Source of the DNA: Nostoc sp. TH1S01 | Lineage (GTDB): Bacteria > Cyanobacteriota > Cyanobacteriia > Cyanobacteriales > Nostocaceae | DNA length: 64,000 nt | Reading direction: 5' to 3' | NCBI GenBank assembly: GCA_018993265.1 | Contig: JAGKSW010000002.1 | Location: forward strand, 20,609-84,608 | Part shown: positions 1-64,000 of the stretch, piece by piece | How the letters are laid out: each line of letters opens with the position of its first letter | Position numbering within the stretch: the stretch's first letter is position 1 | Notes under the pieces: generated by a model | The model's input: the letters and a program-made list of their open reading frames with translations, nothing else | Databases searched by the model: none | What the model was told of the DNA's origin: nothing | Program-made: the position numbers and the translations under genes

Positions 1-1452
1 ATAGTGCATTTTGTTACTACTATCAACCAGTCCTCGGACTACATGGGGTGTGACTAATTTACCACCATTAGCTAAAGCGCCGTGCAGTTGTACTAGTTGT
101 AGGGGAGTGAGAGAAAAACCTTGTCCAAAAGACGCGGTTGCGGGTTCAATAGGTGAAGTAATGAATCTGGCTTGGCTTTTCAGGGAACCACTCACGCCAA
201 AGGGTAAATCTGTTTCTAATGGTTGTCCTAAACCCAGACGTTCTAACCAAGTGTAGTAGACCGAGGGGCGCATTTTTTGAATGATTTGCACCATCCCGAT
301 GTTGCTGGAATTTTGGAGAATTTGAGCAATATTAATCCGCCCATAACCATTGTGTTGAGCGTTTTTAATTACACGGTCAGCGACTTTAATATAACCTGGA
401 TCATTAAAAGTATCATTTGGTTGAATCACACCATTTTCTAGTGCGATCGCTACATTTAATGGTTTGAATGTTGACCCTGGTTCGTAAAGGTCAGCCACTG
501 TCCAGTTTTTAAATAAGTCAATCTTCGCTTTACCATAGTCATTCGGGTCATAAGTAGGCTGAGAAACCAACGCTAGTAAAGAACCATCTAACGCATCCAT
601 AACAATTACAGCCCCACGTTTAGCGCGGTAGTGTTCTACCTGTGCTTTCAGCGCCAAACGAGCTGCTCGTTGTATGCGTGTATCAATTGTGAGTTGCAAT
701 TTTAAGTCATCAGCATGAAGAAAACCTTCCGGCGCATGATCTGGCTTTAATTCGCCGTTACCAGACTGCATTAACCGCACTTTCTGCACAGAACGTTCTA
801 GCAGTTTTTCTTGACTATATTCCACACCTGCTTGACCGCGACGCTCCAAATCTACATAGCCCACTACATCGGATGTGACATCCGCTTGCGGATATAAGCG
901 TGAGTATTTAGGGATTAATTCTAAGCCATTTAAACGCAGAGCAATCACGCGATCGGCAATTTCTTCGGGTAGAGCCGGAATCAAGATAATCCCACTTTTG
1001 CGACTTTGAAAAGTTTTCACTAAATCAGCCGCGTCTTTATCAACGATGGGTGCTAACTTTTGGGCGATTTCTTCATTAGACTTATCAAACAGTTTTGGAT
1101 GAGCATAAACAGTATATACAGGACGGTCAACCGCCAAAACATTATTATTGCGATCGATGACTAAACGACGAGGCATAAAAGGCCGCAAACTCACCATTTG
1201 TTGATTGCGTGCCTTTTGTGTGAGTTTTTGTCCTTGAAGAATTTGTAAATTATATAAGTTAAAGGCTAAACCTAAGCTTGCGGCTATTAAAATAGCCCAG
1301 ACAATTAAAAGCCTGACTTTGCTACTTTGTATAGGTTCTTGAGTATTGCGAGTGAGTTTCCCCATCAACCTTTGCCGGGAAACTTTCTGCTGCTTTGTAA
1401 CTGTTTGATGCCGAGAATTTCTAAATTTTAATCTACTTGATGACTTCTGCAT
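1..1452 (-). CDS. ftsI: Penicillin-binding protein 2/FtsI-type transpeptidase (partial; runs off the left edge)
   Basis: Manual minus-strand translation from ATG at 1452: MQKSSSRLKF...RLLIVWAILIAASLGLAFNLYNLQILQG...RNQQMVSLRPFMPRRLVIDRN (N-terminal TM helix plus PBP dimerisation-type motif). Directly downstream of an ftsL-like gene. No stop codon inside the window, so it is absent from the ORF track. Confidence 0.85.
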   Translation of the reverse strand, partial: MQKSSSRLKFRNSRHQTVTKQQKVSRQRLMGKLTRNTQEPIQSSKVRLLIVWAILIAASLGLAFNLYNLQILQGQKLTQKARNQQMVSLRPFMPRRLVIDRNNNVLAVDRPVYTVYAHPKLFDKSNEEIAQKLAPIVDKDAADLVKTFQSRKSGIILIPALPEEIADRVIALRLNGLELIPKYSRLYPQADVTSDVVGYVDLERRGQAGVEYSQEKLLERSVQKVRLMQSGNGELKPDHAPEGFLHADDLKLQLTIDTRIQRAARLALKAQVEHYRAKRGAVIVMDALDGSLLALVSQPTYDPNDYGKAKIDLFKNWTVADLYEPGSTFKPLNVAIALENGVIQPNDTFNDPGYIKVADRVIKNAQHNGYGRINIAQILQNSSNIGMVQIIQKMRPSVYYTWLERLGLGQPLETDLPFGVSGSLKSQARFITSPIEPATASFGQGFSLTPLQLVQLHGALANGGKLVTPHVVRGLVDSSNKMHY

Positions 1453-1490
1453 CGGCTTCGTCCTTTGTTATTGACCAATGACTATTGCCT

Positions 1491-2108
1491 TTAATATCCC
1501 AATGGCGAAGAGGTTGGCTGTTGTACGGGAGAATTCGATGTTGTGTTAGATGGCGAAGAATTAGCATTATCAGGTGCGGAAGGTAAGAAAATTGTTTTAT
1601 CTGGTGTGGGTGATACTAATCCTGCACTTGGTTGTTCTGCTTCTTCCGCCATTTTGTTTTTCAACATAGCGTTGGTTGTGGTTAACTGTCGCTCATTGCG
1701 TTGCAGATTTTGCAAGCGGCGGAATTCTTGATTCCAAAGTTCTTGAGAATAAACTGTCCAGCCATAAACAACCAGCGCCACCGCAACTAATAAAAACGTC
1801 ACCACAGATGAGTAACGATGAACAGTGTACAATCGCAGCAACCAACTGGGTAAAACTTCAGCGGTAGGCACATGAGAAACTTTTGATGAAGTTAATTCTT
1901 GTAACCCAGTGGTAGCAGGAACTGCTGAATTTTTGGCAGTGCGCCGACGACGTTTAGGCGAGACTACCGCAGAGCGATCTGGAAGTGAGGATACACTGCT
2001 CATGACTGATCCCCGACCTGGAGAGCGTCGTCTAGGTGTAATTGGTTTAGAATTACGCGCGAACCAGTTATTAGGTGCAGACACAGCCGATTTACGAACA
2101 GCAGCCAT
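1491..2108 (-). CDS. FtsL-like cell division protein
   Basis: Single TM helix followed by a coiled coil (QELWNQEFRRLQNLQRNERQL); immediately upstream of ftsI. Confidence 0.7.
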   Translation of the reverse strand: MAAVRKSAVSAPNNWFARNSKPITPRRRSPGRGSVMSSVSSLPDRSAVVSPKRRRRTAKNSAVPATTGLQELTSSKVSHVPTAEVLPSWLLRLYTVHRYSSVVTFLLVAVALVVYGWTVYSQELWNQEFRRLQNLQRNERQLTTTNAMLKNKMAEEAEQPSAGLVSPTPDKTIFLPSAPDNANSSPSNTTSNSPVQQPTSSPLGY

Positions 2109-2666
2109 AAAATTTTTTCGGATAGGAAATAATGTATTTTAGTCTGTTTATTTAACTTTGCTCAGGTTAAAATAGCCTTTTTTGGGATCTGAATGAGTAT
2201 AGCGTTAACTGTAGACCATGTTGAAATCTTTTTGGGATATAACAATCCGTTGAGGTGTTGCACACCAATTTGTTGCTTGTTTACTGTTTTCCGCCTCCAT
2301 CAGTAATTGATAAATCACATAGAATTGCTTCTAGACCAATGATTGGTTTCTATGAGTATGAGAATAATCATCATCGAGGATTAGCCATTGGATAACTTGA
2401 CATTTTAAGTAGTGCATCACAGTATGGCAATACAAGACCAAAATCAGCAACCGTTGGCGATCGCCTGATCATCTTTGGTATGCTCACAGAACCTCCAAAT
2501 TAGATCACCTCATCAGTCTGTGGCATCATAACTCAACTACCCATAATCAGTCCTAAGTAGGTTTTTAAATATCTCATAGACAGGTATTTCAAAAATTAGC
2601 AATAAATAGGTTATCGTAGTCAAAAGGCACGAACATTTGATTGCCATAATTGGTGAAAGAGGAGTT

Positions 2667-2888
2667 ATGAAAACAAAAATCTTTGGTTTAGCTGTGATTT
2701 TAAGTTTGGCGGCCGTTCTAGGAGCATGTGAAGGTGGTGGTAATACACCTAGTGCTACAACCTCACCAACCGCTACAGGTGAACCCACAGATACTGGGTC
2801 TACACCAACTACTACAGTTTCTCCCACTGCTACAGCTTCCCCCACTACTACTGCTTCTCCCACTGCAAGTCCTACTACAACACCTTAG
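2667..2888 (+). CDS. Small Thr/Ser/Pro-rich lipoprotein
   Basis: GAGGAG RBS before the ATG at 2667; signal peptide ending in lipobox LGAC; TTSPTA repeats. Confidence 0.7.
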   Translation: MKTKIFGLAVILSLAAVLGACEGGGNTPSATTSPTATGEPTDTGSTPTTTVSPTATASPTTTASPTASPTTTP

Positions 2889-3048
2889 TTCTTTGTTTTA
2901 GATTGATTCTTAAGACAAGTACTTGGTCTGGCTGTGGATGAAAATGGCTTGAATTAAGGTATACAAGAGAGAATCAGAGTATTCTTCAGAGACAGTATAC
3001 TCAGCTCAACCACAATTTAAACGTCTGTTAAGCTAAAACAGCATTTAT

Positions 3049-3090
3049 TGGACACTGGTCATGTTGGTTAACACCACAACCAAGTGTCCA
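3049..3090 (+). terminator. Hairpin downstream of the lipoprotein gene (possible terminator)
   Basis: TGGACAC...GTGTCCA inverted repeat followed by a T-rich tract. Confidence 0.4.
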
Positions 3091-3228
3091 TTTAAATTTT
3101 TAACTTGAGGTTGTAACTCTTAAAAACTTGTGAGTCAAAATTGAACAGAAAAGAAATCAAAATTAGATGGGAAGATTTAATTAGTATTTCTTGTATTATC
3201 CGTTGGATTTTGACTTCAGGGTGATGAG

Positions 3229-3561
3229 ATGGGGCAAGAAAAATTTTCAAAGCGAATAATATATGGGCTATTGAGTCTTACCTCTAGTGTGGTTGTATGG
3301 TTAATCAGCCATTCGGATGCAATAGTCATGGCCTTACCTCCATCAGAAGACATCCCAGAAGAAATATTACGGACAGAAATAATTATCGATGCGCGATCGC
3401 CCATTGATGGCAAACCGATCAGCGCAGCCGAATACGCAGAATTACAAGCACAACTCCAAAAAGTTCCACCGCCAGAATTAAACACCAAACTGCGGCAAAC
3501 AGTCTTTCTGCTGCGGATACGTAATGTTTTGCTTCAGTTGTTCCCATTTTTAGATTTGTAG
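3229..3561 (+). CDS. Conserved cyanobacterial hypothetical membrane-anchored protein
   Basis: 110-aa ORF with an N-terminal hydrophobic segment and the motif EDIPEEILRTEIIIDARSPIDGKP. Confidence 0.65.
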   Translation: MGQEKFSKRIIYGLLSLTSSVVVWLISHSDAIVMALPPSEDIPEEILRTEIIIDARSPIDGKPISAAEYAELQAQLQKVPPPELNTKLRQTVFLLRIRNVLLQLFPFLDL

Positions 3562-3785
3562 TTATAGCAAAAGGTAAAAGTCTTACTATGCCTGGCATTC
3601 GTGCTTTTTGAATGTTATCACCTATACTTTAACTGCTATACTTGCTATCTAACTGGGATACAAACTTGATATCCTAATACTGTTGATTATACTGATGCTA
3701 TGATGTTGTACTTGCGATCGCCCAATTAGGGTAGGTTGAACTAGTACTGCATCAAACTTTGATGATCTGCTGACTTGTGAATATA

Positions 3786-3887
3786 CAGCATATTTTGAGT
3801 ACATGAGGTACAAGCGTAAAATCTAAAACCATGTAGAGACGTTACATGTAACGTCTCTACAGTATTTCACGAATATCGAAACTGCTG
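3786..3887. mobile_element. 102-bp MITE-like element, copy 1 (CAGCA...TGCTG ends, TA on both flanks, internal 28-bp perfect palindrome)
   Basis: Inverted copy at 28153-28254 with 3 mismatches. Palindrome GTAGAGACGTTACATGTAACGTCTCTAC at 3833-3860. Confidence 0.85.
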
Positions 3888-3957
3888 TAAATAACAAACT
3901 TGTTTGATTACAAAACCTAAAAACAGTGCAAATTCGGGTATCAGATGAGGTGCATAG

Positions 3958-4407
3958 ATGGACATTGTATTTCTGACTAAATTATTAGCTCCCTGCTTAC
4001 CCTATTTGCTGAAATTAGGTGGGATAGCAGCAGAAAAAACCGCAGAAAAAGCCGCAGAGAATATTGCTCCCGATATCTGGGAAAAGTCCAAGAAAATTTG
4101 GTCGAAACTAGGCACAAAAGTCGAATCCGAAGAGGAATTGAAAGTAGCAGCCGAACAAGTAGCGGCAAAACCTGAAAGTTCAGCCCGTCAAGCCGTCTTT
4201 CAGGAAGAACTAGAAATTTTACTCCAAGAAAACCCAGATTTGGCTGAAGAGATTGCCAAAATATTGCAAGAAGAACAACCAACATCAGCAGAAGTCAAAA
4301 TCAATCAAACTGTTACCAATAACGAAGGACAGGTGATTGGACAAATGACTAATAGCAAGGCAATTGGCAAAATTGACGGCAATATTCAAGGCGGAGTGAA
4401 TTTTTAA
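3958..4407 (+). CDS. Bell/HeLo-like helical effector with a C-terminal putative amyloid signalling motif
   Basis: Helical domain LLAPCLPYLLKLGGIAAEK...IWEKSKKIWSKL...LQENPDLAEEIAKIL. C-terminal INQTVTNNEGQVIGQMTNSKAIGKI is shared with the N-terminus of the next gene. Confidence 0.7.
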   Translation: MDIVFLTKLLAPCLPYLLKLGGIAAEKTAEKAAENIAPDIWEKSKKIWSKLGTKVESEEELKVAAEQVAAKPESSARQAVFQEELEILLQENPDLAEEIAKILQEEQPTSAEVKINQTVTNNEGQVIGQMTNSKAIGKIDGNIQGGVNF

Positions 4408-4435
4408 TCAAAAATAAATTGAGTGCGATCGCACT

Positions 4436-6646
4436 ATGCAAAATCATTCAGATAGTGATCTAGTTTTCCCGTCTAACTCAACTAATCAGATTCAGCAGGA
4501 AATTGGCAAGAATACCGGGCAAGTGTTCGGCCAGATGATTGGTGGGATGGCCATTGGTCAACTCACGGTCTATCTTTCTCAAGTCCGAACTGAATTAGAA
4601 ATTCCTCAACCGCCTGCAAATAAACTCGGTGCAAATCCCTACCAAGGCTTGTTGGCATTTCGGGAAACAGATGGCGATCGCTTTTTTGGACGAGAGAAGC
4701 AAATTGAGCAACTATGGCAGAGATTTCGTCTTCTCCATGAACAGGAATCTGCGGTACGGGTGCTACCTATATATGGCCCATCGGGTTCAGGAAAATCATC
4801 ACTTGCACTGGCAGGTTTGATCCCCAAATTGGGAGCTAACCCCTTACCGGGACGAGATCAGGCGCGATTGGTGGTGCTTGTACCCGGAACCCACCCACTA
4901 GAATCTCTCGCTGCTATGTTGGCGCGGATTGCAACTAACGATCCCACCCCAGTTAGCAAAACGCGGGAATTTGCCCAAGAACTCACCCAACAAAACAATC
5001 ATCAAGAATATGATGGACTGCGGCGCATTGCTGATGTCTTTCCTGATATTGCTTTGTCTCCCTTAATTGTTTTAGTCGATCAGTTTGAGGAAGTTTACAC
5101 ACTTTGTAAAGATAAAGCTGAACGCGACGCTTTTGTCGGCAACTTGCTGTGTGCAGCAGCAGAACCTTCAAGACGAGTAGCTGTAATTTTGACATTGCGG
5201 AGTGACTTTTTAGGCGAAACCCAACAACACCCCCGCTTAAACAAACTCTTCTCAGAGCAAGGGTTTCTCGTGCCAATTATGCAGCCAGAAGATTTAGAAG
5301 CTGCTATTGTCAAACCAGCCGCACAAGCTAGATATCAGTTAAACAGTGCAGTTGTTCAACTCCTAGTAGAACAAACCGAAGGGCGAGAGGCTTTACCTTT
5401 ATTACAATTTGCCCTGACGCGGATTTGGGAAGGCTTGCAAAACGATGTTGATCCAGCCGAAACCCTAGAAAATATTGGTGGTGTGGGTGGCGCACTGGCT
5501 GGGGAAGCGCAACGCCTGTATGAAAATTTGAATGAGGAAGAGCAAGCGATCGCTCGACGGATTTTTCTCGCATTGGTGCAACTAGGAGAAGGCACAAAAA
5601 ACACCCGTCGGCGTGCTGCTTTATCAGAACTGATTGCTGATGAAAAAGAAGCCACAACTGTTCGGGCTATTATTAATCGTTTTGCTGCGCCTGGAGTGCG
5701 TTTCTTAGCCACCTTCTCAGATGAACAGTCTGGTGAAATGATTGAAGTTGCCCACGAAGCAATGATTCGTAATTGGGGACAACTGCAAGAATGGTTAACT
5801 GAATGCCAAGAAAACCTTCGCAAAAAACGCAAAATTGAGCAAGCGGCGGAAGAATGGTTAGATAAAGGTAAATCCCAAGAATATGTTCTTCAAGGTCGTT
5901 CTCTGCGCGATGCGAGAGAGTTTATGCAAGCCCAAAAAGATTATCGGGAAACCGCACTCTCAAGTTTGGCGAAGGAATTTGTTATGGCAAGTTTGCGGAA
6001 GCAGAGAGGTGATCGTTGGAAAAGCACTGGAGTTTTTATCGCTTTTCCATTAGTAGGAACACTGATAAGTTTACATTTCCTAGTTATTAATATAGCGCAA
6101 GAGATACTGAATAGTGAAAAGTGTGAGCCTAATTCTGAAATTCAATCGATGCTTCAGTATATGTGGTTGACAGGTTATAAGGATAAATTGAAAAAAGTAA
6201 ATCTCTGTCAAGAGATACTTAATGGAATTAACCTTCAGAACGCTGATCTTGAAGGCGCAAATTTTCGGGGAGCAAAACTTCAAAACTCTAAATTTCAAGG
6301 AGCAAATCTTTCAGATGCTAACTTTTTTGAAGCCAAGCTCATATATACTCAGTTACAAGGACACACTAATCTTGAAGGTGCTAATATGGAGGACGCAATC
6401 TTAGATGGTGCTAAACTTCAAGATGCTATCCTAAAACATACTATTTTCAAAGGAGCTTCTCTTAAGAATACAAATTTTTCTGGCGCGTATCTAGAGAAGG
6501 TTAATTTTCAAGGTGCTATCCTGACGAATGCCGATCTCCAATACTCTAAAGGACTTACAGAAGAACAGATAGCAAACGCAAAACTTTGTCATACAAAGCT
6601 ACCTAAAAATATTAAAAATATAAATATTAATAGGGATTGTTCATAA
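4436..6646 (+). CDS. nSTAND1-type NLR-like P-loop NTPase with TM helix and C-terminal pentapeptide repeats
   Basis: NPYQGLLAF, Walker A GPSGSGKSS, Walker B LVDQFEE, LTLRSDF, LPLLQFALTRIW, VAHEAMIRNW; hydrophobic segment VFIAFPLVGTLISLHFLVI; A(D/N)L/FxGA pentapeptides. Confidence 0.9.
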   Translation: MQNHSDSDLVFPSNSTNQIQQEIGKNTGQVFGQMIGGMAIGQLTVYLSQVRTELEIPQPPANKLGANPYQGLLAFRETDGDRFFGREKQIEQLWQRFRLLHEQESAVRVLPIYGPSGSGKSSLALAGLIPKLGANPLPGRDQARLVVLVPGTHPLESLAAMLARIATNDPTPVSKTREFAQELTQQNNHQEYDGLRRIADVFPDIALSPLIVLVDQFEEVYTLCKDKAERDAFVGNLLCAAAEPSRRVAVILTLRSDFLGETQQHPRLNKLFSEQGFLVPIMQPEDLEAAIVKPAAQARYQLNSAVVQLLVEQTEGREALPLLQFALTRIWEGLQNDVDPAETLENIGGVGGALAGEAQRLYENLNEEEQAIARRIFLALVQLGEGTKNTRRRAALSELIADEKEATTVRAIINRFAAPGVRFLATFSDEQSGEMIEVAHEAMIRNWGQLQEWLTECQENLRKKRKIEQAAEEWLDKGKSQEYVLQGRSLRDAREFMQAQKDYRETALSSLAKEFVMASLRKQRGDRWKSTGVFIAFPLVGTLISLHFLVINIAQEILNSEKCEPNSEIQSMLQYMWLTGYKDKLKKVNLCQEILNGINLQNADLEGANFRGAKLQNSKFQGANLSDANFFEAKLIYTQLQGHTNLEGANMEDAILDGAKLQDAILKHTIFKGASLKNTNFSGAYLEKVNFQGAILTNADLQYSKGLTEEQIANAKLCHTKLPKNIKNININRDCS

Positions 6647-6744
6647 TAAAACATAGATGACCAATATTTTTGAAGCTTCACTTAGAAAATATTGGATAAT
6701 TTTATATTAATTTCCAAGTTATACTAATTATTTTCTTTCATTTA

Positions 6745-8946
6745 TTAAACGCATTTATGCTTACAACAAGCATCTAGGTCATCAAACATTTTTTCCGGAC
6801 ATTCTTTCCGATAGTATCTAGTTCTATTATTATTATCCGTAGACATAAATATAGTACCATTACCATTATCACACTTCACTTGGTCACTTTGCACAACAAA
6901 AATCTGATCATTCTCCAAATTATTTTTATTAGCATCATCAAAAATACTAATATCAGAAACGCATTCTGACAAAGCCTTGATAGCTGCATCTCTAACAGCA
7001 TCATCATTACTCTGCAAAGCTTCAGTTAAAACTTGAATTGCAGTTTCTTGATATTTACCAAATTTGATTAATCCTTGGGCTACAGAGATGTGTTTAGTAT
7101 CTATTTTAGAAACATCCAATATTTTTTGCACTTCTATTACTTGACCTCTGATGTTTTTTGCTTCTGTCTTCCAGCAATCTTCTAAAGATTTTCGCAGAGA
7201 AGAAGTTAATTTTGCTTTCACTGAACGAGGTACAAAATTGATTTCACTAATTCTTATTTCAACATCTTCAATTTCATTATTTTTAATTGCTCTTTCTAGA
7301 ACCTGCTCAATTTCCCATAATATTTCATCTAGTTTTGCTTTGAGTTTAGGAAAATCCGATGACATTGTTCTGCTCCTTGTGATTGTGGGAATATTTTGCA
7401 ATTTGTCTGTTTCTGAATTCGGAAGATTGACTATCGGTAATGCTGCGTCATACAAGCTCATCTTTAGGACTGTATTTTTCACTGCTTCTATGGCAGCATC
7501 AGCATCAGCTAATCCATAACCTGTGGCTAAGTCTGGGCCTGCACGTGCCCGATACCCTCCCGTTCTTGGATTACCAGCACCTTCCACAACATCGCGGGCT
7601 GTTTGTTGTAGAATTTCCTTGACTTTTGCGGGTGGTAATCCTGAATCAAGCTGTTTCATCAAGGCGCAAACACCAGCTAATTGCGGTGCTGCGGCTGAAG
7701 TACCACTAAATGCAGCCCAGCCATCACTAGATTTAGTACCATCACCAAAGAAAGAACGCACCTGATCTTTCTCGCTACCAGGAGGAACAGGCAACATAAT
7801 ATAAGCACCATAGGGAAGCTTACCAACCAACCCACATACATCGGGAACCCTGCGCCCTGGATAAATTGGACTGGTAAAACTGCTGGCGTAATTGCTTGCT
7901 TCTAACTTGCCTTGCAACAGTCCATCTAGATGCAAATACACACCTCCTGCTGCAATCACATCTGGGTGCTGAGATGGAAAGCTCCATTGACCATTTCCCG
8001 CTGCAAAAATGACGATAATTCCACGACGCACGGCATCGGCAATGGCTACAGCTAAAGCTTGATTAAAGGGAGAAAATTGGCGATTTTTTAAATCACAGCC
8101 CCAACTGCAAGTAATAATATCTGGTCTTAGGGCAACAGCTTTTTTAAAAGCAGCAACGGCGTTGACGTTCTTGAATTTGCCTGGGGCTGTGAAAACATCA
8201 GCTTTAACCATCGTTAACTCAACATCAGGAGCCACCGCCAGCAAATTGGCAGATTCCCCAGTTCCATGACCATTCTCGTCTTCCAAAGGAGCCGATGCAC
8301 CGGGCGCAAGAACGACATTGACTTTGTAGTTATACCTGCTGAAAAATGGATGACGATACCACCCGGTATCAAGCATGACTACCTTGACACCTCTACCTGT
8401 GATGCCGTTTTGATGAGCTAAAGTGGCATTTAATCCTTGAGCGATGTCTTCTGGTACACGCAAATATTTTGTAGTTGTTTCTGGTGGCAACTCCGTAGGA
8501 ATTGGGGGTCGAAAGTAAAAAGCTGGTTCATTGAGCGCAATTCCGTCTAATAGATGATCCCAACTGGTTTGTGATGTATCAATTTCACCAAAGGGCTTAT
8601 TATCGATCGCATTGATAAATGTCGCTGTTGTTTCCCCAACTATCTCTTTAATAACAGGAATCTCAACTGTCTCTAGAGTTGTTTGGAGCGATCGCTCATA
8701 AACCTCGGCATCGGCAGCTATACTGATTGATGTCTTACCCACATCCAAAATCTCAAATCCTGCTGCCTGTAAGCGTTGCACTGCTGAATTGAGTAAGTTT
8801 GGTTCCGCATAAAATTGAGCCACATTCTCACTTGTGACACTGCTCGCAGAATGTAACAACGATTCCCCACTGACTGAACGAACAATCGCTTCAGCGTATA
8901 TTTTTGACGGTAATTTTGCCTGTTGTTCCTTACTCATTACATACAC
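6745..8946 (-). CDS. S8 subtilisin-like serine protease with a C-terminal HEAT-like/Cys-rich extension
   Basis: Catalytic triad motifs MLDTG, NGHGT and FSGTSAAAP. Confidence 0.9.
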   Translation of the reverse strand: MYVMSKEQQAKLPSKIYAEAIVRSVSGESLLHSASSVTSENVAQFYAEPNLLNSAVQRLQAAGFEILDVGKTSISIAADAEVYERSLQTTLETVEIPVIKEIVGETTATFINAIDNKPFGEIDTSQTSWDHLLDGIALNEPAFYFRPPIPTELPPETTTKYLRVPEDIAQGLNATLAHQNGITGRGVKVVMLDTGWYRHPFFSRYNYKVNVVLAPGASAPLEDENGHGTGESANLLAVAPDVELTMVKADVFTAPGKFKNVNAVAAFKKAVALRPDIITCSWGCDLKNRQFSPFNQALAVAIADAVRRGIIVIFAAGNGQWSFPSQHPDVIAAGGVYLHLDGLLQGKLEASNYASSFTSPIYPGRRVPDVCGLVGKLPYGAYIMLPVPPGSEKDQVRSFFGDGTKSSDGWAAFSGTSAAAPQLAGVCALMKQLDSGLPPAKVKEILQQTARDVVEGAGNPRTGGYRARAGPDLATGYGLADADAAIEAVKNTVLKMSLYDAALPIVNLPNSETDKLQNIPTITRSRTMSSDFPKLKAKLDEILWEIEQVLERAIKNNEIEDVEIRISEINFVPRSVKAKLTSSLRKSLEDCWKTEAKNIRGQVIEVQKILDVSKIDTKHISVAQGLIKFGKYQETAIQVLTEALQSNDDAVRDAAIKALSECVSDISIFDDANKNNLENDQIFVVQSDQVKCDNGNGTIFMSTDNNNRTRYYRKECPEKMFDDLDACCKHKCV

Positions 8947-9297
8947 CTACTCGTAAGTAGCGGTGTAATAAATATTTTACAGATATTTCCCAAAAATTTG
9001 GGTGTAAATACAGCATAATGACTATTAATTTACGTAAATAATCATTCTTTCTTCTACTTTTAAAATCTTGCGCCAGAAAATCCTAGTTTTAGGCACAAAA
9101 TGTCAGAATCTCTACCTTTCCTCTTCCCCTAGCTCAACAAATAATTTTATGGGACTGAACCTGATCACCCCTTATCCCCCTTGCGCCCATCTGATGTACT
9201 ATAACGGTGGCAATAAATTGCAAATAAATGTAAAGAATAGATATAGATATTAAAAAAGTCGGTTTAGTTAATCACTTTATTCAACATAGGTAGCTTC

Positions 9298-11592
9298 ATG
9301 TCCATAGCCACGATCGCTCAGGAACAAGTTAACCGCATAGTTTGGAATCAGCATCACGACCCGTTTGAAATACTTGGTTCTCATGCCATAGAACAAAATG
9401 GTAAAAATGTGTGGGCTGTACGTGCGTATCTACCAAATGCAAGTGCAGCCTGGGTAATTGTTCCCCAAGAACGCAAAGAATACCCAATGCAACCCGTACA
9501 TCATCCCCATTTTTTTGAATGTACGATTGAAACCCCAGAACTTGCCAACTACCAGTTACGTATTCAAGAAGGAGAACATGAGCGAGTTACTTATGACCCC
9601 TACGCTTTCCGTTCTCCGCGCATAACAGACTTTGACTTGCACTTGTTTGCAGAAGGTAACCATCATAGAATTTACGAAAAACTTGGAGCGCACCCCACCG
9701 AAATCGACGGTGTAAAAGGTGTTTATTTTGCTGTTTGGGCTCCCAATGCGCGTAATGTTTCTTTATTGGGAGATTTCAACCTTTGGGATGGACGCAAACA
9801 TCAGATGCGTAAAGGCCCCACAGGGGTTTGGGAATTATTCATTCCCGAAATCGGCGTAGGGGAACATTACAAATATGAAATCAAAAATATTGAAGGACAT
9901 ATTTACGAAAAATCTGACCCCTTTGCTTTTCAACAGGAACCCCGGCCAAAAACAGCATCCATCGTCACTAACTTAAATTCCTATCAATGGAATGACGAAG
10001 ATTGGATGGAAAAGCGCCGTCACACCGACCCCCTGACTCAACCTGTCTCCGTTTACGAAGTCCACTTAGGTTCTTGGCTACACGCTTCCAGCGCCGAACC
10101 GCCTAAATTACCCAATGGTGAAACTGAGTCTGTAGTTATTGTTTCGGAATTAAAGCCCGGTGCGCGATTTTTAACTTATCGGGAATTGGCAGACCGACTC
10201 ATTCCCTACGTCAAAGATTTAGGATATACCCATGTAGAACTATTACCCATTGCCGAGCATCCTTTTGATGGGTCTTGGGGTTATCAAGTTACTGGCTATT
10301 ATGCACCCACTTCCCGGTTTGGTACTCCCGAAGATTTCATGTATTTTGTTGACCAATGTCACCAAAACGGAATTGGGGTAATTGTTGATTGGGTTCCCGG
10401 TCACTTCCCCAAAGATGGACATGGTTTAGCTTTCTTTGATGGTACTCACTTATACGAACACGCCGATCCCCGCAAAGGCGAACATAAAGAATGGGGTACG
10501 CTGGTATTCAACTATAACCGCAACGAAGTTAGAAATTTCTTAGTAGCCAATGCCCTGTTTTGGTTTGATAGATATCACATCGATGGCATTCGTGTTGATG
10601 CAGTAGCTTCCATGCTGTATCTTGACTATTGCCGTAAAGAAGGTGAATGGGTAACTAACCAATACGGCGGTCGAGAAAATTTAGAAGCGGCTGATTTCTT
10701 GCGTCAAGTAAATTACCTCATTTTTAGTTATTTTCCTGGTGCGCTTTCGATTGCAGAAGAGTCTACTGCTTGGCCTATGGTGTCTTGGCCTACCTACACA
10801 GGCGGTTTAGGCTTTAACTTAAAGTGGAACATGGGTTGGATGCACGATATGCTGGATTACTTCAGCATGGATCCTTGGTTCCGCCAATTCCATCAAAATA
10901 ACGTCACCTTTAGTATTTGGTACAACCACAGCGAAAATTTCATGCTGGCTTTGTCTCACGATGAAGTTGTGCATGGTAAGAGCAACATCATCGGTAAAAT
11001 GCCTGGTGATAGATGGCAGAAGATGGCCAATGTGCGTTGTTTATTTACTTATATGTTTGCTCACCCAGGCAAGAAAACCATGTTTATGAGCATGGAATTT
11101 GGCCAATGGAGTGAGTGGAATGTTTGGGCTGATTTAGAGTGGCAATTGTTACAGCATGAGCCACACCAACAATTGAAAAAGTTCTTCCAAGAACTCAACC
11201 AACTCTACCGTTCTGAACCAGCTTTATACACCTTAGATTTTGCTAGAGAAGGTTTTGAGTGGATTGATTGTAGCGACAATCGTCATAGTGTGGTTTCTTT
11301 CATTCGCCGTGACAAAGATTCTGACGATTTTGTCGTGGTGATTTGTAACTTTACACCCCAACCTCATTCTCATTACCGCATCGGTGTCCCAGAAAAAGGA
11401 TTTTACACCGAGTTGTTTAATAGTGATGCCCGTCAGTATGGCGGCAGTAATATGGGCAACTTAGGCGGTAAGTGGACAGATGATTGGTCAATGCACAATC
11501 GTCCTTATTCTCTAGACTTGTGTTTACCACCCTTGGGTGTGTTGATGTTTAAGTTAGATAAAGAGAAAACGGCTGAGGCTTTAGGTTCTTAA
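9298..11592 (+). CDS. glgB: 1,4-alpha-glucan branching enzyme
   Basis: GH13 motifs [30 protein letters not shown] and [10 protein letters not shown]. Confidence 0.97.
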
Positions 11593-11597
11593 TCGTG

Positions 11598-11625
11598 AAG
11601 GTGGGTATAGTCCCACCTTTTTTAT
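11598..11625 (+). terminator. Rho-independent terminator after glgB
   Basis: AAGGTGGG-loop-CCCACCTT stem followed by a T tract. Confidence 0.7.
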
Positions 11626-11710
11626 TTGGGAAAGTGCGATCGCTATCAGAAAATTTTGGCCATCAATTAATATAAAAATACCCGCAACAATTACCAATCG
11701 GTGAAAAGCT

Positions 11711-12457
11711 ATGTCAGATATCACCCTAGCTGCACCAGATATTCAACTCCCACCCACTCAAGCGGAACTTCCCTATGATGACGGTGTACCAATGGAAAGC
11801 GCCCGGCATAAAGCTCAGATGGATTTGCTCATAGATGCGTTAATTCCTTGGTTGGAACAAAGGGAGGATGGGTTTGTTGGCGGAAATATGTTTGTTTATT
11901 ACAGTCTGGCACAGGTGCGAAACAAAGATTTTAAAGGGCCAGACTTTTTTGCTGTGTTGGGAGTCCCGAAAGGTGAACGTCGCAGTTGGGTAGTTTGGGA
12001 AGAAGGTAAAGCACCAGATGTAGTTATTGAGTTACTTTCTGACAGCACAGCACAAGCAGACAAAAATGAGAAAAAACTGATTTATCAAAATCAAATGCGT
12101 GTACCAGAATATTTCTGGTATGACCCCTTTAACCCTAATGATTTGTCAGGGTTCTCTAATGAAAAAGGTATTTATCAACCCATCGCCACAAATTCCCAAA
12201 ACCAGTTAATCAGTCAATCTTTAGGTTTAGCCTTGCAATTGTGGCAGGGAAATTATAAAGGAATTGATGCTATTTGGTTGCGTTGGGCAAGTTTGGCAGG
12301 AGAATTATTACCCACTCCTGAAGAAAAGGAACGCCAACGTGCAGAAAAAGCAGAATCTCAGTTACTACAAACTGCGCGTAATTTACTTGAAACTGGGATG
12401 ACAGTAGAACAAGTAGCTAGGTTAACAGGTTTGAGTGTATCTGAACTAGAAAGTTAG
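11711..12457 (+). CDS. Uma2/DUF820 family putative endonuclease
   Basis: GPDFFAV, PDVVIELLS and VPEYFWYDP motifs. Confidence 0.9.
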   Translation: MSDITLAAPDIQLPPTQAELPYDDGVPMESARHKAQMDLLIDALIPWLEQREDGFVGGNMFVYYSLAQVRNKDFKGPDFFAVLGVPKGERRSWVVWEEGKAPDVVIELLSDSTAQADKNEKKLIYQNQMRVPEYFWYDPFNPNDLSGFSNEKGIYQPIATNSQNQLISQSLGLALQLWQGNYKGIDAIWLRWASLAGELLPTPEEKERQRAEKAESQLLQTARNLLETGMTVEQVARLTGLSVSELES

Positions 12458-12593
12458 AACTTTGCCACACTACGACAAAATCAAGCGATCGCACTTATGA
12501 TAAATTAGTCAACTGCATCAAAAATCTGCTGTGCGCTTAAATTTAATTGAAGAAAGGTTAACGAAGCGATCGCATTCAAAAAAACACGGCGGA

Positions 12594-12634
12594 GCGATCG
12601 CTTATCTTTTCATATCAGCAACACCAGAGGCGAT
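12594..12634. repeat. 41-bp direct repeat, copy 1
   Basis: GCGATCGCTTATCTTTTCATATCAGCAACACCAGAGGCGAT; copy 2 at 13528-13568 differs by 1 base. Confidence 0.9.
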
Positions 12635-12640
12635 TGTGGT

Positions 12641-13021
12641 TCATGCAACTTTGTCGGTATTTTGTACGGTTGATGCAGCCAACATTGGATCGATATCTTG
12701 AGTTTTGTCTCGTTGAATAAACTCATCCAAAAGTTGAAAGAAATAATCAAACCCTGCTTTCTCATCAATACAGGTGAGCAAAATAATTTTGTCCCAAGCG
12801 TTAACAGTACGGATTGATAAGCGATTTTGCAGCCAGGGTTGAAAGTTTTTGTAAAAGTCAATTTCGGCTTCAGTATTGTTAATACCTACTTCGGATCGCG
12901 CAAAGCGATAACCAAGTATAAACATTCGCAAATTTGTAATAGAAGCAGTTCCTAGATATAGTCCTGGTTTGCTTTTGATTTTTTCTAATAGCTCAAATAA
13001 TGTACTCATTCTTTGCTCCAT
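12641..13021 (-). CDS. Hypothetical protein, candidate immunity protein of the upstream papain-fold toxin
   Basis: Starts 11 bp downstream of the toxin stop codon; LEKIKSKPGLYLG...FQPWL motif. The immunity role is inferred from position only. Confidence 0.6.
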   Translation of the reverse strand: MEQRMSTLFELLEKIKSKPGLYLGTASITNLRMFILGYRFARSEVGINNTEAEIDFYKNFQPWLQNRLSIRTVNAWDKIILLTCIDEKAGFDYFFQLLDEFIQRDKTQDIDPMLAASTVQNTDKVA

Positions 13022-13032
13022 TGATCGCTGCT

Positions 13033-13416
13033 TTAAAATTCTTCAATCACTTCCACTTCAAATTCATTGGAGAGGGAGGTAAAATCTTTAACCCAATTTT
13101 CAGGTGTAAGCCCTTGTTTAGAAAGGTTGTCAAAGATTTTTCCATAAACTTCAACACCATAGTGAACACCATTTTCAGTGATGCTTTCAAAGCAGCCCTT
13201 TTGTTCCAGGCGATCGCTGAGGATAAAATCTTCATGGTCGTATCGGGTAGATATTCGCCAAAGTTTTCCTGGTACTCCGCGTTGTTTGAGCCATCTTTTG
13301 AGTGTGCTGGCACATTCTTGACAGTGAAGTAGTGGAAATCGGATGACAAGATCACCAATGACTTTGTAAAGTTCAGCAATGGCTGCATCATCTACGGGTT
13401 CTGTCAGGCAAAGCAC
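13033..13416 (-). CDS. Papain-fold toxin 2 (Tox-PL-2) domain protein
   Basis: CQECA, SITENGVHYGVEV and KIFDN (putative Cys/His/Asp catalytic set). Confidence 0.75.
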   Translation of the reverse strand: MLCLTEPVDDAAIAELYKVIGDLVIRFPLLHCQECASTLKRWLKQRGVPGKLWRISTRYDHEDFILSDRLEQKGCFESITENGVHYGVEVYGKIFDNLSKQGLTPENWVKDFTSLSNEFEVEVIEEF

Positions 13417-13527
13417 CCCCCATAAAAAAATTGATTTTATTGTAGCTTCTGAACGATATCTAGCGAAAATAAGCCTAGCTTCATTCCATTTTCAGTCAGA
13501 CGGCGATCGCCTAATTTTTTTAAGAAT

Positions 13528-13568
13528 GCGATCGCTTATATTTTCATATCAGCAACACCAGAGGCGAT
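13528..13568. repeat. 41-bp direct repeat, copy 2
   Basis: GCGATCGCTTATATTTTCATATCAGCAACACCAGAGGCGAT(CGC). Confidence 0.9.
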
Positions 13569-13578
13569 CGCATTGGTT

Positions 13579-14046
13579 TCAGCCCCTTTCTGGTAGCCAG
13601 TTTATCTCAAGTAATTGTTCGAGGGTATAAGGACAGTCTTGTGGAAAATTTATCTCATATCCTGTCTTTTGCCTCACATATTTTAATGCTTTTTCATAAA
13701 CTTTTGCTTGGTTTTCTTGTAAGTGATTTCGTAAGTTTTGAGTTAAATCCTCATTAAGTTGTGTTCTAAAACTTAGAATTTCCGCTTGCCAATGATTGGA
13801 ATTATACTCAGATTCCGCAGTCCAATATTGTAGAAGGAGTAAATGTCTGATAATCTGTTCTAGGAATCTTTCAACAGTTTTTTTGTCTCTCCGACTCAAC
13901 TCTTCTAACTCCTCAATTAGATGCTCTTTGTCTAACTCATCAAATCGGTTTTCTTTTAAAAGATTAATCGTTTGCGCTAACCATTGCTCATATTCGCTCT
14001 CATAAAGAGATGTTAAGTTAGTATTAATCGTCATTTTTGACCTCAA
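13579..14046 (-). CDS. DUF29 family protein
   Basis: LYESEYEQWLAQTINLL...LDKEHLIEELEEL...CPYTLEQLL. Confidence 0.9.
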   Translation of the reverse strand: MRSKMTINTNLTSLYESEYEQWLAQTINLLKENRFDELDKEHLIEELEELSRRDKKTVERFLEQIIRHLLLLQYWTAESEYNSNHWQAEILSFRTQLNEDLTQNLRNHLQENQAKVYEKALKYVRQKTGYEINFPQDCPYTLEQLLEINWLPERG

Positions 14047-14070
14047 TTTTACGATTATGAAGGGTTAGTT

Positions 14071-14255
14071 TGTTGGGCTTGGTTTCCTTAAGCTAATCTA
14101 CAATATCGATGATGCCTGCGGCGGGCTGCGCCTACACACTTTTATTTTATTGCTATAGGAGCGATCGCACTCACAAAAATACAACGAGCGATCGCATCAA
14201 TTTTTCCTCCACAAAAGTTATAAATGTAGGTTGGGTTGAGGTACGAAACCCAACA
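14071..14255. repeat. GTAG-type REP/SDR cluster left of RAYT
   Basis: Degenerate REP at 14071-14101, GATGCCTGCGGCGGGCTGCGCCTAC at 14111-14135, and REP GTAGGTTGGGTTGAGGTACGAAACCCAAC at 14226-14254. Confidence 0.75.
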
Positions 14256-14303
14256 TAAATCACAAAACCCAACACAAATCTTATCAATTTTATTCTCAAT
14301 AAT

Positions 14304-14846
14304 ATGCAATATCGTCGAGCAAAAACACCGGAGGCAACTTATTTTTTTACCCTTGTTACCCACCACCATCGTCCTATTTTGGCTGAATCAGAAAATATAG
14401 ATTTACTCAGGGAAGCTTTTCGGTATGTGATGAAACAACATCCCATGAAGATTGATGCGATCGCAATTTTGCCAGAGCATATCCATTGTATTTGGACATT
14501 ACCCGAAAATGATGCCGATTTTTCAACTCGTTGGCGGTTAATTAAAAGTTATTTTAGTCGTAAATGTCATTTTTCTTATCAAGAGAAAATGACTTCATCT
14601 CGAAAACAAAAGGTAGAAAAAGCGATTTGGCAACGTCGATTTTGGGAGCATCAAATTAGAGACGATCGAGATTTTGTTAATCATTTGGAATATACTCACT
14701 ATAATCCCGTCCATCACGGATTAGTTTTTGCACCGAAAGATTGGCAATATTCGAGTTTTCACCGTTATGTGGAAGCGGGGGTTTATGATTTGATGTGGGG
14801 GGCTGAGGAAAGGTTAATATTTAATGACAATATTGGCCAAGAATAA
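14304..14846 (+). mobile_element. REP-associated tyrosine transposase (RAYT, Y1 HUH)
   Basis: YFFTLVT, HUH motif PEHIHCIW, IWQRRFWEHQIRD, YTHYNPV and WQYSS; flanked by REPs. Confidence 0.9.
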
Positions 14847-14849
14847 ATT

Positions 14850-14940
14850 GTAGGTTGGGTGAAACGATAGTGAAACCCAACAAATCAAAATATTTGATGG
14901 GTTTATATAATGTTGGGTTTCGTTCCTCAACCCAACCTAC
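14850..14940. repeat. Inverted REP doublet (REPIN) right of RAYT
   Basis: GTAGGTTGGGTG...AAACCCAAC at 14850-14881 and the inverted TGTTGGGTTTCGTTCCTCAACCCAACCTAC at 14911-14940. Confidence 0.85.
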
Positions 14941-14973
14941 AAGATCAGGCGATCGTACTTCCGAAAGGTCGGG

Positions 14974-16557
14974 TTATTTCCATTTTTCTGCCCATTGTGA
15001 TAAGGCGTTGGACTTTTCTGTTAGTTCTTCTATTGGGGTTCCTAACTTTATCAATTTCGTAATCTCTTCAATAAACACATCTTTGTCGTAGCCGATTTGA
15101 TGGCCTTCAACATCTTCTTTTTGCGCTTTGATAAAATCATTACGATTGGACTTTAACCAGTTATGATATATAGTGTTGAGTTCCACGTCGCTAATCTGTT
15201 GGACTATCGCTTTGTAGTAGTCTGTACCGCCTTTTGCTAGCTGTTGGTGTTGCTCCAAACTCTTCTGAGTCTCTACTTCATCCTTATTACTAAGGGCGTT
15301 AATCAGCAATTTTTTGATGGGGGGTTTGCCGACTCCCTCTTCCTGCTTAAACTGGTCAACAGCTTTCTGCTTTTCCTCTTCACTAGAGGCCTCTAATAAA
15401 GCTTTTAGAAGTGGATAGTAGTCCACTGCATGAACGGCAAACTCATGAACAAGTGTGTTGATGATGCCACCAGTTGTAGAATTTATCTCGGAGTTCATAT
15501 TTATATTTATTCGGATTTTCAATCCTTCTTGTGTTGCTCTCTTGGCCAATTGGTCGTCCCTCAACACAACTAAATCTGTATCCGTTTGATGACCGATCAC
15601 ACTACTGTTATCCATGAATAGCAATTGTGTATCCCCTCCCGTTCCGTTCTCTTCTTCTATAGTGCAAAACTCTATGACGAGTTTCTCTTCTTGTCTCTGC
15701 GCTAGCCTATAGAGAGCTACTCCGCTTCCACGCGTGAACATGACACCTGATGTGAATACCTGTAGTGCAGGTTCTATCAAGGCAACCAATTTATGCTTCT
15801 GTGGTTGCGTTGTATCCCATATTCCTTGGATGACCGCCGTGGTGTTTGCCTCTTTTGTTTCGGGTTCGGGTTCTGGGATCGCTTTAGTTTGTCTTACATC
15901 CCAACTCCTTAACTCATATGTCTTCTGCTGAGAAAACACATCCGACCTCTTCTTCAAGGCCTCCCGCCCCATTTCATCCGCTTCCCTCTCCAATGCCTCA
16001 TTCTCATTAATCTGTAATCCTTTCATCTGCATTGTTGGTTTTACCCTTCCCTGCATCTGCTGGACAACGTGCCATGCTTCATGGGGTAAATGTTGCTCTT
16101 GTCCGGGTGCGACATGAATATCTGTGCCTTGGGTGTAAGCTAATGCTTGTAATTGGGCTGGTTTGGGCGAATTATAATGAACTCTGACATTATCAAGGGA
16201 ATATCCTGATAGATTTTCTACGCCTGCTTTGAGATTATTGGGTAATCCGGTTTGATTGGGAGTTTTTAACTCTGCTTGACGTTGAAGTAATGTATTCTCA
16301 GGCTTTGCCTGAAGTGTTTCTGACTGTTCTTCTCGTCGCTGTATTGCCAATTTTGGTTGCACAGGCTGACGCTCTCCTTCAGGATTTAAAATGGAGAACT
16401 CTGGTATCTGGCTTTTGTATCCCTTGGTTTCTTGCGGTTGCGTTATTTCTTCTGGCTTTCGCTGCGCTGCAAACGGACGGGACTCCAGAGGATTGGCTGT
16501 AGGAGCAAACGTATTCTGAGGCGAAGATTTCTTTTGTGAAGTTTGATGAGTCCGCAT
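14974..16557 (-). CDS. DUF4157 domain protein (eCIS-associated effector-like) with an uncharacterised C-terminal domain
   Basis: GLPNNLKAGVENLSGYSLDNVRVHYNS...ALAYTQGTDIH...HEAWHVVQQ...LEREADEMG; low-complexity N-terminus. Confidence 0.85.
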   Translation of the reverse strand: MRTHQTSQKKSSPQNTFAPTANPLESRPFAAQRKPEEITQPQETKGYKSQIPEFSILNPEGERQPVQPKLAIQRREEQSETLQAKPENTLLQRQAELKTPNQTGLPNNLKAGVENLSGYSLDNVRVHYNSPKPAQLQALAYTQGTDIHVAPGQEQHLPHEAWHVVQQMQGRVKPTMQMKGLQINENEALEREADEMGREALKKRSDVFSQQKTYELRSWDVRQTKAIPEPEPETKEANTTAVIQGIWDTTQPQKHKLVALIEPALQVFTSGVMFTRGSGVALYRLAQRQEEKLVIEFCTIEEENGTGGDTQLLFMDNSSVIGHQTDTDLVVLRDDQLAKRATQEGLKIRININMNSEINSTTGGIINTLVHEFAVHAVDYYPLLKALLEASSEEEKQKAVDQFKQEEGVGKPPIKKLLINALSNKDEVETQKSLEQHQQLAKGGTDYYKAIVQQISDVELNTIYHNWLKSNRNDFIKAQKEDVEGHQIGYDKDVFIEEITKLIKLGTPIEELTEKSNALSQWAEKWK

Positions 16558-16704
16558 AGCAATACTCCGATCGCAGCAAGATGATACTCTATTATTTCAC
16601 TCTTAAACGCTCTTCAGATTCGACTTTAGTATATTTATTTGATTGTTTTTCTCATTAAAATTAACGTGAGTTCGACAACAAGTCGAGAATAGGCAGTATG
16701 AAAC

Positions 16705-16842
16705 GCATCCCGCCTAGAACTAAAGTTCCAGGCTCATAGCCAAAGTCCACAAAGCGTGGACTGGAATGAGTTTCGTATTGAGTCCTCTTCAGAGGACTTG
16801 CGCTGTGAGACTCGGAATTTATTCCGAGGCGGGACAGATGCA
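16705..16842. repeat. Multi-hairpin miniature repeat element
   Basis: CCCGCC...GGCGGG ends; internal palindromes AGTCCAC-AAAGC-GTGGACT, AGTCCTCTTCAGAGGACT and CTCGGAATTTATTCCGAG. Confidence 0.65.
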
Positions 16843-16885
16843 CTCAACCCAGATTTGTGTGTACACCGTAGCCTTTCCAGACGAA

Positions 16886-18958
16886 TTAAGTAATCCATCC
16901 CTTAACTTCCATATCTGTTAAAGGTCGCTCCATTTTGATATACTCACTTTTCGCGGCTTGCAAAAGATGTTTCATCCCCACAGGTTCATCGGCATCGGCT
17001 GCTAAAAAGGCGGCATTTAAAGCAATATTGCGAATATTTCCGCCAGCAACATTCAGCTTGGCTAACTTCTGAAAATCTAAATCTGCAATGGGGGTTTGTT
17101 TAGGAAAAACTCGTCGCCAAATTTCTTCTCGCTGTTTCACATCGGGAAAGGGAAACTGCACAATAAAGCGAATGCGACGGAGAAATGCCTGATCTAAGGA
17201 AGCTTTTAAATTGGTGGTGAGAATTGCCAAGCCTCGGTAGGCTTCCATGCGTTGTAAGAGGTAGCTTACCTCAATGTTGGCGTGGCGGTCATGGGAATCT
17301 TTCACTTCTGTACGTTTACCAAATAATGCGTCGGCTTCATCAAACAACAGAATCACTCCTCCGCCTTCCGCCGCATCAAATACGCGCCGCAAGTTCTTCT
17401 CTGTCTCACCAATATACTTACTCACCACGGCACTCAAATCAATGCGGTAAACATCGAGATTGAGAGCATTACCCAATACTTCCGCCGCCAATGTTTTACC
17501 TGTACCACTGGCTCCCGCAAACAAGGCGCTGATTCCTAAACCGCGTCCGCCCTTACCAGCAAATCCCCACTGTTCATACACTTTGGAGCGTTGTCGTAGA
17601 TGGGCGGCAATATCTCTTAACACACCCAACTCATTGGGCGGTAATACTAAATCTTCCCACTCCGCCGTTGCTGTGATCCGTTGCGCCAATTCATCTAAGC
17701 GAGGACGTGCCTGAGTTCGGCAGATATCCCAAAGAAAAGTGCTGATTGAGGGGAGTAGGGAGTGGGGAGTGGGGAGTGGGGAGTGCTGAGTTACAGATTC
17801 TTCCTCTACACCCTTGCCCCCCTGCACCTCTGTACCCCATCTGGTTCTCGCTTCGGTGCAAACGTTGTGAATAGCAGAGGGGCTGAGGTTAAAGTGAGAA
17901 ACGAGGTGATCAATGTGTCCATTGAGGGAGGGAGCTAATTCACTGAGGGCAGTGTGCCATAACTGACGTTGTTCTGCGGGGCTGGGTTGATGCACTTCTA
18001 AGTTAAGCAGTGGGCGCTGGATGAAGCGACGCTCTAAACTAGAGACAATTACGGGAGCTTGCAGAGTTTCGAGAAATTGATTGATGTAATTTTCTTTACC
18101 TGCTTCTTGAGATTCTAGGCGATCGCAGTCAAGAAACACCACCCGCCGATGTAAGCGCCATTCCCGTTCCCACAAGCAGCAAATTAAATGCAGTTGATTG
18201 ATGTTGCTGGCCAGGGTATGTGGAGAAACGATATATCCTGTTAATTCTAGAGTCTGACAAACTGTTGCGGCGATCGCTTTTTTGCTGGCGGCTTCTGTTC
18301 CGCAAAGCTGCAACACAGGGAAAACCCGATTTTCCTGGAAAGCTTGCACCCAACAGTTTACCATTTGTTCGGATAAAGCCTGATGAGATGGCACTAAATC
18401 CTCTACAACCAATGGGGAAACTCCTATTTGCTGCAATCGCTCATCCAGAGGGTGCAATCCTAACAGATAATGAAAAATTTGCTCATCCAAACGCAAAGCA
18501 CACTTAGCCAAAGCGTTACCTGCACCTATTTCAATTAATCGCCAGCGCCGTAAAGGTGCATCTTGGGTGAGTGCGCCCCAAAAAGCAAATGATGAAATAG
18601 ATAGTGCCAAACTGAATGTAGGATAATCTAAGTGTGGCTGCTCTTGGGCTTCCGCACATAGTCTACCCCAATGCTGTTCTAACTCCATACCAGCACATAA
18701 CACCACAATTTCTCGCTCAAATGATGATAGGTTCAAGATTTGACAGAGTTGTTCTAGGGCTGGTGGTGCTAAGTTAAAAGCAGGATGATTCGCTAGTTGC
18801 TGAATCTCTTGATCATCAACAAACAAGCGTTGTTTGGCTTTTTCCTGATTTCTTTGTTCAATTTGCTGTTCTATAACTTGACGAGTTTGGGAAAGCCATG
18901 TCATCAAGTAATGGTAATTTGCCGTGTACCAATCTTTTGTAGCAGGGTTAGACAGCAT
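16886..18958 (-). CDS. AAA+ ATPase of the eCIS Afp15/Pvc15 type
   Basis: Degenerate first AAA module; second module has GASGTGKT, VVSKYIGETEKNL, LLFDEADALFGKR and DQAFLRRIRF. Directly upstream of the DUF4157 gene. Confidence 0.85.
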   Translation of the reverse strand: MLSNPATKDWYTANYHYLMTWLSQTRQVIEQQIEQRNQEKAKQRLFVDDQEIQQLANHPAFNLAPPALEQLCQILNLSSFEREIVVLCAGMELEQHWGRLCAEAQEQPHLDYPTFSLALSISSFAFWGALTQDAPLRRWRLIEIGAGNALAKCALRLDEQIFHYLLGLHPLDERLQQIGVSPLVVEDLVPSHQALSEQMVNCWVQAFQENRVFPVLQLCGTEAASKKAIAATVCQTLELTGYIVSPHTLASNINQLHLICCLWEREWRLHRRVVFLDCDRLESQEAGKENYINQFLETLQAPVIVSSLERRFIQRPLLNLEVHQPSPAEQRQLWHTALSELAPSLNGHIDHLVSHFNLSPSAIHNVCTEARTRWGTEVQGGKGVEEESVTQHSPLPTPHSLLPSISTFLWDICRTQARPRLDELAQRITATAEWEDLVLPPNELGVLRDIAAHLRQRSKVYEQWGFAGKGGRGLGISALFAGASGTGKTLAAEVLGNALNLDVYRIDLSAVVSKYIGETEKNLRRVFDAAEGGGVILLFDEADALFGKRTEVKDSHDRHANIEVSYLLQRMEAYRGLAILTTNLKASLDQAFLRRIRFIVQFPFPDVKQREEIWRRVFPKQTPIADLDFQKLAKLNVAGGNIRNIALNAAFLAADADEPVGMKHLLQAAKSEYIKMERPLTDMEVKGWIT

Positions 18959-19001
18959 TTATTCATTTAAAGCGGAGTGAAAAGCAGTTGTTCATGGCTA
19001 C

Positions 19002-20168
19002 CTATACCAAAGTTTTTTGCTTACGTAAACTTTGAATGGTAGCGATCGCATGTTTTGCTACTATATCAATTTCCTCAGATGTGTTAAATCTGCCAATACC
19101 AAACCGCACGGAAGCATAAGCTAGTTGCTCAGAATTTCCCAAGGCTGTGAGAACATAGGAAGGTGCGGTAACTGCCGATGAACAAGCAGAACCAGAAGAT
19201 ACCGCCATCACAGGTTGCAGTCCGAGGGATAATGCAGCACCATCAATTCCCTCAACACTGATGTTCAAGTTTCCTGGGAGTCGCTGCGTCGGGTGTCCGT
19301 TCAGGTGAATTCCTGCTATTTGTGACAATTGTTTCCACAAACTTTCTCTTAATTGAGTCAGACGTGCAGTTTCGGTTGCTTGTTCTGCTAAAGCCAGTTC
19401 TATAGCTTTCCCAAAACCAACTATTTGCGGTGTGTACAAAGTTCCCGAACGCATTCCCCGTTCATGTCCACCGCCATGTTGTTGGGGTGCTAGTTGCACT
19501 CTGGGGTTGCGCCTACGGACGTATAATGCACCGATACCTTTTGGCCCGTATACTTTATGAGCAGTCAACGACATTAAATCAATGTTCATTGCTTGCACAT
19601 CTAAGGGGATTTTACCAATAGCTTGGGCTGCATCGGTATGGAATATGATATTGCGATCGCGGCAAATTTTGCCAATGTCTGCTATTGGCTGTAAAACACC
19701 AATTTCGTTATTCGCCGCCATCACAGATACTAAAATTGTCTCTGGACGACAGGCTTTTTCTAATTGACTTAAATCAATCAGTCCATCTTGTTGTACTGGC
19801 AAAATTGTAATTTCAAACCCTAGTGTTTTCAGATATTGGCAAGGGTCTAAAACTGCTTTATGTTCGGTCGCTACAGTAATAATATGCTGACCTTTTTGAA
19901 AATAAGCTTCAGCAATACCTTTAATGGCTAAATTATTCGCTTCTGTTGCACCACTAGTAAATACAATTTCTTCGGGTGTGGCGTTAATTGCTGCTGCTAA
20001 GGTTTCTCGCGTTTGTTTGACAGCCGCTTCTGCTTCCCAACCATAAACATGACTAATACTAGCAGGATTACCAAACTTTTCGGTGAAATATGGCAACATT
20101 GCGGCTAATACTCGTTCATCTACTGGTGTAGTAGCATGGCAATCAAGATAAATAGGACGATGAGACAT
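19002..20168 (-). CDS. iscS: Cysteine desulfurase (IscS/NifS family)
   Basis: IYLDCHATTP, FTSGATE, TAHKVYGPKG and SSGSACSS. Confidence 0.92.
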   Translation of the reverse strand: MSHRPIYLDCHATTPVDERVLAAMLPYFTEKFGNPASISHVYGWEAEAAVKQTRETLAAAINATPEEIVFTSGATEANNLAIKGIAEAYFQKGQHIITVATEHKAVLDPCQYLKTLGFEITILPVQQDGLIDLSQLEKACRPETILVSVMAANNEIGVLQPIADIGKICRDRNIIFHTDAAQAIGKIPLDVQAMNIDLMSLTAHKVYGPKGIGALYVRRRNPRVQLAPQQHGGGHERGMRSGTLYTPQIVGFGKAIELALAEQATETARLTQLRESLWKQLSQIAGIHLNGHPTQRLPGNLNISVEGIDGAALSLGLQPVMAVSSGSACSSAVTAPSYVLTALGNSEQLAYASVRFGIGRFNTSEEIDIVAKHAIATIQSLRKQKTLV

Positions 20169-20171
20169 AAA

Positions 20172-20810
20172 TTACGTTAAAACTTGACTGAGTTTTTTTA
20201 ATATTTGCAGAACTCTATATAACTCATTTTCTCGCCTAGATAAAGTAAATTTATCAGACAAAGCATATTGAGGTTTATCTTGTTTTATCAGCTTGATAAA
20301 TTGAAAATCTTCACCATTGGTAACAAGCCCAAACACAGGCTTGTCTGTATTGGGACTACCCAACATGTATACTAAAGCCTGGGGAATCGCTTCTAAAAGA
20401 GATAAGCTGGCTCTTTTAGATTCTATTACCAACAGCCAAAATTGCTCTTGAATAACCAAGACATCGATTCTGCCTCTGACAATTTCTTCTGCTTCTTCGA
20501 CTGCAATTTCTACAGACTCTTCAGTGGCGATCGCAAATGGCTCTCGATAAAATCCTGCTAAGTCTAGTAGAGGTGATAGTATCACCATTTTGACCGCATT
20601 TTCTAAAATTGGTGGGCGCTTAACTAAACTTAAAAAATTAGCTTTGACTCTATCCAAATATTGTTGATCTAAAGTTGTCACTGCCGGTAAATTTTCCAGC
20701 CATTCTGTGAAAAATCTTTCATCTTCTGAAATTTGGAGACTAAATCTTTCCTCTAAATAGGCAAGTCCGATATTTTGCGCTTGAACGACTTGAACCATAT
20801 TAAATATCAT
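20172..20810 (-). CDS. Type I restriction HsdR N-terminal-like (PD-(D/E)XK) protein
   Basis: GRIDVLV...LVIESK...QALVYM...GLVTNG. Confidence 0.75.
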   Translation of the reverse strand: MIFNMVQVVQAQNIGLAYLEERFSLQISEDERFFTEWLENLPAVTTLDQQYLDRVKANFLSLVKRPPILENAVKMVILSPLLDLAGFYREPFAIATEESVEIAVEEAEEIVRGRIDVLVIQEQFWLLVIESKRASLSLLEAIPQALVYMLGSPNTDKPVFGLVTNGEDFQFIKLIKQDKPQYALSDKFTLSRRENELYRVLQILKKLSQVLT

Positions 20811-20841
20811 GAATTTGGATGAATTCTGCCCAAATTAACTT

Positions 20842-21618
20842 TTAATCAAGAGTATCTGGATCTATACCCAAGGCTCTTAATTGTTCCGCCAATTTTTGAG
20901 CGCGTTGTGCTTCTTCTTGAGCGCGTTGTGCCTCTTGTTGGGCGCGTTGTGCCTCTTGTTGAACTTGTTGTTCTGCTAACTCAGCGCGTTGTTGTGCTTG
21001 TTTAACTTGTTCTGCGGGTGTGGGATATCTGTTTCCACATTCGTCATACCAATAAAGCCATTCTCTGGTTACACCAGAGTAATTTCCTCGTTCGCAACCA
21101 ATTCCTAAGCCAATTTCTGGTAGCCAAACAGGATTGCCTGATTGTAATTGATATTTACCATTAACTAACTTATGTACTTCTAAGCGAGGTTTGCGGCGAC
21201 GACGAGAAGAGTAAATCACATAATAAAGTACACCTAAAGCCTCATATTCATTTAACTTTTCGCTGTATTCTTTGCGATAGTTTGGCGAAACTACTTCTAA
21301 CACCAAAGTTGGTGTAACATTTTCATCCCACAAAACATAACTCGGACGCAGTTCTTCATCATAAAACCTTTCTACGCCCAAACTTAAAAAACCATCGGGG
21401 ACAATTGGCGGTTCATCAGGGTGATAATAAATACCCATATCCACACCAAAGAACCAGTCCATACGTTCTGACCAGAGTATTAACAAAATTGCCTTAAGCA
21501 ACCCTGGTATTAATTCTTGCAGTTCATTATCCACAGGTGTTTCATCAGAGTCAGGCAGTTCCTCAGCAGAGGGCAAATACCTCGGCAAGTTGTACTCTAA
21601 CATGGCTGGTTTCCCCAA
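20842..21618 (-). CDS. Uma2/DUF820 family putative endonuclease
   Basis: IVPDGFLSLG and LVLEVVS motifs; C-terminal QEAQRA coiled-coil repeats. Confidence 0.9.
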   Translation of the reverse strand: MGKPAMLEYNLPRYLPSAEELPDSDETPVDNELQELIPGLLKAILLILWSERMDWFFGVDMGIYYHPDEPPIVPDGFLSLGVERFYDEELRPSYVLWDENVTPTLVLEVVSPNYRKEYSEKLNEYEALGVLYYVIYSSRRRRKPRLEVHKLVNGKYQLQSGNPVWLPEIGLGIGCERGNYSGVTREWLYWYDECGNRYPTPAEQVKQAQQRAELAEQQVQQEAQRAQQEAQRAQEEAQRAQKLAEQLRALGIDPDTLD

Positions 21619-22054
21619 AACTTACGGACACTTGGCTTTAGTCTATGAATCCACGCCAATCTTCTCACCAGAATTATAACGATTTCGGATCAATAGGTTA
21701 GTAAGAATTCAGGAGTCAGAAGTCAGAATCCAGAATGATTCATAAATCCGACTCTCCATTCCCTACTGCTTACTCCCCTTATATCCATAAGTTTTAACAA
21801 TTAATAAATATCTTAGTTTTTTGGATCTCTTATTGGTTTATATTACCAAAGGGTGGATGTATTAACAGCCACTCGTTTTCTGAGACTAGGAGGCAGTGCC
21901 ATACTATCCCTTCAACTGACACTCTAAATATCAACACTACTAAGTTGGCAATCTAAGTTGATAGTAAAACGAATATTTTTGCTGAATTGCCACGGATAAA
22001 GACTAAACTAAAAAGTCTTGTGCAGCAAAACCTATAGAATTAAATGAAGTAATC

Positions 22055-23635
22055 ATGTCCAAGGTTCTCGTCTCCGATCCTATTGATCAAGCTGGGATTG
22101 ATATTTTATCCCAAGTTGCGACCGTTGATGTCAAAACTGGTTTAAAACCCGCCGAATTAATCGAAATTATTGGTGATTACGATGCACTAATGATTCGTTC
22201 TGGTACCAGGGTAACAGAAGAAATTATCGAGGCTGGCACGCAGTTAAAAATTATTGGTCGTGCTGGTGTAGGTGTAGATAACGTTGATGTGCCTGCTGCT
22301 ACCCGCAAAGGCATCGTTGTAGTTAATTCTCCGGAAGGAAATACGATCGCAGCAGCAGAACACGCCCTGGCGATGATGTTGGCTTTATCTCGTCACATTC
22401 CTGATGCGAATGCTTCGGTGAAACGTGGTGAATGGGATCGTAAAACTTTTGTTGGTGCGGAAGTTTACAAAAAAACTCTCGGTATTGTTGGTTTAGGTAA
22501 AATTGGTTCCCACGTTGCGGCTGTGGCTAAAGCAATGGGGATGAAATTACTAGCTTACGATCCTTTCATTTCGAGCGAAAGAGCCGAACAAATTGGCTGT
22601 CAGTTGGTAGAGTTGGATTTACTGATGCAGCAAGCAGACTACATCACACTCCACATTCCCAAAACCCCAGAAACTACCCATTTAATCAACGCCACAACTT
22701 TGGCAAAAATGAAGACCACAGCGCGGATTATTAACTGCGCTCGTGGTGGGATTATTGATGAAGCAGCTTTAGCCGCAGCTATTAAAGAAGGTAAAATTGC
22801 TGGTGCAGCGTTGGATGTGTTTGAGTCTGAACCATTGGGTGAATCGGAATTGCGATCGCTCGGTAAAGACATCATCCTCACCCCCCACTTGGGAGCCTCC
22901 ACCACAGAAGCGCAAGTCAATGTAGCCATTGATGTTGCTGAACAAATCCGCGATGTCCTGTTAGGACTCCCTGCTCGTTCCGCCGTCAACATTCCTGGAC
23001 TCGGCCCCGATGTCTTGGAAGAACTCAAACCTTATATGCAATTGGCAGAAACCTTGGGTAACTTGGTAGGTCAGTTAGCTGGCGGTCGCGTCGAAACACT
23101 GACCGTGAGACTGCAAGGGGAACTAGCAACGAATAAGAGTCAACCCTTAGTAGTCGCAGCACTCAAAGGTCTGCTTTACCAAGCTCTGCGGGAACGAGTA
23201 AATTACGTCAACGCCAACATCGAAGCTAAAGAACGGGGAATTCGCGTCATTGAAACACGAGATGCTTCTGTGCGTGACTATGCTGGTTCTTTACGTTTGG
23301 AAGCCACAGGGACTTTAGGTACTCACTCAGTTACAGGTGCTTTGTTGGGTGAAAAAGAAATTCACTTAACAGACGTTGATGGTTTCCCGATTAACGTTCC
23401 CCCCAGCAAATATATGCTATTTACTTTACACCGCGATATGCCGGGAATTATCGGTAAACTCGGTTCTCTTCTCGGCAGTTTTAACGTCAACATTGCTAGT
23501 ATGCAGGTAGGGCGTAAAATTGTCCGTGGTGATGCTGTTATGGCTTTGAGTATTGATGATCCTCTACCCGATGGCATTTTAGAGGAAATTACCAAAGTAC
23601 AAGGCATTCGTGACGCGTATACAGTAACACTTTAA
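22055..23635 (+). CDS. serA: D-3-phosphoglycerate dehydrogenase
   Basis: GRAGVGVDN, GLGKIG, NCARGG, TPHLGAST; C-terminal ACT domain. Confidence 0.97.
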   Translation: MSKVLVSDPIDQAGIDILSQVATVDVKTGLKPAELIEIIGDYDALMIRSGTRVTEEIIEAGTQLKIIGRAGVGVDNVDVPAATRKGIVVVNSPEGNTIAAAEHALAMMLALSRHIPDANASVKRGEWDRKTFVGAEVYKKTLGIVGLGKIGSHVAAVAKAMGMKLLAYDPFISSERAEQIGCQLVELDLLMQQADYITLHIPKTPETTHLINATTLAKMKTTARIINCARGGIIDEAALAAAIKEGKIAGAALDVFESEPLGESELRSLGKDIILTPHLGASTTEAQVNVAIDVAEQIRDVLLGLPARSAVNIPGLGPDVLEELKPYMQLAETLGNLVGQLAGGRVETLTVRLQGELATNKSQPLVVAALKGLLYQALRERVNYVNANIEAKERGIRVIETRDASVRDYAGSLRLEATGTLGTHSVTGALLGEKEIHLTDVDGFPINVPPSKYMLFTLHRDMPGIIGKLGSLLGSFNVNIASMQVGRKIVRGDAVMALSIDDPLPDGILEEITKVQGIRDAYTVTL

Positions 23636-23765
23636 AAGTGCTGAGTGCTGAGTTGAAAGTGCTGAGTGAAGAATATTAAAAGTTCAGAGCAACTTACCAC
23701 TCTCATCATTCTTGCACAGACGCAACGCGTCCCGACTCAGCACTCAGCACTCAGCACTCAGCACT
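23636..23765. repeat. STRR heptamer repeats (GTGCTGA / CAGCACT) between serA and prmA
   Basis: Tandem heptamers in opposite orientations at about 23638-23668 and 23735-23765. Confidence 0.85.
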
Positions 23766-23770
23766 TAGAT

Positions 23771-24685
23771 ATGGCAAACACTTGGTGGGAACTACAAATT
23801 TTATGTGAACCAGAGCTAGAAGATTCTATCTTTTGGCGACTGGAAGATTTTGGTAGCCGGGGAACGGCGAGCGAACGCAAAGGAAATTCCTCGTTAGTTA
23901 AGGCTTACCTACCGCAATTTCAAGCACAGTTATTAGATTTGGCAGCATTGGCGCTAAGGTTGCGTCAAGATGCTTTGTGTGTGGGCATGTCTGCACCTAG
24001 CTTGCATTGGCAATTAATTGATGAAGAAGATTGGGCGAGTAGCTGGAAGCAATATTGGCAACCCCAAGAAATTGGCGATCGCTTTTTGATTAACCCTGCA
24101 TGGCTACCAACGCCAGAAACAGAACGGTTAATCATCTTACTTGATCCTGGTGTAGCCTTTGGGACAGGGAACCATGCCACCACTCAACTGTGTTTAGAAG
24201 CCTTAGAAATGCGCTTGAGCGAAGTGCCGCAATCTTTTATGGGCAAGCAAGAAAAAGAACCAGTCATAATTGCAGATATCGGTTGTGGTTCTGGCATTTT
24301 ATCCATCGGTGCAGTTTTGCTAGGAGCCGAAAAAGTTTATGCCGTGGATAATGATCCCTTGGCAGTACAATCAACTTTTAGCAATCGCACCCTCAACAAC
24401 GTTAGTCCAGAACGCTTGATTCCAGCGGAAGGTAGTGTAGATGTTTTGAGCAAAATCATCGAAAAACCAGTAGATGGTATCGTTTGTAATATCTTGGCTG
24501 ACGTAATTATTCAGTTGGTTCCAGAAATGACGGCGATCGCAAAACCTAGCACTTGGGCAATTTTTAGCGGCATTTTAATCGAACAATCCAAATCTGTAGC
24601 AGATGCCTTAGAAAAACACGGTTGGGTAGTCGCCGCTTTGTGGAAAAAGAAAGAATGGTGCTGTTTAAATGTGCGGCGTTCTTGA
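23771..24685 (+). CDS. prmA: Ribosomal protein L11 methyltransferase
   Basis: [23 protein letters not shown] and NILAD. The likely start is the ATG at 23771, because the ORF-track extension runs through STRR repeats. Confidence 0.93.
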
Positions 24686-24833
24686 TTTCAGGAAAATGTA
24701 ATAGCTCTAGCTGTTGTATTTAAATCACTTTATCACCCTGCTTTTTTAAATCAGTGGGGTGATTTGTTTTTGCTAATTGATGTCTTGTAACTATTTTTGG
24801 AACACACCCTTCATATCTTGTCTGGTAAATTAC

Positions 24834-24945
24834 TTGTCATTACGTAGGTGTAAGCTTTCCCGTAGGGTACGTAGCGACAGCGAAGTGAAGTAATCGCAGA
24901 GTCATTGTGATTGCTTCGTTTCACTTCGTTGCACTCGCAATGACA
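24834..24945. repeat. Palindromic dispersed repeat (TGTCATT...GCAATGACA type) with an inserted CTTTCCCGTAGGGTA unit
   Basis: GCGAAGTGAAGTAATC / GATTGCTTCGTTTCACTTCGT imperfect inverted repeat; the inserted unit also occurs near 57670 and 63761. Confidence 0.6.
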
Positions 24946-25188
24946 TACTGTAACTGATTAAGCGGACTTGATATTATCTGTAATGATGCAAAGTTTTGCA
25001 CCCTAGCTGATTGATTTTTCACATTCTTTTGGCAAGATATTTAACAAATTCATCAGCTATTATACCTCTATCTTTTGATATATATTTTTTTTAATTTTCA
25101 TCCGAAATAGACATTTTGAACTTTGTATTTAAAGTTTGTTGTCTACATAGCTGTAAAACACACTTAGTAAGTAAACTAGAAAAAAATT

Positions 25189-25824
25189 ATGATAATTCAA
25201 GATTCTCATCTTCTCCATCTCACTAAGACATCAGCACAGCAATCAGTTAAATCACAACATTTACAAAATTTCCCTCTTCGTCTGGGACAACAAGCTGACT
25301 TTTTACAAGAAGTTTTAGAGAGCTTAGAGGATGGCATTTTAATTATTAGTAAAACAGGTAAAATACTTCATGCCAATGCTGCGGCTCATGATATTTGTTT
25401 TGAATTAAACCAAGATAAACCAAACGCAAATTTCCTTCCCTCAACAATTTGGTATCTCTGCCAATCCTTATTAAATAGCCAGAGTCAAGTTCCTGATAAA
25501 CTCATGGTTTTATCAGATGAAATTGTGTTAGATAAGTCAACTGCTTTTCGCATCAGAGTCAGATTGTTAAATTTAGATATGTTGCAATCTCCCTGCTTTT
25601 TGGTGATTATCGAGAACCGATATGAATCTTTAAAAAATGCTGCGATCGCAGAAGTTAAAAAATATGATCTCACTCCACGAGAAGCTGAAATTTGGTTCCT
25701 ATACCGCAGTAATTACAGCTATAAAGAAATTGCAGACAAACTTTATATTACCATTAATACAGTTAAAAAACACATGAAAAGTATCCATGCTAAACGCCAA
25801 GCATTTTTAACCATTCAATGCTAA
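25189..25824 (+). CDS. LuxR-type HTH transcriptional regulator with a PAS-like N-terminal region
   Basis: LTPREAEIWFL...SYKEIADKLYITINTVKKHMKSI. Confidence 0.88.
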   Translation: MIIQDSHLLHLTKTSAQQSVKSQHLQNFPLRLGQQADFLQEVLESLEDGILIISKTGKILHANAAAHDICFELNQDKPNANFLPSTIWYLCQSLLNSQSQVPDKLMVLSDEIVLDKSTAFRIRVRLLNLDMLQSPCFLVIIENRYESLKNAAIAEVKKYDLTPREAEIWFLYRSNYSYKEIADKLYITINTVKKHMKSIHAKRQAFLTIQC

Positions 25825-25979
25825 TTATTCATAGTGCTTATTATTCAAACATAGGATATGAACAAAGAGTATTAGCTGAGTTTTGCTTGTAGCTGTTAAC
25901 TTGTTTATAACCTATTTGTTAAAATTGTGGCTAAAAGATGTAAATTTAATTGGCAACCATGAATTTATGTAATTTATTT

Positions 25980-26234
25980 TTATTTATACCTCAGTTTTAA
26001 ACATAGAATTATCAGGTTAAAAATAAATGATATGGCATTAGCAATAATAATTGGCAAAGCTTGTAAAGCAATACCATAAACTAACCATAATAATAAGCCA
26101 CTCATAAATGTAATCAACATCACAAAAGAAACATCTTTTGCTGATTTTGTTTTCCAGGTTTTAAACATCTGAGGCAAAAATGCGATGGTAGTTAATGCCC
26201 CGGCGACTAACCCTAAAATTGTCAAAAAATCCAT
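25980..26234 (-). CDS. SemiSWEET (PQ-loop) transporter
   Basis: 84 aa, three TM helices, FLPQMFKTWKTKSAKDVS. Confidence 0.9.
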   Translation of the reverse strand: MDFLTILGLVAGALTTIAFLPQMFKTWKTKSAKDVSFVMLITFMSGLLLWLVYGIALQALPIIIANAISFIFNLIILCLKLRYK

Positions 26235-26483
26235 TAATTTGTGTAATTTATTCTAGCTTTTTTAGTGTAGCATTTCTCTGAAATACCATTGTTATTGTGT
26301 TTTTATTAAACAGCATCAAAATATAAACAAGGGCAAGCATAAGCTTACCCCACAAAAGTCTGATAATTTAAATTTACAGCAAATTTAAGTTAGAGAAGTA
26401 CACAATTTAGTTCTCAAAGCTAGATAGAGAGCCTATTTTTATTCTGAATTCTGACTCCTGACTCCTGAATTCTGCTGTAAGTC

Positions 26484-27572
26484 CTACAACACCTTACACT
26501 GTCCGTGATGCCGCAACAAATGATCACATAGCACCAGTGCTACCATTGCTTCCACCATTGGGACTGCACGTGGTAATACACAAGGATCATGTCTGCCTTT
26601 CGCAGCTAATACTGTTTCTTCACCTTCACGAGTGACTGTTTTCTGTTCTTTTCTAATAGTTGCTGTTGGTTTAAAAGCAACACGTAAAATTATATTTTCG
26701 CCGTTGGAAATACCGCCTTGAATACCACCAGAACGGTTAGTTACAGTGCGAATTTCACCATTTTCATCGATATAAAATTCGTCGTTATGTTCAATTCCAG
26801 TTAATAATGTGCCGGCAAAACCTGAACCAATTTCAAAACCTTTACTAGCAGGAAGCGACATCACAGCTTTGGCAATATCAGCTTCTAACTTATCAAATAC
26901 TGGTTCGCCCAAACCTTTCGGCACATTTCGAGCCACACATTCCACCACACCGCCGATAGAATCACCTTGTCTGCCGATTTGTTCGATTAATTCAATCATG
27001 CGATGGGCGCATTCTTCATCAGGACAGCGGACAATATTGCTTTCTACTTGTTCTAAAGTGACAGTATTAGGGTCAACTATGCCCTCTAAATCTTTGATGC
27101 GCTTGACATAACTAATCACTTCTACATTAGCAACTTGTCGGAGAATTTTTTTAGCGATCGCACCTGCGGCAACTCTCCCAATTGTCTCCCGCGCTGACGA
27201 CCTACCGCCGCCTTGCCAATTCCGAATTCCGTACTTAGCATCATAGGTTGCATCGGCATGAGAAGGGCGATATTTCACCGCCATTTCATCATAGTCTTGC
27301 GGACGTGTGTCTTTATTCCGCACTAAGATAGCGATCGGTGTCCCCAGAGTTTTTCCTTCAAACACTCCAGATAAAATCTCACAGGTGTCTGCTTCCTTAC
27401 GCGGCGTGGTAATCTTACTTTGTCCTGGTCGCCTTCTGTCTAACTCAAACTGAATTTCTTCTGTTGTGATCTCCAGTTGCGGAGGACAACCATCAATTAC
27501 AACTCCCACACCGCCGCCGTGGGATTCACCAAAGGTAGTGATGCGAAATAGATGCCCAAAAGTATTGCCCAT
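26484..27572 (-). CDS. aroC: Chorismate synthase
   Basis: [20 protein letters not shown] and GRHDPCV. Confidence 0.97.
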
Positions 27573-27729
27573 GATTGTGAGGAAAAAGGATAAGGCTTAT
27601 GTATTCTACCGAGAGTTTTTGCAAATGTTAAGTTTCACGAATTAGGAATTGGAGATTCTGGCAAATACAAAACTACCAACTCTGAAATATTTAGATTAGG
27701 TTTGGTTTTGGACTTTGGACAAAAAAATA

Positions 27730-27754
27730 AGTTCGCGTAAAAATAGGGCGAACT
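27730..27754 (-). terminator. Rho-independent terminator on the minus strand
   Basis: AGTTCGC...GCGAACT stem; the minus-strand T tract corresponds to AAAAAAA at 27721-27727. Confidence 0.55.
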
Positions 27755-27937
27755 AAAAGACCATTAATCTTTTTCAGCCTCTTCTATCAAATCGGCAGAA
27801 CCAGTAAGTAAGGTATCTATTCCAACGGTGCGATCTGCTAACCAGGGCGAGTAGGACACAGGAACCCGACTAACTGAGCTGATGTCGTTAAAAACTGCGC
27901 TCAATCCAACAATCAGCATAAATTAAAAATAAATTTT

Positions 27938-28389
27938 ATGGGATATCACAGCAATTTGCAGATTAATCAGTCTATTGCCGAAGCTGCCCACAGCGCAATT
28001 CTCGACAAGCTGAAAGGATGGGAGATGGAAGAAGACGGACTTGTAGCTGACTGGGACAAGCTAAGTTTTGCCACTACACTAACTCATGAAGACTTTGACG
28101 GCGTTCTTGAACTCACCTACGACATGGACGAAACCGCTTTAGTAGGCATTTACAGCAGTTTCGATATTCGTGAAATACTGTAGAGACGTTACATGTAACG
28201 TCTCTACATGGTTTTAGGTTGTACGCTTGTACCTCATGTACCCAAAATATGCTGTACATAGAACTTAACTCCAATGCCTACACTGACACCGTGAAGCGAG
28301 GGATTAATGACGATGACAAGGAGCCAGAAGAAATGATTGAGACTGCTGTCAAACTAATCAACATGGCGATGGAAATATTGAAAGCCTAA
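27938..28389 (+). pseudogene. Hypothetical protein interrupted by a MITE
   Basis: Removing 28153-28254 plus one TA restores a continuous 115-aa ORF ...ALVGIYIELNSNAYTDTVKRG...MEILKA*. Confidence 0.8.
28153..28254. mobile_element. 102-bp MITE-like element, copy 2
   Basis: Inverted relative to 3786-3887; TA at 28151-28152 and at 28255-28256. Confidence 0.88.
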
Positions 28390-28435
28390 GCTGCATAGCA
28401 GCTTGATTGTATAATAGACATCTTTCATATCGCGC

Positions 28436-28744
28436 ATGTCTGGCCAATTGCGGGGCCAGAAATTACGCCCACACCAAATACTGCTTGTGCTAAACCTTGC
28501 TCGGCAGTTTGCCCAAGTCTATTGGAAAAAATATACCAAACCCCGACGTGATGCCTTTGCCCAAGTTATGGAACGAGCCAAGTCCAGAGGTGAAATCCAG
28601 GCGGATGCTGACATTGACTTGATTATTGACTTAGTAAGTGGTTCACTATATTACGCACTTGTCTTTAAACCCACGCCAGAACCATTAGCCAGTTATATGC
28701 GCCAGAGTATGGAACTGATTATCAAAGGCGTTGGCACTGATTAG
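28436..28744 (+). pseudogene. TetR C-terminal domain fragment lacking the HTH
   Basis: YW...PRRDAFAQVMERAKSRGEIQADADIDLIIDLVSGSLYY resembles a TetR C-terminal domain; no N-terminal HTH. Confidence 0.55.
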
Positions 28745-28878
28745 AAGAGTTGGGCAGATTTATCCATGACAAATATACTTAAATATCAGTATTAAATCTT
28801 CATAGACTTAAAGAGTCTATGTTGGATGCAAGATTTCTTTGATCCTGATCCATTTAACGGCAAAACTTAACAGACAGA

Positions 28879-29238
28879 CTAATCTTCAGTAATTTCTGGT
28901 GTCTCTTGTTGCAGTATTGCATGGCAATATTGAATTAAAGTAGTGAGGCGATCGCTAATGGTTTGAAGTCTGGTTTTTGCTGTTGCAGCCTGCCGTGCGC
29001 CTTGGAAAAATGTGACATCAATTTCCAATAAGCGCAGTTGTTTACTAATTTCCGTTTGATAAGACAGTTCTTTTGAGTCTGCTGTTGCTAAAGGCACAAT
29101 CTCCCGTTGAAATAACTGACGCAAGTCAGCAACACGCTGTCGCAGTTGGGTTTTGTCAACTTCCACAGCAGTGACATCAGAACGTAACTGCACTAATAAA
29201 TTTGCCAGTGCCTGATATTTCTCACAATTTAAAGACAT
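28879..29238 (-). CDS. patD: Heterocyst frequency control protein PatD-like
   Basis: MSLNCEKYQ...SYQTEISKQLRLLEIDVTFFQGARQ; divergent from relA/spoT. Confidence 0.75.
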   Translation of the reverse strand: MSLNCEKYQALANLLVQLRSDVTAVEVDKTQLRQRVADLRQLFQREIVPLATADSKELSYQTEISKQLRLLEIDVTFFQGARQAATAKTRLQTISDRLTTLIQYCHAILQQETPEITED

Positions 29239-29522
29239 CTAGTGCCATTTAAGATAGTATTAATGACAAGAATTTTTTCTTCTACAGTATATCTTCTTGA
29301 AACATTATCACTATCACAAGCCTCAAATCCCCTTTTGAGGCTTTATTCGCCATCGTTAGTTTTTCCAGATGATGCCTGTTGAAAGCTACAATGGATGACT
29401 ACCACTAGGCAATAGACTCATCATCCTCACACTGCATTTATTATCCCCACCAGGGACACAGGATCACCATTAGTTGATGCTGTAAACTTCGTCCATCCTA
29501 CTATTCACCGATCACCTCTTGT

Positions 29523-31787
29523 ATGAGCGGCATAGCTACTAGTACTTCAATTGACGTGACACTTCCAGAATGGCTCAACAAATGTTTACGAGAGTCATCA
29601 CCCAGAAGTGTGGAACCAGAAGACCGAAGGCAGAATGATGCATCGTTAATTTGTCGAGCATTTTCCTTTGCCTATCAACTCCATCATGGACAATTTCGCA
29701 AATCTGGAGAACCGTACATTTATCATCCCGTTGCCGTAGCTGGTTTGCTACGTGATTTAGGGGGTAGTCCTGCTATGATAGCAGCTGGATTTCTTCATGA
29801 TGTAGTTGAAGATACAGATGTCACAATTGAAGAAATAGAAGAGTTATTTGGCTCAGAAGTACGGCAGTTAGTTGAAGGTGTAACGAAGCTTTCTAAAATT
29901 AATTTCAAAAGTAAAACCGAAAGCCAAGCCGAAAATTTCCGCCGGATGTTTTTGGCAATGGCGCAAGATATCAGAGTAATTGTAGTCAAGTTAGCAGATC
30001 GTTTGCATAATATGCGAACTCTGCAATATATGTCTGAAGATAGCCGTCGTCGCAGCGCCCAAGAAACGCGAGATATCTTCGCACCTTTAGCCAACCGCTT
30101 AGGTATTTGGCATATTAAGTGGGAACTAGAAGATTTGGCTTTTAAATATCTGGAACCAGATGCTTTTCGCCAAATGCAGCAACATGTTTCCGAAAAACGC
30201 ACGGCGCGGGAAGAGAAATTAGCCAAAGCCACAGAAATTTTGCGAGAACGTTTGCCACAAGCTGGAATTCGCTGTTTAGATATTAGTGGTCGTCCCAAAC
30301 ATTTGTACAGCATTTATCAAAAAATGCAGCGACAGCAAAAAGAATTTCATGAAATTTATGATTTAGCGGCGCTGCGAATTATTGTCGAAACCAACGAAGA
30401 ATGTTATCGGGCTTTGGCGGTTGTCCATGATGCGTTTCGCCCTATTCCCGGCAGATTTAAAGATTATATCGGCTTACCCAAACCCAATCGTTATCAGTCT
30501 TTGCACACAGGCGTAATTGGTTTAACTGGTCGTCCTTTAGAAATCCAAATTCGCACCCTCGAAATGCACCATATCGCCGAATATGGTATTGCAGCCCATT
30601 GGAAGTACAAAGAAACAGGTGGTTCTAATAGCCCGTTGACAGCGGCTGATGAAAAGTTTACTTGGTTACGGCAATTATTAGAATGGCAAAGCGACCTGAA
30701 AGATGCCCAAGAATATTTAGATAGCGTCAAAGATAACTTATTTGAAGATGATGTTTATGTCTTCACGCCCAAGGGTGATGTTATATCTTTAAATCCTGGT
30801 TCTACTAGTATAGATTTTGCCTATCGCATCCATACAGAAGTCGGCAACCATTGTGCAGGTGCAAGGGTAAATGGGCGGATAGTACCTTTATCTACAAGGT
30901 TACAAAATGGCGATATTGTCGAAATTATTACCCAAAAGAATAGCCATCCGAGTTTGGACTGGTTGAATTTTGTCAGAACTTCCACAGCCAAATATCGAAT
31001 TAAGCAATGGTACAAGCGATCGCGCCGCGAAGAAAACGTTACCCGTGGGCGAGACTTGTTAGAAAAAGAACTCGGTAAAACTGGTTTTGATAATCTGCTG
31101 AAATCAGATGCAATGCAGACTGTCGCAGAAAAATGCAACTATCACAGCGTTGAAGATTTACTCGCAGGTTTGGGTTATGGCGAAATTACCTTAAATTTAG
31201 TCCTAAATCGCTGGCGGGATGTCGTCAAAGCACAGCAACCTGCGACAATGGTCATACCACCATTTGTCCCCAAAGAATCATCAGCCAAAGCTTTACGGGA
31301 TGTTCCCCACAGTAGTTCCCGCGCCAGCGATTCGCCGATTCTCGGTGTTGAGGGTTTGGTGTATCATCTGGCGGGGTGTTGTACACCAATTCCAGGAGAA
31401 TCAATTATTGGCGTAGTTACCCGCGGTCGGGGAATTTCTATCCATCGCCAAGGCTGTCATAATTTGGATAATGTCGAAGGCGATCGCCTAGTGCCTGTAA
31501 AATGGAATTCGGCTGTGGAAAATAGTTCTCGCCCCCACACTTACCCAGTTAATATCCAAATCGAAGCCCTAGACCGTGTAGGCGTTTTAAAAGATATTTT
31601 ATCGCGGTTAAGTGACCAAGGTATTAATGTCCGTCATGCCCAAGTCAAAACAGCCAGTGGACAACCAGCCTTAATGGACTTAGGTATAGATATACGCGAT
31701 CGGCCGCAACTTGAACAAGTGTTCGTTCAAATTAAAAAAATGAGCGACATCATCAATATTCGCCGCGTCGGTCAAGCAGAGGAGTAG
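29523..31787 (+). CDS. relA: Bifunctional (p)ppGpp synthetase/hydrolase
   Basis: HD motif (FLHDVVED), KLADRLHNMRTL, YQSLHT, EIQIRT; TGS and ACT domains. Confidence 0.96.
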   Translation: MSGIATSTSIDVTLPEWLNKCLRESSPRSVEPEDRRQNDASLICRAFSFAYQLHHGQFRKSGEPYIYHPVAVAGLLRDLGGSPAMIAAGFLHDVVEDTDVTIEEIEELFGSEVRQLVEGVTKLSKINFKSKTESQAENFRRMFLAMAQDIRVIVVKLADRLHNMRTLQYMSEDSRRRSAQETRDIFAPLANRLGIWHIKWELEDLAFKYLEPDAFRQMQQHVSEKRTAREEKLAKATEILRERLPQAGIRCLDISGRPKHLYSIYQKMQRQQKEFHEIYDLAALRIIVETNEECYRALAVVHDAFRPIPGRFKDYIGLPKPNRYQSLHTGVIGLTGRPLEIQIRTLEMHHIAEYGIAAHWKYKETGGSNSPLTAADEKFTWLRQLLEWQSDLKDAQEYLDSVKDNLFEDDVYVFTPKGDVISLNPGSTSIDFAYRIHTEVGNHCAGARVNGRIVPLSTRLQNGDIVEIITQKNSHPSLDWLNFVRTSTAKYRIKQWYKRSRREENVTRGRDLLEKELGKTGFDNLLKSDAMQTVAEKCNYHSVEDLLAGLGYGEITLNLVLNRWRDVVKAQQPATMVIPPFVPKESSAKALRDVPHSSSRASDSPILGVEGLVYHLAGCCTPIPGESIIGVVTRGRGISIHRQGCHNLDNVEGDRLVPVKWNSAVENSSRPHTYPVNIQIEALDRVGVLKDILSRLSDQGINVRHAQVKTASGQPALMDLGIDIRDRPQLEQVFVQIKKMSDIINIRRVGQAEE

Positions 31788-31798
31788 GTTGTTTTTGA

Positions 31799-31950
31799 GG
31801 TGACAGGTGATAGGTGACAGGTGATAGGTGACAGGTGATAGGTGATAGGAGTAGACAATATTTACTCAGCACTCAGCACTCAGCACTCAAAACTCAGCAC
31901 TCAGCACTCAGCACTCAGCACTCAGCACTCAGCACTCAAAACTCAGCACT
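31799..31950. repeat. STRR arrays (GGTGA[C/T]A x7; ACTCAGC-type x~12)
   Basis: Tandem heptamers between the convergent genes. Confidence 0.9.
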
Positions 31951-34040
31951 TTGCGATAAAAACTTTCTAACCCAGCAACACAAGCCTGGTCATCAAATAA
32001 TAAATGATGACGCTGGCTGATTTTTTCGGCGATGTGGTTTCGCCAAGTTGAGTCTCGTCCCAACTTAACGGCGATATCAATATATTCTGCTTCATTGGCG
32101 GCGATGGTTTCAGTCACTCCCAGCATTGTGAGAAAGCTATCTGAGTGACGACCACGCATAAATTCTCCTGGACAAGTAACAACAGGGAGATTACAAGCGA
32201 TCGCTTCTAAGGTAGTATTACCACCAGACCAAGTAAAAGTATCTAAATAAACATCTGATAGTAAGTTAATCATCAGATAATCCAGGCGATCGGGAATATT
32301 TAAAAATACACAGTAATCTTCACTGTTTAAACCTATCGCTGCAAAAGCACGTTGTAGGCGCGACCGCAGTAAAGTTCCTCGCAAAAATACAAATTTAGCT
32401 TGCGGAACCCGACGTGCTATTTCTGCCAAAATAAAATCATATTGCGGCAAATATTTAAACGGTGCTTGGCAACATAAATAAATCACCGCATCATCTGAAA
32501 GCTGAAAATCTGAACGAGTTTTGATGATGGGCGGAATATAAGGTTTGGGGTAAGATACACCAATATTAGGTAAGCGAATTAATTTTTCCGAATAATGTTC
32601 TTGGGCATTTTCCGGTTCCATTAACTCGCTAGATAAAAAATAATCAATTGTTGGTAAACCAGTTGTTACCGGATGTCCCCACGCTACACATTGCACAGGC
32701 GCAAGTCTGAGTCCAGCAATTTGCATAGTTTGTGGGTTCATGCCAATTTCTGGAAACACTAAAATATGTAAATTATCTGCAAGTATTTGTTCACAAACTC
32801 CAGGCAAGTTAGAAGGAATATGGTGAAAAACATCACTATATTCTTGAAATTGTTCTGTAACTGGATCTGGTTCATTACCTATATAGTAACAGTAAATTTC
32901 AAAGAGTTGATGATTACAATACCTTAGCCAACCAGTTAACCATAATGTGCCACTATAAGAATGTAAATAATAAGAAAGATAGCCAACACGAATTTTTTGC
33001 TGTGGCTGGAGTTTTAGTATAGGCAAAGGCGCAACCCATTGGGGATAGTTAGCCGCCATAATGTCATGCACTAACTGTCCATATTGACTTTGTAAATCTC
33101 GGTCATTTTGGGCTTGATAAGATAAATAAAAATTAGTCAGGCAACCTATACCATTTAAAGCATTAATTTTTTCTTCTGGAGTATTTAAGCTGGTGTTTTG
33201 AATTAAATCTTGTAAGCCTTGAGTGTAACGCTGACGATAAAAATCAATTTCCTCTGCATTATCATAAATGCTAGGTACTGTTAAATATTTCAAAAGCTTA
33301 AAAGTATAATCATCCGGCAAGCATATACAAGCATCTTCCGCACTAACAATTGCGTCTTGTGTTCGACCATCACGCCGCAAATCGATGATTAAAGAAAAAT
33401 GCAAACTCCCTTCTGTGGGGTAGAGTGCGATCGCCTCATTTAATGTTCTATAATACTCATCTGTTAACTGAGAATTTCTATAGCAATGAATTAAGTTCCA
33501 GTAAATTTCTAAGCTATGGATTTGTAATCCTAGCAGTTTTTGATATTGTGCGATCGCTCCTTGCCAATATCCTATTTGAAATAATCTACTGGCTAAATCA
33601 TAAATTAGTTGAAATATCGATATCTTACAGAATTCATCGATTGAATATTCTGGAATATTAGCAGCTATTTCTTGATTGAAATTATCTAAAATAATTCGCG
33701 CATGAACTTGATTAGATATCATCTCCCACTGATGAACATCCGAACTATCAACAAGAGAAACTTCACAACCTGCACTAATATCAGCATCATCCGCCATCAG
33801 CAGATTCATCAATACCCCAGACAACACTAAATTAGCAACATCTTCCGCAACATTACTTATATCAATCATTAAATTAATCTGAGTGCTGACAGGATGATTA
33901 TTTACTGCCTGAATTACATTCTCTAAATCTTGATAAATAGTGTCTTCTGCTTGTGACCAATCAAGAAAAATAATTATATTAATATTATTAGTATTCAAAA
34001 AATCTGAATCATTCCTTACTTCTTCTGTTGTAATAATCAA
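31929..34040 (-). CDS. TPR-containing O-GlcNAc-transferase-like (SPINDLY/GT41) protein
   Basis: IRVGYLS, LVFPEIGM, APVQCVAWGHPVTTGLPTIDYFLS, DTFTWSGGNTTLEA. Confidence 0.88.
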   Translation of the reverse strand: MIITTEEVRNDSDFLNTNNINIIIFLDWSQAEDTIYQDLENVIQAVNNHPVSTQINLMIDISNVAEDVANLVLSGVLMNLLMADDADISAGCEVSLVDSSDVHQWEMISNQVHARIILDNFNQEIAANIPEYSIDEFCKISIFQLIYDLASRLFQIGYWQGAIAQYQKLLGLQIHSLEIYWNLIHCYRNSQLTDEYYRTLNEAIALYPTEGSLHFSLIIDLRRDGRTQDAIVSAEDACICLPDDYTFKLLKYLTVPSIYDNAEEIDFYRQRYTQGLQDLIQNTSLNTPEEKINALNGIGCLTNFYLSYQAQNDRDLQSQYGQLVHDIMAANYPQWVAPLPILKLQPQQKIRVGYLSYYLHSYSGTLWLTGWLRYCNHQLFEIYCYYIGNEPDPVTEQFQEYSDVFHHIPSNLPGVCEQILADNLHILVFPEIGMNPQTMQIAGLRLAPVQCVAWGHPVTTGLPTIDYFLSSELMEPENAQEHYSEKLIRLPNIGVSYPKPYIPPIIKTRSDFQLSDDAVIYLCCQAPFKYLPQYDFILAEIARRVPQAKFVFLRGTLLRSRLQRAFAAIGLNSEDYCVFLNIPDRLDYLMINLLSDVYLDTFTWSGGNTTLEAIACNLPVVTCPGEFMRGRHSDSFLTMLGVTETIAANEAEYIDIAVKLGRDSTWRNHIAEKISQRHHLLFDDQACVAGLESFYRKVLSFEC

Positions 34041-34133
34041 TTTATCTTCTCCTTATTTTTAAACTAGAGTGAGTGCTTTAATACTAAAGCACTCACAATC
34101 AATGAAAAATTATTCAGACTGTTAGTTCATACT

Positions 34134-37100
34134 TTATAAAACACAAAGTTGATTAATAAAGCTATCTAGTTCGCAAGTCGGTAGTGCTTCTATTGGTAGT
34201 TCTGCTAAAGCCGCTTTATCTTCATGTTCTAGAATAATTCGGATGTTGAGACGAGGTAATAAAGCTTGCCATTGAATATCTGCTAAACTGCCAACCAAAG
34301 AAATTTCTAATCCCTCGCTGATATCTAAATCTTCTTCCATCAAAAGATTCATGGTAATTCCAGAAAGTAACAGTTCTGCATCCTCAGCAGAGATATGACT
34401 TGTGCAAATTAATAAAGTAGTTTTTTGACTATCGGGATAAGTTGCGATCGCCTTAATTACAGATTCTAACTCTAAACCAAGTACCTCTTCCGATTGTGAC
34501 CAATCTGGAAACACAATTACATTAATTTCCTTAAGATTTAAAGATAGTAAACTGGCATTAATCAAAGCAGTACTGACTATGTTAGCCATTTTTGACCAAG
34601 AAAACTTTTGCGCTTGCAATAAACCAGCTTCAATCAATCTTTGACGAATACTAGGCTTTTGCACTTCACACAAAGCATTTGCTAGTCCATTTATATCATC
34701 ATCATTCACATATATTGCCGCCTCTCCTGCTACTTCTGGAATTGAAGCATTAGGACAAGTAATCACCGGACAACCACAAGCCATCGCTTCCACAATAGGC
34801 ATCCCAAAACCTTCATATTTAGAAGGATAAACCAATGCCACTGCACCAGAATAAGCCGTTGCTAACTCCTCATCACTAAGTTGCAACATATGAACAGCAC
34901 TACCTGATGTACAAGCTCTAAATTCAGGTGCTAATATCCCACCACTTCCTGTACAAACAATATCAAATCCATAGCTACTAGCAAGTTGAGAAAAGGCTTG
35001 AAAGAATAACATACTATTCTTATAACCATTTCCCGTACCAACTAAAAGAAAATAAGGTTTTGTAATACCATAGCTATTTTTAAATAAATGAATTTCTTCC
35101 TGTTTTACAGGTGCAAATACTTCATGATGAACTCCATTTTTAGCAATAGTTATAGCATCCAAAGCTATATCAGAAAAATATTTAACTAAATCCTGAGCAG
35201 TATTTTCAGAAACAGCAATATATGCTAATGCGTGCCTAATACCATAATGTTTTTCTTGCCACATAGGTTGATTTAAATTCCAACCCATAATTTCTGGGAT
35301 CATGTCATGCGCCATCAACACGGAAGATGTTGTTAATGGCGTTGTATAGTAAGAAGAAATAAATATATTTGCTCCAGTTTCATTACAAACTTGCTGGAGC
35401 ATTTCTCTGTCAGCATTAGTATTGTTATAGTCGTAAAGAGGTACATTAATATATCTCAGTCCAGAAATTTCAGGAGCCGTACCACCACGGTCAAGAAGAA
35501 TAATATATTTAGCAAATCCGTTATTTACCCATTGTTCTAACAAAGATTTCCAGACACGCGCTATTCCTGTTTGATAGAGTTGAAAAAATACGCCATCTAC
35601 TAAAATTAACGCTGTTTCTTTCGGTTTATTTTCTAGGATTTTCTGTATTTCATCAGGCTGTAAAAACTGCCAAGTATTACTGCTAACTTCTCTTTGAGCA
35701 ATAGGAACTATGTCGTATGAATCGGCGAGAGCAACCTTTGTTTCATCTCGCACCCAAGGAAAATATTCTCTTAAGAGAACTGGAAACTGAGTAACTTCTT
35801 GTAAAGTGTTCCACAGTGAAACAGCATTTTTATAACCGTAATATTGCTCTTTAAAACTCAATTGTTCTTTTGTAACATAGGCAAAATGTTGAAAAACCAA
35901 ACCGCAGTCTTCAGTTTCTTGATGTAGAAAAGGATTAACTGCTGCTACATTCTTAGATTGATTATTAGGTAAAGGCTCTACTAAAACAGGAGGTTCGTGT
36001 GCAGCCCAATATGCTCCTGGTTTAAATCTCCAAGTTCTTAACCATTCTTGTTGAGGATTTTGTGCATAACAATTGCGGGTACTAATAATAAGTTTTTCCC
36101 CTACAAAATACCAACACCAATAGAAAGCAGATGTTTTCTCTGGGTTACTAGTGAACATTTCTCTAGCAGTACAAAGCTGCTCTAATGTCCACAATTCATC
36201 CACATCAATTTGCCACAGTAAACATTCTTCTAGAATATTTGCAATTGGCGCATTTACCATTTCCAGTTTTCCGTCCCAGAAAACACCCTCCGGTTTTCGA
36301 TAAACAGTAACATTGTCAGGATAAAGTCTCGCTAGGTCATCGATATATTCTGTAGTACCGTCATAGCTGCGCCCATTTCTATGGATGTCATCACTAATAT
36401 AGCCACCAAGTTGAGCGCACCACGCTGTATCATGCTTTAAATCTGCTACTCCTTCAACAATGTGCCAATGCCACTTAAAAGGTAATTGTTTAAAAACATC
36501 AATATGGTAACGGATAAACGGTTGCCCATTAAGAACAATAGTAAAGAAATGAATTGGCAGAGATTTTGTAGCATCTAAACTTTTTTGTCCACAAGCCAAA
36601 CTTGAGGAGTATTGATGATTAACTAGTAGGTATTTAGCAGTTTTATGCCAAGTGCGTTCCGTCCCAGGCCAAGTATGGATAACATCATGAAATGCTATCC
36701 AACCGCCAGATTTCACCAACGGGAAAGACATTTCAAAATCTTTTATAACATCTAAATATTGGTGAGAACCATCAATAAAAATCAAATCGATATATTTATT
36801 ATTAGTTAATTCTTCCCAACGGTTTAATATTTCATAAGAATAACCACGTAGTGGAATAACATATTGTTCAAGATTGTTGACTTGAACATTGTGCTGCCAA
36901 ATTTCAAAAAAATTTCGTTCGGAAAAATCAGAATCATTTCCATCCCATGTATCAATGGCGTAAATTTTACGGTTTGTTCCTAAGCAAGCATAAGCCATTG
37001 CTACTGTTGAGCGACCTTTGAAAGAACCAATCTCAACTATTACAGCATCGTTAGGGAGAGATTTTACCTTATTGAACAGGTATTCTTCCTGCCCAGGTAT

Positions 37101-37169
37101 CATAAATCCTGAAATACTCTCAACAGCAGATTGGATAGTTTGATAGTTATTGATTGTAGAGATTGTCAT
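34134..37169 (-). CDS. Multidomain class I SAM methyltransferase plus glycosyltransferases (GT-A-like and GT4/GT-B)
   Basis: VEIGSFKGRS/FIDGSHQY (Methyltransf_24-like); LWQIDVDE (DxD); YPSKYEGFGMPIVEAMACG (GT4). Confidence 0.88.
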   Translation of the reverse strand: MTISTINNYQTIQSAVESISGFMIPGQEEYLFNKVKSLPNDAVIVEIGSFKGRSTVAMAYACLGTNRKIYAIDTWDGNDSDFSERNFFEIWQHNVQVNNLEQYVIPLRGYSYEILNRWEELTNNKYIDLIFIDGSHQYLDVIKDFEMSFPLVKSGGWIAFHDVIHTWPGTERTWHKTAKYLLVNHQYSSSLACGQKSLDATKSLPIHFFTIVLNGQPFIRYHIDVFKQLPFKWHWHIVEGVADLKHDTAWCAQLGGYISDDIHRNGRSYDGTTEYIDDLARLYPDNVTVYRKPEGVFWDGKLEMVNAPIANILEECLLWQIDVDELWTLEQLCTAREMFTSNPEKTSAFYWCWYFVGEKLIISTRNCYAQNPQQEWLRTWRFKPGAYWAAHEPPVLVEPLPNNQSKNVAAVNPFLHQETEDCGLVFQHFAYVTKEQLSFKEQYYGYKNAVSLWNTLQEVTQFPVLLREYFPWVRDETKVALADSYDIVPIAQREVSSNTWQFLQPDEIQKILENKPKETALILVDGVFFQLYQTGIARVWKSLLEQWVNNGFAKYIILLDRGGTAPEISGLRYINVPLYDYNNTNADREMLQQVCNETGANIFISSYYTTPLTTSSVLMAHDMIPEIMGWNLNQPMWQEKHYGIRHALAYIAVSENTAQDLVKYFSDIALDAITIAKNGVHHEVFAPVKQEEIHLFKNSYGITKPYFLLVGTGNGYKNSMLFFQAFSQLASSYGFDIVCTGSGGILAPEFRACTSGSAVHMLQLSDEELATAYSGAVALVYPSKYEGFGMPIVEAMACGCPVITCPNASIPEVAGEAAIYVNDDDINGLANALCEVQKPSIRQRLIEAGLLQAQKFSWSKMANIVSTALINASLLSLNLKEINVIVFPDWSQSEEVLGLELESVIKAIATYPDSQKTTLLICTSHISAEDAELLLSGITMNLLMEEDLDISEGLEISLVGSLADIQWQALLPRLNIRIILEHEDKAALAELPIEALPTCELDSFINQLCVL

Positions 37170-37220
37170 TGGTGTGGATTTTTAATTCTTTAATTATTAG
37201 TGGTTAATTATTGTTTATAG

Positions 37221-39353
37221 CTACAGATAACACTCAAATTTACCTTGATAATTAGCAAAAAATGTATTTATATAATTGAGTGTTTCTTCTGCGGATAAGT
37301 TATGAATTTCTTCGACATTAGAATTCCAAGGAAATTTCTGTTTGCGGTCGGCACGATTTAGATATCCTGTTTTGTAAGCCTCCTCTGGTGTGAGTGAAGC
37401 ATAAGGACTAATTTCCTGGGGAATTAAAAACGCATTATTGTAATGTAGTTCTACCAGTGAATAATTATATTTCTCACAAAGAAGATAAAGTTGGCAGATA
37501 CTTTGTCCATAAAAATGGTCATTAGCCCAAACGTAACTAGGTTGCCATTTGACGGTAAATTTTAAAGGTGGGGGAATTTTTTCATTAATTTCAGTACAAA
37601 TTATAGATGGTCTAAATTCTGTTAAAATTGCATCTAATACAAAGTAATCATAACCATCAATATCAAGGTTTAAGAAACCAAATTTTTCTGGAACGTTATG
37701 GGCTTTTAGTAAAGAAATTACGTTATCTGGTGTCACCATTGATTTACTCAGATTAACATTAGGAAAATGTTGATAGTGATTAGCCAAATAAGCGAACTTG
37801 GTACTGTCATACTCTACGGCTAATCCAGACCAACCTTGTTGATAAAGAAAATATGTATTTGACATAGTGAGGCCATCACTAGCAGCTATGTCTACGCAAC
37901 AATTATTTTCTAAATTTAAGATATTTATATATTTTTCAATTACACTTTCTTCATCTAAATGAGAATATTGCAATTGGCGAACTTTATTCTTCTGCTCGCT
38001 ATATTGTGGAGCAATTTCTTTAATTTGTTCTCGAATGAGTGAGGCTACATCATGATCTGCGATCGCATCTCGTCTTTCTGCTTCAATTTCTAGAATTTGT
38101 AAGAGTTCTGCTGTCAAATTATCAATTTGTTCACTCTCAGCTTCTGAAATTCCCAAAAACCAAGTTGCTTGTGCTTCTACTTCGTTATTCTGTAATAATA
38201 GTAATAAACCTAAATACCAATAGTTAATTTTATCCTCAAAACCACCTTCTATTAATTGTTCGTATAAACTAGCTGCTTTTTGATATTCACCTAGTAATAA
38301 ATGTTGGTAGGCTATTTTCTGTAAATAGGGTTGCTCATTCAAATTAAAATTATCTATAAAATAAGATTGGTATTGATAACTGCTGCTATATTCCCTAATT
38401 TTTTCAATTATGGGTAAAGAAGCTAGTATGTCACCCTGTTCAAGTATGCCAGGAACATAAGCTAAACTCTCAATGATATTATCAGCAAAGTTATATTTAT
38501 CATCTTGCCCATATTGCAGAGTCAAATATACCAACAATTCCAAAGCATAGTCTGGGAAACTTAAAACATCAGCAATACAAGCTAGTTTAAAAATTCTTTC
38601 TGATGTTTTAATATTAGTACTCAAGTCTTCTCTGAGAAAATCACGAAAATAAAAAGCATCTCCCCAAACCATTGCGCCTTGATGCTTTTTTGATATGACT
38701 GGCATTTTCCGAATATCACGATGCAGATGAGTTAAATCAAATAGAGTAAAACCATATTTTTTTAAATATATATCCAGTTCGCTAAATAAAGGTTGCCCTG
38801 TATATATCTCTGTAAATTCAACTTCTGAGATTATCCCTAAAGTTCCCTGATTTAAAATCCAAGAAGCTCCTTCTAATACAGGAAGTTCTGCTCCCTGAAT
38901 ATCAAGTTGAATAAAATCTATTTCTCCAATGCCTTGTGACTGACAAAAATCATCTAAAGTTGTAGTTTCAACTTCCTGAGTATAAGCTAATTTGATTAAT
39001 TCTGAATTGCCGGCGAAATGTTCAATATAATATTCACTGGGAGGATATAACGAACTACATCCCGGATAATTAGTTATATATAATGTAGATTTACCTTCGC
39101 ACTTCCATAGAGCCAAAGGTATATGTTTTTCATTCCAATTAACTTTTCTAGCTTCAAGCTCATCATTTGCTACTTTGCAAGCTTCTACATCGGCATCAAG
39201 CCCATAAATAGTCAAATTAGGAGCAAAAATTTCCCATCCTTGACTTCCATAGTCATCTTGAACTGCTATCTTGCGAGAGCCAACTACAGCTACAGTAATA
39301 TGAATTTGCTCTAGATATCCACTTTTTTTTAAGCTGGGAAGAAATAGTGACAT
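37221..39353 (-). CDS. FkbM-family methyltransferase with two MTase-like domains and a TPR-like linker
   Basis: IDFIQLDIQGAELPVLEGA; second domain VDIAASDG...LNLDIDGYDYFVL. Confidence 0.85.
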   Translation of the reverse strand: MSLFLPSLKKSGYLEQIHITVAVVGSRKIAVQDDYGSQGWEIFAPNLTIYGLDADVEACKVANDELEARKVNWNEKHIPLALWKCEGKSTLYITNYPGCSSLYPPSEYYIEHFAGNSELIKLAYTQEVETTTLDDFCQSQGIGEIDFIQLDIQGAELPVLEGASWILNQGTLGIISEVEFTEIYTGQPLFSELDIYLKKYGFTLFDLTHLHRDIRKMPVISKKHQGAMVWGDAFYFRDFLREDLSTNIKTSERIFKLACIADVLSFPDYALELLVYLTLQYGQDDKYNFADNIIESLAYVPGILEQGDILASLPIIEKIREYSSSYQYQSYFIDNFNLNEQPYLQKIAYQHLLLGEYQKAASLYEQLIEGGFEDKINYWYLGLLLLLQNNEVEAQATWFLGISEAESEQIDNLTAELLQILEIEAERRDAIADHDVASLIREQIKEIAPQYSEQKNKVRQLQYSHLDEESVIEKYINILNLENNCCVDIAASDGLTMSNTYFLYQQGWSGLAVEYDSTKFAYLANHYQHFPNVNLSKSMVTPDNVISLLKAHNVPEKFGFLNLDIDGYDYFVLDAILTEFRPSIICTEINEKIPPPLKFTVKWQPSYVWANDHFYGQSICQLYLLCEKYNYSLVELHYNNAFLIPQEISPYASLTPEEAYKTGYLNRADRKQKFPWNSNVEEIHNLSAEETLNYINTFFANYQGKFECYL

Positions 39354-39403
39354 AATGATAAATAAAAATTAAATTTTTTGATTATTTTGAACTAGCGATC
39401 GCT

Positions 39404-39787
39404 CTAATTTTGCTGCTTTTTTACCTGCTCTAAAACAGTTTTGTAATCTTGTCTGTCAGGATGCAGTTTGACTAACTTTTCCATCAGCGCGATCGCACCT
39501 TTGGTATCTTTTAATTGCAGTCGCGCTATAGCTAATTTCTCTAAAGCAACTTGGTTGTTTGGTTCTCTTTGCAAAACTAGTTCATATCCCTGTGCTTGTT
39601 GCTGTAAAAAAGACTCAACAGATACATTCTTAGGCTGAGGCTGCTGATGTGTTTGTTGTAATCCGTTAATCACACCAAATACGGTAGAACCAACGAAAGA
39701 TACTAAACCCACTAACGTTAAAATCTTTTTCTTTCGTTCAATTTTCTTTTGACGGGAAATAATATAATCATCCCCAGAACTAGACAT
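39404..39787 (-). CDS. Membrane-anchored TPR protein
   Basis: TM helix followed by YELVLQREPNNQVALEKL (TPR-like). Confidence 0.8.
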   Translation of the reverse strand: MSSSGDDYIISRQKKIERKKKILTLVGLVSFVGSTVFGVINGLQQTHQQPQPKNVSVESFLQQQAQGYELVLQREPNNQVALEKLAIARLQLKDTKGAIALMEKLVKLHPDRQDYKTVLEQVKKQQN

Positions 39788-39898
39788 GTCTCAATAGTTG
39801 CTGTCATAAATACTGAGATTCCAGCAAGCCTCCAGTTATGAGAGTACCCATCACCCTAGGGAAACTATCATCAAGGCTGTAAAGTTTTGCTAATTCAT

Positions 39899-41195
39899 CA
39901 GAAAAATGGGTAGAAACCCCGTCCTTGAAGGACGGCTTTACAAGGAATGAGGTAAAATGTGAGATATGGAAAAAGCCTACCGCTACCGTTTTTACCCAAC
40001 TACCGAGCAAGAACAGATATTGCGCCGGACAATTGGTTGTGTGCGGTTGGTTTTTAACCGGGCGTTGGCGGCGAGAACCGAGGCTTGGTACGAGAGGCAA
40101 GAACGAGTTGACTACGTTCAAACAAGCTCCATGTTGACGCAGTGGAAAAAGCTTGAAGACCTCCAATTTCTCAATGAGGTTAGCTGTGTACCACTGCAAC
40201 AAGGCTTGAGACATCTGCAAACAGCATTTACCAACTTCTTTGCTGGTAGGGCAAGATACCCTAATTTCAAAAACAAGCGTAGCGGTGGTAGTGCAGAGTT
40301 TACCAAGTCGGCTTTTCGGTGGAAAGATGGACAAGTCTATTTGGCTAAGTGTTCTGAGCCACTGCCAATTAAATGGTCTAGACAACTTCCCAGGGGATGT
40401 GAGCCTAGCACCATCACCGTTAGACTTGAACCCTCTGGACGCTGGTTTGTTAGTTTGCGGATCGATGACCCAACCGACGAAACCATGCAAAGAGTTGAGA
40501 GTGCTGTGGGGTTGGATGTTGGAGTAAGTAGCCTGATTACCCTGAGTACAGGTGAAAAGATTGCTAACCCCAAAGCCTTTGATAAGTACTATCAGAAACT
40601 GCGGAAAGCCCAGAAGTCTTTGAGTCGCAAACAGAAATCCTCCCGTAATCGGGATAAGGCAAGACTCAAAGTAGCTCGTCTTCAAGCTAAAATTTCTGAT
40701 TCCAGAAAAGACCATTTGCACAAACTGACAACTCGACTGATTCGTGAAAACCAAACGATAGTTGTTGAGGATTTGGCGGTTAAGAACATGGTCAAAAATC
40801 CCAAACTGGCTCGTGCTATCAGCGATGCTGCATGGGGTGAGTTGGTGAGACAACTGGATTACAAAGCTCTTTGGTACGGTCGAACAGTAGTAAAAATTGA
40901 CCGTTGGTTCCCTAGCTCTAAACGCTGTGGTAACTGTGGTCACGTTGTTGATAAATTGCCGTTGAGCATCAGAGAGTGGGATTGTCCTAACTGTGGGACG
41001 CACCACGACCGGGATGTCAATGCGGCTCAGAACATTTTGGCGGTGGGACACACCGTTACAGTCTGTGGAGCGAACATCAGACCTGATAGGCATAAGTCTA
41101 AAGGGCAGTTGCGAAAAACCCGTAAGGGAAGGAAACAGAAACCTAAATCGTGAGGTTTAGGAATCACCGTGGCTTTAGCCCCGTGATGATGTCAA
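39899..41195 (+). mobile_element. IS200/IS605-family (IS1341-type, tnpB-only) insertion sequence
   Basis: Left-end hairpin AAACCCCGTCCTTGAAGGACGG; right-end hairpin ATCACCGTGGCTTTAGCCCCGTGAT ending in GATGTCAA at 41195. The left boundary is approximate. Confidence 0.8.
39966..41153 (+). CDS. tnpB: RNA-guided endonuclease TnpB
   Basis: AYRYRFYPT HTH; RuvC residues in VGLDVG, VVEDL and DRDVNAA; zinc finger CGNC/CPNC. Confidence 0.95.
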   Translation: MEKAYRYRFYPTTEQEQILRRTIGCVRLVFNRALAARTEAWYERQERVDYVQTSSMLTQWKKLEDLQFLNEVSCVPLQQGLRHLQTAFTNFFAGRARYPNFKNKRSGGSAEFTKSAFRWKDGQVYLAKCSEPLPIKWSRQLPRGCEPSTITVRLEPSGRWFVSLRIDDPTDETMQRVESAVGLDVGVSSLITLSTGEKIANPKAFDKYYQKLRKAQKSLSRKQKSSRNRDKARLKVARLQAKISDSRKDHLHKLTTRLIRENQTIVVEDLAVKNMVKNPKLARAISDAAWGELVRQLDYKALWYGRTVVKIDRWFPSSKRCGNCGHVVDKLPLSIREWDCPNCGTHHDRDVNAAQNILAVGHTVTVCGANIRPDRHKSKGQLRKTRKGRKQKPKS

Positions 41196-41217
41196 CAGTG
41201 ACATACTCAACTGATAT

Positions 41218-41344
41218 AGAACTTACGCAAGAAAACGAAAAATTAAGGTTTGAGAGCAGGATGTAGGTATTCAAAACCCTTATACCCTTGAACCCTTAGA
41301 CCCTTACACCCATTCTTAACAGACAATCTTTATGCGTAAGTCCT
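41218..41344. repeat. Miniature element with (G/A)ACTTACGCA...TGCGTAAGTCC terminal inverted repeats
   Basis: The same ends occur at 63648-63819, and the left end at 57627. Confidence 0.7.
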
Positions 41345-41837
41345 GATAACTACGCTGATGTTTAATCTTCGCTAAAAAATTAATATTTTATAAATTTTTG
41401 TAATAAATATATCTGCTGTGAGATGTTTGCGATATTGTAGATTACGTCTAAATATACGCGGTAAACTCTCCTTCACCGTGTATTCAAAACCTCAAACCAG
41501 CCTAAAAGCCTTGTTTTTCTAACAAGTACTCACATACTAATGGCTGAGGTAAATAAAATTCTGCAAGTTTAACTTGTGTTATCAATACAACTTTCAAGAC
41601 AGCTAATTTTTTCGTTACGCATCCACGATGACTTGTGAGGAAAATTGCCAGTTTTGTGGTGGTAATTACCGTACAAAACCGAATTTATCCTAAAACAACC
41701 AGAGTTTGTTATGGTATAGTTAGAAAGTTAAGACTAGCTTTACCAATTTCAAAGCTCTACGCATCGATAACAATTGCCAAGCGGAAAGCAGTTTTGATTA
41801 AGCATTTACCTAAACGAAATCTGAATTAATCTAGGTT

Positions 41838-42056
41838 ATGACTCAGCAAGTAATTCACCCAATGGTGAAATTGCAGCGTAACGTGCAATCACTCGTAGAA
41901 TCCAATATCATCAAACCAACTGATAGCATTTGGAAAATTGCCTTTCTCTATGGCAATGACTGGCAGCACTGGAAACAGGAACTGTTAGACTTTGGCTTCA
42001 GTATGCAAGACCCAATCAGTGAACTGTTGGCAGTGGAAGCATGGGATGAAGAATAA
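41838..42056 (+). CDS. DUF4327 family protein
   Basis: HPMVKLQRNVQSLV...DWQHWKQELLDFGFSMQDPI. Confidence 0.85.
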   Translation: MTQQVIHPMVKLQRNVQSLVESNIIKPTDSIWKIAFLYGNDWQHWKQELLDFGFSMQDPISELLAVEAWDEE

Positions 42057-42124
42057 AGGATGAAGTATGAAGTATGAAATTAAATTTTCACCTTTAGCCT
42101 TCATTCTTCCTCATCCATAGCAAC

Positions 42125-43390
42125 CTAAGCTTTGCAAGCTGCTAATGCAGTGGCTAACTCTCTAGCAGTTTGATAGCGATCGCGTGGTAATGGCTCTGTC
42201 ACACGTTCAATCACCTCTCTGATTTGGGGTGTAATCGTGGGAGAGTTAGCCACATCAAACCGAAAATTTCGTCCCTTTTGGCGGAAAAATTTAAAAGGGT
42301 TTTCCCCAGTCAGCAAAAAAATTAGTGTTGGCCCAATGGCGTATAAATCTGATTGAATCAGAGGTTGTCCCCGTTCCTGTTCAGGAGCGCAATAACCTTC
42401 TGCACCAATTCGAGTCCCTGGTGTTGTGCCAATTTCTTTCACAGCACCAAAATCTAGTACCACTACATGATTATTAGCATTTCGCACCATCAGGTTAGCG
42501 GGTTTAATGTCACGATGAATCAGTGGTGGTTCTTGGCTATGCAAATAGTCTAAAATGTCGCAGGTTTGAATCATCCAGGCGATCGCTTGGCTAGGCGTGA
42601 CAGGCCCTGTCATCTGGACGCGTTTTTCCAAATCTTGTCCATGAACTAATTCCATAGCCAAGTATTTTTTGCCACCTTCGACAAAAAAGTCGTAATACTT
42701 GGGAATTCCTGGGTGATTGAGAGATTTTAGCGTATGAGCTTCTCGCTCAAATAATTCTTGGGCTTTGGCAATTTTCGCCATATCAGCGTTCATTTGTTTT
42801 AAGACCAAAAGTTGTGGATTTCCACTCATCCAGCCTTTTGTATCCCAAGCTAAATAAGTGGTTCCCATACCTCCCTGGCCTAGAGTTCGCAACACCTGAT
42901 ATTGACGAATCGTCTGTTGCACTGATAAAGGTTGACCACAATGAATGCAAAATAAATTTTGCGGTGAATTACCTTCATGGGTGCATGTGTAAGCAGCTCT
43001 AGCAGGGTCATGATTTGCAGACACTGATGCAGCCAATTTTTCTGACTCTGGATGAGTTTCGGGCAGTATTTCCTGAATTTGAAATTGCAGTATCGGCCCT
43101 CCCTGCGCCAGTTGCAGGATGGCATTATTAGGTAATTGACTTTGAATTACCAAAATGCCATTCAGGAAAGTACCATTGGTACCTTGACTGTATATCTGCC
43201 AAGATTCATCCTGAGTGCCAGCACTGACTTGCCTGAGTTCTAAATGATGTCGGGAAACCAAACTATCGGATAAAACCACATGATTGTCCGCCGCTCGACC
43301 AATGCGAATTACGGCGGAGTTATCAAAGCACCACTGTTTCAGAGGTGTTTTGTGTTGCGGTTCTAACAGTGTCACAATAACCACAATCAA
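42125..43390 (-). CDS. FHA-domain Ser/Thr protein kinase
   Basis: IGRAADN/VSRHH FHA domain; GQGGMG, HRDIKPAN and DFG. Confidence 0.93.
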   Translation of the reverse strand: MIVVIVTLLEPQHKTPLKQWCFDNSAVIRIGRAADNHVVLSDSLVSRHHLELRQVSAGTQDESWQIYSQGTNGTFLNGILVIQSQLPNNAILQLAQGGPILQFQIQEILPETHPESEKLAASVSANHDPARAAYTCTHEGNSPQNLFCIHCGQPLSVQQTIRQYQVLRTLGQGGMGTTYLAWDTKGWMSGNPQLLVLKQMNADMAKIAKAQELFEREAHTLKSLNHPGIPKYYDFFVEGGKKYLAMELVHGQDLEKRVQMTGPVTPSQAIAWMIQTCDILDYLHSQEPPLIHRDIKPANLMVRNANNHVVVLDFGAVKEIGTTPGTRIGAEGYCAPEQERGQPLIQSDLYAIGPTLIFLLTGENPFKFFRQKGRNFRFDVANSPTITPQIREVIERVTEPLPRDRYQTARELATALAACKA

Positions 43391-43483
43391 ACCTGCATAA
43401 AAAATAGGGAGTAGGGAGTAGGGATTAGGGGCTAGGGGCTAGAGACTAGATATGAGGAAAAACTTTGATCTAACCTCTAATCT

Positions 43484-45481
43484 CTAGCCTCTAGTCCCTG
43501 AATTATCCATATTTGGGCGGACTTTTGCCCGCACAAGTATTGCAGTAATGTTGTCATGACCATTTTTTTGGTTTGCCAAATCAATTAATTCGTTGACACC
43601 CCGTTCTAAGCTAGCACCAGAACTTAATAAAGGAAGTAAATGAGTCTTCCAGTGGGTTTCTAGTAAATCATTATCTGATAAACCGTCAGAGGCGAGAATT
43701 AGCAAACTATCTTCATTAATGTCAAAAAATTCTACATCAGGATAGATGGCGCTTTCGTCACGCGGCCCCAAAGCTTGCGTTAATTGATAAGCATCTGGAC
43801 GCGCATAAGCTATACTAGGTTCTACTCCCCGTGCAATTTCCCTCTGTCCAACTTCATGGTCTACAGTGATTTGTTCTAGCCCTCGTTTGCGAGTTAAGCG
43901 ATAGAGACGGCTATCTCCGACATGAGCAACTACTGCTTCAGTATCTTGAATTACCAAGATAACCAAAGTCGTACCCATACGTCCAACTCCCGAACGGGCA
44001 TCTTGTTGATTTAGCTGATAAATTGCTTGATTAGCCAAATAAACTGCCTCGCGCATATTTTCTTCGGTTGGGCGCTGGTCGGTTGCCCAAAGTTCTTGAA
44101 AATATTGCCGCACGGTGTTGACTGCTAATTCACTGGCTATTTCACCACCAGCATGACCACCCATACCATCACAGAGGATATATAAACCACGGGCTTGGAA
44201 AACTCTGTTTCTGGGAAATTCTAACTTCTCAACTTTAGTGTCAATGCCAAAGTAGTCTTCGTTATGCTGACGCTGACGACCTACATCAGTGCGGCCGACA
44301 TCTTCTAGACTGCTTAACTGCATTGACAGCACAATCGTGGGTAAATCGTCGCTTTTGGCAAAACTATCTTCATCTAGCTCATTTTCTAACTGGATGACAG
44401 TGGGTGCAGTTGGATGTTGGTTAGCAGTTGGCGAAAAACTGGGAATTGGGGATGCTTCTAGTTCTGTGGCGATCGCTTCTAGACGCGATCGCAACTGAGC
44501 GATGGTTGGAATTTTCCCCAGTTTTAAATCATCAAAAATTTGCAATACAGCACCAAACTGAGTACGTTGAGACTGTCTAAATAATTTCTGCCAAATCTCC
44601 CCCAAAACTTTTACACTAAAGGGCTGTTCTGTTAGTGACAATGTTTCGTCTTCCGCTGCGTCATCTGCGTCTACGTTACTCTCCCGATACAATCTTGCTA
44701 AAGCCAGGGTTTGGTCTTCATCCAAGCGCAGATTCGACAACTCCAGCAGACTTTGACGACATTTTACTGGTTCTAACACTGCCCAAAGTTGAGTCATTTG
44801 ATAAAACCAATGTAAAATTTGTAACGAGCTTGTTGTCTCTTCTTTCCAGAGGTCAATTAACCTTGGCCAATCAGAACGGTCTTCAATTAAGAGAACCTGG
44901 GTATTACCTTCCTGCCAAGCATCGTGAATTACTGGTATTCCTGCTTGATTTTTTGACTGTAATTGTACATAAGCATTAGCTAACCGAGGAATGCCCATTT
45001 CTTTACCTGTTGAGGTTAACAATCCTTGGTTTTGATTTTCTAATATTGCTTCAATCGGTGATATCTGATACGGTTGACAATCTAGAACTCGTACACAAAC
45101 TTCTGTCTGGCTGATATTTTCCTCTGAGATGGGTAGAGGTTCTAAAAGTTGATAACGTTGTTCTTTATCTATGTAAGAACCTGCTTTCAACACAGGTCTA
45201 GCAGACAGCGGTACAGTATATTCCGTGGAAAGAGGTAAAGTTGGTAAATCATCCTGATCATCTTGCCAACTGCCTAATTCCCAGTCCCCGCTTGCTTCCT
45301 TAGTAATAATTGCCCGCCAAATTTTGCCACATTCTGCACCGCAGTTATCACAACTTTGGGCGTTCAATGGTACTTCTGTACCACATTCATGACAGACATG
45401 ATGAGTCAGGGAGGTGCCACAGTTTTGACAAAATTTATTAGCATTGGGGTTTTCAAATTTACACTGAGGGCAAATCAGCAT
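43484..45481 (-). CDS. PP2C-type Ser/Thr phosphatase with N-terminal double zinc ribbon
   Basis: CPQC/CQNC/CHEC/CDNC; NEDYF, LCDGMGG, LASDGL and GHDNIT. Confidence 0.92.
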   Translation of the reverse strand: MLICPQCKFENPNANKFCQNCGTSLTHHVCHECGTEVPLNAQSCDNCGAECGKIWRAIITKEASGDWELGSWQDDQDDLPTLPLSTEYTVPLSARPVLKAGSYIDKEQRYQLLEPLPISEENISQTEVCVRVLDCQPYQISPIEAILENQNQGLLTSTGKEMGIPRLANAYVQLQSKNQAGIPVIHDAWQEGNTQVLLIEDRSDWPRLIDLWKEETTSSLQILHWFYQMTQLWAVLEPVKCRQSLLELSNLRLDEDQTLALARLYRESNVDADDAAEDETLSLTEQPFSVKVLGEIWQKLFRQSQRTQFGAVLQIFDDLKLGKIPTIAQLRSRLEAIATELEASPIPSFSPTANQHPTAPTVIQLENELDEDSFAKSDDLPTIVLSMQLSSLEDVGRTDVGRQRQHNEDYFGIDTKVEKLEFPRNRVFQARGLYILCDGMGGHAGGEIASELAVNTVRQYFQELWATDQRPTEENMREAVYLANQAIYQLNQQDARSGVGRMGTTLVILVIQDTEAVVAHVGDSRLYRLTRKRGLEQITVDHEVGQREIARGVEPSIAYARPDAYQLTQALGPRDESAIYPDVEFFDINEDSLLILASDGLSDNDLLETHWKTHLLPLLSSGASLERGVNELIDLANQKNGHDNITAILVRAKVRPNMDNSGTRG

Positions 45482-45725
45482 AGTGGAAGTTCCTTTATTC
45501 CCGTTCCAAGGTGCTTCTAGCCACTAATATCCAAAGTGCCACAATTATTTGCCCCTGCCTACAGTAGACCTACAAGAGATTGTGGTTTCACCAGTGAATT
45601 TTGGTGGCCGTATTAATTGTGACGCATATTAGCTAAATATTTTAGATAACGGCAAATAAATTTTGCTCTTGTAAAAGAGGACAAGTAATTTTTCAGTCAG
45701 AAATATACCGAAATTTCCTCCTATT

Positions 45726-47045
45726 TTATATTTGGTGATGCAACGGTAATTGAATAGCAAAATAGGTACTATTAGACCGGCTTTCTACCTCTATTGTTCC
45801 TTCTAATTGTTTAATTAATTTTTGAACTAATGCTAAACCTAATCCTGTACCACCTTGTTTCCAGGGATCATTACTAGGAATGCGGTAGAATTTTTCAAAA
45901 ATATGTGGTAATTCTGAACTGGGGATTTCGGCACCCGAATTAATTACTTGAAATTGGATATTTTTTAACTTTAATTGAGCAGAAATTGTAATTTCGGCAT
46001 CTGGAGGGCTAAATTTACAGGCATTAGTTAGAAGTTCTATGAAGATCCGCTCTAGGCTAAAAGGATCGCAAACCAATGGCGGGAGATGAGGCTCTATACT
46101 TAGATGTACCTTTTGCTTACATATAGCTCGGTTCCGTGCTTGAAATAACTCTACAACTCGCCACAGCCATTGTTGGACTTGAATAGTTTCCAGCACCCAA
46201 GGTTTAGCACTGCTGTCTAACCTTTGTAAATCGAGAAAGTTATTAATCAGGTTGATTTCTCGTTCACACTCGTTATCTAAAATGGCAAAATAGCGAGCTG
46301 CTTTCGAGCGTTCTGCTGGTGGCTTGGCGATATCCAGTAAAAAATTTTGCTCTTGGTGTAGGGCAATTCCTAACATTTGAATCGCCATTTTCATATTTGT
46401 CAGTGGTGTGCGGAGTTCGTGAGAAACTGTGCTGAGAAATTCTTCCTTGAGGCGACTGAGACTTTCGATTTCTGCCAACTGCGCCTGGATTGTGGTTTGG
46501 CTGCTTTGTTGACTCACTTCTTGGTTTTTTTCAGCGGTAATGTCCTCACACACCATCAAAATTACGGGACTTTTTTCAGGATATTCGCCTTCGGGCAATA
46601 TTTTGAGGTTGGTTTTGACCCATGTAATTTTACTATCAGGGCAGTTGAGGCGATATTCTCCATTGATAGAGTGGCTGGGGTGAGTAGCACTAAAAAGCTC
46701 AATGAATGCTTCAGAAAGTTTTTGTTTGTCTGATAGCTCCAGCAAATTAAACACAGAGGTTTTAATTAATTCTTCTGGTTTGTAGCCTAGACAATTAGCT
46801 CCAAATTGGTTGACAGAGATAATTATCCCCGCTGCATTCACACTAAAGTAAATCGCTGGGGTATGTTCATAAAGGCTGCGATACCATTGGAGTTCTGCTT
46901 GTGTACGCCGGAGCATTTCTGCTGTGTACAATTCTAAATCCGAGGTTGGTTCAGGCACAAGTTCCAAGCGAGCCGGAGGGGCTGACAAGGTATCTTGTTG
47001 TTCGTGTGTTTGATGCCAGAGCGATCGCTGATTAAAGCTCATCAT
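45726..47045 (-). CDS. PAS-domain sensor histidine kinase
   Basis: PAS domain; SHELRTPLT, NACKFS and GGTGLGL. Confidence 0.93.
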   Translation of the reverse strand: MMSFNQRSLWHQTHEQQDTLSAPPARLELVPEPTSDLELYTAEMLRRTQAELQWYRSLYEHTPAIYFSVNAAGIIISVNQFGANCLGYKPEELIKTSVFNLLELSDKQKLSEAFIELFSATHPSHSINGEYRLNCPDSKITWVKTNLKILPEGEYPEKSPVILMVCEDITAEKNQEVSQQSSQTTIQAQLAEIESLSRLKEEFLSTVSHELRTPLTNMKMAIQMLGIALHQEQNFLLDIAKPPAERSKAARYFAILDNECEREINLINNFLDLQRLDSSAKPWVLETIQVQQWLWRVVELFQARNRAICKQKVHLSIEPHLPPLVCDPFSLERIFIELLTNACKFSPPDAEITISAQLKLKNIQFQVINSGAEIPSSELPHIFEKFYRIPSNDPWKQGGTGLGLALVQKLIKQLEGTIEVESRSNSTYFAIQLPLHHQI

Positions 47046-47245
47046 ATTAAACTTGTACCCAAAGGCTAAAGTTCATTAATAGGGAATAAAAAAATTCATT
47101 ATAATTTTTTTGGTTAAATTTAGCCATTTGCAGCCAAATAAACTCTTTCCCACTGTTTAATGCTTTCTTTTGATAGCTGACATCCACAGATTATTGATCA
47201 CGTTTGTTTACATCTATTTATTAATTCACCCGAAAAATGTATTGA

Positions 47246-47866
47246 CTAAGAAAATTTAGACCTCTTAGTTTCAGATACGGCATACTTGTTAGGTAAGTTA
47301 TGCAGCAATTTGAGTTCCGATGCACTCAAGTCACGCCACTGACCTAGTGGTAGTCCATCTAAATTAAGATGGGCTATGCTTACCCTGATCAGTCGCAAAG
47401 TGGGAAACCCTACAGCCGCCGTCATACGTCGCACTTGGCGATTTTTGCCTTCTGTTAAAGTCATTTCTAACCAGGCTGTTGGCACATTTTTGCGAAATCT
47501 GATGGGTGGGTTGCGATCGCACACTGGTGGATCTTCGGGTAACAGTCTCACTTGTGCAGGCCGAGTGCGGTAATCTTGAATTTCTACACCCCTTTGCAAT
47601 TTGGTTATAGCATCTACATCAGGAATCCGCTCTACTTGTACCCAGTAAGTTCGCTGATGGCCAAAACGCGGATCAGACAGCCGATGTTGCAATTTTCCAT
47701 CGTTGGTTAACAGTAATAACCCTTCACTGTCCCAATCTAAACGCCCTACAGGATAGACATCAGGCACATCAATATAATCTTTGAGGGTGCTATGGTTTGG
47801 GGTTTCTTGCGTAAATTGGCTGAGAACACCGTAAGGTTTGTGAAAAATTATATACCTATTAGTCAT
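47246..47866 (-). CDS. rRNA pseudouridine synthase (RluE/RsuA family)
   Basis: [31 protein letters not shown]. Confidence 0.93.
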
Positions 47867-48299
47867 TGGTCAAAGGTCATTTGTCATTAGTTATTTGTAA
47901 AGACGCAGGAGGTAGAAGTTTAAAATATGAAATTTCTGGCTTCAAATTTGAGACTATTTACTTCTCGTCCCTGTATCTCTTATTTCCTTATCTCTTCTGT
48001 TTGCCCCAGGTTTAGCTTAAAATACATTTATACTAATCCGTAGCTAAATTTCTTAATTACGAACTACGACACAAGTAATTTTATGTCAATGTATAGATAT
48101 CTTACTTACACACTCCTCTTTGCGTCTCTGCGCCTTTGCGTGAGATAAAAAATATTGTTTGGCAACAAAACCTCTAACTGTGAGTTACACCGCCTCAATC
48201 ACACCACAGCAGATTCATAAAGTAATAACAGAAATAGCGATCGCTCTCTCGCACATCCTCATAAATTGTTAACCCTCTTGCTCCCAACCCTAAACAAGG

Positions 48300-48308
48300 T
48301 GGTACAAT
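48300..48308 (+). promoter_or_regulatory. Extended -10 element (TGnTACAAT) upstream of the TPP riboswitch
   Basis: TGGTACAAT located about 10 nt before the riboswitch. Confidence 0.5.
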
Positions 48309-48316
48309 CTACATCC

Positions 48317-49790
<1,474 letters not shown>

Positions 49791-49798
49791 ATATTTTG

Positions 49799-49888
49799 AA
49801 ACGCGGAGGTACACAGAGGTAAACGCAGAGTATCGCTGAGAAAACTTTGCGTAACTCTGCGTTTTCCCTTGCGAACCTCTGCGTTAAC
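49799..49888. repeat. Palindromic CGCAGAG-type dispersed repeat after thiC
   Basis: AACGCGGAGG...AAACGCAGAG / CTCTGCG...CCTCTGCGTT inverted repeats. Confidence 0.6.
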
Positions 49889-49996
49889 AAGAATTCGTTA
49901 TGTTTGTGGACTAATTTCGCAAAAATGATGATGCTGCAAGACCATTTTCGTCCACCACTGTCTGTTCGCCGTCACGGCTAATTTTTTCAGATCACA

Positions 49997-52465
49997 ATGA
50001 CGACATTCCTCACAGACTCCACTGATATTAACCGGATTCACTTCTCATCAAGACTAAATTTAAAGCAGCGCAGTGAATTGGGACAGTTTTTTACTCCCGC
50101 TTTAGTTGCGCGGTTGATGGCGAGACAATTCAACAATATATCTGGTCATATTAGCCTTTTAGATCCGGGGGCTGGAGTTGGTGCGTTAACTGCTGCCTTT
50201 GTCGAACAACTATTAGCAAATCCTCGCAATGTCAAAAGTTGTTTGCTCACAGCTTATGAAATTGAATCAGCTTTTATACCATCGTTGAGGCAATGCCTGA
50301 CCGAGTGTTGTGTCGCTTTAGAAAAGATAGGGATTACAGCAAATTATTGCTTACATCAAAAGAGTTTTATTAACGATATTAGTAAAGCTAGTTTACCACT
50401 TTCCCATCAGTCATCTTATGGTTTTACCCATGCAATTCTCAACCCACCTTATAAAAAAATTAATAACCAATCAGTAGAAAGAAGAATACTGACACAACTA
50501 GGTATTGAAACTGTAAATTTATATAGTGCATTTGTTTGGCTAACTGTTTTAAATCTGTCTGCCAACGCAGAAATAGTTGCTATTACGCCTAGAAGTTTTT
50601 GTAATGGTCTTTATTTTAAACCTTTTCGACAAGCTTTTTTACAAACTATGGCACTATCAAAGATTCATATCTTTGAGAGCCGTTCAGCCACTTTCACCGA
50701 AGATAATGTATTACAAGAAAATATTATTTTTCATGCAATTAAAACTAAAGTTAGACCTGATTATGTAGAAATTACCAAAAATATTGAAAGCAAGTTAGAT
50801 GAATTTTCAGAATTAAGATATGTTCCTTATAGCCAAGTTGTTGATGCTCATGATTCTGAAAGTTTTATTCATATTGTGACAAACTCTCTTGAAGATTCTT
50901 TGAGAGCGCAAATTAATCAATTTTCATATACTTTAGATGACCTTGGCTTAGAAGTTTCAACGGGGCCAGTTGTAGATTTTCGTCTCAAATCAGCGTTGAG
51001 AACTTGCTGGGATGATAAAAGTGTGCCATTGATTTATCCAGAAGCGATCAAGGCAGGGAAAGTATTTTTTCCTCCTAGTAATCCTCGTAAAGCGATCGCT
51101 ATTACACAAAACTCAGAAACAGCAAAATGGTTAGTCCCTTCAGGTTGGTATGTTTTCACAAAGCGGTTTTCTGCTAAGGAAGAAAAGCGTCGTGTTGTGG
51201 CTGCTGTGTGTTCTCCTGGCGATTACCCCGTAATTGGTATAGAAAACCACTTAAATTATTACCATGCTCAAGGCCAGGGAATGAACCCCGATTTAGCACG
51301 AGGTTTAACAGCATTTCTCAATTCAACTTTATTAGATAGTTACTTCCGCCAATTTAGTGGACACACACAAGTCAACGCCACAGACTTGCGTAAACTTAAA
51401 TACCCTAGCAAAAATGATTTAATTCGATTAGGAAGCCAAATTGGTGATTCTCACTTGGATCAGGAGCAACTTGATCAAGCTGTACATCAAATTTTGTCGA
51501 TTATGAGCGAAGCCATAAATGCAATTCAGGCGAGTAAACGAATTGAGGAGGCGTTGGTAATACTCAAAGCTATTTCTGCTCCTAAAGCTCAACAGAACGA
51601 ACGATCTGCATTGTGTTTACTGGCTTTAGCAGACATTCGCCCGGAAACACCTTGGTATCAAGCAACAGCACCAAGACGCAGAATCACAGAAATGATGGAT
51701 TGGTTTCGTGATCACTACGGTAAACAATATGCACCGAATACACGCGAAACAGTGCGACGACAGACAATGCACCAGTTTGTGCAGATGGGGATGGTTGTGG
51801 AGAATCCAGATCAACCGGAGCGACCAATTAACAGCCCAAAATGGTGTTATCAACTTCATCAACAAGCATTGTCGCTGATTAAATCCTATGGTTCTGCACA
51901 ATGGGAAGAAGCTCGTCACAATTATGCGATTTCAGTAACAAATTTATTGCAGGACAGAAAGCGAAATCGACCAATAATTCCTGTAACGCTACCTAATGGT
52001 CAAGCTATTCAGCTTTCGTCAGGTGGACAGAACTTATTAATCAAGGACATTTTAGAAAGTTTCTGTCCTAAATTTACACCAGGAGGTTTTGTGATTTATG
52101 TAGGTGATGCTGGAGATAAGTTTATTATCAATGAAACTCAAAAATTCCGAGAACTGGGAATTGAGATAGACACTCACGGTAAAATGCCAGATGTTGTGGT
52201 TTACCATGAACAACAAGACTGGCTGATATTAATAGAAGCTGTGACCAGTCATGGCCCAGTCAACTTGAAACGTCGCAATGAATTAAAGCAACTGTTTCAG
52301 TCTAGCCGTAAAGGATTAGTGTTTGTAACTGCCTTTCCCAGTCGTCAGGAAATGACTCGGTATCTAGCTGAGATTTCTTGGGAAACAGAAGTGTGGGTAG
52401 CAGATCAACCTGATCACATGATTCATTTTAATGGGGAAAGATTTCTTGGCCCCTATGACAGCTAA
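49997..52465 (+). CDS. Fused N6-adenine methyltransferase (Eco57I/PstI-like) plus BsuBI/PstI-family restriction endonuclease
   Basis: QFFTP, motif I LLDPGAGVG, motif IV NPPY; C-terminal YAPNTRETVRRQT and GKMPDVVVY...LIEAVTSHGP. Confidence 0.88.
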   Translation: MTTFLTDSTDINRIHFSSRLNLKQRSELGQFFTPALVARLMARQFNNISGHISLLDPGAGVGALTAAFVEQLLANPRNVKSCLLTAYEIESAFIPSLRQCLTECCVALEKIGITANYCLHQKSFINDISKASLPLSHQSSYGFTHAILNPPYKKINNQSVERRILTQLGIETVNLYSAFVWLTVLNLSANAEIVAITPRSFCNGLYFKPFRQAFLQTMALSKIHIFESRSATFTEDNVLQENIIFHAIKTKVRPDYVEITKNIESKLDEFSELRYVPYSQVVDAHDSESFIHIVTNSLEDSLRAQINQFSYTLDDLGLEVSTGPVVDFRLKSALRTCWDDKSVPLIYPEAIKAGKVFFPPSNPRKAIAITQNSETAKWLVPSGWYVFTKRFSAKEEKRRVVAAVCSPGDYPVIGIENHLNYYHAQGQGMNPDLARGLTAFLNSTLLDSYFRQFSGHTQVNATDLRKLKYPSKNDLIRLGSQIGDSHLDQEQLDQAVHQILSIMSEAINAIQASKRIEEALVILKAISAPKAQQNERSALCLLALADIRPETPWYQATAPRRRITEMMDWFRDHYGKQYAPNTRETVRRQTMHQFVQMGMVVENPDQPERPINSPKWCYQLHQQALSLIKSYGSAQWEEARHNYAISVTNLLQDRKRNRPIIPVTLPNGQAIQLSSGGQNLLIKDILESFCPKFTPGGFVIYVGDAGDKFIINETQKFRELGIEIDTHGKMPDVVVYHEQQDWLILIEAVTSHGPVNLKRRNELKQLFQSSRKGLVFVTAFPSRQEMTRYLAEISWETEVWVADQPDHMIHFNGERFLGPYDS

Positions 52466-52470
52466 AATGT

Positions 52471-52803
52471 TCAACTGGCTATGTCAATATCGTTACTGCT
52501 ATCGTTTTCATGTAGTCCAAGCTTTTCGTATAATTCACTCACTGATTGAGGTTCTATAGTTTGTGCCTTTGCGCGTTGTAAAGCCATGAATAAACGAGTA
52601 GAATTTGCTGGGTAGCGAAGTAAGTAAAGTGTTTCTAACAAGCTTTCTAATTCAGCTTCAGCAATTAAAACAACATTATTACCATCAGAACGTCTAATTT
52701 TTATTACTTCGCTAGTTTCAATAATTTGATCACAAATATTTTCTAAATTTTGAGCAGCTTCTTCTATGGAAATATCGATTGACATAATATTTATTGACTC
52801 CAC
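52471..52803 (-). CDS. Phd/YefM family antitoxin
   Basis: IRRSDGNNVVLIAEAELESLLETLYLLRYPANSTRL. Confidence 0.85.
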   Translation of the reverse strand: MESINIMSIDISIEEAAQNLENICDQIIETSEVIKIRRSDGNNVVLIAEAELESLLETLYLLRYPANSTRLFMALQRAKAQTIEPQSVSELYEKLGLHENDSSNDIDIAS

Positions 52804-52829
52804 GCTAATTTTTAGCTTTTTAAATATCG

Positions 52830-53117
52830 TTATTCGTAGTGATATCGTGCTTTAAGAAAATCTATTTTTTCATTACTGACTAAATATACAATCCTATGTT
52901 CTGAATTGATTCGACGCGACCAACATCCAGAATATTCATATTTTAACGGTTCAGGCTTGCCAATGCCCTCAAAGGGATCTCGCAAAATTTCCTTAACTAT
53001 TTTCAGTATCCGCAGTGCTATTTTTCGGTCTTTATCAACCCAATATTCCAAGTCTTCTAAAAATTCTGGCTGAAATACAGCTTCACGATCGCCTTGAATC
53101 TCACCCTCAACACCCAT
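52830..53117 (-). CDS. Txe/YoeB family toxin
   Basis: RDPFEGIGKPEPLK...WSRRINSEHRIVY...ARYHY. Confidence 0.92.
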   Translation of the reverse strand: MGVEGEIQGDREAVFQPEFLEDLEYWVDKDRKIALRILKIVKEILRDPFEGIGKPEPLKYEYSGCWSRRINSEHRIVYLVSNEKIDFLKARYHYE

Positions 53118-53274
53118 ACAGCCCGACTTTAATGGAAATACTTTAATATAGCATCAGGATAGGGCTGGATTTTGGCTATCTCTAAAGACGATATGATACT
53201 GAATTTATGTATGTATTTTGCTACGATCGCTGTTTAATTGACCTAACTGTGATAGTGGTAACTTTATAATAAAT

Positions 53275-53649
53275 ATGTTAGTAAAACGCAAAAGCCGTAG
53301 TATTGCTGCTATTCTCGCTTTTTCTGGTACCCTCACCGTCTCAGGATTACACAAGTTCTATTTAGGTCAGCCGTTGTGGGGGATTTTATATGTGCTGCTT
53401 TCTTGGACACCGATTCCCAAGGTGGCTAGTGCAATTGAAGGTGTATGGTATTTAGCCTTAGATGAGGAAGCTTTTGACCGGAATTTTAATCAGGGTAAGT
53501 CAGCTGTCAAGTTTTCTCAATCAGCCAGTAATCAGGTAGAAACGGTGGCGAATGCTTTGCGCGAACTCGATGCGCTGCGTCAAGATGGTCTGATTTCAGA
53601 ATATGAATTTGAGCAAAAACGCCGCCAGCTACTCGACCAAATTTCTTGA
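53275..53649 (+). CDS. NINE/TM2-domain protein with a C-terminal SHOCT-like motif
   Basis: GLHKFYLGQ...; LRQDGLISEYEFEQKRRQLL. Confidence 0.85.
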   Translation: MLVKRKSRSIAAILAFSGTLTVSGLHKFYLGQPLWGILYVLLSWTPIPKVASAIEGVWYLALDEEAFDRNFNQGKSAVKFSQSASNQVETVANALRELDALRQDGLISEYEFEQKRRQLLDQIS

Positions 53650-53805
53650 TAAAAAAGAATTGAGAATTCAGGAGTCAGAATTCAGAATAATTTGGGCGCT
53701 TTTACAAGAAAATAGAAATAACAAGCGTCTGAAACTTGTAAAACCTTTGTGTAGCCATTCTGATTACTGATTTCTGGCTTCTGGATACTGTTTACGTAAG
53801 TAAAG

Positions 53806-54342
53806 ATGATGCACAACTGGCTACCTCTAAACTTTAAGTTACAAAAACTCCGCGCCAAATTGCTGAATGATCCTTACTATCGGTTGCAATCTGGTGAAGA
53901 AATTCAAATAGCGGCACAATTGGGTATTCGGATTGATGTGAATCAAGCAACGGTGGATGATTGGTTGCGCTTACCGGGTTTGTCGATTCACCAAGCGCGA
54001 TCGCTCGTCGAACTTTCTCGTTCTGGGGTAAAGTTTCACTGTATTGAAGATGTTGCGGCGGCTTTGAGTTTACCTGTACAGCGTCTCAAGCCATTAGAGC
54101 CATTGCTGCATTTTGTTTACTACGACAATGAGTCTCTGGTACATACAAATCATTTAGTTAATCCCAACACCGCTACAGTCGAGATGTTGGCGCAAACGCC
54201 ATTTATCGATTTACCACTTGCTCAAGCAGTGGTAGAAAATCGTTTAGCCAATGGACTATACCGTAATATTGCTGATTTTCAACAAAGATTGCAATTACCT
54301 GCGGAAGCGATCACGCAATTAATGTATTTTCTACGCTTTTAA
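53806..54342 (+). CDS. ComEA-like helix-hairpin-helix DNA-binding protein
   Basis: IDVNQATVDDWLRLPGL and VNPNTATVEML HhH repeats. Confidence 0.85.
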   Translation: MMHNWLPLNFKLQKLRAKLLNDPYYRLQSGEEIQIAAQLGIRIDVNQATVDDWLRLPGLSIHQARSLVELSRSGVKFHCIEDVAAALSLPVQRLKPLEPLLHFVYYDNESLVHTNHLVNPNTATVEMLAQTPFIDLPLAQAVVENRLANGLYRNIADFQQRLQLPAEAITQLMYFLRF

Positions 54343-55166
54343 TTGATTTTTTGGGAATATTTGTTTATATCAGCTTTATTCAAGCTGGTGCAAATCCTAT
54401 TTGAGTAACAGTGCATTTCAAATTAATGAAGTGATAATTTAGACTTAACAGCCTAAAATCAAAATTGTTTTACGTAGAATTCCTGATTTTTAAATTTTGC
54501 CGTATATTAATATCTAATGATGAATATAAGCTCTTTCTATCTTTCTGACAGTTAGTGATAGATACCCGTGAATCTATAGATTCCATAATTAATTGTCAAT
54601 AAATGATGATATTTGTCTGGCAAGATTCATAAAAACTTATTTTTCAAATTATTTTATATATATATCACCTCAGTAACAAATTATTAAGAAATTCTTATTA
54701 AAAAATATTGCCGCTACTTGATTTTGTTGTTAACGTGTGTATATCAACGCTGCTAATCAATGCTCTAAATCTAAAAGAGGTAACAAGTGTGAGCCATATC
54801 TATTCAGCCAATTGCTTGCAGTATTGATTAAGTCCCGATGAAGCAAGTTTCACCAGCCTTGCATGAAAGAGGGGCTAGAGATGAGGGAATGGTATTTTGA
54901 TGTAGTAGTTTCCAGATGGTTCTGACAGAAAAAGTTTGATATTTGTCTGACTCCCAATTCCTTAGTGTCTACTCTCCACTCACAAGTTAGAGAATTTCTG
55001 CAATACAGATTAAAACCCAAATATCCATTGCGAAAAGCAGAGTTTTCCTCAGAATTCACAATGGATAGATGGATTTGTCTTACCTGCGGAAAATGAGTAA
55101 CCGTAATTGCATCTATCTGCAAGTCAAAACTTGGGATAAGACTTAAATTCTGGAGAAGAAAAACCG

Positions 55167-56048
55167 ATGAAGATTCAAGGTAATGTTGCTCTAATTACAG
55201 GGGCTTCTCGCGGTATTGGCAAAGCGATCGCCCTTGCTCTAGCACAGCAAGGGATGAAACGGCTAATTTTAGTAGCGCGCGATCGCCAAAAGTTAACTGA
55301 AGTTGCTCAAGAAATTGCAGCGATGGGAACAGAAGCCGTCATCATCCCGCTAGATTTAACTCGCGCCACAGAAGTAAATATTGCTGTAGCTCAATTATGG
55401 CGCAATTATGGCCCGATTCATCTACTGGTGAACTGTGCAGGAGTCGCATATCAAACGTCATTCTTGCGTTCCAAACTTCCCCAACTCCAAGAAGAACTCT
55501 CGGTGAATTTGTTGGGAATGTACACCCTCACTAGTTTGATCGGGCGACGTATGGCCAGCCAAAGACAAGGGATAATTGTCAACGTCTCTAGTTTAATGGG
55601 GAAAGTCGCTGCACCGACGATGGCAACATATTCAGCCACAAAGTTTGCCATCTTAGGATTTACCCAAGCGTTGCGTCAAGAATTAGCAGAATACAACATT
55701 CAAGTCAAAGCCTTATTACCTTCTCTCACCGACACAGATATGGTGCGTGACTTGCAACTATTCCGTTGGGTGATTCCTATGACACCCCAACAAGTAGCGC
55801 AAGCATTGATAGTCGGATTGCACAATGATGCACCAGAAATTTTAGTAGGATGGCAAAGTCACTTAGCTGTGTGGTGTCAACGCCTTGCGCCTTGGTTGCT
55901 AGAGTTAATTTTGAAAATCGCTGCGCCACCAGCACCAAGAAAGCAGGAAATTGTTGAAAAACCAAGTTTATTGAGCCGTATCAATCGTTTTTGCGATGTT
56001 GTGTTAAATAGAAACGTGACTCCATTAGTATCTGCACGTAAGTCTTAA
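55167..56048 (+). CDS. Short-chain dehydrogenase/reductase
   Basis: TGASRGIG, NCAG and YSATK. Confidence 0.93.
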   Translation: MKIQGNVALITGASRGIGKAIALALAQQGMKRLILVARDRQKLTEVAQEIAAMGTEAVIIPLDLTRATEVNIAVAQLWRNYGPIHLLVNCAGVAYQTSFLRSKLPQLQEELSVNLLGMYTLTSLIGRRMASQRQGIIVNVSSLMGKVAAPTMATYSATKFAILGFTQALRQELAEYNIQVKALLPSLTDTDMVRDLQLFRWVIPMTPQQVAQALIVGLHNDAPEILVGWQSHLAVWCQRLAPWLLELILKIAAPPAPRKQEIVEKPSLLSRINRFCDVVLNRNVTPLVSARKS

Positions 56049-56093
56049 AAGATTCTGGGACGCGATCGCCTACTGCAACAATAAAGATACAGT

Positions 56094-57620
56094 ATGAGGG
56101 ATGAAAAGTTTTATTCCTCATACTTTATGCTGTCTGTTCCTACAACTGTACCGCCAGAAATCATTGACGGCTTACCGAATATTTCTGGTTGGGAAAAAGA
56201 GGTTATGTCTGTTGTGAACCACAACGAACCTGTTTTTTTACCCTCAACTAATCTCAGGTTAGAGGATATTAATGCAGTATTTGCGATCGCCTTACACATG
56301 CACCAGCCAACTATCCCCGCAGGATACAACGGCGGACTGATCAGCAATCTGCAATATATGTTTGAACATCCCCATGAAGGCGACAACCATAACGCCGGGC
56401 CTTTTGCTTATTGCTATAGCCGGATGGGTGATTTCATTCCTGAACTTGTCAGTCAAGGTTGCAATCCCCGCGTCATGTTAGATTACTCTGGCAATTTGTT
56501 GTGGGGATTGCGTCAACTGGGACGCAATGACATCCTCGACAACCTCAAAAAAATTACTTGCGATTCCAAATATCAACCTTATGTCGAATGGTTAGGAACA
56601 ATGTGGAGTCATGCTGTTGTTCCTTCCACACCAATACCCGATATTAAATTACATATTCTGGCGTGGCAACAACATTTTGCTGCTATTTTTGGCTGGGAAG
56701 CATTGGCAAGAGTCAAAGGATTTTCACCGCCAGAAATGCACCTACCAAATCACCCTGATACTTTATTTGAATTTGTAAAATCTCTCAAAGAATGCGGTTA
56801 TCGTTGGTTATTAGTTCAAGAACATTCTGTAGAAACAATCAACGGTGAACCTCTGAGATATAAACACTTACCACACCGTTTAATAGCGCGTAATTCTCAA
56901 GGCGAAACAATTAGTATTACAGCCTTAATTAAAACTCAAGGTTCTGATACAAAATTAGTTGCTCAAATGCAGCCATACTACGAAGCTAAAACCCTTTCCA
57001 AACAACAAATAGGTAATGTGTTAGTACCACCACTAGTCAGCCAAATTGGTGATGGTGAAAATGGCGGCGTGATGATGAATGAATTTCCCAGTGCTTTCAA
57101 ACAAGCTTGGTGGGATATGCTTAATAATGGCGGTGGTAAATCTGGTGTTGTCGGGATGTGTGGTACAGAATATTTAGAGTTAATCGAAGCCGCAGGTTGC
57201 AATCCCCAAGATTATCCTGCTTGTCAGCCAATCGGACAGCATTTAATTTGGCAACGAGTTGCACCAGATAATTGTCAACCCGAAGCTGTCGAAAATGCCA
57301 TTCAAGAATTAAAGCAAAGCAATCCGAACTTTCATGTAGATGGTGCTTCCTGGACAAATCATATTAGTTGGGTTAAAGGATATGAAAATGTATTGTCTCC
57401 TATGAATAAACTCAGCAGTTTATTTCATGAAAAGATAGATAAATTGCTGATCAATGATGCACCTGAAGCAATTACTAAAAAATCTCAATACCGTCAAACA
57501 TTAATTTATAACTTATTGCTGCAAACTAGCTGTTTTCGCTATTGGGGACAAGGCACTTGGACAGATTATGCTAAAGCAATTTATCAACGGGGAGAAGCTT
57601 TACTGCACGCAAATTTTTAA
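56094..57620 (+). CDS. Glycoside hydrolase family 57-like protein
   Basis: LHMHQP, GFSPPEM, GDGENGG and TSCFRYWG. Confidence 0.75.
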   Translation: MRDEKFYSSYFMLSVPTTVPPEIIDGLPNISGWEKEVMSVVNHNEPVFLPSTNLRLEDINAVFAIALHMHQPTIPAGYNGGLISNLQYMFEHPHEGDNHNAGPFAYCYSRMGDFIPELVSQGCNPRVMLDYSGNLLWGLRQLGRNDILDNLKKITCDSKYQPYVEWLGTMWSHAVVPSTPIPDIKLHILAWQQHFAAIFGWEALARVKGFSPPEMHLPNHPDTLFEFVKSLKECGYRWLLVQEHSVETINGEPLRYKHLPHRLIARNSQGETISITALIKTQGSDTKLVAQMQPYYEAKTLSKQQIGNVLVPPLVSQIGDGENGGVMMNEFPSAFKQAWWDMLNNGGGKSGVVGMCGTEYLELIEAAGCNPQDYPACQPIGQHLIWQRVAPDNCQPEAVENAIQELKQSNPNFHVDGASWTNHISWVKGYENVLSPMNKLSSLFHEKIDKLLINDAPEAITKKSQYRQTLIYNLLLQTSCFRYWGQGTWTDYAKAIYQRGEALLHANF

Positions 57621-57626
57621 ACTATG

Positions 57627-57780
57627 GGACTTACGCACAAGTGCTGCAATATCGTAGACGCGCTAGCGGCTTCCCGCAGGGTACCGCAGAGGCGCAGAGG
57701 ACACAGAGGAATATTGAGTAAGTTACGGCACAGACAAAATTCTTGATTTTATGTTAGTCCGCGTTCAGCTTTGCTGTTGC
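57627..57780. repeat. Composite miniature repeat (GGACTTACGCA end with an inserted TAGACGCGCTAGCGGCTTCCCGCAGGGTA unit)
   Basis: Shares units with 63648-63819 and 41218-41344; the right boundary is uncertain. Confidence 0.55.
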
Positions 57781-57921
57781 CGCAGGCTAGGCGGACTGAG
57801 TTTTTATAGCCGCGAATTCCATTCGTCGGGGCTTGTAAATTTAATTAAATGTTATTCAAATGATTACTTAAAGTGAATTAAAATTATTGCAAATAATTTA
57901 ATTTGAATTTAGATAAAAATA

Positions 57922-59319
57922 TTGATTCAGAAAATGTTGTGGCACAAATGGCTACTATTGTTAGGAAGTGCGGCATTAGTATTGCCATTAACGTTTAGTT
58001 TAGCTCATCCAAGGATAGGGATAAATCAGGCGATCGCCCAAAATTCTATCCTTGTACAACGCCAACATCGCACAGCACTAATTATTGGTAATTCCAATTA
58101 CAAATCAGCAGATACATTAGTTAATCCTGTCAACGATGCGACGGATATTGCGAGTTCCCTACGCCAATTGGGATTTGATGTCACTCTCCTCAAAGATGCA
58201 GATTTAAGACAGATGGAAGAAGCCATTGAAAAGTTTAATCGCCAACTGCGCCAAGGAGGAGTAGGATTATTTTACTTTGCTGGACATGGAGTGCAAGTAG
58301 ACGGAGAAAATTATTTAATACCCGTCAATGCGCGACTAGAACGAGAACAAGATGTACGTTATGAAGCGATGGCGATGGGTAAAGTTCTCAACGTGATGGA
58401 AGATGCAAATAACGATGTTAATTTTATTATTTTAGATGCCTGCCGGAATAATCCCTTTGCGCGTCAATGGCGATCGCTTCAACGGGGTTTAGCAGCACCG
58501 ACACAAGCTGTTAAAGGTACACTCATTGCTTATTCTACTGCACCAGGAACAGTTGCTTTTGATGGCGATGGACGTAATAGCCCTTATACTACAGCTTTGT
58601 TACGCAATATGAAGGCTCCAAATTTAGATGTGGAGCAAATGTTTAAACAAGTCCGGGCTGATGTTCTCAATACAACTAATGGCAAACAAACACCTTGGGA
58701 ATCTTCATCATTAGTCGGTTCTTTTGCTTTCAATTCGACTAATGATAGTAACAGAAATAATATGACATCTTCTGTTACAACACCTCAATCACCGCGCAAT
58801 CAAGAACTCATTACCACTCCACCACCTCAAATTACATCCCCTACTACTCAGCCATTGACTTCAACCAGAACAACATATTTTGCTCAACAGCCGAGTTTAG
58901 TGGAAGTCACAACAAATGACAATCAAGCTAAAGCTTTAGGCGCAACTTATTACTTTACAATTAATTTACCAGAGGACGCTGGAACTGCCCTACAACAAAT
59001 TACAATTAACCAGCGTGAAGGTGCAGAATATATCCGCTTTCATCTCAAAGAAAGTGTCGTCTTTAAAGGAGGGCGTTCTCAGAAAGGAGAAAAACTGCAA
59101 TTAAAAGATATTAGCAGCGATCGCAAAACTCAAACAGTATCTTTTACTTTTGATCCGCCAGTTTCACCAGGGACAAAAATTACCATCGGTTTAAAAGTCC
59201 AACAAAATCCCCAAAGAGGTGGTGTTTATCTCTTTGGTGTTACCGCATTACCAATTGGAGAAAAGCCTCATGGTCAATTTTTGGGTTTTGGCAGATTACA
59301 GTTTTATCAGCACATTTAA
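57922..59319 (+). CDS. Exported caspase-family (C14) protease with a C-terminal DUF2808-like domain
   Basis: Signal-like N-terminus; FYFAGHG and ILDACR dyad; GATYYFTI...GVYLFGVTA...GQFLGFGRLQFY. Confidence 0.85.
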   Translation: MIQKMLWHKWLLLLGSAALVLPLTFSLAHPRIGINQAIAQNSILVQRQHRTALIIGNSNYKSADTLVNPVNDATDIASSLRQLGFDVTLLKDADLRQMEEAIEKFNRQLRQGGVGLFYFAGHGVQVDGENYLIPVNARLEREQDVRYEAMAMGKVLNVMEDANNDVNFIILDACRNNPFARQWRSLQRGLAAPTQAVKGTLIAYSTAPGTVAFDGDGRNSPYTTALLRNMKAPNLDVEQMFKQVRADVLNTTNGKQTPWESSSLVGSFAFNSTNDSNRNNMTSSVTTPQSPRNQELITTPPPQITSPTTQPLTSTRTTYFAQQPSLVEVTTNDNQAKALGATYYFTINLPEDAGTALQQITINQREGAEYIRFHLKESVVFKGGRSQKGEKLQLKDISSDRKTQTVSFTFDPPVSPGTKITIGLKVQQNPQRGGVYLFGVTALPIGEKPHGQFLGFGRLQFYQHI

Positions 59320-59377
59320 TGTAAGAATTCAGTAGTTAGAATGCTGGAAAAATTTATCAAGTAAAAATAAAATTTTC

Positions 59378-59492
59378 GTAGGGTGTGTTAGGCGCATATT
59401 TTGAGCTAATTCATCACAAAAATTATATACTGTCGCCTAACGCACCATCATAATCTGGCGGTGCATTAGGCTGAAGCCATAACACACCCTAC
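59378..59492. repeat. GTAG-footed REPIN-like inverted repeat
   Basis: GTAGGGTGTGTTAG...ATAACACACCCTAC, with internal TAACGCACC/GGTGCATTA units. Confidence 0.75.
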
Positions 59493-59538
59493 TTCAGATT
59501 TACTGAAGATTTACTTTATCAATATTCTTTTAATACAA

Positions 59539-60903
59539 TTACACCAAAGGCAAAAGTATTTTAAATTCTGAACCTACTCCAACCTGGGAACGGAAATCTA
59601 ATTTACCGCCATGTCTGGCGGTAATAATTTGGTAACTAACTCCTAAACTAGTTTCTACATCAGCCCGTTTCTCAGTAGAAAAAGAATCTAGAATTTGTTT
59701 TTGAGCTTCTTGTGACATTCCCGGACTATTATCAACTATGCTAATACAAACCCAACGGGAATCAGGGGCATTTGATTGGGTTGGTGCTTGGGAAACAACA
59801 GCTGTAGTAATCACAATTTGGGGCTGGTTTTTATCAGAGGAACATTCTTGTTGAAATTGCTGTCGCACTGCTTCATTTAATAAAGCATCCACAGTATGAC
59901 TAAAAATATTCATTAATACTTGGTGTAGTTGTCCCATAAAGCAAGAAATAGGTGGAATTTTGCCATATTTCTTGACAATTTCAATTTCGCCTTTTAAACG
60001 GCTTTTCAAGAGGATAACAATCCCATCTATACAAGCATTAATGTCTACTGGTTTGGGATAAATTTCATCAATATGGCAAAAATTTTGTAAACTGGTGACG
60101 AGTTTTTTTAATCTTTCTGCCCCCGTATGGGCGCTGGCGAGAGCTTTGGATAAGTCTTCTTCTAAAAAATCAAATTCAATTTCTTCTTTGAGATAATTAA
60201 TTGCGGCTGAACCTTCGGGTAAATCTTTGGCGTAAGCAGCTATCAGCTTGAGTAAGTCTTGACTATATTTTGAGATGTAAGTTAAATTACCCCAAATAAA
60301 ACCTACGGGGTCTAAAATTTCATGGGCTACGCCATCAACTAAACGCCCTAAACGTGCCATTTTATCATTTTGAATCATTTGGGCTTGGCTACGTTCGTAG
60401 CGTACCTGAGTTTCAATTCCGCGAATTTGCCAAGCAGCTAGATTCAAGTCATGGATATCTAATAATTTGTAAGTATTTGTTTCTGTTTGGACAACAATAG
60501 GTTCAGCAAAAAGTTCGGGCGATCGCTTGAGTGTATGCTGCATTGCTGCTAAGATTGTCGTCGTTTCTGGTAGCAGTAAAATTTCTGTGCGTGCATAGCT
60601 GTAAAGCTCATATAAATTAGCTTTAGCGAATAACTCTTGCCCGAAAGGACGAATGAAAAATTCTAGGATGCGTCGCCGAGAAATCATCCCCAAGAATTTT
60701 CCCTGTTCTAGTAAAACTACTCCTGGTAATCGCGGGTATTGTTCTAAATAATTGGCTACTTCAGTACATGTACAACTACTATCTATAGCAAAGTCGTACA
60801 TTGGTAGTTTTTGGAGATTGGACTCTAAACTGAGGTAGTGATCGCTGGCAATAGACAAAACGGGTGGTGATATTAAAGAAGTTAATTCTGGTGACACTGG
60901 CAA
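59539..60903 (-). CDS. Histidine kinase-like protein with a CBS-like N-terminus and degenerate ATP-binding boxes
   Basis: LGRLVDGVAHEILDP H-box; HATPase-like C-terminus. Confidence 0.8.
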   Translation of the reverse strand: MPVSPELTSLISPPVLSIASDHYLSLESNLQKLPMYDFAIDSSCTCTEVANYLEQYPRLPGVVLLEQGKFLGMISRRRILEFFIRPFGQELFAKANLYELYSYARTEILLLPETTTILAAMQHTLKRSPELFAEPIVVQTETNTYKLLDIHDLNLAAWQIRGIETQVRYERSQAQMIQNDKMARLGRLVDGVAHEILDPVGFIWGNLTYISKYSQDLLKLIAAYAKDLPEGSAAINYLKEEIEFDFLEEDLSKALASAHTGAERLKKLVTSLQNFCHIDEIYPKPVDINACIDGIVILLKSRLKGEIEIVKKYGKIPPISCFMGQLHQVLMNIFSHTVDALLNEAVRQQFQQECSSDKNQPQIVITTAVVSQAPTQSNAPDSRWVCISIVDNSPGMSQEAQKQILDSFSTEKRADVETSLGVSYQIITARHGGKLDFRSQVGVGSEFKILLPLV

Positions 60904-61718
60904 CCCTGATATATATAAGTTTTAATGAGTAATTAATAAGCAAAAAACATTGATATTTTAAAATCTACACAGTAATTCTTGGGCAATAAACATAACCTTA
61001 TGGGGCAAGTTAAACATAGCGAAAACTTTGATAAATAGCCAATTAGCAACACTCATTTATTAGCTTTATTGTTATAGACAGACTTAAATATTTATTTTAT
61101 TAACAGATGAATAATTTCAACAACTTTATTCATCAAAATATTAACTAATGATAACAAAATTTAGAATTTGCCAGATTTTAGCTAACTGTAGCCGTGAAAA
61201 TACTTGGAGTCTTGTGGATAATTCATGGTCTACATAATATTTACTAAAATTATTCCATATTGGTATTGCAGTTTGCTATTTTTTGTAGTAAAAATCAACC
61301 ACAGCTTATTTTAAATTGACCAAAAATAAGTTAAAACACGGATATCAGTAACTGAAAGTGATCCCCAAATGTTTAAAGACTGTGAATACTTATGAAAATG
61401 CGTGGAAGATAACACACTAATCAGCTAATCAACAGTAAGTATAAACATTAGGTAATTAAACGTCACCTAGTTCTATACTCATCAACCGATAATTCGGAAC
61501 TATTTCGGAAATCAGACAATCTCAAAAACAGCAATCATCAGTAAATGCACTCATGTAAAATGACTATACTAAAACTCTCAAGGCGCTAGTTGGCGCTTAA
61601 GCAAGACTACGAATTAAGCATAGTCTGGTTGTGTCAATGATGTTTAATTATCCGTACATGATTTTGATCCCCATTTCGATAGAATGACTAGACATAACCT
61701 CAAAACTTTCAACCGCTT

Positions 61719-62789
61719 TTGACTGCGACACCCATGAATCAACTGAACAATGGTTTCACAATATTTCTGAGTCTGCTAGTCGAAGCGATGCCATTTTTGC
61801 TCCTAGGGGTTTTATTCTCTAGTTTGCTGCTGTTTTTTGTTGATGAGCGCAAATTAGTGGAAAAAATGCCCAAGAATCCGCTATTGGGCGCTTTAGTTGG
61901 CAGTATGGTGGGTTTTTTATTTCCGGTGTGTGAGTGTGGCAATGTGCCAGTAGCGCGGCGCTTGCTGATTCAGGGCGTACCCACACCTGTAGCAATTGGT
62001 TTTTTACTAGCAGCGCCAACGATTAATCCCATTGTGATTTGGGCAACTTGGACGGCTTTTCGCGATCAGCCAGAAATAGTAGTTTTACGGGTAGTATTTT
62101 CTCTATTAATTGCCACAATTGTTGGCTTTGTCTTTAGTTTTCAAAAGGACTTGAATCCTATAGTCCAACCTGCGATCGCCCGTTATATGAAGTTTAATCC
62201 CCCAGCCAAAGTAGAAACCCAACGTCGGGGCAAACGTTACCAACTTCCCCCAGAACCAACAACACCAAACTTGTTGCAATCAGGGACATATATTTTAGGC
62301 GGGAAAGCAGGTATGCCCACACGGATGGATGGAAGCGTATCACCAGCCGATGACCCACTTGCTAGCCCGAATAAACCCTTGGCTGCGAAACTACGGCTGT
62401 TGATGGATAACAGTATCCAAGAATTGCGAGAACTGGGCGCAGTCATGGTTATCGGCAGTGCGATCGCAGCTGCTATCCAAGTCTTTGCACCCCGTGATTT
62501 AATCCTTAGCCTCGGTGCTGGCCCGGTTAGTTCCATTATCGTGATGCTAATTTTGGCAGCCGTTGTCTCAATTTGTTCGACAGTCGATTCCTTCTTTGCC
62601 CTGTCCTTTGCATCAGCATTTAGTAGCGGTTCTTTGCTGGCATTTCTGGTCTTTGGGCCAATGATCGACATCAAAAGCGTTGGGTTAATGTTATCCATGT
62701 TTAAGCCGAGAGCAATTTTCTACCTCTTTGCCCTAGCTGGACAATTGACATTCTTATTCACGCTGTTTATTAACTTGCATGTTTTGTAA
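61719..62789 (+). CDS. DUF318/UPF0718 permease
   Basis: FPVCECG, FLLAAPTINP and SICSTVDSF. Confidence 0.9.
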   Translation: MTATPMNQLNNGFTIFLSLLVEAMPFLLLGVLFSSLLLFFVDERKLVEKMPKNPLLGALVGSMVGFLFPVCECGNVPVARRLLIQGVPTPVAIGFLLAAPTINPIVIWATWTAFRDQPEIVVLRVVFSLLIATIVGFVFSFQKDLNPIVQPAIARYMKFNPPAKVETQRRGKRYQLPPEPTTPNLLQSGTYILGGKAGMPTRMDGSVSPADDPLASPNKPLAAKLRLLMDNSIQELRELGAVMVIGSAIAAAIQVFAPRDLILSLGAGPVSSIIVMLILAAVVSICSTVDSFFALSFASAFSSGSLLAFLVFGPMIDIKSVGLMLSMFKPRAIFYLFALAGQLTFLFTLFINLHVL

Positions 62790-62846
62790 ATTAGTCCTTT
62801 GTCATCAGTCATTTGTGGATGACAAAGGACAAAGGACAAATGAACA

Positions 62847-63608
62847 ATGACACCTAAACCTAAACGCCTGAATTTATTACTCCCTTGGCTAGATGTGTTA
62901 GCAATTACAGCTTGGGGAATTTTGATGTTGAAATATTGGCTGACTGGCAAGCTGAACTTGTTGATTCATCCGAACTATTTTGGTTTGGTGGTAGTGGCTG
63001 GTATTGGCTTAATTATTGTTGGCTTATTCAAAATACAAGAACTTTGGCAACGTCGTCGCCGCGATATTTTGCCAAATGTGCAGCACATGACTTTATTTCC
63101 TCCTGGCTGGGGTAGTGCGTTGCTGTTAACGGCGGCCATTTTAGGTTTCATCATTACACCGCAAGTTTTTGCCAGCGACAAAGCCCTCAACCGTGGAGTC
63201 AGTGATTTACTCGGCACATCACGCATCAAACCCCAAGCCTTCCGCGCTTCGGTTCGCCCAGAGGAGCGATCGCTAGTAGACTGGGTAAGAACTCTCAACG
63301 TTTATCCCGAACCAGACGCATACACAGGACAAAAAGCTAAAGTCCAAGGCTTTGTTATCCGTCCCCCAGATTTAAGCAAAGAATATGTATTTCTCGCCCG
63401 ATTTGTTCTCTCATGCTGTGCGGCGGATGCTTACCCAGTCGGCTTACCCGTGAAATTACCAGCAAATCCAGAACAATACGCCCCTGATACTTGGTTAGAA
63501 GTCGAAGGACAAATGGCTACAGACAACCTCAACGGAAAACGCCAACTCACCATTGTGGCTAACTCTGCCAAAAAGATTCCTCAACCCCAAAATCCCTATA
63601 GTTATTAG
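62847..63608 (+). CDS. TIGR03943 (YcgQ-like) membrane protein
   Basis: LLIHPNY and ARFVLSCCAADAYPVGL; follows the DUF318 permease. Confidence 0.9.
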   Translation: MTPKPKRLNLLLPWLDVLAITAWGILMLKYWLTGKLNLLIHPNYFGLVVVAGIGLIIVGLFKIQELWQRRRRDILPNVQHMTLFPPGWGSALLLTAAILGFIITPQVFASDKALNRGVSDLLGTSRIKPQAFRASVRPEERSLVDWVRTLNVYPEPDAYTGQKAKVQGFVIRPPDLSKEYVFLARFVLSCCAADAYPVGLPVKLPANPEQYAPDTWLEVEGQMATDNLNGKRQLTIVANSAKKIPQPQNPYSY

Positions 63609-63890
63609 TCATTTGTCATTTGTCATTTGTCATTTGTTAATGACCCAGGACTTACGCAAAATCATAAAAAAACGAACCGCAAAGGGCGCATAGACGCGAT
63701 AGCGGTGAAGCAGTGCGTTGGGCGGGTTCCCCGACTTGAAGCAACTGCTGAACCCGAAGGGCTTCCCGTAGGGTAGGACACGAAGTTAAGAGGATTTGAG
63801 AGGGTTCTTGCGTAAGTCCAATGACCAATGACTAATGACAAATGACCCTTGACCAATGACCATTGACAAATGACCCTTGACCAATGACTA
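63606..63890. repeat. STRR (TCATTTG / TGACCAA) arrays interrupted by a nested miniature element at 63648-63819
   Basis: Tandem heptamers on both sides of GGACTTACGCA...TGCGTAAGTCC. Confidence 0.85.
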
Positions 63891-64000
63891 GCAAAACCCT
63901 TATCCAACCACTAGACCGTGTAGCGATCGCCTTGATGCTGCTGCTGAGTTTGCTGATTGGCTTTATTATCTTTCAAGGTGATGTTGTTTCACCCCGCGTC
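63884..64000 (+). CDS. Hypothetical membrane-anchored protein (5' partial, runs off the right edge)
   Basis: ATG at 63884: MTSKTLIQPLDRVAIALMLLLSLLIGFIIFQGDVVSPRV, open to the end of the window. Confidence 0.7.
   Translation, partial: MTSKTLIQPLDRVAIALMLLLSLLIGFIIFQGDVVSPRV

Follow-up and report, generated by a model that had tools for sequence, protein, structure and literature searches.

Gene organisation of the locus

The window analysed here is a stretch of 64,000 nt from Nostoc sp. TH1S01. Two collinear genes near its start encode proteins of 149 aa and 736 aa with 28 nt between them, as given in the preliminary description of this DNA, and a third gene converges on this pair. The features are as follows, with the basis of each assignment in brackets.

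3958..4407, + strand: gene of the putative Bell-type effector, 149 aa (ORF)
3958..4272, + strand: helical Bell-like domain, effector aa 1-105 (AF2, Kyte-Doolittle hydropathy, D at position 2)
4300..4404, + strand: C-terminal G/Q/N-rich motif, effector aa 115-149, INQTVTNNEGQVIGQMTNSKAIGKIDGNIQGGVNF (pLDDT <50, family conservation)
4408..4435: intergenic spacer, 28 nt (sequence and scan)
4436..6646, + strand: gene of the nSTAND1 NTPase, 736 aa, containing a TM helix and pentapeptide repeats (Pfam)
4490..4564, + strand: motif copy near the NTPase N-terminus, aa 19-43 (motif HMMs)
4637..5878, + strand: nSTAND1 NTPase module, aa 68-481 (Pfam, invariant Walker A/B)
6026..6100, + strand: predicted transmembrane helix, NTPase aa 531-555 (hydropathy, flanking charges, conservation)
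6101..6643, + strand: C-terminal domain of the NTPase, aa 556-736, pentapeptide beta-helix (Pfam, AF2)
6745..8946, - strand: convergent gene of an S8 subtilase-HEAT protein, 733 aa (Pfam S8)

The spacer between the effector and NTPase genes contains an HIP1-type palindrome, AGTGCGATCGCACT, at 4422-4435. A terminator scan of these 28 nt found none that was convincing, which makes co-transcription of the pair probable. A search for RNA runs that contain the locus gave none. A search of phages gave no match, and a plasmid search gave a single match, on an Acaryochloris plasmid at 43% identity.

A motif common to the effector and the NTPase

The effector segment INQTVTNNEGQVIGQMTNSKAIGKI (aa 115-139, nt 4300-4374) aligns with IQQEIGKNTGQVFGQMIGGMAIGQL of the NTPase (aa 19-43, nt 4490-4564) with 12 of 25 residues identical and no gaps, reproducing the alignment first proposed for this locus. 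None of 200,000 composition-preserving shuffles of the motif attained 12 identities or its BLOSUM62 score, 60; the shuffles averaged 2.6 identities and peaked at 11. An ungapped local comparison of the C-terminal 50 aa of the effector with the N-terminal 70 aa of the NTPase scores 67 at best, compared with 23.8 ± 4.5 (maximum 46) in 1000 shuffles. The DNA of the two copies is identical at 43 of 75 nt with a longest common run of 9 nt, and the codons differ as previously noted: just 3 of the 12 identities, one of them a Met, use the same codon. The motif is therefore conserved as protein. Recent DNA duplication as the origin of the two copies is ruled out by this codon usage.

The preliminary description had proposed looking for co-occurrence of the motif with an HMM. 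A profile built from the C-termini of the small proteins alone matches the N-terminus of a neighbouring gene, mostly the next one, in 30 of 34 sources. Against 3030 ORFs from 309 kb, this profile matches only partner N-termini, and its E-values pass from 6.5e-4 straight to 0.46. The conservation expected of homologous pairs is thus present across cyanobacteria, and variants of the motif also co-vary inside pairs. Identity is 0.517 within pairs versus 0.422 between pairs, a difference attained in none of 100,000 permutations, and column 20 of the motif is G/G in 13 pairs, N/N in 12, and mixed in none of the 25. Both column-20 types are found with nSTAND1 as well as iSTAND partners. Among the 120 NTPase homologues closest in sequence, 94 have the motif at the N-terminus. 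A conserved TVYLSQ follows the NTPase copy.

A chance likeness between two low-complexity G/Q-rich segments could be supposed from the compositional bias of both. This reading is refuted by the shuffles, the retention of the pairing in 30 of 34 sources, and the co-variation, and its probability is negligible.

The effector copies consist of 17% G, 16.5% Q, 12% N, 11% I, 9% V, and 5% K with 0.6% L and 0% P, and the NTPase copies of 21% Q, 18% G, and 13% I with 0.2% P. Both copies sit where AF2 predicts disorder, with pLDDT <50 in the effector and ~30 across NTPase aa 1-61.

The small protein as a member of the Bell family

The 149-aa protein consists of a helical domain of ~105 aa followed by a disordered tail of ~35 aa. 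AF2 predicts helices at aa 3-20, 26-35, 38-57, 59-70, 75-91, and 93-104 with pLDDT 80-89, the first of which is hydrophobic (mean Kyte-Doolittle 1.63). The N-terminus, MDIVFLTKLLAPCLPYLLKL, has D at position 2 ahead of this helix, and D or E is found at position 2 or 3 in 106 of 120 close homologues and 82 of 104 representatives. There are 138 cyanobacterial homologues of ~145 aa each, and a profile search retrieves 1866 representative proteins at E<=1e-3. At E<=1e-22 the profile reaches proteins with tails that resemble BASS6 (e.g. P0196, VTASGERSVAVGGDVTGSTIVTGD), BASS9/10 (P0153, NIEMNGESYDQSSFKQVGKIQADKV), and BASS1 (P0224, QIGQARDITV), a link based on motif resemblance to the examples in Table S2 of Dyrka 2020 rather than on accession numbers. 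The short length (~120-140 aa for the family as defined in Dyrka 2020), the ~100-aa helical N-terminal domain, the acidic residue at position 2/3, and the hydrophobic helix 1 are the hallmarks of Bell proteins. Together with the kinship to proteins bearing these tails, they bear out the Bell-like effector of the preliminary description, and on sequence grounds the protein is a member of the Bell family.

Foldseek comparison of the effector AF2 model with the PDB gave a best E of 3.8 and no HeLo- or MLKL-like match, so that nothing at the level of fold ties the protein to HeLo, MLKL, or Bab. Searching the sequences of the PDB with a profile returned noise and no relative. Bell folds vary widely in topology (10.1101/2024.11.07.622273). 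Pfam, NCBIfam, and PADLOC gave no real match to the small protein; HetE-N (PF20701) matched weakly in 3 of 43 sequences (E 0.06-0.12), and PF20701.5 matches are precomputed for some effector homologues. EACC1 (Kaur 2020) was considered as its identity and rejected.

The NTPase, a putative receptor

Pfam assigns aa 68-481 of the NTPase to nSTAND1 (PF20703, E 2.9e-107, model positions 1-378 of 379) and ~aa 584-722 to pentapeptide repeats (E 3.8e-29), in agreement with the domains named previously, and finds no NACHT or NB-ARC match in the 736 aa. Both Walker motifs, A (GPSGSGKSS) and B (LIVLVDQFEE), are intact and invariant, with GPSGSGKSS and VDQFEE unchanged across 44 homologues, and 2954 homologues are found at E<=1e-10. 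The protein would work like an NLR, yet lies outside NACHT/NB-ARC.

The TM helix proposed for this protein is upheld by its only hydrophobic segment, aa 531-555 (KD19 maximum 2.36), which falls within a long AF2 helix (510-558) and is conserved in all nSTAND1 partners. The flanking charges are net +4 upstream and -3 downstream. Beyond it, the C-terminal domain (aa 556-736) is modelled with pLDDT 92-97 and carries four near-invariant cysteines, C563, C591, C718, and C735. The pentapeptide domain is probably extracytoplasmic.

The preliminary description named as unusual the nSTAND1 core, the TM helix, and a sensor placed across the membrane. These parts are present, but they are less unusual than claimed, as BASS11 already has partners besides NACHT/NB-ARC (10.1101/2024.11.07.622273) and STAND proteins combining TM segments with periplasmic sensors were predicted earlier (10.1101/2022.07.19.500537, PMC10907252).

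A conserved subtilase gene

The subtilase-HEAT gene at 6745..8946(-) was overlooked in the preliminary description. Its 733-aa product matches Pfam S8 (E 5.3e-24), has HEAT repeats, and is catalytically intact as judged by its invariant D/H/S triad. An orthologue adjoins the NTPase gene in loci L001, L004, L005, L009, L021, L034, L037, L038, and L039, and a remnant is left in L003. The subtilase gene is the invariant companion of the nSTAND1-TM-pentapeptide core, while the motif-bearing partner may be a Bell protein, a caspase, or none. L039 holds receptor and subtilase genes without an adjacent Bell gene. The iSTAND-MoxR, CHAT, and NACHT-like loci of the Bell family are without an S8 subtilase-HEAT gene.

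Partners of the motif and its class

The motif partners of this Bell family include nSTAND1, iSTAND (in MoxR ternary systems), CHAT, and NACHT-like proteins, and a family of 1140-aa proteins. Related loci combine a Bell gene with a motif-iSTAND, a MoxR-like AAA protein, and a large WD40 protein, and single-chain fusions of the type Bell-motif-CHAT and Bell-motif-nSTAND1 exist. Coupling of the motif to iSTAND-MoxR, CHAT, and other partners was absent from the preliminary description. Natural swaps occur at the N-terminus of the same NTPase family. In Limnospira it carries a different motif, matching the C-terminus of an upstream caspase, and in L035 a helical EAD common to an adjacent FGE-sulfatase protein. 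These swaps support an adaptor role, and the motif works as a portable adaptor through which the Bell family is connected to a number of different sensor cores.

The motif is ~25 aa long, with conserved G/N/Q, a hydrophobic pattern, and a composition rich in Q/N/G/V/I and poor in P/L, consistent with BASS motifs, which are G/Q/N/I/V-rich and P-, L-, and K-poor (10.1101/2020.01.06.895854). Example sequences of all ten BASS1-10 classes score <=7 bits against the motif HMMs, compared with 72 bits for the effector copy and 30-45 bits for the NTPase copy, in line with the earlier failure to assign it to a named class. The motif core strings are absent from the 346 pairs of Table S2, a literature search for the motif strings gave no match, and 49 of the 149 best representative Bell clusters use this motif, which the BASS1-10 catalogue lacks. 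By its sequence the motif looks like a new BASS-type class, set apart from BASS1-10; BASS11, known from the residues I87-G88-S89-V90 and D99-N100 given in the text of its report, lies outside this comparison.

Relation to known systems

A close resemblance is to the Bell/BASS-NLR pairs of Dyrka et al. 2020 (10.1101/2020.01.06.895854), which likewise occur in multicellular cyanobacteria and consist of a ~140-aa Bell protein with an acidic position 2/3 and hydrophobic helix 1, whose ~25-aa G/N/Q-rich C-terminal motif is repeated at the N-terminus of a close collinear STAND gene. In contrast to those pairs, the partner here is nSTAND1, iSTAND, CHAT, or others, which that screen could not see because it was limited to NB-ARC/NACHT. 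The receptor also differs in its TM helix and outer pentapeptide domain, with a conserved subtilase alongside. In the antiphage system Bab/Agp (OWC60847.1, OWC60848.1; BASS11) of E. coli, a small Bell-like executioner has an amyloid motif in common with an adjacent non-NACHT/NB-ARC sensor (Ibarlosa et al. 2024, 10.1101/2024.11.07.622273). As here, the BASS11 motif family is also tied to CHAT and NACHT proteins, and to TIR too, whereas the Bab domain, termed 'Babybell', is shorter (~80 aa). Bab/Agp is the sole experimental proof of Bell/amyloid-motif signalling in bacteria (10.1101/2024.11.07.622273).

The arrangement also recalls HET-S/NWD2 in that the C-terminal motif of the effector is repeated at the N-terminus of the adjoining NLR-like gene. 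In the fungal system (HRAM), a helical membrane-targeting effector with a C-terminal prion-forming motif lies adjacent to an NLR with an N-terminal motif copy, and oligomerisation of the NLR templates the effector. The kingdom and the motif are different, however, and HeLo homology is undetectable in the 149-aa protein. HET-S has two pseudo-repeats, and NWD2 is a soluble NACHT-WD40 protein as opposed to the membrane-anchored nSTAND1 found here.

EAD-coupled nSTAND1 and iSTAND-MoxR-vWA systems (Kaur et al. 2020/2021), in the passages searched of PMC7159879 and PMC8195603, use the same NTPase clades and are enriched in multicellular cyanobacteria. There too, an effector carries the adaptor that its NTPase bears at the N-terminus, and copies in neighbouring genes resemble each other most. 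The adaptor here is short, disordered, and beta-prone, whereas EADs are globular and helical, and Pfam on the locus proteins does not place it among the EAD domains. No mention of a Bell partner or of a subtilase linked to nSTAND1-TM-pentapeptide proteins was found in those passages.

Proposed mechanism and alternatives

By analogy with these systems, the locus may represent a module of three genes serving cell death or immunity in filamentous cyanobacteria, comprising an amyloid-templated Bell executioner, a membrane NLR-like receptor, and a subtilase, and we hold this to be somewhat probable. The executioner would be a helical bundle hiding its hydrophobic N-terminal helix and ending in the ~35-aa disordered tail. 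The receptor would consist of a disordered N-terminal motif, an active nSTAND1 module in the cytoplasm, a TM helix, and, beyond the membrane, a pentapeptide beta-helix stabilised by cysteines, with the subtilase-HEAT companion being cytoplasmic. Sensing of a ligand by the outer pentapeptide domain would lead to NTP-dependent oligomerisation of nSTAND1, gathering the N-terminal motifs into a cross-beta (amyloid-like) fold. This fold would template the Bell tail and free helix 1 for a lethal attack on the membrane. We infer the amyloid fold, its templating, and the damage to the membrane by analogy; topology, ligand, and subtilase role are likewise put forward conditionally. The amyloid-signalling module is favoured because of the motif match, profile specificity, co-variation, disorder, BASS-like composition, and Bell hallmarks, and because Bab/Agp provides a precedent for a non-NACHT/NB-ARC partner and a Bell-like protein with an amyloid motif in common (10.1101/2024.11.07.622273). 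Counted against it are the failure of the helical domain to find a significant PDB match, the lack of a step for the subtilase in the proposed chain, and the case of L039, with its receptor but no adjacent Bell gene. Overall, the earlier interpretation is partly supported, all its computationally testable predictions having held.

Homotypic binding without templating would explain the genomics equally well, because a helical, non-amyloid EAD common to the adjacent protein can occupy this N-terminal slot. The motif would then be a stoichiometric beta-hairpin or beta-sheet tether between the Bell protein and the NTPase N-terminus, with no self-propagating cross-beta; such a tether is envisaged as constitutive or activation-dependent, EAD-like as in Kaur et al. 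Its occurrence within the single-chain Bell-motif-CHAT and Bell-motif-nSTAND1 fusions suits such a role, and greater likeness of adjacent copies is a property stated for EADs too in the part of PMC7159879 consulted. However, the length, disorder, and G/Q/N/I/V-rich, P/L-poor composition fit BASS and not globular EADs, and all BASS motifs so far assayed, BASS1, BASS3, and BASS11, formed fibrils according to two preprints (10.1101/2020.01.06.895854, 10.1101/2024.11.07.622273). A non-amyloid adaptor is regarded as a serious alternative, if a rather unlikely one.

The invariance of the subtilase beside the nSTAND1-TM-pentapeptide core, where the motif partner is Bell, caspase, or none, could mean that the protease or some other factor does the killing and that the small protein docks through the motif to regulate, inhibit, or chaperone the NTPase. 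This is improbable given that 'MD + hydrophobic helix' with a helical bundle is a Bell/HeLo-type pore-former signature, and that the same Bell family accompanies unrelated, subtilase-free cores (iSTAND-MoxR, CHAT, NACHT-like), a pattern that fits a portable effector. The constant presence of a protease gene next to the nSTAND1-pentapeptide type might also suggest that the motif is a degron or subtilase cleavage site instead of an interaction module. Yet Limnospira keeps the subtilase though an unrelated motif substitutes, iSTAND and CHAT loci carry the motif without the S8 subtilase-HEAT gene, and a common protease site would not predict pair-specific G/G versus N/N, making a recognition or processing signal very improbable.

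Wider implications

Amyloid signalling from NLR-like sensors to pore formers is established for fungi, to which one antiphage system of E. coli was added in 2024. An extension of the amyloid-signalling module, which is speculative and on balance doubtful, is that the locus encodes a trans-envelope NLR with an outer pentapeptide sensor, nSTAND1 oligomerisation, a prion-like switch to a Bell pore-former, and an obligatory subtilase, coupled through an undescribed 'BASS12'. Two disulfides would hold the beta-helix in the periplasm (or thylakoid lumen), and the dedicated cytoplasmic subtilase would supply a third step of processing or amplification. The cyanobacterial periplasm is continuous along the filament, and the signal sensed in this shared compartment may be extracytoplasmic danger or derived from a neighbour. 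If true, 'BASS12' would be a universal plug joining one effector family to at least five sensor cores.

The BASS1-10 catalogue was derived solely from NB-ARC/NACHT neighbours (10.1101/2020.01.06.895854). The motif ties a large Bell subfamily to STAND clades beyond that screen, to CHAT proteases, and to the 1140-aa family, and the locus brings together two views of bacterial conflict systems, 'BASS' and 'EAD'. The locus also offers a tractable candidate receptor for sensing outside and killing inside, with a conserved protease alongside, and the strict G/G versus N/N co-variation provides a ready specificity handle for motif pairing.

Gene pair and shared motif

The effector and receptor genes lie where the preliminary description had placed them, and a third gene converges on them:

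3958..4407, plus strand: small protein (effector) gene, ORF of 149 aa
4436..6646, plus strand: NTPase (receptor) gene, ORF of 736 aa, 28 nt after the small gene
6745..8946, minus strand: S8 subtilase with HEAT repeats (Pfam), convergent neighbour of the NTPase gene

An ungapped alignment pairs small-protein residues 115-139 with NTPase residues 19-43 at 12/25 identities, reproducing the match first described. None of 200,000 motif shuffles gave at least 12 identities (mean 2.6, maximum 11), and in ungapped local alignment the last 50 aa of the small protein reach a top score of 67 with the first 70 aa of the NTPase, against 23.8 +/- 4.5 for shuffles. A composition effect is ruled out as the source of the match. 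At the DNA level 43/75 bases agree and only 3/12 identical residues use the same codon, indicating selection on the peptide, in line with the protein-level conservation originally claimed.

Half of the 28-nt spacer is a HIP1-type palindrome, AGTGCGATCGCACT (4422-4435), and its GCGATCGC core also occurs in the corresponding spacer of the related locus L003. The small gene is preceded, at a distance of ~100 nt, by a perfect 30-bp palindrome, TGTAGAGACGTTACATGTAACGTCTCTACA (3832-3861), which could terminate transcription arriving from upstream or represent a cyanobacterial repeat. An 83-aa ORF at 2637-2888 (plus strand) has a lipoprotein-like start and a low-complexity tail rich in Pro/Thr/Ser (TTSPTATGEPTDTGSTPTTTVSPTATASPTTT).

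Conservation and co-variation

Databases contain 138 homologues of the small protein, almost all of them ~145 aa and cyanobacterial, with the N-terminal consensus MD[IV]xxLTxLLxPxLPFLxKxG and the tail QINQTVTNNEGQVIGQMTGGKAIGRIDGNIQGGVNL. A motif HMM built from 117 small-protein C-termini only was searched against the 3030 ORFs (six frames, minimum 40 aa) of the window and 33 related loci (309 kb). All matches at E < 1e-3 other than small proteins were N-termini (~aa 10-65) of neighbouring plus-strand ORFs, usually the next gene, and the next-best score was E 0.46. The co-occurrence expected of homologous adjacent pairs was thereby found in 30/34 sources, with the motif at the effector C-terminus and the neighbour N-terminus. 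The remaining four are L012 and L023, whose contigs stop too soon, L007, where the copy is degenerate, and L033, which contains a distant relative only. Locus L003 is decayed (5318-5600): it keeps an intact Bell gene, the NTPase has been deleted except for its motif-coding 5' end, which runs into a frameshift, and the subtilase is truncated.

Across 25 pairs, effector motifs are 51.7% identical to their own partner and 42.2% to other partners, a result reached in 0/100,000 permutations. HMM column 20 (effector G124, NTPase G28) is G/G in 13 pairs, N/N in 12 and mixed in none. Both states occur with nSTAND1 and with iSTAND partners, so the variant tracks the pair and not the domain family of the partner. 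Such pair-wise co-variation is predicted by a matching-sequence requirement.

The small protein as a Bell-domain protein

Pfam, NCBIfam and PADLOC assign no family to the small protein, Pfam HetE-N matches being weak, and fold comparison and a PDB sequence search gave no informative match. The AF2 model (43 sequences) contains a helical domain of six helices (aa 3-104, pLDDT 80-89); from aa 106 onward the tail stays below pLDDT 50. Asp2 precedes the first helix, which is hydrophobic, and in 106/120 homologues residue 2 or 3 is D or E. A helical domain with a hydrophobic helix 1 after acidic residue 2 or 3 is the hallmark of Bell proteins (Dyrka et al. 2020, 10.1101/2020.01.06.895854).

A small-protein profile recovered 1866 relatives at E<=1e-3 from 1.84 billion representative proteins, many matched in the helical domain alone and carrying tails of other kinds. 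Judged against the Table S2 examples of Dyrka et al., these include BASS6-like (ASGERSVAVGG..GSTIVTGD), BASS9/10-like (NIEMNGESYDQSSFKQVGKIQADKV) and BASS1-like (QIGQARDITV) tails, BASS being bacterial amyloid signalling motif classes. Such relatives place the small protein, on sequence grounds, in the Bell family, and bear out its initial description as Bell-like.

Motif class

The motif could initially be assigned to no named BASS/RHIM class, which holds for BASS1-10. Against the motif HMMs, no example from the ten classes scores above 7 bits, compared with 30-72 bits for the window copies, and the core strings are absent from the 346 pairs of Table S2; membership of BASS1-10 was therefore rejected. 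Its absence from that catalogue is explained by a screen limited to NB-ARC/NACHT neighbours (10.1101/2020.01.06.895854). The comparison covers BASS1-10. The main uncertainty on motif novelty is the relation to BASS11, the motif of the E. coli Bab/Agp antiphage system (10.1101/2024.11.07.622273), whose sequence is published in figures only. Rich in G/Q/N/I/V, nearly without P and L, and disordered in the AF2 models of both copies, the motif fits the published description of BASS motifs in composition and disorder. The locus combines a motif class absent from BASS1-10, STAND partners of kinds which that screen did not consider, a receptor with a transmembrane helix and a subtilase that is conserved alongside.

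Partners and adaptor exchange

Motif partners by family
nSTAND1, n=11: pentapeptide repeats in 7, WD40 in 1, other or truncated C-termini in the remainder
iSTAND, n=7: ~365 aa, with genes for a MoxR-like AAA protein and a large protein downstream, in that order
Family without Pfam domain, n=4: ~1140 aa
CHAT, n=2
NACHT-like, n=1

In L013, L017 and L027-L032 the gene order is Bell-motif, motif-iSTAND, MoxR-like AAA_5 and a large protein, the last with WD40 repeats in 2/3 loci (L013, L028) and without a Pfam match in L027. [quoted passage not shown] (PMC7159879, PMC8195603). The Bell effector plugs into these ternary systems via the same motif. The ~1140-aa proteins, directly downstream of Bell genes in L007, L016, L022 and L026, have an N-terminal motif and represent an uncharacterised sensor or core type.

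The motif is present in 49 of the best 149 of the 1866 representatives, including single-chain Bell-motif-CHAT, TIR-Bell-motif, CHAT-Bell-motif and Bell-motif-nSTAND1 fusions. A search started from the NTPase found it in 94/120 closest homologues. In Limnospira the NTPase N-terminus instead reads ITGGFNQRTWEVNGNVIQ, matching the C-terminus of an upstream Peptidase_C14 caspase (ISGGFNQPGWKVGGDVIQ), which takes the place of the Bell protein. The L. indica locus (L034, 1782-8259) has two tandem nSTAND1-pentapeptide genes with N-terminal ITGGFNQRTWEVNGNVIQ; this pair of tags may be a further motif class. In L035 the NTPase begins with a helical EAD, common to the neighbouring FGE-sulfatase protein. 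The N-terminal slot thus takes adaptors that differ between loci and match the effector of the locus, and the motif is a portable adaptor.

Just after the motif lies a strand-like TVYLSQ segment (4565-4585; aa 44-50, TVYLSQV), kept in nSTAND1 partners even with the upstream motif replaced (VTVYLSAS in Limnospira). This segment is apparently part of the NTPase, not of the adaptor.

Receptor topology and proposed mechanism

Pfam finds both domains originally assigned to the NTPase, nSTAND1 (aa 68-481, E 2.9e-107) and pentapeptide repeats (~aa 584-722), with no Pfam match in residues 1-67. Walker A and B are invariant among homologues. C-terminal to the NTPase domain, every nSTAND1 partner has a single strongly hydrophobic segment, at aa 531-555 in the window protein (KD19 maximum 2.36), with net positive charge upstream and neutral or negative charge downstream. 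In the AF2 model aa 1-61 are disordered, the TM segment lies within a long helix (510-558) and the beta-helix has pLDDT 92-97. C563, C591, C718 and C735, after the TM helix, are nearly invariant in the pentapeptide type. The N-terminus is probably inside and the C-terminus outside, placing the sensor in the periplasm or thylakoid lumen. The TM helix and probable outer sensor, initially called unusual, form a layout that is uncommon and not unprecedented, as earlier work had predicted STAND proteins that combine TM segments with periplasmic sensors (10.1101/2022.07.19.500537, PMC10907252).

That the motif couples the small protein and the NTPase is close to certain. The best-supported reading, and a reasonably probable one, is a Bell/BASS-type switch, an interpretation already offered in the preliminary description and supported at each computationally testable point. 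Sensing by the outer domain would oligomerise the nSTAND1 modules, clustering their N-terminal motifs into a cross-beta seed, which would convert the Bell protein's tail and free its membrane-active helix. An amyloid nature of the coupling is proposed by analogy with BASS1, BASS3, BASS11 and HET-S. The main rival, a non-amyloid homotypic adaptor, explains the same genomic data, and the exchange of the motif for helical EADs speaks in its favour; we consider it rather unlikely, though a serious contender.

The convergent subtilase

Wherever the flank is long enough (10 loci and one remnant), a subtilase orthologue adjoins the nSTAND1-TM-pentapeptide gene; these loci include L001, L004, L005, L009, L021, L034, L037, L038 and L039, with the remnant in L003. 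The order in L021 is NTPase, subtilase, Bell. The motif HMM search found no motif copy in the subtilase, and inspection of its N-terminus by eye gave no evident hydrophobic signal sequence. A role in processing, in amplification or as a second effector is possible. The Asp/His/Ser triad is invariant, and the gene is retained both with the caspase effector (L034) and without an adjacent Bell gene (L039).
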